Of a stretch of 64,000 nt of DNA, positions 1 through 64,000 are shown piece by piece (position 1 is the stretch's first letter; each line of letters starts with the position of its first letter). The notes beneath the pieces are model-generated. The model had not been told where the DNA came from and searched no databases. It was given only the letters and a program-made list of their open reading frames with translations. Origin of the DNA: Orbicella franksi (lineage: Eukaryota); contig OZ116698.1 in assembly GCA_964199315.1 (NCBI GenBank), forward strand, positions 24,924,001 through 24,988,000, in the 5' to 3' direction. A program made the translations under genes and the position numbers.

Positions 1-15
1 TTTTAGCACACAAAC

Positions 16-385
16 CTGTTTCACAACAGTCGCCAGTGTAGTTTAGTGGACACTTGCAGGCCCATCGATCAGGCGTCCCTCCATTGTGACAAAACCTACT
101 ACAGGGTCGCCACTCCTTTGTTGTGAGATCCCGGCATGAACCCTCCTCGCCACAAGATGACGGCCGGTGTACGAGCCTGGTTCTCGATTGATAACCATTT
201 TTACCGCACGGAGCCGAGCATTGGTTCCACGGCGTCCACTGACTTGCGACGCACTGTTTACAGTGTGTCACGTTACACATCCAACACGGACTCTTTTGAA
301 ATGATTGATAATTTGCTTCTGTGCTGCTTTGGGAAAAATACAACTGAACGGCAAGGGAAAAGGCTAGGATTAGGTACGAAACCAT
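16..385 (-). CDS. Exon 1 of a secreted TSP1(spondin-type)+EGF protein; paralog of the neighbouring TSP1-repeat gene; continues off the left edge
   Basis: Manual translation from ATG at 385: MVSYLILAFSLAVQLYFSQSSTEA (signal-peptide-like) NYQSFQKSPCWMCNVTHCKQCVASQWTPWNQCSAPCGKNGYQSRTRLVHRPSSCGEEGSCRDLTTKEWRPCSRFCHNGGTPDRWACKCPLNYTGDCCET, then G|gtttgt phase-1 donor. Same layout and same intron position as exon 14164-14527. Absent from the ORF track because no stop occurs inside the window. Confidence 0.9.
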
Positions 386-868
386 TTTTAGCCCCGAAAG
401 GTTTACTTAGAAATGGGAAAATTTGAGACACGCAGTCCGACTCTCAGTTGTAATACATGCTTTGTTTGTTCTTTCGAATATTCTGTCAAGTTCAGCTGTG
501 ATTTATTTGGTTATGGTGTTTGTAAGGATTAAATAGTGAGGTTTTAATTTGAGAAACTTCCTGAAGCCACGCACCACTTCAGAGCCGGTTATCTTATTCG
601 CTCCCTGGTTCACCCAACTCTATTATTTTAAGGGCTGGGTTCATTGTCTCTGTTGTCCCGTTGTTGTCTCTTCATTTGTTTTCTAAGCCAACAATTTACA
701 AATACTTCACGCAAAATCAAGTCAAGTTTGATAGGGATCGAGTAGCTACCTTGAAACGATTTATTGGAAAATTTATTTATTAAGGTTGGGTTGTAATTTT
801 CTTTTTCCAAAGTAAAATATCATGATTACCTACTTGCGTATTCCTCTCACTTTTGGAAGGGTTACTTA

Positions 869-1241
869 GGCCGTGTCCACACTACGCTGGAGGAATTTGA
901 AAACGTGGGTTTCCCTTTGAAAACGCACCAAATAGTTTCCGTCCACACTACACTGGAAGAATTTAAAAACGCAACAATCACCGGTCATTTTGGATTTGTG
1001 TTCAAGGAAACTCGTTCAAGGAAATTGCATAATTTTCGTGACTACATCGTTTTCGAAAAGCTCCGTTTCCAAAATGTTTTGCGTCCACACGAAAACGACA
1101 AGCCGGCGTTTTCAAATTTTTACGATGTAAAAAAAGGTTTTCGAAAAGCTGCGTTTTCGTGACGGATAAGTGTGGACGGTCGGCCTAACCGGAGAAATAA
1201 AGCTACGTTTTCAAATTTCTCCGGCATAGTGTGGACGGGCA
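869..1241. mobile_element. PIF/Harbinger-like MITE
   Basis: Imperfect TIRs GGCCGTGTCCACACTACGCTGGAGGAATTTGAAAACG / CGTTTTCAAATTTCTCCGGCATAGTGTGGACGGGCA, flanked by TTA on both sides (3-bp TSD). Confidence 0.7.
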
Positions 1242-2157
1242 TTAATGGTATAGTCACTATTAATTTGTAAAAACCACTAACCAATGAGTAGGTTCACCTT
1301 TGAGTCACACTCGCGAGCTCCCCAAACAAGACCAAGGGAACAGGCGGCTAAAACGTAGAACTTTATTACCTTGGTATTACTGTACAAAATTGCTTATTTG
1401 TTTCGTTAGTGTTTTTGAAAGCTCGCTAAGATGGCAAACCACTCCACCACACCGTGGGCGTATCTTTCATCCTGTGACTTGAAAGATGTAAAGGTCAGGA
1501 AAGGAAAAGTGAACTTTTATGGAATGTATGTCTTAAGTGTCAAATTCCAAGCAATGTTTTACAGGTGAGAAACGTTTTGCACATAAGAAACTAATTAGAG
1601 AACTTTAGAAGATCTAACTGAAAGTTCATCTCTGTTGTCTTTTTTCGCGGCTTTAAGCTACAGAGGAAAGAAAAGAGAGGTGATGTTAGAATCAGAATGG
1701 TAACTGCTATCTGATGACGCCATAGTTCCTGACAGGATAAGAATCTATCACTGTAACTCGGTAACGGGTCTCAAAATTGTACCTCATTGTCCTTTAAAGG
1801 GGCCTGGTCGTGCTTTAATTTAGGCGAGTTGGGTTTGCAATTTTGAATATCAAATTTACTACATATCAAGCAAAGAAGACTTCTGAGAATTGCAGGCCAG
1901 GTTTCCACACATTACCACCTGAACATAATCTCTCGATCAACCCAACAGACATAAGAATTATGTCTTCAGAAACCATTATTTTGACCGCATTTCACTTCAT
2001 TATCAGATAACGGCAGAAACTGCTAAACAGCGTGTCTTTAAGCCAGCGTAAAACTGCCTTCGAAAGAACTTAGATTCTTTTGGTAGAGTTGGCCATCTTC
2101 AACAATGATTGCCGAAGGTTTTTGACTCCACGTGCCGCACCTCGTGCCCATCAAGTG

Positions 2158-5100
2158 CTAACCAAGTGATGTTATTATACCTTTGACAATGTCATCAGAA
2201 GGGGGTCCATTGGGGCAGGGGTTGCAGTGACAACTCTGGGAGCTCTCTCCGGGCCCTTGGCACTTTTCATGCCCCTGACCATGTGCGCATTTGCAGAAAC
2301 GGACCCTGTATGCCTTGCCACAGTCACAAGCTTTGGTACACATGCTCCAGTCGCTCCAATCACCCCAGCAGTCGCCACCTGAGACAACCGGTCAAAATCG
2401 ATCACCTCGCTTTTAAGGGAAATATTAACGATATCTGATTGGACTATCTATACTAGTTATTATTTCACGACTAAGTTAGTTCAGAGGGTCAATATCCGGC
2501 TAAAATCAACCAATCGGACCAATGTTCTCGATCTAACTGCAACTGGTTGTGTCCCGAATGGTCATTCCAGCGAGAACTGGACACGTGTGCTCGTATTTCA
2601 GCGTTGAACATTCGTGTAAATTAACCCTTTCTTGTTATCGTTTTTCGAGGATTATTATGAACACATGATAGGTCACTTTTTTCTTAATGAGAATTTTCAG
2701 CTTCTTCTGTGCTTACAGCCAGAATAGAAATTGAACCTTAGAACATAGTTTGATACGTACTTCCAGGACACGTTACTTCATTACAAGGTCTGTTCCCTAC
2801 AGGAAGTCCCGTACACTGTTTGCCACCGGGACCTGGGGGCGGATTATTGCATTGCCTGCTCCTGATACTTGTACCAGGCCCACACGATGTACTGCAAGCG
2901 CTCCAGTCGGTCCAGTCTCCCCAGCCACCGTCGACTGCAAAAAAGGAACGAAGCGAATAGACCTTTCCCGCATGCCGACAAACAATAGCGCCAAGTCGAG
3001 GTCAGGATGGACAAAAACACAGTAAATGTATCAAAATGTCCACCCCAACCTCGCTCTGGTGCTATTGTTCGTACGCACTGAAGTGGAATGCGGGAAAGGT
3101 CTATCCTACGAGCGGGAAGGTCCTTTTTTAATAGATGCTTTTAGCAGGGCAGCAAGTACGTTAAGTACTCCACCTTCAACGAGGTCAAACCTTAAAAATG
3201 CGTACAGTTTCTTCTTCAATTTTTGGACTGTCTTGGTCATGGCACTTAAGACTAGAGGACTGCTGATTTGCCCATAAGCAGTTGTTCTACAACCCTTCAA
3301 CTGTTCTAAGAAACATCGTCAGGTTAGCTCTATACCCACCAGGGCAGGGTCCTTCATCGCAAGGCTTGTTTCCAACAGGAAGTCCTGTACACTGTTTGCC
3401 GCCGGCACTCGGGGCTGGATTATTGCATTGCCTGCTCCTGATGCTTGTACCAGGCCCACACGACACACTGCAAGCGCTCCAGTCGCTCCAGTCTCCCCAG
3501 CCACCGTCGACTGCAAAAAAGGAACAGAGATTGATCTTTGTTATCTTTAATTCGATTACCAAAGCTACTCAATACGTTGGCGAATCCTACGAGCGGGAAG
3601 GTCTTTTTTTTGCATGTTTATGGACCGAGACGGATTCGAGGTTTATAAACATGAAACAAAAAAAACGAGGCTACTATGCAGCCATCTTGACCTAAAAGGA
3701 TTTATTATATGGAAAAAGAACACGATTTTCTTGCGGGACACTGCGGGTAATCCCGAGCGGGTAAGATAGCACCATCTTTCCCGCTCAGGTAGCCAATAAT
3801 TGCGTAGGAATCGGGCCCGCTCACGGAGCTAGCCATATAATAATGCCTTATATTGTACACTTGCTATGATTTTCCAGACAATTTTGAAAAGCTGACCAGG
3901 AGAGGGTCAAGAGAATTAAGTGAGAAATGCTTCCCATTGTGTTTATTGAGCCTGGTTTCATACACAGTTTGTCGTTGTTCGGCAAGCGAAGTTGGTTTAT
4001 CAGATTTTTTATGGTTGGGATGAGAAACATCCGGTTGTGGTTGCTTATCTGACGTTTCTCCCTGCGTATGTCAGAGAAAAACAGAATTTGGAAATTGGAT
4101 AATTGTACATTATATTTTACAAGGGATTTTCGTTTTATTTCAACTGCATTTCGACTCATTTAGCAGGGCGGAAAGTACATTTAGTGGTCCACCTTTAACA
4201 CGGTCAAACCTCAAAAATACGTACCGTTTCTTTTTCAATTTTCAACTTTCTAGTCCATGGCACTTAAGACTAGAGGATTGCTGGTTTGCCCATCAGCAGT
4301 TGTTCTACAACACTTCAACAGCTTTAAGAAATATCGTAGGGTTTGCTTTATACTTACCAGGGCAGGGTCCTTCATTGCAAGGCTTATTTCCCACAGGAAG
4401 TCCCGTACACTGTTTGCCGCCGGCACTCGGGGCTGGATTATTGCATTGCCTGCTCCTGATGCTAGTACCAGGCCCACACGACACACTGCATGCACTCCAG
4501 TCGCTCCAGTCTCCCCAGCCACCGTCAACTGCAAAAGGAACAGAAAGTGGGAGTGTTCCGTGATTCTCGTTATCTTTAATTCATAATTCGACTACCAAAG
4601 CTGCTCAGTTCTTTAAGGAATACTGTGAACGAGAAATTGGGAACTTGTTCATTTACTTCTAATCTTTTACACAAGGCTTTCCTTGACGAGCCTTACATTG
4701 CCAGTAGTCACTTCTGATTTCACACTCTTTGCGAAAACTTAAATCTTGACTTACCAGGACAACTCTGTGTGTTACAGTGGCGGCTCTCTTCATTTGAACC
4801 TGGACAATTTCCGTTTCCGGAGCCTAGGCATGTCCGCTTACGGTTCTGTGTTCCTGTGCCACAAGTTTTGGTGCATGCTGACCATTGACCCCAGGAACCC
4901 CAACCACCGTAACCTGAGAAATAAGAAGCAAAGGAATACAAGAGCGTCAGAGATAACTTGACCGTCCCGAAGTCACTGGTGTCCATTTTATCAACTAGAG
5001 CAATATTACATTAGTTGTCTGTTCCGGACTATCTGAAGCAATAATCAAACAGGTTATTTTGCAAAAAGAATACTATTATACATTATGAAGCACTGAGAGA

Positions 5101-7428
5101 GTGAGAATTTCCTCAAAAGTGAAGTTTTCACAGCGATGGTAATAGCGTAGTGGTAGTGTGGCAGGCAGAAACTACAGCCAGTGCCAAGCACGGGTTAACG
5201 CGCATAGACCAAGTCATAATCGCATCTGACTGACTGAAAAAGTAGTATCGTCCACGTCCAGAGCTACGTAAACGGAACACTAAGTGAATGATATTTCAAC
5301 GATACGTTGAACTGTCAGAGCTTTAAGAAATTAAGTGAAAAATTCTAACCAGGACACTGCTTTAATTGACAAGACTTTGTCTGTTCACTGATTCCCTTGC
5401 ATGGCTTTCCTCCATGCTGAGGCGAAGGATTGGAACAGGTTCGTTTTCGAGTCTGGATTCCAGTCCCACACGTCTTGGAGCACTTGCACCACTTTCCCCA
5501 CGGCGACCAGCGGCCGTTTACTGAAAATGAACATGTTTTCTTGAAAACGAATTCAGCACTGAAAACAAACATCAAGCAAATAGCACCTGAAAATTTCTTC
5601 AAGGAAACTGCGAACGCTTTAATCGTAGAACTCCGATATAAAACTGGCTTTGTGACAACAAAAACATTGACTTACTTTTGGCGCACATGCAATGAACATC
5701 AAATAATACAGACCATTTGATTTGTAGCACTGACTATATTCACTATATGTGGTTTTACAGATATCTAAAGTAATAATTTGGATAAATGGTTTCTTTACGT
5801 ATTTGTGCAAACGAACAAGAAATCTGCTACCCTGTAGTTTTCCATTGAATAGAAAATGGCGGATTTTGTACCCTGTGACCGTCTTTCCCCTTCCCAAAAG
5901 GTCTATTCATGTACAATCTTCCCTGCTTTGATCGTCGATGTGTTCATGCGAATAGTGATGAAAAGGTGCTTACTCGGACATGTCTTGGTTAAATAGCATT
6001 TGCCAGTCTGTTGACTCGGTCCGGTGCACATCTTTCCTCCGTTTTGAGGCGGGGGATTTGAACAAGTTCGCTTTCTAATTCTGGTTCCATACCCACACGT
6101 CTTAGAACAAGTGGACCATACTTCCCACAGTGCCCAGCGGCCGTTCACTGAAAGAGAAAAATGGTTTCTTGTGTAACGTAAAATTATTTTCAATGGCACG
6201 ATCGTAATTACATTTGAATTATTTGGCAGAAACTTTAAGTTTCCGGCGCAAAGAAGTACTTCCATTCGTAACTGATCTCGACTCCTAAAATCAGCTGAGC
6301 GGGGCCGGAGTTTTCGTTAGCGACGTTGCAAAGTAACATGCCGACGTAACAACTCCCATTCGGAGTACTCTCAAACGCCGCGTAGTCCCGTCCCTGAACT
6401 GTTCCTTCCACGCCCTATATAGGGGTTGAACCCAGGAAGGAAAAGAAAGTTCAGGATAACGTGCATGGGTACGCTCAGAACGCCGCAATTTCACTCCCAC
6501 CACTCCAGATCTCTTCTTCCCGCCTCGGTGCATCCCCTATATAGGGGAGTTCAAGAACTGGTCTAATGTCCGCGCTGTACAGCGCACGATGATTGGGTAA
6601 CACGAATTTGAAACTCTACCGACGATAACTCTCGACAAAAACTGGCATCTTTCTATCCTGGTGGGAAGGTATGCACAAATACTAACAGAGTGACTGGGCT
6701 GATATACCCACAGCAATACAGTTGAATTTCTTTCGGTAGAAATGGTAATTAATTTTGATGAATTGTAATAACCCATTTCCTAGTTACTGTGATCTATGTT
6801 TCAAAACGAGTCATGGTGCACAACCTTTCATATTGAAATGAGTTTTTCTTGCATGTTCATTGTCTTGCAAGTCAAACTCATTTCCATATGAAAGGTTGCA
6901 CACCAGGACTCGTTTTGAAAATATTGTCTACTGTTTTCAAGACACTGGCCAGCGATGCAGGACCAGCAAGCTTACGTGATCTTATAACAGTAAGGTGCTC
7001 CACTTATAACCTTTGGGCACCACAATACTGGGCCTTCCAAATGTAAAATCAACAACTTTCGGCTTAAGACCATTGAGATACGCTGCATCGAAATTGTGGG
7101 ACGCTATACCGGACGAGTCTCGAAAGATACAAACATACACTACTTTTAAAAACAACTTAAAAAACATTAGATCTCACGGGACTCTGAGTGCGAAGTGGAT
7201 CTATCCTTAATTAATTTTAACTGCTTTTAATGATCATATTTTCTTATACATTTTACTTGTGACTACATTGTTAATTCTTATATTTTAATATTAGCTAGTT
7301 CTTAATCTTAATTTATTTAAATTTATATACCTTCATAAGGCTCTTACAATTTCTTTTTTCTGTTTTTTTTCGTGGCGTTACCTGTAAACTAGCTTTTTAG
7401 CTAAGCACACCGAACACGTTAAATATAT

Positions 7429-7495
<67 letters not shown>

Positions 7496-10400
7496 GATAC
7501 ACCTAAAGGAAACGGTCTTGACCGAACGAAGCATGCTTACCTGGGCAAGGATTTGTATTGCAGTTTCTTGACTCTTTATCTTTACCAGAACAGTGTTTTC
7601 CTCCATACGCTGGTGTTGGTTTGTTGCAGTACCGACTGCGATATTGTTTTCCAGTGCCGCACGCTTTAGAACATGCTCCCCATTTGCCCCAGGTGCCCCA
7701 ACCGCCATTTACTGTGAAAAAATAAAGTTAAATCAGCTACTCAATTTAAAACATTTAGTTTGGTTTGTTATTCCCACGCCAATTTTGTTTATTGGGTTGT
7801 TACTTATACTCATGCAGTCGCGTATTTAAAAAAAGAACATTGACAACTTACTAGGGCAGTTTTGCTTCGCACAAGTCTTTGTTTGAACACTCGGTCCAAT
7901 GCACACTCCTCCATGCTTTGGCGGGGGATTGGTACAGGTTCGGTGACGTGTTTTGCTTCCAGTCCCACAAGTCTTTGTGCACGCGGACCATGCTGCCCAT
8001 AGTGACCAGCGACCATTAACTACAAAGAACAATTTTTTAATATGAATGGTCATGTACCAACTATTGCCTTATCCTTGATTTTCAATGACCTAAAATCCTA
8101 AATGTTTCTACTTAAGTTACTTTCTTCTTTGGTTTCACTTTCTCTTGCTCAGTTGCCAATTAACGCCAGGGTCGGGCGATTTTTCAGATCGTCATGGCTA
8201 AGACGTCATTGTTGCAGTATTAAGTCGCGGACGCAATTGTGCTAATCTGCGTATTCTTGCTACAACTGAAGAAACCCCGTTCTTTGAAATTCCTGTGACT
8301 GCCTCTTTGATTTTCATTTTGCAAAGGCTTTAGCTCGTTACAATGTTTTGTTGCTGTTCTCAGACACTTCACTTCCATATAAGCTCAGTCCAAAAGTGTT
8401 CACGTTGTTTAATGACTTACCTGGACAAGGTTTTAAGTTGCATGCTCGGGTTTTGACGTTTGTTCCGTAACATTTCTTGCCTCCGTACTTGGGCGCAGGA
8501 TTGTCGCAGCGTCGTTTGCTGTACTGCTTTCCATTTCCACAAGTTCTGGTGCAAGTGCCCCAGTTACCCCAGTTAGACCACCCTCCGTCAACTGAAAATA
8601 GAAAAGTAAGCCTTAGAATCCTGGAGCCCAGTGTTCAGATTTTCAGCTAATTGGTCAAATTATTTATGGCTGACCTGCCTCCTCCTGTAGGAACTGAAAA
8701 CCTCTCGATTTGCTGAGCAAAACGGGGCATTTCGCTTCAAACTCGAAATGAGAATAAAAACGCTGCAATACCGTAACAGTTCCAAAGAAAATCAGGCGCC
8801 GCACTGCGCTCAATTGTGACTGCCGCGAGAATGTAATATAGGTCGTAACAGTCTCCAAGGGAAAGTGGTAAAAGAAACATTATGCTCGTTTATCCTTCCT
8901 CTTCTAAGAAGAGTATTAAAATGTAGGACGTGGAAAAAACTGTCAAATTCCTGTACTAAAGTTTTCATTTGAATAATCACACTTTACAGGGCTTAACAGA
9001 AAAGTTGGGGTTTATGTTTGACTCTAGTAGAGTGAACATAACGTGCCGGCAATGTACGCGACACTCCAAGACAGCAGCAACTTGACCATTTTAATATGCA
9101 GTTGCGGAGGTAGTTACATATAATGGTCTACTTTTCTTTGCATATAAATTAACGGATAGTATAAAACTTTCAGATAGTTATTATTGTGTCTGGCCGAAGC
9201 GATGGAAGAAAATACAAGCATACTCTTTAGCGGATCAGAATCGCTTACGTACCAGGGCAGTGATGAGTATTGCAGTTCCTCGTCTCTTTGTCCTGTCCAG
9301 TACACTGTTTACCTCCGTACGATGGAGGAGGCCTGGTGCACGCCCTGTTGCGGTACTGTGACCCAGTGCCACATGGTTTAGAGCATGCGCACCATTTCCC
9401 CCACGAACTCCAGCCTCCATTTACTGCAAATGGAAAAAAAAAAACAAAAAAAAAAACAAATGTACATTGGATACGTCACGGTACGTCTCGTCCACATTTG
9501 TTTTCTAGTCTGGCATATCGGGATGATATTTACATTATCCGTCTGTTTGATTAAGTATAGACATTGTACAACTTCTACCATGAGTTTTATAACCAGCTCG
9601 AACTGTTGATTTTCTGTAAAGAATGACTAGTAACCGACCAGTGGCGGAGCCATATATACTTAAAAGGGAGGGGGGGGGGGGGTGGTCTGAATGGAGAAAG
9701 CCTTACTTCACTCTTGTTCAGAACATAGGTACGCAAGGCGTGAAGAGTAAAATGACGTCGTCAGACTGTCGGGTATTAGATTTTCTGGGGTGGAAAAAGA
9801 GAAGTGCATGCTAGTGGTAGAGGTTTATTTGAAGAGTTATAATTAATAACGCTTTGGTAATCGAACAGGTTTGTTTGATTGCGATGTAGAGCAAAAACAT
9901 TGGTAGCATGATAAACACTTTAGAAACGTTTATTCGAGATATTTTGAAACTCCTTTTAATAGGTACCTAAATGATATTTTCCCCACCCTTTTCTATACTT
10001 CAGCTATAAAGTCACCATCCTTTCACACCTCCAGCCTTTATGTTCGCCGGAGAGTGGTTGTTAAATAGCCTGTATTGCCACTATGACGACCAGCTGGTTT
10101 GCAATCGTTCGTTTGCGCCAGCATAAACTTCTGATATTTGAAAACGTTATGAAAAGAAAGCGTTTGTAACTGCTGAGTAGAGCAGACAGTCTGACCATTA
10201 TGGAATTCTGAAGTAAACTAGAGTTGAGTTATGATTAATAGCAAACCTGGGCATGATTTGACCAAACAGCCTCGTGTTCTTGTATCTTTTCCAGTGCATG
10301 GCTTTCCTCCATACCCAGGGCTCGGATTATTACAGTACCGTTTACTGTATTGAGATCCGTATCCACAAGTCTTGGAACATTTACTCCAAGGACCCCAGGT

Positions 10401-13400
10401 CGACCATCCACCATTCACTAAAGAAGTGATAAGTCAATAAGCACAGTAGTAAGATCATAATTTATAAAATAATTGAGATACTACAAGCACTCTCATTGGT
10501 CGGTAGGTGTGTTTAGATGTGAGTATGTAAACACGGATGTGACGTTTTAGATTCGCGCGTATTTAAAAAAAAAAATTATAAAAGCAATAGAGAACTTTTT
10601 CCGTGTTTACTTAGCCTCATCTAAACACCTGGGGATTAGGAAAAATCTCAAAAGTTATGCAAACCCTCCACCGTGTCTCGGGGATTCATAACTGTTTCGT
10701 ATTCTTGGACCCCCCTCGTGTTTAGACGAGGCTACGTAAACACGAAAAAGCGCTCTATTGCTTAAATAATACTTCAACTTCGTCACCCAATGAAGACCAT
10801 TTAGTAAATGAAAAATCCATGTTAAGTCCTATCTTTACACTGAAGACCCTTGGCGAACCGTGAACACAGTTTTTTCGTGGTTATGGAATGAGGGTCCTTC
10901 GTGTTAACAAGATTACCTTGCGTTAGTACAGTGTAAAAACGCTTATCTTGTACTTTATATTAAGAACTTTCGCTCAGCCCTCTATAGACACAAACAAAGA
11001 AATTTAGAAAAAATGTTATTTGTTCATGGTTCAAGTGTACTTAATGTAAACTTTGGGTGAGTTCGTTGGGCAGTGCCCCAGAAAGGATTTGTAAGGTTTC
11101 ATGTAAAACAGAATGACAGTTTAAAAGTTATTTTGTCTGGGGGGTCGGTGCTTGTTAGAACATTTCCGTTTCTCCTACAAGAACTCATAAAATTGGCCCA
11201 TTGATTATAGTTCTTCCGAATACAACACAGAAAACACAGTTATGCTGATATACCTCGGCCTAAGGAAAAAAAATATAATGGAAAAAAACAAAACAAAATT
11301 GAATGAATGAAGTTTACCTGCACATGATTTGACAGAACAGGCTCGTGCTTTTATTTTGTCTCCAGTACACTTCTTTCCTCCATGTTCCGGACGAGGGTTG
11401 TTGCAGTATCTTTTTTTCTGTTGGTATCCAACGCCACAAGTTTTTGAGCATTTGCCCCACGCTCCCCAATTTGACCATCCGCCATTTACTGCAAACAGAA
11501 CAATGGTGAATAAACTGGCATTGATCAAAAAATCAGATGGCCATTTCTTTTTTAAATTTAAATTGCTTTTTGTATCAGGTCTTTATCTTCTCTTTGTTCT
11601 CAACTTCTTTTAAGTCTAATAAAAATACAGAATTGATTCTGATTTTGGATTAGCCAGCGCAGCAAGCGTTCCCACGTACAAGAGCTTTTCCGCATTGTGA
11701 CCGCGCGGCCCCAATTTACGCGCGGTCAGAATGCGGAAAAGCTCTTGAACGGGAACTCTTGCTACGCAGGCTAATTTTCGATTGATTACGGGTTCTTACA
11801 ATGTATAGACAATAAGGTCCTTAAGATCGGAGCACGACTACGTCTTTTTAAACCTTGCACTTATGTTTGCGTTATCTCGTTTTCGCCAATCTCATGTCGA
11901 TAGTCTACTGTTCAGCTGGCTATCAACAGGGACGGGTGAAAGATTTAGGAAGGCTCCTAACTGGATTGATATCTGTTGAATACGTATTCATCGCTTCTTC
12001 GTATCTAAAAGTGTCTAATATACACGATACATTGGAAGTTTGAAACGAGTGATCGCTCACTTCTTTCTAAATGACATGTAAGAAACTTGAAAGTTAAAAA
12101 AAGGAGTTGACTTCAACGAGAACTACGGGAATGTATTTGCGTTAGTGCGATCTAAACTGTGTGAAATTAAGGGCGCAACCATGCAAATGAATATGTAACC
12201 TTAAGGATTAGGTTTTATTTGTACTGACATTACAAGTTATAGCTATCTATTAAATAATCTGCTTACAATCAGAATGCACTGACGAAAATAAACAAAACGG
12301 ACCCATGCCAGCATTTGTAAAAACAGGCTCGTGAGTTAGTGAGGTAGCGTTACTGCATTAACGTTAATAAAGCGACTAACATCGATTTTTACCTGGGCAC
12401 CGGTGAAGCAGACAATTTTTATGTTGTTCGGTAGGTCCCACACATTTCTTCCCACCATAACCGGGTGGTGGGTTTGTGCAAGAGCGCTTTCGGGTCTGTA
12501 GTCCTGTCCCGCAATATCCCGTACATTGTCCCCAACTTGACCACGAAGACCAACCGCCATCTTGTGATGAATAAGGTAGGTTAGTAGATCGTTTTGGATA
12601 TAATATAGGGGGGAGTGGGAAGAAAACTGAGGCTAAACAAGTTTAACTACTTCACTCATTAGTCCGAATATCAAAATAATATCCTTCTTGTTTAGTGCAA
12701 CAGTTTGTACAAGTGTGACTTGTAATGCACCGGCTCAGTTGAAGTCATATCTCTAAAAGGGTGTTGTTTTACTATCAAAATAAACTGAAGAGAATTAATC
12801 CAACTTGGACTTAGAATCCGTAGTATTTATTTGGCTACAGCTCTCGGGCTTTTAAAAGTGATTTTTTATGAAAAAGCTTTGTTAGGAAGGCTTCATCGGG
12901 GCAACCTATTGAGATTATATTTGAGTCTTGTCGCTGCGTACAGACCATACTAGGAATCATGCCACATATCGGAGTTTATAAAAGGTTATAACCGCGGACC
13001 AACTTCTCATTGCACATACAGTAAACATGTTCTAACCAAAATGAAGTGGGACATTTGGTGTTGATATATACAATGTAATTTGCGGAACTCTTCGCACCTG
13101 TGGCCTGACGATCAAGGCTACTACAAATCTAACTTCAAATGGCCTGACTTGCTTATGAATCATTGTCTTTTCCTATCACGCAGTTTACTTTTCGTTCTTT
13201 AAAAGCGAAGAATTATTACTTTTTCTAAACATCAATATCTACCTGGACACTTTTTAAGTAGACAATTTTTATGCTGTTCGGCAGGTCCCACACATGTCTT
13301 CCCTCCATAGCTGGGTGGCGGGTTTGTGCAGGAGCGCTTTCGGGTCTGTAGTCCGGTCCCGCAAGAGCTCGAACATTGTCCCCATCTTGACCACGAAGAC

Positions 13401-14527
13401 CAGCCGCCATCTTTTCCTGTCGAATACGAAAGGTTGGAAGATGGAAACTACACTATTTATTGACACCATAGACACATGTTAATTACTTACAATTAAAGAA
13501 AAAATAATAATTAGTTATAGTTACTCACTATAAACGCAAAAACCAATAGCTGGACAAATTTTGAAAGTAATGACACGTGGTCGCTTTGAGCTCTTTGGGA
13601 GAAGTCTTATACTAAGTGGTTTAACCAATCAAAAACTGCTTTTTGCACCGATGGCCGTTTTTGGTCCATTCGACTTTTGGGACGTATTGTAATAGGTAGA
13701 CAACTAAATGAGGGTCAATAAAGGGCAATATGATCATGATACAATTATCTGAGATGCTCGGTGAATGTTCCCGGTGCAGTCTGTCTAGACTACGTCATAA
13801 CTGCGACTCCCAAACTGTTTCGTCCGACCCTTCCCTCCCAACCGTTTAAGGTCGTTCAAGCCTTTGACACATATAATGTTAGCAAATAAAAACTAAAATT
13901 CAGAATATTTTCAGCGCGCATTTCAAGCAGCAAACGTTCAGAAAAATTGTAGAGCGAGCTTTTGGTGAGTGATTAGACTAAAGTAATTGGTTAACATGGA
14001 GGAGCATACCGTAATCTAAATTTCAAACATCTCTAGTTGTTGCTAGCTCTCAAGGCTGAAGGAGACGGTTGAAATTCCTTGTAGTTCGAGGCAATGATTT
14101 AAACTCTACGACGTCCCAACCCTTTCTGTGGGATGAAAGCAACTGAATCGTTTTAAAACTCACCTTGACCCTTTTCACAACACTCCCCACTGTATCCATA
14201 CTTGCAATGGCAGCTTAAACGTATCAGTGTACCACCGTTTAGGCAAAATCGATTACACGCTCTGGCTCCATGCGTAGTCACCACACACGTTCCTCCACAC
14301 TGTGCCGGTTTGATTATCGGCCGGCGGGAGTATTGTGTACCATGTGGACCACACGAATGCGAACAAGCACTCCAGGAAGACCAAGAGCCAGGGACGCAGT
14401 TGGTTTTATGACAGTATCTGCGCCGCCGGCCCCATGATAGCCGTAATCTCGGTTCTGAAGCCATCTCATTGACTAAACAGACTAACACTAGCACTACTAG
14501 TTTTTCACACCCCATCGCGCGATCCAC
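2158..14527 (-). CDS. Secreted multi-TSP1-repeat protein (signal peptide, TSP1, EGF, 15 further TSP1 repeats; ~989 aa; no TM segment seen); hemicentin/coadhesin/properdin-like architecture
   Basis: 16 exons: 14164-14527, 13243-13416, 12393-12560, 11318-11488, 10247-10417, 9253-9423, 8421-8591, 7852-8019, 7541-7711, 5974-6147, 5350-5520, 4755-4913, 4358-4528, 3340-3510, 2761-2934, 2158-2378. All introns are GT-AG and phase 1; total 2970 nt with no internal stop. Each exon encodes one WxxWxxW/C..CxxxCG..R.R.C TSP1 repeat. Confidence 0.92.
3105..4630. repeat. Recent tandem duplication of exon+intron units of the TSP1 gene (~3105-3610 vs ~4160-4630; related third exon copy at 2761-2934)
   Basis: Exons 3340-3510 and 4358-4528 differ at 8 of 171 nt. 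Flanking intron text is alignable, e.g. gtcaaacct.aaaaat.cgtac.gtttct and gttatctttaattc. Confidence 0.85.
3608..3843 (-). repeat. Interspersed hairpin repeat, family A (other copies at 36643-36950, 43134-43250, ~59480-59760)
   Basis: Shares GAGCGGG(C/T)AAGATAG...ATCTT.CCCGCTC and CAGCCATCTTGACC blocks with the other copies; no TSD seen. Confidence 0.7.
6930..7494 (+). mobile_element. 5'-truncated LINE (CR1/L2-like) 3' end with (ATTG)n tail, in an intron of the TSP1 gene
   Basis: Frame [43 protein letters not shown] resembles the conserved C-terminus of CR1/L2-group ORF2. It is followed by an AT-rich UTR and a simple-repeat tail. The left boundary is approximate. Confidence 0.65.
7431..7494. 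repeat. (ATTG)16 microsatellite
   Basis: Perfect 64-nt tetranucleotide run. Confidence 0.97.
10483..10765. repeat. Interspersed hairpin element, family B (second copy 38769-39075, opposite orientation)
   Basis: AAGCAATAGAG...CTCTATTGCTT inverted ends enclose inverted GTGTTTA-N12-TAAACAC blocks; a third block sits in an asymmetric tail at ~10508-10535. Confidence 0.75.
11651..11773. mobile_element. Small fully palindromic MITE with TAG...CTA ends
   Basis: TAGCCAGCGCAGCAAG / CTTGCTACGCAGGCTA ends with inner arms AAGAGCTTTTCCGCATT / AATGCGGAAAAGCTCTT. Confidence 0.75.
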
Positions 14528-16112
14528 TTAGATCCCAACCTCAATGTTTTCACTCTGGGTTTGGAGTGGTACCAGGTTTATGTGCAGCTCGCAGTGCAGT
14601 TAGTTTTTACTGTGGATTTCCGTAGAAAATGAAGTCTTTGTAAGTATGTAGTACTAGTGGGCAGTGTTGAGGTACAACCCTGGAATGTTGTAGCATAAAA
14701 TGTCTATTTAAATCTAAGTAAATATTTACACAGAGTCGCTTCATTCAAAGGAAGTTTAATTACAAAGATTTTTCCCTGGCTTTATGGATACAATGCAATT
14801 CTCAAAGGTTCTTTTATAAATTGACTCAACCTTTATTTCAAAGATAGCCAGTTTAAGTTTATAGGCGCGCCGAGAGGATTTAAATTGTATTTTATAGCAC
14901 ATTAAGTAATGTAGTTTGGTTCGCTAACTGCGATAAACTATTTGCAATTTGGTTCTAGAAAAATAAAATTTTTATCGGTATTCAATTAACAGGGGGAGGA
15001 ATATTTCTGAAGAGACTTTGTAGACTCTTTTTATAAGACTCTAAGCATAAATTTTATAAGAACGCAGTCGTTTGCATAATCAGTGACGCTTTGCGCTCAG
15101 GAGTGGTGCTTTATTTCGTTTACACATTATAAACAAGTGTTGGACATTGCATTTCTTAGCTTGCTACCCACTCATTCAGTTGTCATTCACTGACGCAAAT
15201 CGTGAATAAACGAAAATGCAAAACAAATATGTCGCCAAGTAAGTAAATGAATAAGTAAACTAGCGTCTCCTTGGATAAAAACAATGGCTTTATCCATTCT
15301 CTTTGACGTTTATAACATGCACTTAAGATTGTAATTCAAGCTTATTGCACCTTGAAAAAAATGGTTGAGAGGCTTCAGATGCTTGAGACTCGGCGTTTAT
15401 TCGGGACCCGGCTCAGAAAATTTTTCCATCTATGTGAAGTTATTATTTTTTTGACGTCCACAACAATTAGGATTAATATATGGCATACATAGCTATATAT
15501 ATTGATCGCGAAATGTAATGTTTAAAACCAACTGAATAATAAGCCCCTTGAACAACTCCCTCCCGTCGTAAATAAGCTCAGCTTCTTCAAACTCTCAGAC
15601 AAAAATCCTTCTGATAATGTTATGTTTTCCTCCGGCGAATATCACATGGGTCCATATTCTAATCTCCACAACACCGGCTGGTGCAAGGCATGTGCAGTGT
15701 TTTCTGGGGTACGGTTGGTAGCCTTACCCCCAACCCCCCATCTGGTGGTCCAGGAGATCACTCTTTGTCCCTGAGCCTCTGCCCTTTGACCTTTGAGCCA
15801 AGGGTCATCAAAGACTCTAGTCGACATAGCTTTAGGTATCATGGAAACAGTCAAGCTACGTTTCCTTTGAGGTGGGGGTAATGGGGGTTCATGTAAGGCT
15901 CGATGTCCACATTTATATTATCAGCCGGTTGATAATACCTCTAAAAAAATTCTTAATTTAATTTCTCTGGTATAAAAGTGTTTTATCTTGCTAGTTTTTT
16001 GCAGAGTTGTTTTAAATTTAATTACGCATTCAGGCACCACGCATTCAAGAATAAAATATGACCCTTTGAACAACTGGGCCCAGATCTCCAATACCGCCCG
16101 AGGCTGTGAAAA

Positions 16113-19100
16113 ATGCGGGGAACCTGGAAAAGGTGTAAGGATTTCAATATGGTGGCTTTCCCGAAGGATGCTTTCGTTCTTGTGCGACAGTTTAACATTA
16201 ACACTGCATCACTTCGGATACTGGTGTTTGGCAGCCTTAAAAGGGATTTTCCCTTTGGCTTTGTTAGAAAGTTGGTAACTGAAACTCAGAAGCCTTTGGA
16301 AACTAACCAAGGTTCACAAGGGACAAGATTAGTTGAACAACTTGAACAGCCTGAACTGTCATCTAAAGCACGTGCCAAAGTCGGGGAATTTTTGGAAAGA
16401 AATGGCATCCGAGTTAAAAATATTCGCAAACATATAGATTTCAGCAAACTTTCCGTGAAGAAAATAGCACAAATCTTTAGATTTCTAGGGGAGATTGGAA
16501 TTGACCGAGAACTTAGGCGCAAAGTTATCACTCGCAGACCAACCATCTTGACAACCAAGGAGGTCTTGCTTAAAAACCGTGTGCAGGCAATGCGAAATAT
16601 TGGAATCTATCCAGAGTCTATAACTTACGTTGTTAAAGAAGCGCCTGGTGTGTTAACAGCTAGAACAGAGGAAACTTTGCCTGGAAAGGTAAGGCCTGGT
16701 GGGAGGGGGAGGTGGGAGGTATCTTGGCCATTCATGGTTACAAACGTAGCTGGGTAGCATTCCCTGCATGCTTTCTCTGTTCCCTCTTCCCACCTCCAGA
16801 CTGCTGGCCTATATCTGTGGTCTAGGTAGCCTCCTATGCAGATGATACTCTTTGGGCTCGTCATGCAATCTTCCTCCTTTACCAGCATCTGTTGAAACAA
16901 ACAACACATTCCTTTCCCTTTGCTTGTAGAAATCAGCTGAGCCAATCAGTGCCGGGTCATCGTGTAAGGCTCCCTTGGAGTGGTAACTACAACATGTACT
17001 GTGGCGTGTTGTGTTGAATTTAGCGTTAATGCTTTCAAAGTAAATACTATGATTTCAATTATGCAATCTTTTGAATCCAGTCCGAGCTCAAAGATTGATG
17101 AACACTTCATCTTTTTCACTGTGAAACACACTATAGTTTCCGTATTCAGACTTAAACATAACATTGTAAATGTCTCACACACTCATTGAAAGTCCTTGCT
17201 GGTATTTTGGTGTCTTGCAATCCAAGCAGATTTCCTGCAGGCTTCCAGCATTTTGGGACGAACTAGCCAAACAAATGTCTACTTACAAACATGCCCATTT
17301 CTTTCTTTACAAAATGCTCTACAGTTTCTTGCTTATCAAGATTTAAATCAAGGGTTTTAAGGTCCACACACTTGTTGAAAGGCCACACTGGCAGTAAAGT
17401 GTCAGGCTAAATTTCTTAGGTTCAAACATTTGCTGCCTTGATCAGGAAGTGCATTGTGATAAAACGACAGAAATAACCCTGTGTTTCAGCAGCCATAATT
17501 TCATGGGGAAGGAAGATTATGTGACATGCTCAACGAGTGTCTGTGTAGGAGACTATGGTCCAGTCAGTATGAACCTGGCCTAATCAGCCAAAATGAAAAA
17601 TCAATCACTTGATTGTTTTGTGATTGGTTTGGGACAGTCAAAGACAATCTAACTTCATTTTATGGTGAGTTCAATTACGGAACTTAATGGAACCAATTGA
17701 AGTCAACTGGTTTTATTTTGTTTACAAAAAAAGAAAATGCAAAACATTTCAACTACACAGATTTTGCCATTGTATGAAATTTCAAGGTAGGTAAGATGTA
17801 GTAGATAATAATATAAAATTCTTCTGGCATCTTGGTTCTCACCTGGGAACTCGTATTTTCGTGTTTCAAGACCACACAACTCCAAAACCTGTTGAAAACA
17901 GTTTTAAATGCCTGGCTTGGCCAACTGAATGTTTGATAATCGGTCCCACCAATCAAACTTCAAGAGTTTGCTTGTGTTTGATGGAATAAGAGTGCAATAA
18001 CTGAACCTTTGATTGTATTTGCTTTGATAAGTTTGTGTTTGATTGCTGAACCCAATAAAAATCAATCGAACAATTTAAGTTCAACTGGATTTGACTTCTC
18101 AGAGGTAACTTTGTAAGATTTTAGTTTAGTTGGTGCATGTTGGACTATGATAGTGAAAATATTTCTGCATGGAAAACAGCTAGCCTGGGATAGGGCAGGG
18201 GTGTTTGGTGCTTAGTCAGAATATTGTTGCAAAATCAAACTGATCATGGTCTAGTATGGGGTAAGGGTTTCAATGTCTGCGGGGCAGAGGAGAGAATCTT
18301 AGACCCAATATAAGTCTTCTCTTTAGTCTGTTCTGTGCCAATTGAGAAGAGCTAGGAGTCTTGACTACCCCTCTCTCCGTGGGTAGAATACAAGTCCATT
18401 GGTGTTACCCTCAGCATTAAAGTTTCTGATCCCCATTTTATATACCTGGGTGGAGAGAGGTACATTAAGAGTAGGCTTTTAGCCAGGATTTGAAAAGTGT
18501 GCATCCAAAATGTGCTTTAGGGTCTACTCACATGAACAATTTATAAAGTATCATTTGAAAAATAAAATGCATCCTGTGGGTGTCCACAGGATGCTTGGAT
18601 GCCCATCTTTCTCAAAGCATGTCTGAGAGTTAAGTGTCTTGCCCAACAACACAAACTTCTCACAATCTAATCTGAAAGCTTTTTTTTATTTCATAGGTCA
18701 AATATTTTGAAGACATGAAAGTAACACCAAAGTTCACCAAAGATGAAATACTCCATGTACTTACAAAGTGCCCTAGCATAATCGCCACTTATAATGTTGA
18801 GTCATTGAGGAAGAAAGTTCAGTTCCTCGAACAAGAGCTCAAATTCAACAAAGATCACATCAAGAACATCATTCTCAAACAGCCATCTGTTTTGACCTTC
18901 AGTCCCGAGGCACTCAAGGAAAAGTGGACATACTGCTATGAGAAGATTAATGCGAGTCCATCCAGTATAGCACGCTGTCCTCGGTTGTTCCAGTGCTCTT
19001 TAAAGCGAATAAAAGAAAGGCATTTGTACTTGAAACATCTAGGCCACATAACAGATGAAATGAAGATCGATGACTATGGACTGGGACTGATTGTTACTAA

Positions 19101-19191
19101 CTCAGATAAACGGTTTGCTGAAAAAGTTGCAAGAATGTCACTGGATGAATTTGATGAGTTTAGAAGGGACATAGATTGGAATGAACAATAA
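16113..19191 (+). CDS. mTERF-family protein (MTERF3/MTERF4-like), ~356 aa
   Basis: Exons 16113-16688 (AAG|gtaagg) and 18697-19191 (tttcatag|GTC), phase 0. Repeated mTERF-type helical motifs (RRPTIL, EAPGVL, KCPSII, KQPSVL, RCPRLF). C-terminal IKERHLYLKHLG...SDKRFAEKVARMSLDEF resembles MTERF3/4 ends. Start could be Met 16113 or 16149. Confidence 0.88.
18350..18660 (-). mobile_element. Degenerate fragments of the tRNA-derived SINE seen at 39144-39398
   Basis: Reverse-strand blocks CCTGGGTGGAGAGAGG and AGAGTTAAGTGTCTTGCCCAA match the SINE central domain. Confidence 0.5.
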
Positions 19192-19280
19192 GCCATACCA
19201 AATATTAGGGTTCTTTTAATGTTTTTTCTCTGTCCATGAGATTGCTTTATTCATGAATTGTGAACATAGATTTGTAAATA

Positions 19281-19721
19281 CCATGCGGCACTAAATTTTT
19301 GCGGGATCAGCATTTTTTGAATTTTGTGGGAACTAATTTTTGTGATTGTAAAAGACTGGTTTTTCTTGCTGGATATTAATTTTTGCAATTTTTGGGAGGT
19401 CGCATTTAAGTGAAATAACATGTAGAAATTTAAAACACAGTAATTCAGTAATCAGTGTCACTCTGTCACAATTACATCGGACTCTTTTGCGGAATTGTAG
19501 ATGCTCCTCTCAATAGAGAACCTAATGATCCTTTCCTGTAAACCTTGTTCTTAATTTTTGAACGTTTTGTTTCTCATTTCTGCAACAAATTCTACTAGCG
19601 ACATTTGCATGCATAATTTTGCCAGAGGAGTAAGTTTTTGCGGAGAAAATTTTTTTCTACTTATTGTAGAAAAAAACGCAAAAATCACAAAAAAATTAGA
19701 ACCCACAAAAATTTAGTGCCA
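19281..19721. mobile_element. MITE remnant downstream of the mTERF stop
   Basis: GGCACTAAATTTTTGCGGG / CCCACAAAAATTTAGTGCC inverted ends; right end truncated. Confidence 0.55.
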
Positions 19722-20154
19722 AAATCAGATAAAAATTTGACTTTCAAACAAAACATTGTCCATTAGCAGGTGACCCAGCCCTTTAAAAGTTGCTTATTAG
19801 TTCTTTGACATAAAGGTTATGAACACTGTCAAAAAGAGCTATGTAGAAAATGGGAAACTGTCAATGAATAAATGAATAATGGAAAAGTCTATACAGAAAT
19901 TTTGCCATCCTATGCGCATAATATTGTAGCTCTATTTATAATGCAAAAACTAACCTACACATTTACATGACAATGATGTCCTGATGATGTTGAAACGTGG
20001 TTTATTACTTTTGCTAATTTTTTTGTTGAGAATATTCCTTCAAACCTTACTTAAAGAAATTGAAATTTATGAATTTTAAATTTATGAATTTTAAATTTAT
20101 AAAGAAAAAATTAAAAATATAAATGAAATGCATTAGAATAAATAACTCCAGCCA

Positions 20155-20426
20155 TAGAGCAGTTTTCAATTGTGTGTTGTAAAACCAAAGCCAAAGTAAT
20201 CACTGGCCACGCAATCACAACAAATGGAGACAAGTTATCCGTGAACCGATCAGAATTTGAAGCAAAAACATAAAGCCAATGCAAAGCAAAAGAAAATGTG
20301 TACAACAGGGTCATGGTTTTACTTCATGACAAAGTCTTACAAGTTCGCAATTGCACTGTGTGGTAAATTATGTGAAACCAAAGCACATACAGATTACTTT
20401 CAAAAATTCAATTGAAGATTGTCCTA
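20155..20426. mobile_element. Degenerate MITE with TAGAGCAGTTTTCAATTG-type ends
   Basis: TAGAGCAGTTTTCAATTG / CAATTGAAGATTGTCCTA imperfect inverted ends; explains the spurious ORF 20111-20314. Confidence 0.5.
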
Positions 20427-21524
20427 TTACCCTGTCTGTGTCAGACTGCAGAGATTCCTTAACTCTGATTTAGGTACTGTGATGGACAAATACTGAGAGA
20501 AGGGAATTTGTCGCAGAGGTTGTCATATAGATTGCATTCAGCTTTGGCAGCACTGGGACACAGCAATCATAAAATGTGTAGCTTAAGTTATATGATAACA
20601 ACAAATGGAAAATGCTTTTCAATTAGCATGAATATAAATTTTCAGAAATTGGTACCTTTTAATGGTGAACAGTTGAAAATTGAGAAGGTTTCAATGATGA
20701 TATGTTCATTACATTACCAGTGTGGGGACAGAGAAACAACTAGAGTCCCCAATGAAAAGTTCTTTTATGGAAAATTATGAGAAGACTTTCCAATCTAATA
20801 TTATTATAAAAAGGCATTTTGTAAGTGTAAGAAAAAGGAAGAGAGAAAACTAACCATACAAGATCATCCCGGGCCTGTAATCTCCCGGTAATAAATTTTA
20901 CAACAGTTTGGAAATATACCAATTTTTGGATGGCAAGACTTGTTTTTCCTGTACAAATCCCTCTAATAATTTTCTAACGACCGTTAAATGCCCCTTGGCT
21001 TTACATTTCTATCTATTTTTTCCGTTTACTCATAAAATTATTTCTCCAACTGGGTTGCATTTATGTTCTCTGGAGAATAGATCATCCAATCAATTGATGC
21101 AAAAAAGCCAACAGAATCTTCTCAGAGGGTGCTAAGTTTGCTAACATATTACCATTTGTTTGTTTGTCTGTGGCCCTAACTTTAAATAAAACTGAATGGA
21201 AACTGCTAAGAAGTAAACAATGATGGGTTTTTTGATATAAGAATAGTAGGCAGCTTTTACTGTCACTCTTTACAGCGAGGAATTCAGTTCCTGGTCTGTA
21301 AAATCATGGATACGTTTTGGGAGCCAAGTTTAGAGTCTTCCCCTACAAAATTAAACGGCGAGTTCAATTTTTTTTATCATGCATTTTTCTCTTTTTATTT
21401 TTTCGTGTTTTTGAATAACAAAATTACATTTTTTTCGAACAAAAATTGTTTCTTAGACTTTATACGCGGAACTTTTGTTTAGGAGTCTGGTAACTATCTT
21501 TTTGGTCACGAGACGGGCAACAAA

Positions 21525-24500
21525 ATGGCGGATAGCTGGACGTCGTTCCCTTTGTTTCTTCTTTTTGTTATCCCAGGAGTTTTCTCGGAAGTCTGCGCTC
21601 CACCGAACAAAGACGTCAAGGTTCTTAAATCGTAAGTGAATGATCAGTGATTGAATTCTATGATGAGACGATCAGGGATTGTGAACTCGGATCAGGCTAC
21701 GCATGATAGCGATCAGTGTACAACGTACAATACAAGATAATCTGAGTTTATTTGCGATAATTATAATGAGCTTCTGAAGTACTGTTAAACACGTAAACCA
21801 GTAAGTTTTTTTTTCCTTCGTAGCTTGCTGGATTGAAATAAATATTCAGTGTTGCAGGCCATGTGGAAATGCAATCATAAAATCATTTTCCTTTTAGAAG
21901 CCAGCCACTATTCGAACTTTAAATGGCACTGTGGTTTTGTGGTCTGTCTTTGAAACGTTGTTTCGTTAGAAATTAAGAGTGCCTGCCTGTAAAAATCAGA
22001 CAAATTCTTAATTTCGCGGCAAGGGTCGAAAATTCGATTTCGCTCATATTCCTATGGTAGATAGGCTAGGGCATGACAAAAACTACCAGATGTTTTTTTG
22101 GTAAAGTATCCTTTTATTTCAAAGAAATATGCAAATTACCAAATTCCGTTAAAATCGTCCTTTGACGCAGCATTTTATTAAACAAGTTTGAGAGCCTCGC
22201 ATGCAAAACCACATCATTCTTCTGTCTTTAAAACACTCAAATATTTTTGTGCAATGTTTAAATGTGTACTGGGTTGATTTTAGGGAATGCTGCGTTGTGT
22301 TTTTGGGTGCAAAATAATTAAATTTCGAAGGCATGTATTTCATTCACTTCAAAGTACTTCATGAAAATAATCGATTTTCACCATGTGCGAAACCTTCAAA
22401 TGGATTAAGCTTCTGGTAGTTGAATTGCAGAAGGATGGTCTACAGATTCCTGTAAAAACTTCTTTGGGCAAATGATTGTGAGCGGCGCGAGAGCTTTTCA
22501 AAGTACGTTAAAAATGCAGATATTTGACCATCCGTCGTCAAATTTCAATTTACGGGTTAGACATATATTTTAGCACGCGCCACATGTCTTGAGCTATATT
22601 AAGTTGAAATAGACACAGAGCTGATAATTTCGAAATGTTCTAACCTTATTTGCTGTAAAAGGCAGGTCCAAAAGCCTATTTGACGTGTTTCTGTCACCAT
22701 TCGTCGTACATAAAGCAGAAGTTTGCTTTTGTTTACGCAACGTCTGATGTACATCGCCAACTGTCAACTTATTTAATGGTCGAATACCACGAATCTATGA
22801 CCCTCTTTCGACATATATGATCACCACTTCATCTAAGTCAAAAATGGCTAAGTGATTTGTAGATAGTTGCTTGCTTTGCACTACACCAAAATATTACGTT
22901 TGATCATTGTTTGATCTATCGCTGCTTGAATCCTTGCTTGCAGCGGTTCCTTGTTTGTTCATCACGCAATGCTGTCATCCCATTTTAGGGGGTAGGGGTA
23001 GGACAATTTCTATCCTAATACGTAAGGCTCCGCAAGGCTTGGAACCACAGGGAGCACACAATCTTGTTGAGTAGGAAGAGATTAAATTAAGCAATGAAAA
23101 GAATGAATAGTTAACCATTGCCCGTGTTGTCATCTTTTACTAGACCACCGCTACCTACACACCCTGCATGATACCGTAACGCTAAACTCGTACCTAGGTC
23201 TTTTCACACTGTGCAATTATTTTGGGTTTACATATAATACAGTGGGCTACCCTCAGAGAAATGGGAGGTGGCCGCTTAATAGAGGTTGGTGTACTTTGAA
23301 TATTTTTTCACTATCGGGTTATAAATTTTTTAGCGAACATGGAGTCAATTCAAGACAATAAGTAAGTAAGTAAGTAAGTAACTTTATTTAATGAGGGTAA
23401 AAACACTTTACAGTCATTAACTGATAAACTCGTGGCCCTTCCTTAAACAATTAAAATATAAATCACAATGATTTCAAAAATATCTAACTATGAATAATAA
23501 TAAGTATAAAATGGGTAAAATTACTAACTTTCTTCCTACTCAACAAGATTGTGTGCTCCCTGTGGTTCCAAGCCTTGCGGAGCCTTACCTATTAGGATAG
23601 AAATTGTCCTACCCCTACCCCCTGAAATGGGATGACAGCATTGTGTGACGAACAAACAAGGAACCGCTGCAAGCAAGGATTCAAGCAGCGATAGATCAAA
23701 TGATGATCAAACGTAATATTTTGGTGTAGTGCAAAGCAAGCAACTATCTACAAATCACTTAGCCGTTTTTGACTTAGATGAAGTGGTGATAATACATGTC
23801 GAAAGAGTGTCATAGATTCGTGGTATTCGACCGTTAAATAAGTTGACAGTTGGCGATGTACATTGGATGTTGTGTAAACAAAAGCAAACTTCTGCTTTAT
23901 GTGCGACGAATGGTGACAGAAACACGTCAAATAGGCTTTTGGACCTGCCTTTTACAGCAAATAAGGTTAGAACATTTCGAAATTATCAGCTCTGTGTCTA
24001 TTTCAACTTAATATAGCTCAAGACATGTGACGCGTGCTAAAATATATGTCTAACCCGTAAATTGAAATTTGACGACGGATGGTCAAATATCTGCATTTTT
24101 AACGTACTTTGAAAAGCTCTCGCGCCGCTCACAATCATTTGCCCAAAGAAGTTTTTACAGGAATCTGTAGACCATCCTTCTGCAATTCAACCACCAGAAG
24201 CTTAATCCATTTGAAGGTTTCGCACATGGTAAAAATCAATTATTTTTATGAAGTACTTTGAAGTGAATGAAATACATGTCTTCGAAATTTAATTATTTTG
24301 CACCCAACAAACACCGCAACATTCCCTAAAATCAACCCAGTACACATTTAAACATTGCAAAAAAATATTTGAGTGTTTTAAAGACGGAAGAATGATGTGG
24401 TTTTGCATGGGAGGCTCTCAGACTTGTTTAATAAAATGGTGCGTCAAATGACGATTTTAACGGAATTTGGTAATTTGCATATTTCTTTGAAATAAAAGGA

Positions 24501-27500
24501 TACTTTACCAAAAAAAACATCTAGTAGTTTTTGTCATGCCCTAGCCTATCTACCATAGGAATATGAGCGAAATCGAATTTTCGACCCTTGCCGAGTTATT
24601 TTCCATATTTATGGACAGGGACTCTTAAGTTCGCTCGAATCCTGGAGTTTGCTGAAACTGTTCGCCTGGACTGTTGGCTCCGTGTTCAGTGGATCAAAGA
24701 ATGGGAAACAGACATGTGTTACAAGTGTAATATTTTGTTTCATTATGCCCACAATGTTGTCTTTTTCGCTAAGAAAAGTTTAAAGAAAGAATAGTTAACA
24801 CATCCTTCTTTGAACTTTCAGTTCGGGCAAAAGGTTTTTCTGTCCGGGCAAACTGACATCGGGCGAAACGATTGGTTACCAGTCTTTGGCCCGGATGTTT
24901 AACAGGTCAACTTGCCTCAGTCATTTTTTTACGTTTTTGCTGTTTATAGTCATCACAAACAAAATAAATGTTCGGGAGGATAACTTAACCATGGCCATTA
25001 CATCAGTCACATTTTTTTCTGGCTATGGTCTTGCTGGGACTATGTTGCATGGACATACTCAAGTTTTGTTTACCACAAGGGTGACCTGACTCAGCTTTGT
25101 GGTCACCAAAACTGAAAATGGGGCCTATGTGAAAGGACAACACCACATTTTTTGAAAAGCACTGGAATCACCGAGTAGTGGAGGCTTATAATGAATGAAC
25201 TCAGTGGTTTGTGCCAAAATGCTATATTTACCTGGGTTCACTTCCCATCAACTTTTTCTATTCATGACTTTTTATCCTTCTAGCCAGGTCATGTCAGGTT
25301 TTAAGAAGGTTTCCTGGCAAGTAGGTTTCACCTGGGTTGGAAGCCCTTTCTCTATAAGCTTTAATTTGATACGGAGGTTAAGATATTTACAGTTCAAACT
25401 AGATGCGCTTGGATGAGAGACACTTCTGAAGAGACACCTCTGAAGTATATGGTAACCTTAAGTGCAGCCAGTCTAGCCCCACAGTCTTCTCACATCAGAT
25501 CTGTTGTTCCATTGGCTCTTGTCTTGCTCTCTTGTACAGCTCTGCTTTCCTAAATCTGCTCATGCGCTGTACTTATCCACAGATCTTGCATTCATGAACA
25601 GTAGTTGCCAAGAAGCAACAACTTCTATTTAACAACCAAGAGCTTCATTTACATAGTGCTTTATTCTTCTTGGTTATTAAATGTTAATTGTCACTATCAA
25701 ATTAGGGATGCAAATTTCTTGACTGAATTTTGTTATCTTCTTGCAGCTGAAGGGTATTATACTATATATTTCACATCTCTGTGTACTTTTGGTGGTCAAA
25801 GGGCATGCAGCCTCTGCAAGTCACCCCTAAAGGTCTACAGTAACTCTAGGGCAGATATCTACAGTACTGCCTGAAAGTATTGACCCATTTTCTGCGTTCT
25901 CACCATGGGGCCTCCATGCGTCATTGTCGCGGTATTCCCGTACTCAACCTTGTCTTTACCTAGGTAAAATTGGGGGTGGTATTTTTCCTGTCACGGCAGC
26001 ATTTAGACGAGGTAATACGGTGGTATTCATAAAGATGTGTCATTTTTCAATAGCCTTTGGTTTTCTTTCATATAAAGGTGACAATTGAGTGTGCTTGAAT
26101 GCTTCTGCTCGATCTGATCAAATTTCTTTAATCTCTCGGCTGACAAGGTTTTCTTATCTAAAAGTAAATCTTCTATATTTTCCAAATTCATTTCCTTCAG
26201 AGTTATTTTTACTATAATAATAAAAGCTAAGAAGAAAACTTTTGCAACTCATATCTAAAAGAATGCTTTGAAATGCTCAGCTATGGAATTGTAGGATGTC
26301 ACCACTGGTAGTCACACCTGTGAACGAGCAAATGCGAGCAAATGCAATAATCTTTTGAATATTCCTGGTTCAGGCAATTGTTATTTAAATGAAAATACAC
26401 ATCTAAAGAAAGTTTTTAAGACAGGAGTAGCCTACATTGTAATTAAAAGTAAAATAGCAAACGCCTTGAATTTTGATAACTTTAGAAACAACTCAATGTG
26501 CAAAGTCATGCTTTTGTTATCTCTTTCTGCTGACTGTGTTGTTTGTGAACTGAGCACCTTGTCAATCCTTGCTTTTAAAATGGTTATTGTTCGGCAAAAG
26601 ATTGGATATGTTTGGTTTCTTTCATCTTTGCTGCTCAGATTAAATACACAAGAAATAAAAACAAGTTCATTCATTGATCAAGTTGTTTTTCACCATACCG
26701 ATGTCTGGGATTCCAGGACACATTTTATGATAATTATATCTATCCAATCAGGTTGTAAAAAAACGTTGATCACAGATCCCAGGTAACAAACCAAGCATCC
26801 AATTTTGAACTGACCTGTTTATAAATTATTCTCACCTGGATAAAAACGCTTCTTTACCAAAAAAAATTGCATAACTTTCAACACAACATGCGAAGTAGAG
26901 TCATGCTTTATTTGTCATCTTTCCACTGACTCAGTGTTACAGGTGTGTGAACTTAGCACCTTGCTTTTAAAATAGTTATTGCTCAGCAGATGTCTGGATA
27001 TTTTTGGGTTCTTTCAGATCTGCCGCTCAGAATGAATACACAAGAAATCAAAACTAAACAAGTTCATTCATTGATCACGTCCAGCATACTGACACGACAT
27101 CAGGCCTGTAGCAAGCATAAAATGACTGGGGGGGAGGCCCGAGCAAGTGGCCCCCATTAACTCCACCCCTGTTTTGGTCCCTCGGTTAAAGCATACTTCT
27201 TGGTACATGTCAGATCACTACATTTGTCTACAATACCTTTTGTTCTTGTTCTTTTTGTTGGATTCTTACTCCTGAAGCTCTTGGCCGGGAATTTAAAATT
27301 CTTCAGCTGGTATGGACTATCTGATACGTTTACAAAGACTTGATCTGGAGGGCTGAGTTGTCTCTTTGTCGTTTCCTGTTTGCCAGCTATTGTTGTCGAT
27401 GGCTCAAAATCATTGTCATTTCCAGGTTGTTCTTTCATTCGGATTGTTTCTTCGACTACACCAGGCTCTGTGTCACTAGTGCATGGTTTTACCCAAGATA

Positions 27501-27667
27501 AAAGTGTTCCCTGCTTATTTTTGACTTGTTTGGATTTGCAAAGACATTGTGAGGCTTTCAATATAAAAGCGCAAAAACCTAAGTTTCACTCTAGTACAGT
27601 AGTATATTTTACACTGGTGGACCTCTTAGAAAACCAATAAAGTTCAAGAGGTCAAGTTCAGGGATTG

Positions 27668-27710
<43 letters not shown>

Positions 27711-30700
27711 CAAAAAAAGCAGATATTTTGAAGCTGTTGGTTGTTTTTGGCAGAGCAAAAATACGATTTTGTTCCTTTACGCAATTCCAAATTGCACAGA
27801 AGAACAACAGTACATAATCTTACTATGATCAACAATACTTTGAAACTGTAGCTTCCATTGACAACTATCCATTTTAGTGGCAAAGTTCCACTTTTGTAGC
27901 AGAATTTAAGTCAAGTCTGAAAATTTCTGGCGGGGCTCGAGCCCCCCCTGCCCCTCCCCCTGCTACGGACCTGGACATACTGGGACTCCAAAGCACATTG
28001 AATCTATTCGCCATAAAAAAAATGTAACCCTGATCAGGAACCAAGCATTGAATTTAATAGAATTCAAAGTAATCTCAGTGCCCCAATATTAGGTGAATTA
28101 GTCCATACTCCTGGAAAAATTTGAAGCTGGGCAGATGTTGCATGTATGAACAACAAACAAATTAGAACCGTTCTGCTTGAGTAAGCATGTGACAGGTGTT
28201 ACCGTCGTAACTGTTATCATAACAAAGATCTGATTGATCAGACTGATCGCTGTTCTGTTCATTGAGTTTGTTATACATGTATTCGGTGATGGCAAAATCT
28301 TGGTTACAAAATGAATAAACCTTTGGCAAGTATTGGTGGGAAAACAAATCGTTTTAATGGTTTACAGGGGCAACCCATGCGTTGGCACACGTTTGTTGGG
28401 TTTTTGTAGGTTATAATTAAAAGTTTTCGTAAGCAATGTCAGTTCTTTCAAGTTTGTTGAATCAAAAGATAAAGCAGTTTTAAAAGAGAAAATGATGACA
28501 ACTAAATGTCATTTTACACAACATTCAGAAGAAACCGAAGCGAGCCGATTTGTAGTTGTTTGCAGTGACGCTGTCATGTCATGCCTCACAGACGGAAATT
28601 TACTCAGGCTTGTAAATATTCAAAGTCTAATTACCAGCTGTAAATTCTGTGTGCATCGCTTGTGAAAACCAAGCTTTAGCTTGCTCGTGTTTGTCGATTG
28701 ACAAGCTTCACAGCTATTATTACATGTAAACAATCTTCCACGATAAAAATTAGTCACTATTGTTTTTCACCGAAGTATTACCGCGTCTTTTGTGCGACAG
28801 CATTTGCTAAAGTATGGTTGCACTTGTCTTTACGTCGGCTTCACTTTTTGACCACTGTGGTGGATGCAAGGTCAGACCACGTAGCAAAGACGAGGCTCTA
28901 CCGCATCCTATTGGGTCAATACTTTCAGGTGGTACTGTAGTCTTGAGAATGTCTGTCTTACAGAGAGTTCATCGACAGAGTATACATGCAATTACTACAG
29001 TTTGGTTCATTTGATAACAATGTTGCTTTTCTTTGTCTAAATTTCAGGCAACGCTACTGGCAGTTTGAGGTGTCACGTGACTTCCCAGGATGCAAGCTCT
29101 TCCATCCACCTGATGTGGGAAATGACAGCTCAACCTGCCTTTTCTATTTTTCCATTTGTACTCCTGTTCCTGACTTTTGCCCTGAAAATTCTGGAATTTG
29201 CCTGGCCAACAAGATTGATTATAGACCCAAGTACAATAAAACTCTGTACACAAAGCCGATTAAGATTGGGAGCTTCAAAGAAGGCAACAACCACTTCAGA
29301 GCAGGTTTGATTGAACTACAACATAACTTAACTTAGTGTTCAGTGTCTCCATGTGCCTGGTACTTGTACATGTATTTGAGGACTTGTGTTAATTGAACAC
29401 TGATGGATTATTGACTGGTCACTGATGTGGCAGCTTAGTGCAGTAAGGTTGCAATTATCATACCATAGGTAACAGAAAACAAGAGACCATTTTTCGCCAC
29501 ACCTCCAAACAAACAAGAAGAGAGTTGAGAATATGCCATGCAGTTGAATATTGTTGATAAGCTTTGAGGTGTTTGGAAATGTGGCTAAAGTACTGTCTCA
29601 AGTGTTTGATAAAAATCAGAAAAAAATTGAGACATACAAATTATTATTAATAATAAAGTTTCTATATAATGTGAGCTCTGATTGGCTGAAACAGCTCGCT
29701 TTATCACAGTGCAGATACATGGTTAGCTGAATTTCAAATTTTTCTGTCAGAATTTTGACAAATTTGACTCAAATTTAACATCCCTTGCGACTCAAGCAAA
29801 GGCAGTGGAAATGAGCGATTTGTCTGCAACAACAGTAGTGTAAGTTACAGCAGTTATCAATCACATGCGACCTTCAGCACAAAAGCGTCTACACAAAACC
29901 TAGGTTTTGGTGGACATCAGTCATCTCCGCCTCCTTGCTGACTGTATGCAAAATTTACAAAAACAAAACCTTGCAGCTGTCCACTTGTAAAAATTATCAT
30001 TTTACTTTCAGTATGCACAGCTAGTTCACTAAATACATCGCATTAAATATTCCTTGAAATCTATAAATGAAGATGGGCAGGTCGGGTTTCTCAATGGCCA
30101 TTCGCATGCATGAATGACCCCGAGAGCAAACAAATCTACATGCAAACAAATTATTTCTGCATGTATTTGTCTTGGGGCTACAGACTGAACAAGACTCGAA
30201 CGTCTCATAAACCTGATGATTTTGTAAGGTAATAAGTTATAAGTTTTATAGGGTTAAGTATTGTTCAGTCCGTAGCCCCAAGAAAAATACTTGCAGAAAT
30301 ACTTTGTTTGCGTGTAGATCTGCTTGCTCTCAGGTCATTCATGCATGCGAATGGCCATTGAAAAACCCAGCAAATGTCCTCATTTATACATTGTAGATTT
30401 CAAGGAATATTTAATGCCAATGTATTTAGTGAGCTAGTCGTACATACCAAAAGTAAAATGATAATTTTTACAAGTGGACCACTGCAAGTTTTCACTCTTT
30501 CAGGTAAATTTTGCATACAGTTGGCAAGGAGATGGAGATGATTGACGTCCACCAAACTTAGGTTCTGTCAAGAAGTTTTTGCGCTGAAGGTTGCATGTTA
30601 TTGATAATCATGTAGTTTTGCTACATATAGATTCCGAAACCGTAATCATGTACAAGGAAATAAACAAATTGTCAACCTAGCGAATACTTTGAATCCATAA

Positions 30701-33700
30701 CAGACATTATATTTGTAATAAAGGCAGAAATTATACTTTAGATGTAAAACAGTAACAGAAAATACAAATTAAGCTGTCTCTGTTTCAGTTTATGATAAGA
30801 AGCTCAAACAACACTTAACTTACATGGATTGTAGTAATGCTTGTTCACTACATAGTGATCACCGGTCATCTCAGCGAAGTGAACCTCAACAATTACAATG
30901 CTCACCCGATGAGTGGTCAGTTGAAAGCTTGCTCTGATATTCTCTCCCCAGGACTAGAAACTTTTAGATCCTCATTTTTAAATCAAATGTTCTTCTCTTG
31001 AAAGCCACTGGAAACCAAAAGTTAAGCTGTAGTCAAGTTTGATTGAAAGCTGCAGTCTCGTTAGCCAATCAAATTATTTGAACAATTCTAACAAGGATTC
31101 TGATTGGCTTATTTTAGCATGCTTTATCAGAGTACAGATGCATACTTAGATCACTTTTCCTCATTTGAAAAAACACGCAAGGCACATTGTCGTGAAATCA
31201 ACATTTTACTGTTTTTCACATGAAATCAACATCTCTGAGCTTTCATGTTTACGTGACATTAAAATTTTACTGTTTTTTAAGTGAAAAAAAGCATCTTTGA
31301 GGTTGCCCGTTGCGTGAAATCAACATTTTTCTGTTTCTTTTGTGGGCTTATGCATTGTAGATGCATAAAGCCCTCTAAGTCAGGTCAACTCTTGCATCTA
31401 TGTACAAGGGATGACATGTGACTAGTACTGGAAATAACAATCAGTCAGTCAGTGTCCGACCAAATTTTGAATATTTCCGGCCAATTTCACATTATGATCG
31501 GACATGATGTCCAAACATTTCACTAACACTTTTGACTTCTTGCCTTAAAGTTATTGTCCCTCCACAAAATTTGGTTAGATACATCGATAAATGGCCCAAA
31601 GTTGCGACCACTACTGTGGTGACCAAAAATTCTGGTTTAGTTGACAACCGAAAATACTTACGTCTGTGTTCACAGGCTACAATAATGGTGACTACGTTTC
31701 TCTGTGTTGACGATCAAGAAAAGGAAGCAATCAATCCTTTTGCTTTGCTGTAAAGGACTCTCTCACATCAGAAAACTTGCAGGTGGTTGATCGTGTTTGA
31801 AACTGTCCTATAATGCATTGCTAACCCTTGAGTGTTGAGTACATCATGTATGCCTAATGATTGTGTCTCTCATAACACGTGGATCCTCCATAATTGCATT
31901 TATATAACACAGCCAAAAAATTCTTGGAAATTTTTGGTGCAGTGTGCACTATTGGGATGGTTTGGGGGTTGACGTCGCTAAAGCACTATGTCAATAAGGC
32001 AATAAGGTAATAAGGTAATAAAGTGTAAACTTTAATGTTTGTATAATTAATTAATTTCAATTAATTAATTAGGCTTGCAGCAAGGGAGTGGGTAGGACGG
32101 GGTAGGTATTTGTGAGCATTTTGTAAAGCGGGTGGTGCATGTACGTACGTTACTTCTTTGATCACTTCAAAAAGCTATATATTTGTTTCAGAAAGCCCCT
32201 TGCTCTCCTTGTGGTACTTTTCTCTTTAAAACAAAACCAATATTTGCTCTAAATGCATGCGCAGATTAAAAGCATTAGTGTCAACTACATATCATGTGGA
32301 AGATACGTTTCAAACAAGATCACACACTAACGTTGAGCGCTTTTCCTTGTGGTAGAACCTAATAAGTCATACGCATGCATTCTAGCATCATTGGTACGAT
32401 ACAAAAATGCTACTGTGACTGCATATCTTTTGGAATTACGCCTAACTTGAAGAAATATCATCTGTTGTTTCCAAACTACACTAGTGCGTTTATTTCATCC
32501 TTTAATTGTCTCTATCAAAGAGACCAAAATGTTCATACCCGCAGCACACAGAAGATTATCACAGCCTTTGTGTAATTCAACTCCATTGATGAGGTGTCTT
32601 TTTGAGATTAATTGATGAATTCTCAATTGCTGACTTTATTATGTAACAGACTAAGTCACTCTTTATGGGAAACCATCTTGACACTGCTTGTACATTTGAC
32701 TCTGTAAACAAAGTCTTCTGCTGTCCATAAACTCTCCATCTTAGAATTACTTCTAATGACTGGTCTACATGTATGTTGATATCAGCAAATTAAAAATAAT
32801 ATTATATGTTACCTGATTCATTATTTTTTTACCCTTATTTTTTCAGTAAATGCCTACCCACTCGTAGCACTTACACTCACAAAATAATGGATTGAAAATA
32901 AACACAGGCTCACACTGCAGACCTATTTTTTTAAAGCAAAATCAACATCTCTGAGCTTGGGCACCAAAGTGAAATTAACATTTTCCTTTTTTTTAAAGTG
33001 AAATCAACATCTCTGAGCTGACATATTGACGTGAAATGAACACTTAACTGTTTTTAAGTGAAAAAAGCATCTTTGAGGTCGCCCACTGGTGTGAAATCAA
33101 CATTTTTTTTACAGCTTTATTGGGTTTCAATTATCCTTTACATAGCTATGTAAAAAAAACAAACAAAACACTACCCTAAGGAAAAAAAAAGAATAATAAA
33201 TGAAAGAAAAGGTATAATACCCAAAGGGGCAAGCATGAATGAGACCAAAGGACCTATGTAAGGTGCTGCCCAAGTGGAAAGTTTACTCGTCAAAAAGCTA
33301 TTTTGCCAGTTTTTGAAGGAAAGACGAAATTATTGCTTTGAAAACTTGAAGTGAGACAAGCTTCTTTGCTTTGTTGTGGAACTCTCGTTTTGAGCTTTTT
33401 TCTGGCAATTCAGAGCAAAAAAAGCAAAATATAACCAAAAATTATGACCCTTCATTTGTTAAATACAAAGAATGAATAAGGGAATGTTTAACTGAGTCAT
33501 TGTTAAGGAAAGCACTAGTTACTTAAGGCGGCTCTGTATAGTTTTACCTTCGCACGTGTGCTGAGGATGAAAGCTCAAGTAATCTGTGTGCGCTCGAAGG
33601 AAAATGTCCATATTTTTTTAATTTTATGACATCAACATGAGTACAAAAAGCAAAACTGACAGTCAATTTTCTTGCATTTCCTTCAGTGAAATTCCCTAAA

Positions 33701-36692
33701 ATTTGGCAGACTGGTAGTAAATATTTTACTTTTGTTTGAGCTCATTTTTCAAAGAAATCTATGAGACCATTTTTTTGCTGTTTTTTCAGACATAAATTTT
33801 CAAAAATAAAAAAGAAGTGCCTGTACAAACCCTACCTTTTTCGTGTTTGAGATCTGTATTTTGCAGGATGCTATGTACTGTGAAAAGTTTGGAAGACTTC
33901 AGTGAAGGAAATTCAAGAAAATCACAAATAAAGCCATGAAAAAAGTAAAAAATACTCTTGTTTGGGCATTTATAATTAAAGACTAAAACCCAAAATTTTA
34001 ACAGAGATGATTAAGTAAAACACTATTTAATCATTGCTTACTACATGTAGTAAGTTTGGGAGGACTAGGTGCAAAATCGAACGCAATTAAACAGCATTCA
34101 AGACATGAGACTTGCGCACGCAACGCCATAAATGATTACCCTATGGAGCCGCCTTAAGAAGAGTTAAACTGCGTTTTGGGGAGAAGTTGGTGGTTAAGGT
34201 GATTCCTCAGAAATTAAAGTTCTCAAACATTTTTTTGAAACTTTTCCTGATTGTTCTCTACCAAGCACTGTTTCAAAAGATACAATAAAAAGGATAGGCC
34301 ACCATGCTTGCTTAAGAGATACATGTATGATGTGCCAATCTTCCCCCATTTATGCCTAATCATGCACATTGTTTAATAAGTTCACATTACATTTTGTGGT
34401 AGCTGGAAGTAAGGGTTATTAAAGCGATACTTGAAAAAATCTTGATAGGTGGAAATTCTCAGGGACTTGGGACAATGCAATATATAATTTATGGAAAAAT
34501 CACATAGATGTACGTGTAATTCTTTACGACATTGGCTCAAAGCATTCCTCGAATCATTGTTTTTGAAGATATAATTTGCATCCTCGAGGCAATAAAACTA
34601 ACGGTTTTGGGCATTCTTTTAGCTATATCTTTTTTTCCTTTCAAACTATCTTTTTCTTAATTTTTTAATCTGAGAGGATCTTTTTTACACTAAAATTATG
34701 CAATAAAAAAATAGGTCACTGTGTTCGTTTAAGAGAAAACAAGCATTTATTTCGCTGTTGAGCTTAGCTTAAGAGAAATCTCTTATGTTGTGTATGTGCA
34801 TCTGCTCATGTGCACGAGTGGGTGAGAATCAAGTGCAGAAGGAATGTGCAATGTGATACTGAGGAATCACTGTAAAGATCCTTAATTCTAATAAATTGCC
34901 TAGACTTAAATTGTTATAAATAGTAAAGAGAGTACATAAATTGATCATTGGGAGGAATTTGCAGGTAACACAGTCAGTTCTTTTTAACTAGTTCTGTTTT
35001 TTTTGGACTTTCAGAACCAACATACTTTGATGTACTTTTTGATTCTGGAGAGGAATTTGTTCTTAACCACCCGGTTTTACCAATTACTATAATCAAATTC
35101 AGATGCAATGAAAATGCTACATGGGAGGCCTCAAAAGATCACACAGAAGTTCCAAGACTTGCCCATGTGCATGTAAATTACACTATACAGGATGAATTCC
35201 TCACGGTAGGTAAAATTAATAACTTTAGAAATTTAAGATGAATCTTCTAATAATTATAAATTAATTGAAACCTGAAAAACAACAATGTGAAAAGACCAAA
35301 CTCTCTATTTCACACACAAATCCTCATGTGAAGTTGGAATTACAGTCAAACTCATAAAACTGTGAACACCTAAAATATGTCTGGAATGTTTAATATGTTA
35401 TATAACCAATCACGAATGAGATCTTCAACCACAGAAACTGCAGAAAACAGATGTATCGCATTGATCATGGAACTATAAATATAGTTTTGGTTTTCGCTTG
35501 ATCAGCTCCCAGTTGGCATGATAGCTCAGTTGGTAGAGCACTGCACTGGTATCACAGAGGTCATGGGTTCAAATCCCATTCAGGCCTGAACTTTTTTCAG
35601 GCTTTAATTTCACAACTGCTTAAGTTGTGTATATAACTGCAATGATCAATCATGTCTTCATATTCTCCGCAGTTCAAATATATAATCTTTCATATATTCA
35701 CTTGCATCCAGTACTTAGTTTGAGTGATTTTGGAAAACAAAAATCCTGCCGATGTGTACAGTTACTCAAGCGAAGCAACAGTTAATTTGACCCGGCTGTA
35801 AATAGGGATGAATAAAAATTTAAATTTTGGTTGTTTTGCTAACCTTGGTATCATCTTTGGTTAAACTAGCAACTCAATTTATTTTAGCAGATAATTACAA
35901 TTCCTTGGGCCCAGTGATTTGTTGATCTAAACACCCTGGAAAGATTGATGACGATATATGCAAATGTTTCCTAATTTTGGAATTAGTTGTGGCAAAGAGA
36001 CACCTCAATTTTCCGCGGTTGCTTCCCAAATAAATTTGCGCTTGATTCACATATTACAAAATATAATGGAAGACTTCCATTTTCATCAATTTCACTCTTT
36101 GCTTTTCGTCATTATCAAAATAAAGAAACGAAATAAGGAAAGCACCGATTTGGATCGTTCAGGCTTGAGTGATTCAACAGCCACTAGTGCAGTCGTGTCG
36201 GCCCGGCACATTGGTTTGTGAAAATAGTTTTTTCACATTATAAACATCCCAAACTCATGTACATCTGCTTTCCACAGTTTCTGTGGTTGAAGATCTCACT
36301 CGTGATTGGTTATAACACAATAAACATTCCAGACATATTTTAGGTGTTCATGGTTTTGTGAGTTTGACTGTAACCCTCTGGGTGCAGAGTAAACTATTGA
36401 AATGGTTTAACAAGCTGTTGACAACTTCTGAAAGTGCAAACACGAATTAACACCAAAATTGACCTCTCTCTCAGAAAAAGCCCGGATGATCACAATATGT
36501 GGCATTTCTGTGAAAGTCTGCACAAAAGTGAACAACAACAGAGTAAAATTTAAAGCTGTCTTGATTTACGGTTGTTAGAAGTTATTTTTCTGCCTTGAAT
36601 GAAAATACACGTGTGCGCTCATATGCAACGTTAAGATTATTTATTATATGGCTAATTCCGTGAGCGGGCAAGATGAATCAAATCCTGCGTTG

Positions 36693-36723
<31 letters not shown>

Positions 36724-39700
36724 TATCTTGCCCGCTCGGAACTACCCGCTGTGTCCCGCAAGAAAAATTTCCCCGAAAGCCATATAATAAATTCATTATT
36801 GACCAAGCCTGTTTGGTCAAGATGGCTTGATGTTGGCCTTGTTCTTTTTTTGCGAGTTTATGAACCTCGACTACGTCTCGGTCCATGACCATGCAAAAAA
36901 AGAACTTGGCCAATATCCAGCCATCTTGACCTCACACTTGGTCAATAATCCATACGTCTTAGTCAGCATTTCTACCCATTCATATTCTGCAAGGGGAAAA
37001 GTTTAGTGCTGCAATGATACACCAATGCACCGATATTTTTGTCACGATACGAGTATCGATATTACGACAAGGTATCGCAATATTATGATATTGTGATTCT
37101 TCATGAATAAAAAAATTCAACATTCAGAAATAACTGTCTTTTATGACTCCTTACCCAGGTCTAAGCCCTTTCTGGGCAATTTATTAAACAAAGGGACCTG
37201 GGAAAGGGAAAAAAAGTTCCATCTTTGCTTTGTATTGCTTTGTGTGCTTCCAGTCGCATATCTTTCAAGATGGCGGTGCAAAAGCATGCGCAGTTCCAAT
37301 TAGTTGTCAGCTGACACAGTCTTGTGTGCCCTCGGACAAAACACATGGTTCATCCATTCATGGTTTGTTATAAATGGAAATAATGATTTCAAAACAGTTA
37401 AGTAAGAATAAGATTACATCACTGGTCAGTTGTATGTAATGATGTATTGTATCATGTATCGTATTGTGACACTTGTATCAAGATATGTAGTGCATCGTGA
37501 GAAATTGTATCGTTGCAGCCCTAGAAAGGCTCAAGCTGACTACCAAACTCTGTATAAACTGGGAGGAAGCAGGGGTGGGACCTGTGTGACTACTGCGTGT
37601 CAGTGCTGAACATTACACTCTGTACTATGTAAGATTGTCTCACCAGTTTATTGATGTTGCCCCTGCCTCAGTGTTGTGGTTGTGTAGACTTGCTGTTATG
37701 AGCATGTTTACTGACATTGTTTAGTTTGAAGCAGTTGATGATTTCCTTAGTAAAATGACAAATGGCAGAATACCCCTCCCCTTTACTCTGAAAATTTGTG
37801 CTCTGTGCATGAGTACAAGTTTTAAAATCCTTTGCACTACAAAATGTTGCTGCATCTCATTTCAATGTGCATGCAGGGAGGTGGTTGTTAAATGAACATG
37901 GTGCAGTTAGGTGTTTACAGAGACTTCAGTATACATGGTACAGTTGATATGAGTAAAGCGATCCTGTCTCCCATTCAGTATCTTATAGACCTTGAATATA
38001 AGGGTGCCTGTCCACCAGGTGGCAGTGGAAGTTCTGAAGAACCCTCAAAACCTCTAAGTGTTGGATCAATCTTGCTTATTTTGTAAGTCAGCTTGCCAGT
38101 CTGTATGTATGTACATCAGTGCAAACCCAATATTTGTGACATGATGTTCTCAGATCATATGTACTGTATTAAATATCTGCATGTACAATGAATGCACTTT
38201 GTGGAATTACCCATTTCTAAATGGTGACTTCTTTTTCATGTAATATATCAAACATTAGAGATAGCATTTCAACACATTTCCAAACACTGAGAAATACTAA
38301 TTATGCAACACTTTCAAGTGGTATACCACAGAACATCCCACAAGTCACCTGTATTTTCTTGGTATACACACAAGTCTTTAAAACTATTTTATACCATGCC
38401 ATAGAAAATACAGTGACCAACGCAATCAATGAAGTGCATGATGGGAAGGTTGAGTGTAATACTGTCAAATATAAAAGGTACAGCTAGTGTAGCAAACTCA
38501 AGGTGTTTGGGAATGTTGACGAAACGCTTGTCTACCTCAAGTTACAGATCTCTCTTCTCAATCAAAACAGTAACTAAGGAGTAAGAGGAGAAATTTTTGT
38601 TCTGATTGTATTTTAAAGATACGTTTTCAGTTTTCCGGAAAATCGTTTCTGGATGTAACATAAAAACTATTTTTATGTCCTAATTGTTCGTTTCAGGTAT
38701 TACAATCCTCTGTTAAAATATGTAAAGAAATAGTGAGAAAGGCAGCATTTAGGCAAGATTTTACTGTTAAGCAATAGAGCTCGTTTTCCTTGTTTACATA
38801 GTCTCATCTAAACACAAGGACGGTTGGGAGAATTCGAGACAGTTTGCAAGCCCAAGACGTAGTTGGGGGTTTGCATAACTTTTGAGAATTCTCCCAACCC
38901 TCCGAGTGTTTAGATGAGGCTATGTAAACACAGAAAAAGTGCTCTGTTGCTTTTATAAAATAATCCTCAAAAATGCACGAGAATCTAAAACGTCACACCG
39001 TGTTTACATACTCTTATCGAAACGCACCTATTGACAATGTGAGTGTGCGCACAGTGGCTCAGTTATTTTATAATACCCTTTTGTTGTTCTGCATCTTTTC
39101 CTTGCGTGGCAAAATTTTGAATTAAGAGCTTATTTTAAAATGTAGGTGTGGTGGCCTAATTGTTAGCATACTGGATTCCGGATTGTGTTGTCTGAATTTG
39201 AGCCCTGGCCAGGGTCATTGTGTTGTGTTCTTGGGCAAGAGAATTAAATCTCACAGTGCCTCTCTCCACCCAGGTTTTTAAATGCTGGGGAGTAAACATG
39301 AGATGGACAAGCATCTTATCCAGGGGGAGTAGAAATAATTCTAGTTGCTTCATGCTACAGAGACTGGGATACACTCTGGCTGAATGGGTCACTGTCTTGA
39401 AGCAGGCTCAACCATATTTTTTATTTGAAAATGTGCAATTATTTTTGCACACATGTATCCATATAGGGGATTTACGGGTTTTATAGGATTAATTAATTGT
39501 AACATACTACAACTGTTCTACTGTCTGGTCACTAGCAAAAATTATTATTAATCAGCAATAATTTATTAAGATTAAAGATCATGTATCCTGTGGAAATGTA
39601 TATCATCCCCTTTGAGATGTATACTCAGAAGTTTTAAATTTTCCATGTTTGCAGATTCTTTCCTGGACTATTTTTGTATTGTGTGGTTGGAGCACTGATT

Positions 39701-40624
39701 AACAGAGGGGCTGGAAAAACGGGCAAGGAGATGATACCTAATTCCAAGTTCTGGATGGAGCTCCCGGGGTTAATTTCGGTAAGGTTGCCTACTCGGTGTT
39801 GTTTTATCTGCAGCCTTGTCAGTGTTTGAAGCAGCTACTGTATGAATGAACTTGTCACATGGTATAATGGTTTATAATCAATGGGGTTTTGTCAAGTGCT
39901 GCCAGCACAATATTATGTTACAGTTTCAACTCCCCTATAAGTGATATCCTCTTTTCCAGCCATGTGTCGTATGTGGGTTTAGTTTGTTGTTGGTTCTAGG
40001 CTCGCCCTGAGGGTTTTCTCTGGGAACTCCAGTTTTCGTCCTTGAAAAAAAACCCAGCATATTCCAAATTCTAATCCAACCTGGATAATGGATGCACATG
40101 AAAACCAGTTAGGGCTTATGTGGCTTCCTCTCTAAATAGTGTGATATTTCAACTGCCTACTTAACAATTAGATTATGAGCTTGAGATTTATATCGTGCAT
40201 TGAAATTGAGAGCAAATAATCTAATTGTTTTAGTGGTATAAATGTACTAGTCATTCAAAACTTTACCTGAAGTCTCTCCACAGAGACTTCAAAAACACAA
40301 AGAAGTGGCCACAATATTTTGAACACCTGCACACTGCTAGGCTACTCACTATATGTGTCTACAACAGAATGGATAGCGAGTAGCATAGCTAAGAACAGAA
40401 TGGCATTTGTGATAGAGCCCTAGTAGATTTATACTAAAAGGTCTTTGAATTACAATACCATCTACATAGTAGTGCTTTGCTTGCCTTACAATCATTGCTT
40501 TTCATTTTACTTATCTTCTAATAATTTTTCAACATTTCCATTTCAGGATGGCTTTTCATTTGTTGTTGCTAAGATTACATGTTCTGAGATGTCCACATCA
40601 CGGGAGACTTATGATCGCATGTAA
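21525..40624 (+). CDS. Cation-dependent mannose-6-phosphate-receptor/ATG27-like type I membrane protein (~286 aa)
   Basis: Exons 21525-21631, 29048-29304, 35015-35205, 37979-38082, 39655-39778, 40547-40624; 861 nt, phases consistent. Signal peptide MADSWTSFPLFLLFVIPGVFS; Cys-containing MRH-like lumen (FYFSIC...C..NSGIC...KFRC...GACP); TM LSVGSILLILFFPGLFLYCVVGALI; tail KTGKEMIPNSKFWMELPGLISDGFSF typical of this family; ends YDRM. Confidence 0.85.
22018..24592. mobile_element. 2.6-kb foldback element with ~1.06-kb inverted arms (22018-~23078 and ~23532-24592)
   Basis: Starts GGCAAGGGTCGAAAATTCG and ends CGAATTTTCGACCCTTGCC. Arms are colinear over their whole length with scattered substitutions (roughly 93-95% by eye in segments compared). 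~450-nt unique spacer; no TSD found. Confidence 0.92.
23357..23531 (-). mobile_element. LINE 3' tail fragment inside the foldback spacer
   Basis: The minus strand reads ...CCCTCATTAAATAAAGTTACTTACTTACTTACTT: AATAAA followed by a (TTAC)n tail. Confidence 0.5.
27101..27973 (-). mobile_element. Internally deleted hAT-like DNA transposon with 5-bp TSD and transposase N-terminal remnant
   Basis: TIRs CAGGCCTGTAGCA / TGCTACGGACCTG; GACAT duplicated at 27096-27100 and 27974-27978. Minus ORF 27157-27561 contains PYQLKNFKFPAKSFRSK, resembling the start of the TTF-type zinc finger of hAT/ZMYM1-like transposases. Confidence 0.75.
29660..30615. repeat. Hairpin element with ~340-bp inverted arms (~29850-30192 / ~30261-30610) and an asymmetric CTGATTGGCT-containing tail
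   Basis: Arms are reverse complements, e.g. CAATGGCCATTCGCATGCATGAATGACC / GGTCATTCATGCATGCGAATGGCCATTG. ~70-nt spacer; outer limits approximate. Confidence 0.8.
33527..34153. mobile_element. TTAA-targeting MITE (Kolobok-like)
   Basis: TTAA|GGCGGCTC ... GAGCCGCC|TTAA. Confidence 0.8.
35343..36370. mobile_element. Tc1/pogo(Tigger)-like MITE with ~115-bp TIRs, containing a nested tRNA-like repeat
   Basis: TA|CAGTCAAACTCA ... TGAGTTTGACTG|TA; TIR similarity extends through AACCACAGAAACTG / CAGTTTCTGTGGTT. Confidence 0.85.
35503..35708 (+). mobile_element. Diverged subfamily copy of the tRNA-Thr(GGT)-like repeat (cloverleaf 35515-35587)
   Basis: GGCATGA-TA-GCTC AGTTGGTA GAGC-A-CTGCA CTGGTAT CACAG-AGGTC-ATGGG TTCAAAT CCCAT-TCAGGCC, followed by the same hairpin series as 43854-44050. 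Confidence 0.75.
36643..36950 (+). repeat. Hairpin repeat family A, near full length
   Basis: TTATTATATGGCT start, GAGCGGGCAAGATG...ATCTTGCCCGCTC hairpin, and terminal TTATTGACC...GGTCAATAA hairpin (~36796-36948). Confidence 0.75.
37004..37523. mobile_element. hAT-like MITE
   Basis: TAGTGCTGCAATGATAC / GTATCGTTGCAGCCCTA TIRs; decayed 8-bp TSD gaaaagtt / gaaaggct (6 of 8 match). Confidence 0.7.
38769..39075. repeat. Hairpin element family B, second copy
   Basis: AAGCAATAGAG...CTCTGTTGCTTTTATA with inverted TAAACAC blocks; the tail is the reverse complement of 10483-10580. Confidence 0.75.
39144..39398 (+). mobile_element. tRNA-derived SINE with CORE-like central domain
   Basis: Decayed A/B boxes (GGTGGCCTAATTG, GAATTTGAGCCC), then TTGGGCAAGA...CTCACAGTGCCTCTCTCCACCCAGG. 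Other copies at ~53500-53765 and 18350-18660. Confidence 0.6.
39955..40138 (+). mobile_element. V-domain-like SINE fragment
   Basis: GGGTTTTCTCTGGGAACTCCAGTTTTC resembles the V-SINE domain; homologous to 50465-50678 on the opposite strand. Confidence 0.55.
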
Positions 40625-41874
40625 TCATGGCTTTGCATATTCTTAGGCAGGTTTAAAATCTAGGATCACTAATTTTGAGTGGGTTTATCTTGATATGCAG
40701 TTTAGCGTGGTTTTGTACCTTGAGCAATGTCTTGAACAAAATGATAACAAGGTTTGAGCTGGCTTTTAATGATATGATTGTACAATTTACATGTATGGAA
40801 CTGAGAGATGTGAGGTGTAAGAGAAGATAGGGTTGGGTAATGAATGGTTTCCCCTCCCTGCTAACCTTCCAGTTTTCAGTCAACCAAGACTGCTTAGTAG
40901 AAAGACTAAAGAATGACTGTACAGCATTAGTCTCAATCTGAAGTAAACTATTAACAAACACCTGCAGAAAAGTGATGCACAAAGTTGCAGGTAGTTCATG
41001 TTCTCACTGATATTAGTGAAGATATTTCTTCAAATTGAGATTAACTCTGTACAGATCAGCAAGAATTTCATTAAGGGCCAGACACCAGGCAAATTGACCG
41101 GTTGTGGGGACAATTTTGCCCAGCTGGATTGACAATGTAGCAGAACGTTTTTCTTACAAAGAAGTTCAGTTCTAATAGTTTTGCTGACCTATGCAAACCA
41201 GTTGCCCTTCTGCTGAAAACGTTGATTAAACCCCGGGTGTGTCTTAAGTCGTTTTGTTCAGCAGTCTAGGTTAGCTCAAAAATGGACTGAACATGGCAAG
41301 AAATGCCTTAGCATCCATATGATTCCTGAGTCAGGGTCATAATAATGATGGCGAGGGTAAAACGCACCAATTTGAAAGGATTCCTGGAACTGTCCCAAGG
41401 ACATCTGTTCTCCATTGTAGATCTCTTATAAGATAGGATGGTTTAGTGTGTAGTAAGCAAAATAAAAACTTGACAATTGCATTTTGACTTACCCTAGAGG
41501 CAGGCCAAATTAGAACAAGTTCAACGACAAATTTCTTTAAATCTGTAGTGATACATGTAATGCTTGCTAAAATGTCTAACAAGTTGAATTTATTCTCTTT
41601 TACTGTATCGATGAGCATGCAGCATCGCTTAGTCCCTGTACAGTGTTTGTCGCAGGCCCTCGCGGTCAATTCATCACTGACCTAATCAAGATGAATGGCC
41701 AGGAAAGCCTGCACTTTTTTCATCGGACCATATGACCTGAAATGGATTGACTGCAGTAAAGTATCAAGTCTTAGGAACTAGGCAAAATGAAGCTGTAAAT
41801 GTTTTTGACATAGGGATAGGCTAAAAATTAATGTGTTATTAATTATAACATATTATTGGCATAAAAAAAAAAAA

Positions 41875-42240
41875 CACTCAAGACCGTGTTTCACCACATT
41901 ACCAAACACCTCGAAATTCGTCGAAAATACTCCGTATTTTCAACTCTCCAGGGCTGGGTTGTTCGAAAGCCGGTTAACGCTATCCCAGGATTAAAAGTTA
42001 ACCGAAGAATTCATTTTTCTTTATAGCAATGGTTTTTACTGCTAATGTTTCGTGTAGTTAGAGATTGCTCAAGCTCAAAACTGAAGGACAATCAATGTAA
42101 CCAGGAAACCTCATCGAAACGTCGCAAAACTGAAATCAAAATTCTCGCTAATCCTAGGTTAGCTTAATCGAGCTTTGAACAACCTGGTCCTGGTGTTTAG
42201 AAATGTGGTCAAACGCGGTGTTTCGTGTTTGATGTATTAC
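41875..42240. mobile_element. Hairpin repeat (ACCACATT.CCAAACACCTC family, also ~29430-29615) interrupted by a CAGGGC...CCTG MITE at 41949-42192
   Basis: Host inverted blocks CACCACATTACCAAACAC / GTGTTTAGAAATGTGGTC; insert ends CAGGGCTGGGTTGTTCGAAAGC / GCTTTGAACAACCTGGTCCTG. Confidence 0.65.
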
Positions 42241-43392
42241 CAGTATTACTTCAAATGACATTGTAAATCAACTTTGCCCCTTTACTGGCTAAATTTCCAA
42301 GCTTTTGGTCCACACCACGATTTCATATTATTTAGCTGTGTTCTCAACACGGAAATTCTTTTCTTTTGTGTACGTAGCTAACTGGGTACCAACAAATTTT
42401 GTGCGGGTGTTCCAGAGAGGAGATAAAACTGGCTGCGATTGGAAATTTATGATGGTTCTACGCTATCCTGTTGCAGGCTTTCGGATTGTGTTGCACTTGG
42501 AATTCTCGACAAAACCTATGAAGTTTGCAATTTCAACAGCAAATTCATTTTAGGGTAAAAATCTCACAACCCTTTCTTAGGCTTCAACATCTGAACGCCT
42601 GGAATAGCACCATTTAGAGAAAGCTGTGGTAAATATTTAAGAGTAAATAGTCTGATGAATGGTTTGTAATAAAATCTAACTATTACTTTAACTAGTCCTA
42701 CTTGTGGCTATCTTGTATGACAATCCCACAAAACGAAGACCCTCATATAATTGCCGAAGAGTACTCTGGATCAAAAGAGATCTGACACACCCAAAAGCAC
42801 CCATATAATTGGCTCATTGGCCTCAAATACCTCGACTTTTTGAGACTTGAAGCTTTTGAATTGATCGTAAACATAACCCCTCTCCTCTGATATCACTCAC
42901 AATGTGACCCGCCCAGTTCTGATGAAATTTTATGGAAGAAACAAGGTGTGTTATCTTTCCATACGTGGCTTCTATTTGTCTCAATTTTCTGTAGTCTGCG
43001 CCATCTGCTATGGTTCTACCTTCTAACATCGTGAATCCGCCCCTGCTGTCTTTTAAGAATCCATATTCAAGTTTACTTTCTTATCGGCTGCATTCTCTTC
43101 CATACAAAAGATGAAATGAAGGCGAGAAATATGGGTTAATATTGACCAAGGGTGAGGTCAAGTTGGCTGGATATTGGCTAAGTTCTTTTTTGCATGTTTA
43201 TGGACCAAAACGGAGTCGAGGTCTATAAGCACGCAAAAAATGAAACGAGGAGCTACTGACACAGGGAAAGTTTCTTTGGGAACCGGGTTTCAATAAGAAC
43301 CCCGCACTTCACGCACGGACTCCAGGAGATGTTTTGTGATATTCTACACAACGTCATACATGACTAGAGCGGAGCCCGCGAACGTTTTCAAG

Positions 43393-43892
43393 ATGGCGAC
43401 CAAGGAAGTGAAGACTTCCCTGAAAAATGCACGAGAGTGCATCAAAAACAAGGATTATAAGGAAGCTCTTAAACACTGCAAGGTACATTAATTAATTGAT
43501 TAATTAATTAACTTCTCTTACCTTTGGAGCTTTAGCTTTTTTAACCCACTTTTCACGAAAATTTCCTTTGGTATAAAACAGTCTGAGAGCCTCAGAGATT
43601 CTGAGCTTTGTGAAATAAGCAGAACTTCACATTTTCTTCGTTTGCGAAGAATCTGTCTTTCAGACTTTACTTTGCATGCGCTTTTAATCAGGGCCAATTT
43701 CTAAGTCCTGACATTTTGAGGTATTGTTGTTCGGGTAGATTTTGGAAGAAAACAACTAGTGTCCAGTTTTCCCTCAAGAGAAAGGGAAAAGAAAGTGAAG
43801 AATGATCATTGCAGTTAATTTTCCAATTTAAGCAATTGGAAAGAAGAATGTGTGGCTTCATAGCTCAGTTGGTAGAGCATCGCACCGGTATT

Positions 43893-43926
<34 letters not shown>

Positions 43927-44144
43927 TGATTTTTTTCAGGCTTCTTCTTTCCAATTGCTTAAATTGGAAAATTAACTGCGATGATCATTCTTCACTTTCA
44001 TCTATAACCGCAGTTCATATATGAACTATTTCATATAAACTTCACATCATTTCACTCCTCACGGGAAGATATGAACTCAACTAATTGACCTCGCTCCCAA
44101 TGTGTGGCTTCATAGCTCAGTTGGTAGAGCATTGCACCGGTATC

Positions 44145-44178
<34 letters not shown>

Positions 44179-47100
44179 TGATTTTTTTCAGGCTTCTTCT
44201 TTCCAATTGCTTAAATTGGAAAATTAACTGCGATGATCATTCTTCACTTTCATCTATAACCGCAGTTCATATATGAACTATTTCATATAAACTTCACATC
44301 AGAAAGGGAAAAAATCTTGAAAAGAGTTTTAAAAGTTGGGCTCATTCACCCCATCTCAAGACTTTACTAAGCCACCTTAATTTCTGATATAAATCAGGAC
44401 AAATAAATATTTTTAATCTCTCATCAAGAATCATACATTGTGACCTACATGTAGTAGGCTTACTATTGTTACCATTAAAAAGCATAATGGACTTTCTTGT
44501 TTTAAGGCACATTATATATCCTCAAGTTTGATTTTCAGGACTATTCAATTATGCATGCTCCAAATTATAAGGTTTTTACATTGAGGTCTTGTCACTGCAC
44601 TTGTAGGCTGTGTTGAAGGCAGATAAAACCAATTACACTGCCTTGGTGTTCTTTGGGAAATGTGCATCAGAGTTGAACCAACCTGACCAGGCTTATATGG
44701 CTTACAAGAAAGCAATTGAATCTGACGAGACACAGCTTCTTGCTTGGCAGGTGAGGAAACTCCATAAACTACTTTTATTAGTAATATACATTATTTCACT
44801 CATTTAAAGGAGAAGGTCACTCCAAAATAAATTATAAACCTTGCACTAAGTCTAGGCACTCACCGAAGTTTCAGCCTCTAAAGTGCAGGTTTTCCTTATG
44901 AAATTTGTCTCCAAAGAAGCTCAAAATTTGACATCATTTCCACCATTTTGAACAGTACTCAGCAGCCAGGCATCGTTTTTGTGATGTCATTTCCTCCAAG
45001 AAATTTTGTTCATGGTTTCTGACAAGCCTTTTAACTACCACGCTATGTTATGGCTGATCTTGAGCCATATTATTTCAAGCCAAATGTGTTCCAAACCCTG
45101 AAAATAGTGAAATGGATAGTCAGTTGGAAAAATACATTTTGCTGACCTTGTGAGGGATGCCAAGTCAGTTGCAGATTTTTCTGCTTCCTATCAATTTTGA
45201 GTTGGATGGAGTGATCACATACATTTAACCACAGCCTGGCTGCTAAGTACAGTTTCAAAATGGTGGCGTCCAAAGTCAAATTTTGGGCTTCTTTCAAGAC
45301 GAATTTCTTCAGGATAACAGGTACTTTAGAGGCTGAAACTCTGGTGAGTGGAAAAAGCAAATGTTTACTTGCTATAGGTGGTGATAAAAAGGTAAGCTTT
45401 TTGGAGTGACCCTCTCCCATATAAGAAAAAAAGGATAAATTACACTGTAAATTCCAAGGCAGCTTTTAATGTCAACTGTGTCTAGTAACTACGCTTAATT
45501 AGTAGAGTGCAAAATAATAGTCCCACAGACTGAAGAGTAGCTGCTAGTGGATGAGTGATAAAAAATTAAAGTTGCTGCCAAAACGTTTCTTTTACCCACC
45601 ATCTTGTTTGTGGTGCATAGTGACTGCTTAAAAGATAGCTTACTGGCTATCTTGTTTAGATGAGTTACATGTAAATGCGAGCTATGTTTTAACCCTTCTA
45701 GCGGGGTAACATGACAAGCCCGGGCACCCTGCTTTCATGTAAACAGGATGTTAATGACAGTACTGGTAGACAGCATGTGTTGAAGTGAGAAAGGTGTACA
45801 CGATGCTTGTTGTTGGTTGTCACCTTTGTTTGAGGATTTTCATTAGGTTTTTCTCTTCTAAATTCCTGTTTGCCCCGCATAGAGGACCCACTTGAAAAGC
45901 AGCTAGTGCAAATGCAGCTTCCTCTTGAAATGTCGTTAGTAATTGATTTTTAAATTATTTATTTTTTACTAAGCCCATCATCAAGCACATGCTACATGTG
46001 GACAACATTCGTTGCAGTATGCTGGTACAGTTAGGTACAGGTCATGGTACTCAGTCATGGTACTCAGTCATGACTTATTAAGTCTGAATGGTACTATAGT
46101 TGCAGCCTATTTGCTTTGCTTCAATTGCCATACTTTTTCAGGGTCTTGCTGCCCTCTCTGAGAAAGAAGACAACCCTCAATTAAATGCTGAACTTCCTGA
46201 AGTTTACACCAAGTTACTGCACATGTATGAGAGGTACAATGTCCATATCTACTGCATGTTTGCTTTTTTATTTCCATGCATTTTATGTGAAAGAAGATGA
46301 GATAGGAAGTCAGTTAGTCTAGAGCTCTTTGTTTTGTCTTTCCTTTATCATTTTATTCCATTAATTAAAGTTGAGCCTTTCACCATGGCTACTTTTGTCT
46401 CGCAAATCCAAAATGTTTTTTAGCAACTTAATAGTTAACTAAAGACCATTGTGGATTTGCGAGACAAATTTGAAGAATTCTGATGACTTTTGGACCTTGA
46501 TTCTTGACACTGTTTAAGTGTGCAGTCAGAGTAATTTATTTAATTCCAGATACATGTGCAGAAAGTTGACAGAATGTATTCAAGGCACTGCTGCACTGAG
46601 CATTATTTCTTGCAACTTGTCTTGTGAATTTGTTGCCACAAAAGTTGCATGAAAAATTGCCCAGTATGATAGATCCCCATAAATAAACATGCCTCAAAAT
46701 GTTTTCTTTGCATTATGTGTTGCATGAAACTTACTTGTGGAATCAGTTTCTACTTTTTGCAGTGATTACTGCAATGAAAACAGTGTGAGACATGATCATT
46801 TCAGGGGTGTTACATTAGGCAATGCCATGAGCAACTTTTCATGCATAGGTGCAACAAAACTAAACTGATTATTGTAACTGTGCCTTCACTGTACATACAG
46901 TAGAACCCCGGTAACTCAAACTCCCCCGCTAACTCGAACTGAGTCTCAATTCCCTTGGATTTGACCCAACTTTTCAGTCATTTCTACTTGGTTAACTCGA
47001 ACTTGGATAACTTGAAAACGCCGCTAACTCATTTCCCTTGATCAAAATTTACCCCACCGATAACTTGAATTTCTGGTTCTTATGACTCGCCACGGATGCC

Positions 47101-50100
47101 CATTGAGATATCCCATTAGCTTATCTTATCGTGTGGTCAAATTCTAACACTAGGACAAAGACTGAAGCAATTTGATTTTAATTAGTGCAATGAACAGATC
47201 ACGTATTGGACAGTTATTTAGCGATCATAAGAGTCATACCGGATGCGGTGTTACAGTTGTTACAAAATGTATCAGTTTCTTGTGAAATAAGTTTAATTTG
47301 CACTGTATTGTACACCAAAGTACTGAAAATCAATAAACTAGTAATTATTAACCTGGAAAATTGAATATTTTAATTGACCCCGATAACTTGAAACCCCGCT
47401 AACTCGAACAGTTTTTCGTTTCCCTTCAGAGTTCGAGTTACTGGGGTTCTAATGTAATTCTTTTCCAAGATTCTTCCAGTCAAACAGGACTGCCCCATTC
47501 AATGCCTAAAATTTGGTCCTAATTGAATCCTCAGGATTTTGGAAGCAATAATTTTTCCACAGTTTCCAAGGAAAATCAAAGTTTTCAACCAAGACATGTT
47601 TAAATCCAAAGGTTATTTTTCCCTTCAATAAGAAATGTAAATTCAGGGAATGAATTAATGTGGAACTTTCAAAAGATTCCAGGAGGGAGTTGAACCCATG
47701 ACCTTCTCTACGCTGGTCAAATGATGTATTTGAGCAACAACATGATATTTAACCCTCTGTGTTTACAGTGACAAGGTTAAATGGATGGAAGTTGCCACCA
47801 AACTTGCTGAATTTCATGACAATCAAGGTGAATTCATAACGGTACGTCATTTAAAATATAAACATTACACCCCTGTATATATGATCTGAAAGTTATACAT
47901 TCAATTTTGTGCTTTCAGCTGTGACTCTCAACATTTATTGTAAATCCATTTTCAAAGGCTATTGGAACTGAGCCATGAATGAGTGCATAATGCGAAACAT
48001 GGGTCACTCATCTTAGCTAATCATGAGCTGTGCTTCATTGTTCTTAAAAACACAACTAAGACATGTATTACAATGAGCAAGTTTTTTTTCGGTGTTCGCT
48101 CTAAGCATCTCCTTTTGATTCTTACAGTGCACCTACTCCAAACATGGCCACCCAAGAAAATTCTGTTAAGATTCAACTATAGCATTTGCATGTTAAATCA
48201 ATAGAAATGGTTAAAATTAATGTTTTTTTTTCTGATGGTGCACAGCCAGGGCATCTTAAGATCGATAACTATTTTTCAGGTAACTGTAGCAGTTGGTAAT
48301 GTCTACAGTTTTCACTCTTTAAATTTACCCAGAATTTTATTGGTGGGCTTCATTGATGTGGGTATTGCTGCAGATAATTTGATTTCTGTTTGTTACTTAC
48401 ACAAGTGAACAAGATAATTGAACCCATCCATGTTAGTAGTATCTGTGGAAGTTTTGTGTAGCCCAAGCTCAGACTGGATGCATCAATTGTAATAACAACA
48501 TACCTGTTGTTAACTTAGGCAGCAGAAATTTGGGAGGAGATTGCAATTGCCACTGAGAACACTGCAGAACAATTGAAAATCTGGACAGGAATTGTTGGGA
48601 TTCTTGAAAAGGTTGGTTGATTTGTTCAGCATTATTAAAGTACAACAGATGTCATTGGGTATGGGTTTGACATCGTGTTATATTCCAGCCATTTATTTAA
48701 TTTCTTTGTGGTCACTAATGGTATTAACCATGAATGTTTCTTCCAGAGACCATTGGAAGAGAGTGGAATTAAGAAAGTAAGTCTAAGAAATATTAATAAT
48801 ACACTGTAGTTTTAAGTGTTTCAATGGCAATAGCAACTTCAAGACCACGACACACCTTTGTTTCAGACAGGTGATGCATCAGAGCTAGACCAGTCTACTT
48901 GGTTATCCATAACTTTTTTCCTGGCCTTCATTGCTTCACAAAGTTACCTTGTAGATGTATAATATTCCTGTGATTACATTGTGTAGTTCAAGAAAATATC
49001 CGTACCTAGCCCACAGAAGGGATTTTTTTCTAAGACCCCCCACCACTCTGGAAATTTCAATCCCTTCTGTGGGGGGAGTATGGATATTAATATTCTCTGG
49101 AAGAGGAGGGATATTGATTTTTTTTCTGGAACTGCACTTTGTAGAGCAAATTTTAAAATTAGTATACATATCCTTGTTGTAATCTCAAAATGATGACTCT
49201 CTTCTTTTCAGTATTTTGCCTGAAAGCACAGCTAAACAAGCTTGTTGTTGCTAAACACGCTAATCCAGCTTCATTTCTGTGATCTCTTTTAGTTACAGGC
49301 AGCATATGAGAAAGTTGTTCATGGTAACCAGTCTCAAGAGCCAAACAAACAGCTTGAGATACACTTTGAAAATTACCTCAGATTTTTAGTGAAACACCAG
49401 GTAAATTACAGCATTTATAGACATGTTCACTTAAAACATCTCACTAAGTAAGGAATCGTTTTCCTCTCTATAGGAGAAGACATAAAGTAAGCTCTTTGGG
49501 TATTGAGTTTAAACTTACTTAGAAATGGGATTGTTAGTTGTTTTTGTTATAGTGGATCTTTTGTTAAATGTATGTAGTATATGCCTAATTGAAGAAATTT
49601 GTCATGAAAAAGGTCTAAACCATAAACAATATGACACAGTGGTTTTCTGGGAAACTTACAATCTAAAACTAATTTGCATTCTTACAGATTGTGTATTTGC
49701 ATTAAAACCAAGAGATGATGATTATCTCTGGATTAAAACGGATCTCGTGTTCACCAGCTATACTGTTGCAAACTTGAGTTTATCTGAAAGCTCTTAATGT
49801 TCAAATTTTCCTTTGTTTTCCACTAACTTAGCTACCTTTTGGGATGGTATGGACAGTTTTTATTGTTTTTTTTTAAACTACCACTTTGGGTAGCTGACCT
49901 GTGATCATAAAATGCTACGAGGAAACAATTTTCAATATTCATGATAATGTGCATGCTTTTTCAGTCTTCCCATAATTCTGTAAAGTCGTATAGTTTATGG
50001 TTAACTTTATACTTTTGCTCAGACAATGTCTTTTTGCAATCAGGTGTTTACTAAGGTGTATGTAAACTCAATGTTTGTACTTTTTACTCCACTGATAGTT

Positions 50101-53100
50101 TTTTCATTGACCTTAAAAATGTAGTGTTTTGTGAAAACTGTTGATCCAGATCTCTTCTGATCTTGTGCAGGTTGGTGAAGATGATGAATTGTTCAATGAT
50201 AAAAGACAGAAGATTTGCGATGAAGCTAAATCTATGATGATGTTGTTTCCTACTTCAACGTTTGCATTAGAATTATTGGGAAAGGATTTTCTTCAGTCTT
50301 TGATAACTGCACGTGAGTGTAAATAGTTTACACTTTATGAATTACTGCCAATAATGGTCAATTATTGATCATTACTGGCAATAACTCATAAGATATAGAA
50401 AAATAAAATAAAATAATAAAATTAGTTTATTTAGAGAGCAAACCACATCAGCTTAAGCAGCTGGTTTTCATGCTGGTCGTCTATCCTGGTTGAATTGGAA
50501 TTTGGAGTGTTGGTTTTTGTGGAGGGAGGAAAACCGGAGAACCTGGAGAAAAACCCTCAGAGCAAGGCAAGAAAAAATAACAAACTCAACCCACTTATGG
50601 CACCGGGCCAGAATTGAACCTGGGCTATATTGGTGGGAGGAGAGCCCTGTCACCAAAGCACCATCCCAGCTCCCCTAATAGGATGGTGCACTGGAAATGC
50701 TCACTTATGCTTATTTTACAAACTAAGGATGATAATTACCAACAGAATTACCTTGTGAATTCTGAACATGGGCCAAAGTAGCCCATATTGGTGTGCACTA
50801 CAGAGCACAATGCAGTCAAGAGTATTGCCACTCCCCTGGTTAGCCCTGAACAATATTTTGTCAGATTGCCCTCAAGAGTGTCTAGTTCACAGTTTTCGAG
50901 TACTAGTTAATACTCCTGGGGTGGACTAGAAAGGAACTGTACATATTAGAGTAAAAGTCATGTCCCACACCATAGTGACAACACAGTGATCTGGATTCTA
51001 CTTTATTTTATTTGGCCACTCATGTTGTACTCACTTTTTAGTTTGTTGATCCTACTAGATAAAAAAGCACAGAATTAATGATAGCTAAGGAGAGATGTGG
51101 CTAATATTTCATTGTGAAAGTCACTAAACAGAAAATGTGAATAATTATCCATTGATTATAAAAATTTACTGTGTACCACACACAAGTTTCATTTTTTTTT
51201 ACTGGCTCCTGTAAATACATGTATATATAATTATAGTAACTCTACGAAGAGAGCTACAGTGTTGGGAACACATTGGCCCTCTTATCTTTATCCATTGAAT
51301 GAGTGGCTGAAGGTGATGCTATATGGAGTCATTGTGGTTTTACTTACAGCTACACCAGAGATGACAGATGTATTTCAGAGGCTGTGTCACATGAAGCCTG
51401 GATCTGGGATAGGCATGGTTGGACTAGGAAGTGTTTTGCTTCATCAGAAAGAGTTTTTGATGGCAAAGGCATTGTTACAAAAAGGTATGCAGAGAGTAAA
51501 CGCTGTCCGGATTGACGTCAGTCAGTATCCACAGAAAAAGAAAGAATCATCATTATTTTCCATTTTGATAAATAGATTTTTAGCTTATATATTGGGGGAA
51601 TACTGGACCATCTTTAACCATATCTTACTGGGGTTTCATTAAGGGCCAGGCACCAGGGAAGCTGACCGGCTGTGAGGATGATTTTGCCCAACTTGCTTGA
51701 CCATCTAGTTTGACCATCTAGTTAAAAGTTTTTTCTAGTTAAAAAGTTCAGTTCAATTAGTTTTGCCTGCCTGTGAAAACCAGTTGTCCTCCTGCTGAGA
51801 ATGGTAATGAAACCCCTGTCTTAGTGTAAAAACTCGTAAAGGTAACAGCAAATGATAATGTATCACAATTTATGAATTTAAAGAGGTAATATTAATATCA
51901 CACGCATTCCATATCACTCAAAAAAGTATTTCTTTTAATGACTTGTCTTTGGCGAGTGGTTTACAAACCCTTCTTGTACCCTTTCCAATATGGTGAGTAG
52001 TAAAAAGGAAAACTGCAGTCGAGTGCCTAATTAAAATCAGTGTTGTTTGATTAAAGGTTTACAGGCTTTCAGTGACTGTCCTTTTGGATGGCTGTCATTC
52101 TGTCAATCACAGCTCAGTCTTCATGACTATCAAGGAGCTGTAAAAAGTGCAAAGAAAGGTTTGTGTCATAACACAAGTTAGTGTTGTTATAACTAATAAT
52201 CATAGGCTGAAAGAAGTCACATAATATATTTACAAATTCAGCTTTCTCTGTCATCATTTTTAAAACATCTTGACATGAATAATAGACGTCATTCTTGGAA
52301 TTTATGGACTTTCTGTCTTCAAGACAAAAATAATGAGATTTTGTTAGCAAAGAATACGTCAAATACAAAAACAAAACCTCTTGTCCCAACTACACTGTAA
52401 CTGACCAGTTTCCCAGATGGGACAAAATCTTAGTCCTGTGTTCCTTTGAAGAAGTTCATTGTTAGTAATGCTCTTCTTATTTTAACGACTAATTTTCAGG
52501 TCTTGACTGTATAAACTCATCCACACCTGATAACAGACAGAAACTGCAGAGAATGTTGAGGTAAACTGTGTATGCCCTTGACTAACAGTACTTACATGGT
52601 ACTACAATTGTCTTGCCATCCTGTCAAACATCAGCCTCTTCTGAAAAACATTTTGTTCATGGTTGTTATTTCTAATAGCCTTGACAACTTTGCTTGTAGT
52701 GTAAAAATTCCAATTAAAATACCTGAAGGCTCCGGTACTAACAACACTTTTTAACCTTAAATTACTTGTCATGCAAGGAAATTACAAGTATTAAGTTAGA
52801 ACACCAATGTCATCTACTGTTATTGAATTATTGTCTCAAAATACAGTGGAAAGTCACTGTGGAAAGCACAAGTTATTTTACAATTCTCCTGTGTTTAGAG
52901 CTCACATGTTTGTTATTTATGGCAGTATACTACATGGCTTTAATTTGGTCCTTTACATGATTTCTGATAAGGATTATCTTTGCTTGTGTTTGCTTCTGGA
53001 AAAACATTGTAAGCTTTGATTTGTAGTCAATCAAAGCCTTCTAATACATGACAGTTATTAAAAGGACTGTAGCATACATGTACATTCAGTAGTATATTTT

Positions 53101-54836
53101 TACTAAAATTGTTAATCTTTGCTTGTTGTTTTTGGTTTTTTAACAGCTTAGCCAAAGCAGAGGCTCTTCAAAAACGGGGCCCAGCAACTGCAACAATGGC
53201 AAGAGACATTTATGGGAAGGTCAGGCTTGTATTCAGTTGATACTTCAGAAGTGCTGTGTCTACCTTTTTTTCTGTATTCACTTACATTTCCTCTAATTTC
53301 AGTTGTTGTCAGATGTCACAGCTGAAGAGGAGGTGGATACTCTAACTGGACTTGGTCAAACATTGCTTACTCTTGGCGATATTACACAGGCAACACACGT
53401 GAGTATTCTTTGTTCATGGAGTTTCTATCAGAACTGAGATCAAGGGTGAAAACCTAATTTTGCCTTGCTATCTAAGTGAGTGACTGTGAGATAGTCAGAA
53501 GTGTATGCGACACTGGATCGAACAGCCCAGGTTCATTACAGACCTAGACAGGGTCATTGTGTCGCATTCTAGGGCAAGACAGGTTACTCTCACATACCCC
53601 TCCCCCCTCCCACCCACCCGCCAGGTGTTCAAATTGGTATTTTATTGCAGGGGGTGTCCCATTGCTGAACTTTCATCCTATACAGAGGGGAGTAGAAAAA
53701 TCCCTAGTTGCTTCATACTTCAAGAAAATGAAGATAAGCACCATCCTGTTGGGTTACTAGGCTCAAACACAGACTCTTCCTTGTAGGACTGTGTGGAGTG
53801 CGATTTGTGGTAAAATAAATTGGGAAATTTCAAATCAGTTGTATATGAGTTGCAGACTGAGACTACCTGTATGGTTAGAAAGTCTAAACTTTCATTGTGG
53901 ACACTGTCATAATACAGACACTCAAACACATTGTGGTGTCCATATGAATCAGGTTTGATTGTATTACAAAAACTGATGCTAATATTTATTAACAATTTGT
54001 TATAAATTTGGAATGAATGTTGTTTTTCCTTTTTCTAGATTTGTGCCAAAGCTTTGAGCATTGATAAGAGTTATCCCTCAGCTCTGGCTTTGCAGGTATA
54101 ATGTGGATTGAAGTAGTTTCATCTTCTGGGAAACTTTTAGTCTCTAAGTTTATGTCTGTAATATGCATTCTACAGGTAACTTCTTTGTAGACTTGTAGGC
54201 TCATGTATATATACATGTAATTCTGTCTCTTGCTTTTTCATTTGCATCATTAACTGAACTAAAGCTTTATTTTCTTTTTTATTTCTCAGGGTCAAATCAG
54301 CTTTCGGGAAGAGTATTTTGATGATGCAGAATTGAGGTATATTAAATCAATACTATAACACTCATTGAGCTACAATACTTTGGGAATGATGCAACGTACC
54401 TTTGTGCGAATTGTTTTGGAATGACATATCAGGAATTTAATAGTTACTTTTCAAAAAAGAAAAAAAATCATTTGACTTTGTGTCACTTTGATTGTAGGTT
54501 TTTGGAAGCAATAGAGAGGAATAAGGACTGTGCCTTTTATTATTTTCTTCTTGGCAAGTTGTACTGGGAAATGAATGGAAATCTTAGAGCTGACAAGAAA
54601 AAGTGCCTTGCTCAGTTTTTAAAGGTAGAAATCACAAATAAAACAACATAACTTGGATTCTGATAAACTTGCGAGCAGCGCGGAACATAGATACAAGACC
54701 CCTTGATCTCAGTCTCACTTCGGAAAACTTGACTTTGCTGATTACCATCAGAACTACTTTAGCAAGTCAGAATAAATGGTAGATGATTGCCTGTATAGGA
54801 GGCACACATATTTAAGCTAACAAGGTAATATTATAT

Positions 54837-54871
<35 letters not shown>

Positions 54872-57800
54872 GAGAGTTTTCATTGGCTTAGCCATCATGG
54901 GTTATGAACCATTACACCATGCTCCACAAATATGCTAAGCATACGTGTGAGCTTTTGGGGGTGGTTTTATTTTAATTTTAGATCAGTTTTCTATATTTTG
55001 GGGGCATTTTTAATACACCAATTATTCCACTCATGCTTGTTCCACATATGAGATGATTATAGCCAATGAGGTGCATAGCACCTTGTTGGCCATCTACCAT
55101 GTCATATCCAATGCGTTCTTGCAGAATAATTGTTAAATATAATAATTTAAATATTTTAATAATTGTTGTCAATGGACTGTGACATGCTTGTCTTCTTTCC
55201 AAAAATGTCCCAGCCAAAAAGCTGCTCAATATAGTCATGTAACTTTTCACAAATCACTAAAGATGGCTGCTCATTTCGGTCAGCCATGTACTCTTTCTAT
55301 TTTGAACTTATTTCTGTTCATTTTCTAGCGGAATGAGTACAAATAAAGTTGTTTTTGTTGTTGTGGTCACATCTACAGGTACAAAGTAGGTTTTTACGAT
55401 TCTTTTTCTCTAGAACTCATTGTTTGATTCACCCAATGCAGTCATTCGATAAAACGATATTGTCACAAGGCTTAAAAATGAAAGTTTAGAATAAGTTGTG
55501 TGGGTAATTGCATAACACGCTTCACAGAAAACCAATAAATTGTAAATCATTAGTCTGATATGTTTACAGGCAGCCAAGTTGGATCCATACTACTCCCCAT
55601 CATTTCTGTATTTAGGACACTACTATCTCAAAGTGCTAAAAGATGTAAGGTACTGTACACTGTTATCAAGTTGTTTGCAAATGTCTGTGTTATTAAATGT
55701 GGTTCCAACTGACTGGCCTTTTAAACTATGCACTGTCAAACCTCCACTAACGGCCACCTCTCTACAACATCCACTTTCTTCTGTCCCCAAGGAGGGGTTT
55801 GGCTGTATAAATAATTGCTGCTGTTTGTTTTTTAATATTTTGACCAAGCTACCAAAGTAGGACAAGGTACATTATACAATTTTCTAAGATCGGTTTTGTC
55901 CATTTGTCGTGGGCCTTAGCGTGCCAATGGAACTCTTCAGCAATATGGTGGCCGTTTTAAATTCTATTGTTTCAAATAGCCATTATGGGATGCTCAGGGG
56001 GCAAATACATACTAATTTGTCCCCTGAGCATCCCATAATAGCAATTTGAGACAATAGAATTCAAAATGGCCGCTGTATCGCTGAAGAGGTCTATTGAATT
56101 GGTCATAAGTTGTTCTCAGTATGAATTATGAGCAGTTTAAAATATAATGTACTATACATTATGTACTATACACTAGTTAAATAAGTTGTTTATAAAGTTA
56201 TTTTGTTTCTACACCAACAGCAAAGCCAGCTGCTGCTATCAGAAAGCATTTGATCTTGATTCAAATTCTGATGCTGCTGGAATAGCATTAGGAGATTCTC
56301 TAATGGAATTGGAAGATGAGGTAGATAAAGCAGTTTTGTTGACAAGTTTCTTCTGGTTACTGGTTGTTTTGACCGCTTTCAAAGTTAACAAATCTGATCT
56401 CTTAGAAGATTGATGTGTGATTCCTTAGTTTATTGACTAACAACTTACAGGACTTTTCATTTGATGGATGTAAAAACTGCAGTAATTTACTTGTAAAATG
56501 AGGTGTAAGACCAGGCCTCAGTTGTTCAAAGGCTGGATAATGCTATCCATTGGATAAATCTCTATCCAGTAGATCAGGGTTAAAAAAACAAACCACACTA
56601 TCCGCTGGATAGTGATTTATCCAGTGGATGGGGTTAGCCACCTTTTGAACAACCTGGGCCATGAAATTATGTAATCAGAATGTGGTTACTTTTGTGAGTT
56701 GTATGTTGTTCCCCAAATAAATTTTTTACGCTTGACTTGGAATTTCATTACTCTGTTTGCTCTGAATTTACTGGGTGCCGAGATTTGGTATTTTGGTTAT
56801 TTTAGGTTGCTGCACTCAACTTGTACAAGAATGTAACAGCTATGTCCTCCCCTGGAGAGTAAGCAATAATATTTCTTATAGCAATGATATGAGATTTGGC
56901 AACTTGACTGAGATGGATTATGAGTGATACTGGTACAAGAAATGTGAAATTGAAACATTAAAATGCACTGCAGATGGGCCATCTGCTTCAAACCATATCT
57001 CTGTTGATGAAACTGCAATAAACTGAAGAACCTGTTTGTATTTAAAAGAATCTGCTTTTATTTTCAGTTACTCACATACAAGTCAAGTATGTTATATAAA
57101 TATAGAAAGTGGAAATTGTTTTCATTGTTTTGATAGAGTTATAGTGATGCATCTATGACAACAGGGTAAGGGAAAACAGCCATTTCAAATTTAAAAACTT
57201 TCATTACTGTTCCTATGAAGGGACCAAAAGTTTCTGTGCAGACACTTGGTATTTATAAACTTCAAGTTGATAAATAGCTACATGTTTTACTTGCCCAGAG
57301 GTGCAGCCCAACGGTTTCTTTAGAAACTAATATCTCCTGTGGAGATATCATACCATATACATTAGTTCATGTGTTTTGTAAAATACAAATACTAAGCATT
57401 CGCATCAAAAGATGCATAATGTGAGAGTGTTGTTTCTTGTTTCAGAGGTAAATGGGCATGGTTGCGACTTGGATTGTTTCACTTAAAACACAATGAGAGC
57501 ACAGAAGCTATCACGTGGTAAATATTGCAAACAGTACCTTTACCTGTGAATATATGAAAGATCATATAATTTATTTGAACATCGGAAAAAAATGTGAAGA
57601 CATGATTGATCATCACAGTCATATACACGACTTAAGCAGTTGCGAAATTAAAGCCTAACAAAAAAATTTACCTGCCTCCCTCGTGGCCACGTGTCAGATA
57701 AGGAATCAATATTCCTCCTTAATTTTCCCATTCATCCCCAATCTTAAAACAGTGGTTTTATCTCCTTTTTAATCAGAACAAATACATTTTTTAAATTTTA

Positions 57801-60800
57801 GTTTAAAAATTAGTTTCATTTCAAGGCAATTCCATAAAACAAAGATGTTCCCCACAAATTTCTGAACTTTTGTGAAATTTCTGAAATTTGAGAACCTTGG
57901 TCAGTCACAGTGAAAAAGCATGAACACCACTTACTTTGAATATAATAATTTATGAGGAGTTTTCAATTTCATTCTTTATTGCTAAAGTTTGATTCCCTTT
58001 TTGAAGCTTTCAGAGTGCCTTAAGAGCAGATCTTAAAGACAGGTATGATGTAAAGGATGTGTAACATTTATTTCTTTACTACAGAATTTCCTTCATCAGT
58101 TTAATTATTCTTATCACAATAATTTTCAGGCATTGCTGGGAATGTCTTGGTGAAGCATACATCAGTCGAGGAAGCTACATGGCTGCTATGAAGGCCTTTG
58201 CAAAAGCTGCTGAGGTCCATATTTTAGTCGGCTAGTTGTATTTTGCCTCTTGTTTGCAAATAGATATCCTAATCAAATATGCGGGCACAGTGTTAAGTAA
58301 ATGTTTGATCAATGTCCCGCCTGTACATCCCTGTACATCCCTGTGCATGGAACTTGTGGTTTTAACAAGAAAGGTCTCTATGTATTATGATTTCATTCCG
58401 TTCATCTGTCCTAAAGTGAATATAGCATGCTCATAGATTGGGATAACACTTACAAGGCTGTGGTCTGAGAAAAATACAAGGAGCCCAAAGGTTTCTAACT
58501 TGAAATTCTGGGTGCCCAACACTTGAGCTTATATGAAAAGCTTTTCTAGTCACTCAAAGGAAAAAGTTAGTCACCTGTTGCATGGGGGCACCTCAAGAGC
58601 ACAGCCATGACTTATTTGAAGTGCCACTATGATGAAATTCTCAATATCCGTTTCTTCACAATTTCATACACATCAGGTCTTTCCTAGAGATCTTGCCAAA
58701 TTTCAATTTTCTACGAACATTAAAACTTGTGGTGTTTGGACCTTAATTTCCGAGAATTTACTGCCGCCATTAATTTTCCTTGTTCCAAGTCTTGGTTGAA
58801 AATTTGAGAAAATGACTTCATTTTCTCAAAAATACCGCACAGGTTGAAATTATGATAACAATTAATGTAAAAAATTCCATAAATGTATGAGCCAAAGTTT
58901 TTGTTATTCTTTATGCTAATTGCTGTGTTAATTGTTATTATAATTTCAACCCGTGTGGTATTTTTTGAGAAAATGACGTCATTTTCTCAAATTCTCAACC
59001 AAGACTTGGAACAAGGAAAATTAATGGCGGCCGCAAATTCTTGGAAATAAAGGTCCAAAGGACATGAGTTCTAATGTTTGTAATAGATTGAAATTTGGCA
59101 AAAAATTTAGGAAAGACCTATTGTGTGCGAAAATTTAAAAAAATGGGTATGGAGAATTTGATCATAGTGGCACTTTAAGCAATGGACCACAAGTTTTTAT
59201 GGTTTATATGCTGATAAACCACGCGGCATGTTGGAAGAACACAAGAAGAATTCGTAAATCATGAGCCGCAGGTGAGTGATTTACGAATTCTTCAAGTGTT
59301 CTTCCAACATCCCTAGTGGTTTATCAGCCTATAAACCATAGAAACTTGTGGTCTATTGCTTTTATAATAATTCAGAAGACACACGGAATTTCCATGAGTT
59401 TAGTGGCACAATAAACCATAGCTGACTGAGCTATCAGAGCATGTGCATTCATTTAATTATTATGTAAAATGGGTTATTGGCCAACTTCTTTTTTTTTCTG
59501 GTGTGTTTGTGGGTTGAGACTCAGTCAAGGTCTGCAATCTTGCAAAAAACTAGGCCAATAACCAGCCATATTGACTGAACAAGTTTGGACAATAAAGAAT
59601 TTATTAGATGGCTTAAAGAACACCATTTTCTTGTGCGAAACAATGGGTAATCCCAAGCTAGCTACCCATCTTGGCTGGTTGGGGAGTCATTGGACTTGGT
59701 TCATCTTACTCATTTGTGGAGCTAGCCGAATAATAAATTATATTATAAACAGAGAAAAATAAATATTGGTAATACATAAATATGGCTGACAATAATCACT
59801 CGTATTGATTATAACTTATTTCTGAATCCACAGCTTGATCCATCATCACTTTACTGCCTATATCAGTAAGTAGGCTTGGTTATCCAATTCCAGTGCTGAA
59901 ATTTTTTTTCCGTGTTTTTTTTTGAGTGAGGGTATTTTTTTCTGGGAATCTAAATAAATCTGTAGGAATTAGGAGGCTCACTTTTACCCAGGAAGTGACA
60001 AGTATTTTCTTCGTTTGTGTCAGCTGACCATGTATCACCTGAAAGAAGTTCTTGTATCTACTGCTTCACTAGTAATTTTGTTTTAACCATTCTACCCTCA
60101 GGTTGGCAGCCATTAAACAACTGTTATGTGTTCACAGTGAAGCAATCAAGGAATATAAACTAATTCTGGACATGCAACTAGACTATGTTCCCGCACTTAA
60201 AGGTAATTACAAATCTGAGCTAAGTAATTTTTCTTACAAGCATTTTTGAAGTGCAGTTTTTCCTTGAGAAGTGAAGTTTTAAAAGTGCCAGTTGAACACA
60301 GTTCTGACATCAACATGTCCATTGGCATCAACATCTATATTTACACCCGCATAACTTGCAAAATCCTAGTTGGGACAGTTTACAAGTATTATAAAAATAA
60401 ATAAATATCCCTTTATCATGTAGGTCTAGGAGAGACATATCTTAATCAAGCACGGTCAGCATTGCAGCAAGATTTCAATGGCAAAGCAGTTGACTGTGTG
60501 ATGGAAGCTATCAATGTTTTGGCAAGGTTGGTGCTTACAGTTGTGCTAGTTGTGATTAACAACTGGTTTAGTTTTTTACTTCTGCACAGTCGTCATGACA
60601 CCTTTCCTGAACAGGCCGATCTTTTCTGACAGACTGGTTCATTCTGACTCAGTGGAAGCCATCTAGCCATGCCATGATATGCAGCAGTTCAACTGTGGTG
60701 ATTACAATGTCAGCAATTCATGTATTGTTCACAGTAATCAGTGGCAAGAACGAAGTATTTTGTTTTGATATGCAGCTAGTGTTCTCTCACCTGTTCTTAC

Positions 60801-63186
60801 AGCCTTTCTCATTGGTTGTTTCTTAGTCACACTGCACTAACTTAATTTTTTCTATCACCTAGTAATAGGAAAATAGCGCATCGTTGGGGAAAAAAAAAAC
60901 TGTTTCTATTGGGATGAACGAGTGGTTAGTGTGAGTAAGTGAAGTATTTTTTAAATTTCATTTTCTTGGTATTCTTGTTTTGAACAGAGCTGTCCAGTGT
61001 AGACCTGGCTTCTCTTGTCTTTGGAAACTAATTGGTGATTGCTGTACAGTTATTCACCCAGTATCTGATAGCTCCATTAGGTGAGATAACATTAGAGGGT
61101 AACGTTCTGGGTGCACATCTCTGGGCAAGGATTCTTTGGTTCCTTTGATGCACGATGACCCAAGTGGTCGTGGATCTTTGATTCTGATCCTGATCATCCC
61201 AAAGGAACGCACCCTAGGACGATGATTATTACTTAAAGAAATAGCAAACATTTTCTATATCTCTACCGAGTTATGGAAACACAATTAGCTACAGTTGAAG
61301 GTTTAGAAGAATGAGAAATACTTTGGAACATGAGCCAACCACAGGCAAAGGTTTCCGTAGCTTATTTTCGAGTTCTACAAACGTTTGACTAGCGTTTCTA
61401 ATAACTTGAGGGCATCACCAGAAATATTTTCTATTTCTTTTACAAAGACTTGAGAAAGTGAAAGTGAAAAATCACTTAGCTTCACTTTTTTATTTCGATT
61501 ATCAAAATGTAAATTATCTTTGCTCACACCATCATTACGATATTGGGCTACAGCTTGTGTTATGTGCTTTATTACAGAATTTTACAGGTTGTCACTTTGG
61601 CTGTAGACTGCGAGCAGTCTCTCTTTTCCTCGAAAATCCGTGGGGAAGAACGGAAACAAGTAAGCGTGCGAGCGTGACTGTGAGCGTGACGTGCGAGCGG
61701 CGATGCCACGAGCTGCTCGCTGCGAGCCGTCAAGCTCACAGTCACGTTCGCACGCTTACTTGTTTTGCGTTCTTCCCCACGGATTTTCGAGGAAAAGAGA
61801 GACTACTCGCAGTCAACTTTGGCTGAAGATAGTGGCAGATTGTGGTTACGTCTGGTCAAGTCACTATAAATGATTGATTCGGGCACTTGTATGCAACGTC
61901 GTCCGAAGTATTAATATGGTGTTTGTTCTACAGAGGGACAATTCCAGACAATCTCAAGAAGTACATTCATGGAGAGCACAGTGATCTGGACAAGAAACAG
62001 CTTCTCGCTTTGGGATCCAGGTTAGTATTGATACTGACTTCTGCTTTGAAAGTCTTGGTCATGCTGTGTGTTTAGTTATTGTTTGAACAGTAATTAATTT
62101 GATGCTATTGTTCCTTGCACTGTAGTGCTTATGGAAGAGCGCTGAAGCTACAGCCAGAATGTGGAAGTCTGTGGGGGGATTTAGGGTTCAACTGTTTTCA
62201 GCAGTCTAAGGTAGGTCAAATACCAGTACCGTTCATCATAAAATACTCAGAAATCAAAGACAAATTCTGAGGTTTCCCAGTGCACCGAGGGTTGAAATGC
62301 CTACCCACTAAAATAAGAGAGGTTTTATGACTATATGTAAGGACCACTAATTCTGTACATTTATGCATTCTGTAGTGGAGTTTCCAACTTTTTTCTTCTT
62401 TTCTTGTAGATTTTGGAAGGCGATGAGAAAGAAAAGATGGCTCATAGATCTGTACAGGTGTGGAATGAAATTTGTCTTTGAAAGTTGGTCCCTGTTTTTC
62501 GGGATTCTTCCGAGGTCAAAGTGCTACTATGATCAAAAAATTCACTTCCCTTTTTCCTTCAGATTTTAAAAGAGTGTTTGTTCGACACCTGACTGGCAAA
62601 ATCTTGAGCTTCGAATTTTATCCAAAGGCTTTTTTCTTTGAGTGCAAGTTTAGGATTTCACGGTCCGCACTTTCACATTCAAGACTGATCGATTGGATTT
62701 CAGAGGGTTGGATCGAGGATAAGATGACGTTAAAGACTCACTAGCTTAAAATTACAGCGTGTAAACGCAGCTTATTGTACATGCAAAACACGAGTTTAAA
62801 AGTCTGAAAGTTCGAAACTCCCGAGCTGCATATTAATTTAGGCGCGTGCACACGCATTGCATTTTCAAACAAGTGAGTCTTTGACGTCATCTTATCCTCG
62901 ATCCAGCTCTCTTTAGATTTTAAAGTTAGTAATGGCGGGCCATTAATTAGGAAAATTTCAGTCAAAATAAACAGGTGTCTTTTTGAAATGAAGGCTTAAA
63001 ACTTCGGTCACCTAGTGGTTCAGTTAGATAGTTTTGAAATACAAAGAAAAAGTAGAATTGAGTTTTGGTCACAGTAGCACTTTAAGATTGATTTTAAAAT
63101 TGATGTTACGGAAAGTTTACTGGCCCTCCCGGGGGGGGGGGGGGGTTACTTTGGGAATTTCTGGGTGGGGATGTGCCGCTGGGACC

Positions 63187-63217
<31 letters not shown>

Positions 63218-63404
63218 CAGTTGAATTTTGCTATCCTATATTAGAGTAAACTCCCCAAATCCCCCCATCTATCGTCACTGTTGAGGCTGATTTGCATAAA
63301 TTTAAACTTGCCGATTTGATTTTTTTTATATATTCCCCAATTCCTGGTTTCCTTAGTTTAGATAAAATCTTCAACCAACTAGTCAGTTTTGTGAAATATT
63401 ATAC

Positions 63405-63443
<39 letters not shown>

Positions 63444-63964
63444 CCTACAGTAAACTGCTTGAAAACCATACCCTTCACAGCGGCACATACCTGTATAGCC
63501 CATATATAGTCCATATGGAGGGCTGATGTTTTTGCTTTGTATCCACACCTCGAGGCACATCATGACAGTCACATGAGATAGAAGTCATTACAAAAAGGCA
63601 TGGCAAAATACAGCCTAACGACACATCAGGAACATTACGTGAATAAATTTGTCGCATTACTCTATATTGCCAATCTGCTTTATTTGTTTCATGTATCAAT
63701 TTGCTTCCCCAGGCCTTGAAGAAAGCAATAACCCTGCAGCCATCCAATCATAAACTGTGGAACAGCCTCGGAGTAGTGACAGCTTCTAAGGGTAATGGTG
63801 CTAGTATAATGTTGCATGGACACTTGTCAAGTTTGCCTTGGCCAGTCAATTATTTTTAATCATTTGAACTCAATTTTTTTTATAATTTTGTTTTTGCTGC
63901 AGAAGTCAACAATCCAGATCTCGCACAGCACTCATTTATCATGTCCCTCAAGACTGAACCCAAT
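43393..63964 (+). CDS. SKIC3: SKI3 subunit of the superkiller complex (TTC37), first 862 codons; continues beyond the window
   Basis: 31 phase-consistent exons: 43393-43482, 44607-44750, 46142-46233, 47769-47841, 48519-48611, 48747-48776, 49293-49400, 50171-50312, 51350-51484, 52057-52158, 52500-52560, 53147-53219, 53303-53398, 54039-54095, 54290-54336, 54498-54624, 55570-55649, 56221-56320, 56806-56858, 57446-57517, 58007-58042, 58130-58214, 59834-59865, 60102-60202, 60424-60526, 60988-61080, 61934-62020, 62126-62210, 62410-62457, 63713-63791, 63903-63964. Recognised motifs [72 protein letters not shown] follow the order of vertebrate TTC37. Confidence 0.95.
43854..43926 (+). tRNA. tRNA-Thr(GGT)-like cloverleaf within the retroposon; probably not a translational tRNA gene
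   Basis: Acceptor GGCTTCA/TGAAGCC, D arm GCTC/GAGC, anticodon arm TCGCA-CCGGTAT-TGCGG, T arm ACGGG-TTCGAAT-CCCGT, intact A and B boxes, T7 run downstream; C instead of U at position 33. Confidence 0.45.
44106..44178 (+). tRNA. Second tRNA-Thr(GGT)-like copy, weaker anticodon stem
   Basis: Same as 43854-43926 except TTGCA/CGCGG anticodon stem with an A-C mismatch. Confidence 0.35.
44808..45420. mobile_element. TTAA-targeting MITE (Kolobok-like), decayed right end
   Basis: TTAA|AGGAGAAGGTCACTCCAAAA ... TTTTGGAGTGACCCTCTCCCAT|ATAA. Confidence 0.7.
46898..47454. mobile_element. Tigger/pogo-like MITE
   Basis: TA|CAGTAGAACCCCGGTAACTC ... GAGTTACTGGGGTTCTAATG|TA; internal repeats of CCCCGCTAACTCGAA. 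Confidence 0.85.
50465..50678 (-). mobile_element. tRNA-derived V-domain-like SINE
   Basis: Plus-strand GGAGGGAGGAAAACCGGAGAACCTGGAGAAAAACCC and GAATTGAACCTGGG correspond to the V domain and B box on the minus strand. Confidence 0.65.
53500..53765 (+). mobile_element. Degenerate copy of the CORE-like SINE
   Basis: CAGGGTCATTGTGTCG...GGGCAAGACAGGTTACTCTCACA and GGGGAGTAGAAAAATCCCTAGTTGCTTCAT match 39144-39398. Confidence 0.55.
56511..56662. mobile_element. Short CAGGCC...TTGAACAAC MITE
   Basis: CCAGGCCTCAGTTGTTCAAAGG / CCTTTTGAACAACCTGGGCC ends; internal GGATA/TATCC repeats. Confidence 0.7.
57546..57668 (-). mobile_element. 3' fragment of the tRNA-like repeat subfamily of 35503-35708
   Basis: The reverse complement aligns to 35600-35700, including the CGCAACT-GCTTA-AGTCGTG hairpin. 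Confidence 0.65.
58620..59174. mobile_element. Almost fully palindromic TTAA-targeting MITE (Kolobok-like)
   Basis: TTGA|AGTGCCACTATGAT ... ATCATAGTGGCACT|TTAA; arms pair along most of the length (e.g. CCTTGTTCCAAGTCTTGGTTGA / TCAACCAAGACTTGGAACAAGG). Confidence 0.85.
59175..59470. repeat. Hairpin element family C (AAGCAAT.GACC...GGTCTATTGCTT ends plus asymmetric tail)
   Basis: 190-nt hairpin 59177-59361 with TGGTTTA-N8-TAAACCA sites at 59200-59221 and 59317-59338. Confidence 0.75.
61604..61816. mobile_element. Palindromic MITE with TAGACTGCGAG ends
   Basis: TAGACTGCGAGCAGTCTCTCTTTTCCTCGAAAATCCGTGGGGAAGAA / TTCTTCCCCACGGATTTTCGAGGAAAAGAGAGACTACTCGCAGTCAA. Confidence 0.8.
62520..63081. mobile_element. 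TTAA-targeting MITE related to 58620-59174
   Basis: TCAA|AGTGCTACTATGATCAAAA ... TTTTGGTCACAGTAGCACT|TTAA; internal inverted pair at ~62703-62742 / ~62872-62912. Confidence 0.8.
63128..63520. repeat. Interspersed repeat starting CCCGGGGGGG..., probably a MITE with a decayed right end
   Basis: G-run start and repeated TATACCCTAT blocks; ends not confirmed. Confidence 0.4.
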
Positions 63965-64000
63965 GTAAGTGTTTACTGAGCAAATTTCTTTTTTTTAAGC

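Follow-up and report, generated by a model that had tools for sequence, protein, structure and literature searches.

A high-copy, non-coding tandem repeat derived from tRNA-Thr is very probably mobilised in trans by the reverse transcriptase (RT)/GIY-YIG protein of Penelope-like elements (PLEs). One copy lies in the first intron of SKIC3, within the 64-kb window, the whole stretch of DNA that was analysed. We hold with high confidence that this copy results from a genuine and young insertion, apparently polymorphic, and that the inserted element is non-autonomous, derived from a tRNA and likely moved by a PLE. The attribution to a PLE-type enzyme, already proposed in an earlier sequence-only reading of this DNA, draws its strength from the two fixed outer ends of the family, which are paired, one short and one long, in every two-armed copy that could be classified.

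The insertion in the first intron of SKIC3

The insertion is framed by perfect copies of a 12-bp target site duplication (TSD), AGAAAGGGAAAA, which has exactly two exact occurrences within the 64-kb window, at 43779-43790 and 44301-44312. The 510 bp between them are made up of an inverted arm, a complete unit and a partial second unit, as the sequence-only reading had described. The inverted arm (43791-43848, minus strand) runs from q151 to q94 of the unit, its outer end being the short (S, ~q152) fixed site; it is 58 nt long, one more than the 57 nt earlier claimed, and 98% complementary to the unit, with its last 2 nt fitting q251-252 too. Unit 1 (43849-44100, plus strand) has 252 nt and is followed by q1-200 of unit 2 (44101-44300, plus strand), which ends at the long (L, ~q201) fixed site, so that the count of 1.8 units stands; the first base of the right TSD copy fits q201 too. 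Each unit opens with a 73-nt cloverleaf with anticodon GGT, on which ARAGORN and Rfam agree with the sequence-only reading: 43854-43926 in unit 1 (67.8 bits in Rfam) and 44106-44178 in unit 2 (59.1 bits), both on the plus strand and both called tRNA-Thr(GGT)-like.

Within unit 1, on the plus strand, the A box (43861-43872) and B box (43905-43915) were read directly from the letters. Downstream follow a T7 run resembling a Pol III terminator (43930-43936), inside a hairpin that, by prediction, wins over the acceptor stem in read-through RNA, a spacer hairpin (43948-43970) with three compensatory changes between family 1 and its sister family 2, and conserved stem-loops (43975-44049) that hold the two putative RT start sites, q152 at 44000 and q201 at 44049. 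Only three differences separate the focal copies; all are CpG transitions, and they likely arose after insertion. A search for a source locus carrying the focal haplotype matched only the two focal units.

Placement in intron 1 of SKIC3, also proposed in the sequence-only reading, rests on exon 2 (44607-44750, plus strand), which matches PDB chains named Superkiller complex protein 3/TTC37 with an E-value of 2.8e-12, one designed TPR protein ranking above them; the identity of coding exon 1 (43393-43482, plus strand, 30 aa) follows from that of exon 2. Further features lie in the next introns of the gene: a MITE-like element (46898-47455) whose ends are inverted and whose interior has repeats of 16-18 nt, and a separate 79-nt hairpin (46392-46470). 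Elsewhere in the window, open frames at 16110-16757 and 18697-19191 appear to resemble an mTERF-type repeat protein.

The repeat family and its two fixed ends

A search of the assembly with the unit gave 1,309 candidate places, of which the best 40 were scored, and a pattern of the tRNA core had 1,524 exact matches, counting two sister families together, against none for the reversed control. The family is dispersed through the genome. We annotated 82 copies of family 1, comprising the 40 best matches and 42 copies taken in order of position along one contig (C1) from the first 100 matches listed, an intact tRNA core being required of the latter. Two duplicates (L197, L198) and one locus with no family-1 match (L200) were left out of the counts, and L007 and L183, where the TSD calls were false or microsatellite, were left out of the TSD lengths.

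Two arms, with the 3' ends of the tRNA sense pointing outward, are present in 61 of the 82 copies. The other 21 are one-armed by BLAST, yet several of these, L018, L039 and L044 among them, have some complementary-end bases just before the TSD. Outer ends fall into two clusters, q146-160 (mode 152) and q194-208 (mode 201), and the 49 nt between the modes form a tail. Every classifiable two-armed copy (57/57, p 7e-18 if the ends were independent; four of the 61 had an unclassifiable end) combines one short and one long end, in the best-match set (26/26) as in the position-ordered set (31/31). The long end lies on the left in 30 copies and the short end in 27. Among the 58 cases with a TSD its length has a mode of 13 bp, with 12-14 bp in 43, and the TSDs are 70% AT. 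No A-rich or simple-repeat tail was seen at the fixed ends in the flanks of the annotated copies, and multimers are the rule; both points favour the sequence-only reading.

In contrast to the fixed outer ends, arm length and the inner joint differ from copy to copy, and the longest single arms reach about 17 units. In 15 of 61 copies, where 5.1 would be expected, the two arms have inner ends no more than 10 nt apart in unit coordinates; inner ends show no enrichment at the 5' end of the tRNA (4/75 in the position-ordered set).

Family 2, the older sister, is represented in the window by a copy at 35514-35696 (plus strand) that is 77% identical over q5-189. It has 2,906 candidate places in the assembly, is about 10% diverged and, in the list of matches, displays two end zones as in family 1; TSDs were found in five of 30 loci, two of the five being duplicates. 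When a third family was sought by pattern, 49 matches came back, almost all of them variants of families 1 and 2. Two loci stand apart in their layout: in L179 (1150-2427) the tRNA cores are spaced by about 310 nt instead of 252, and in L201 (2645-4793) a DNA transposon-like insertion of about 2.1 kb with inverted ends splits a repeat copy.

A probable link to Penelope-like elements

The paired short and long ends correspond to the two internal RT start sites reported for a Poseidon PLE. The protein of that element, predicted to be a dimer, is reported to cut both strands of the target and to extend them with starts at two internal positions; the spacing of these equals the genomic tail unique to PLEs (PMC11167929). 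An inverted arm with the tail on one side has likewise been described for PLEs (PMC8557442). The tails given in these two sources measure 30-40 nt, and that of the repeat, at 49 nt, is longer. The strictness of the pairing suggests that one complex uses both sites asymmetrically.

Resident PLEs provide a comparison within the same genome. A search for the GIY-YIG domain returned 1,018 candidates, of which 150 were scored; RT and GIY-YIG occur together in three of six frames scanned. Eight of ten inverted PLE copies examined have an 11-13-bp TSD and unequal ends, and two have no TSD. One PLE family combines short and long ends, a tail of about 88 nt and an 11-13-bp TSD in all four of its inverted copies with a TSD; another has 11-13-bp TSDs in 4/4. 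Tails of PLEs in this assembly range from about 20 to 88 nt.

BLAST and nhmmer comparisons of the unit and of start-site profiles with 90 GIY-YIG loci (434 kb), a subset of the 150 scored among the 1,018 candidates and so a part of the PLE complement, returned repeat copies and matches to the tRNA part only, and no partner PLE. Three loci considered as chimeric repeat/PLE insertions were set aside: L103 and L237 are nested independent insertions, and L258 is a neighbouring copy. In L103 (2901-4656) and L237 (2434-3482) PLE fragments and tRNA repeats are nested mutually, in both directions. The assembly also contains a very young PLE family that bears a hammerhead, every one of its 40 scored places having 100% identity across 143 nt (L037 1247-1465; L267-L286). 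It often lies beside TA runs, its tail is about 66 nt, and its TSDs are 15-18 bp in the three non-microsatellite loci with a TSD among 20 examined. In L037 a short palindromic copy of this family is nested inside a tRNA repeat.

The tRNA-like part and the folds of the unit

Several features set the tRNA-like part apart from a decoding tRNA. It carries C33 instead of U33, the family majority has an A31-C39 mismatch, and the anticodon begins with G34; eukaryotes avoid G34 in tRNA-Thr, A34 being usual. With U33, a paired 31-39 and A34 all absent, a functional decoding tRNA-Thr is unlikely. A T7 run starts 4 nt past the tRNA-like part in the focal unit, and of the 250 units counted, 215 have a T6-T8 run after the tRNA, so Pol III alone would normally stop upstream of the RT start sites. 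The notion of an intact Pol III gene is thus half of the picture: the A and B boxes are there, and the terminator-like run directly after the tRNA speaks against simple production of the template by Pol III.

Families 1 and 2 are identical at 65 of 73 positions of the tRNA part and 80 of 122 positions of the spacer, the tRNA part being the better conserved. Five fixed double changes between them preserve the acceptor stem, the anticodon stem and the spacer hairpin, and among 34 pairs no fixed pair-breaking change was found, a comparison that covers one branch only. For either family, prediction pairs the trailer with the 3' strand of the acceptor stem, which would undo the cloverleaf in a longer RNA; a terminated RNA would then be tRNA-shaped and a read-through RNA protected. 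The hammerhead core CTGANGA is absent from both strands of a dimer of the unit, in keeping with the failure of the sequence-only reading to find such a motif. Rfam scans returned no ribozyme family either, a negative that is weak because Rfam missed the hammerhead-like core nested in L037 as well. The anticodon loop contains a self-complementary hexamer (43884-43889 and 44136-44141) kept in both families, a candidate site for RNA-RNA kissing that is possible and frankly speculative.

Template and rival explanations

The two arms of an insertion share variants far beyond chance. In 58 two-armed loci they have 137 of 340 testable non-CpG variants in common, against a mean of 4.4% and a maximum of 9.2% in shuffled pairs, and rare variants common to both arms number 55 against 1.05. 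Both cDNAs would thus stem from a single source, be it one RNA molecule or a set of sibling transcripts. The sequence-only reading held that the inverted head must derive from a preceding third unit, an argument that presupposes twin priming of the L1 kind, begun at random somewhere upstream; since the head starts at the fixed q152, which is present in every unit, such a unit is unnecessary. Single arms of up to about 17 units still require a multi-unit or repeatedly copied template.

That PLE machinery copies a 252-nt circular monomer by rolling circle, or a pool of monomers with jumps of the RT, with host tRNA enzymes doing the cutting and joining instead of a hammerhead, is a possibility that we entertain only tentatively. 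Divergence is 0.97% within insertions and 3.5% between them, and the 24 loci with at least five copies have 19 distinct all-unit haplotypes; both suggest that single units have been amplified repeatedly, which circles, template jumps and DNA exchange would explain alike. A circle also suits the want of a fixed RNA 5' end among the inner ends, the z-score of -5.9 for the circularly folded unit and a unit size matching that of coral hammerhead retrozyme circles (PMC7229834). Loci with only all-unit or singleton variants (40/64) fit it too, though they fit a multimer equally. Against it, seven of the 64 informative loci have unit-specific variants present in both arms, which excludes a single monomer circle for those loci and points to a heterogeneous multimer as the template. 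The long arrays L046, L051 and L054 are mosaic and not strictly periodic, a strictly private all-unit variant occurs in only four of 85 loci, and no cleavage motif was found in the unit. A period-3 pattern in L052 was considered as proof of a trimer circle and discarded, the terminal unit being without the deletions of its in-phase mates.

Explanations that dispense with PLEs fare worse. A tRNA head with A and B boxes and a high copy number would be expected of an ordinary SINE of tRNA origin that a LINE had moved, the inversion being due to L1-type twin priming and the tandem expansion coming later at the DNA level; the TSD lengths of the repeat lie in the L1 range and so fit as well. Yet this reading is highly improbable: the fixed ends bear neither an A-rich nor a simple-repeat tail, 5' ends do not pile up where the tRNA begins, the second priming event begins at a fixed and not a random site, and a terminator comes directly after the tRNA. 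A DNA-level element, whether a MITE, a Helentron-associated element or a dispersed satellite, that had inverted repeats near its termini and had grown in tandem inside, would agree with the inverted ends and the tandem arrays, and the period-3 duplication inside L052 does attest some DNA-level turnover. MITEs have fixed terminal inverted repeats and short TSDs, and Helitron-type elements have no TSD, whereas here arm lengths and the inner joint vary per copy, the long end lies left or right about equally and TSDs of about 13 bp recur; we regard a DNA-level origin as extremely improbable.

A model for the insertion

Mobilisation by a PLE enzyme would proceed as follows. The endonuclease would make a staggered cut of about 13 nt in AT-rich DNA, and an asymmetric RT dimer would extend one target 3' end from each of its two active sites, one cDNA starting at q152 and the other at q201 on tRNA-sense RNA of a single source. 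The two cDNAs would stop at variable points and then join, often through the unit's own hairpins; joining of same-polarity cDNAs in this manner would explain the excess of coinciding inner ends. Read-through RNA spanning several units is the likely template, its acceptor stem predicted to be hidden by the trailer hairpin, and the tRNA part probably serves as a Pol III promoter or a folding module.

A more elaborate and unlikely version makes the repeat a retrozyme free of ribozymes, the tRNA fold standing in for the hammerhead. Host tRNA-processing enzymes would cut multimers once per unit, the monomers would be ligated into 252-nt circles, the trailer hairpin would switch between a processed and a protected fold, and the asymmetric PLE RT dimer would copy the circles from two fixed sites; through the hexamer of the anticodon loop, two RNAs could be brought together for the dimer.

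Relation to known elements

The repeat recalls the animal non-LTR retrozymes (PMC7229834; 10.64898/2026.07.22.740005), for which dependence on PLEs has been proposed: both are non-coding, have tandem units of about 250 nt and long TSDs, and occur in corals. The repeat has the retrozyme layout of tandem units of 150-450 bp, low GC and TSDs above 4 bp. Unlike the non-LTR retrozymes as there described, it has a tRNA cloverleaf, A and B boxes and a terminator instead of a type I hammerhead, and no similarity was found to any PLE pLTR among the 90 loci examined, which sample part of the PLE complement. With the EN+ PLE Poseidon PAc (PMC11167929, PMC8557442) it shares partial tandems, an inverted 5'-truncated arm, AT-rich targets, two internal start sites and a tail on one side; it differs from the published accounts of that element in having no ORF and no hammerhead, in its 49-nt tail and in its tRNA derivation. 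The nearest precedent is found in the schistosome repeats that combine a Pol III promoter with a hammerhead, Sm-alpha and Sj-alpha (PMC6765202), which are tandem and retropose as multimers; the repeat described here has no hammerhead, and the PLE-type two-end geometry does not figure in the parts of that account available to us.

Chlamys elements such as MRC1 (PMC8557442) are also non-autonomous passengers of PLEs with head-to-tail multimers, but they resemble their autonomous partners at the 3' end, and no tRNA head figures in their description as available to us. The Helenus TRIMs (PMC10886601) similarly carry a tRNA-like sequence, often tRNA-Thr, in a non-autonomous retroelement that inflates tRNA counts; according to that source, however, they have LTRs, a PBS, a PPT and 4-5-bp TSDs and depend on LTR elements, and the repeat, with its TSD mode of 13 and inverted variable arms, falls outside the Helenus/TRIM definition. 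It possesses the tRNA head of SINE2 elements, and lacks both a monomer starting at the tRNA 5' end and an A-rich or simple-repeat tail. The literature searched yielded no published description of the family, which Repbase or Dfam may hold under another label.

If its mobilisation by PLEs is correct, the family would be the equivalent of a SINE for PLEs, built on a tRNA and not on a hammerhead. The strict pairing of ends and the shared source of the arms would provide an in-genome readout of the two start sites of the PLE enzyme, whose use the papers on PLEs, as far as consulted, leave open, and the 252-nt non-coding unit would offer a minimal substrate for testing it. In practical terms, copies of the family swell the number of tRNA-Thr genes counted when coral genomes are annotated.

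Empty site, other samples and RNA reads

A 662-nt contig of run X15, which comes from another sample, joins 43788 to 44309 and retains one copy of the TSD, which is the single-copy empty site that the sequence-only reading had called for. The contig is the only one of its kind in that run, has a depth of 12.3 and represents a diverged haplotype; its A-run is 2 nt longer than expected (a skip of 520, not 522), and the joint is not a GT-AG splice. No empty-site joint was present among the joints listed for four DNA runs. At the filled site the left junction is bridged only in X4 (with a bar of 31 letters), the other junction records reaching 26-30 letters in, and a contig of X9 ends at the TSD. 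Loose contig ends in four other samples cluster at 44000-44001 and 44252-44253, that is, at q152-153. Contig depth over the element is thousands-fold above the flank and is not equivalent to copy number. The runs matching the stretch include samples labelled coral metagenome; similar repeats presumably occur in other stony corals, in agreement with contigs from three other organisms.

Poly-A reads over the element are sparse, come from both strands and in 63-91% of cases continue into unrelated flanks. They have no discrete start or end and revealed no RNA intermediate, and are mostly passengers of other transcripts. Over 43791-44300, changes in three poly-A RNA runs (X21, X23, X24) are most often of the A>G class, at 23-32 places, against 10-17 for T>C, and multiply changed loose ends occur over the same interval. 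RNA editing has been reported in coral (PMC5850803), and ADAR acting on the inverted arms could account for the A>G excess, seen in RNA without matched DNA. Insertions of the family place inverted repeats in introns, and these have the appearance of A-to-I editing.
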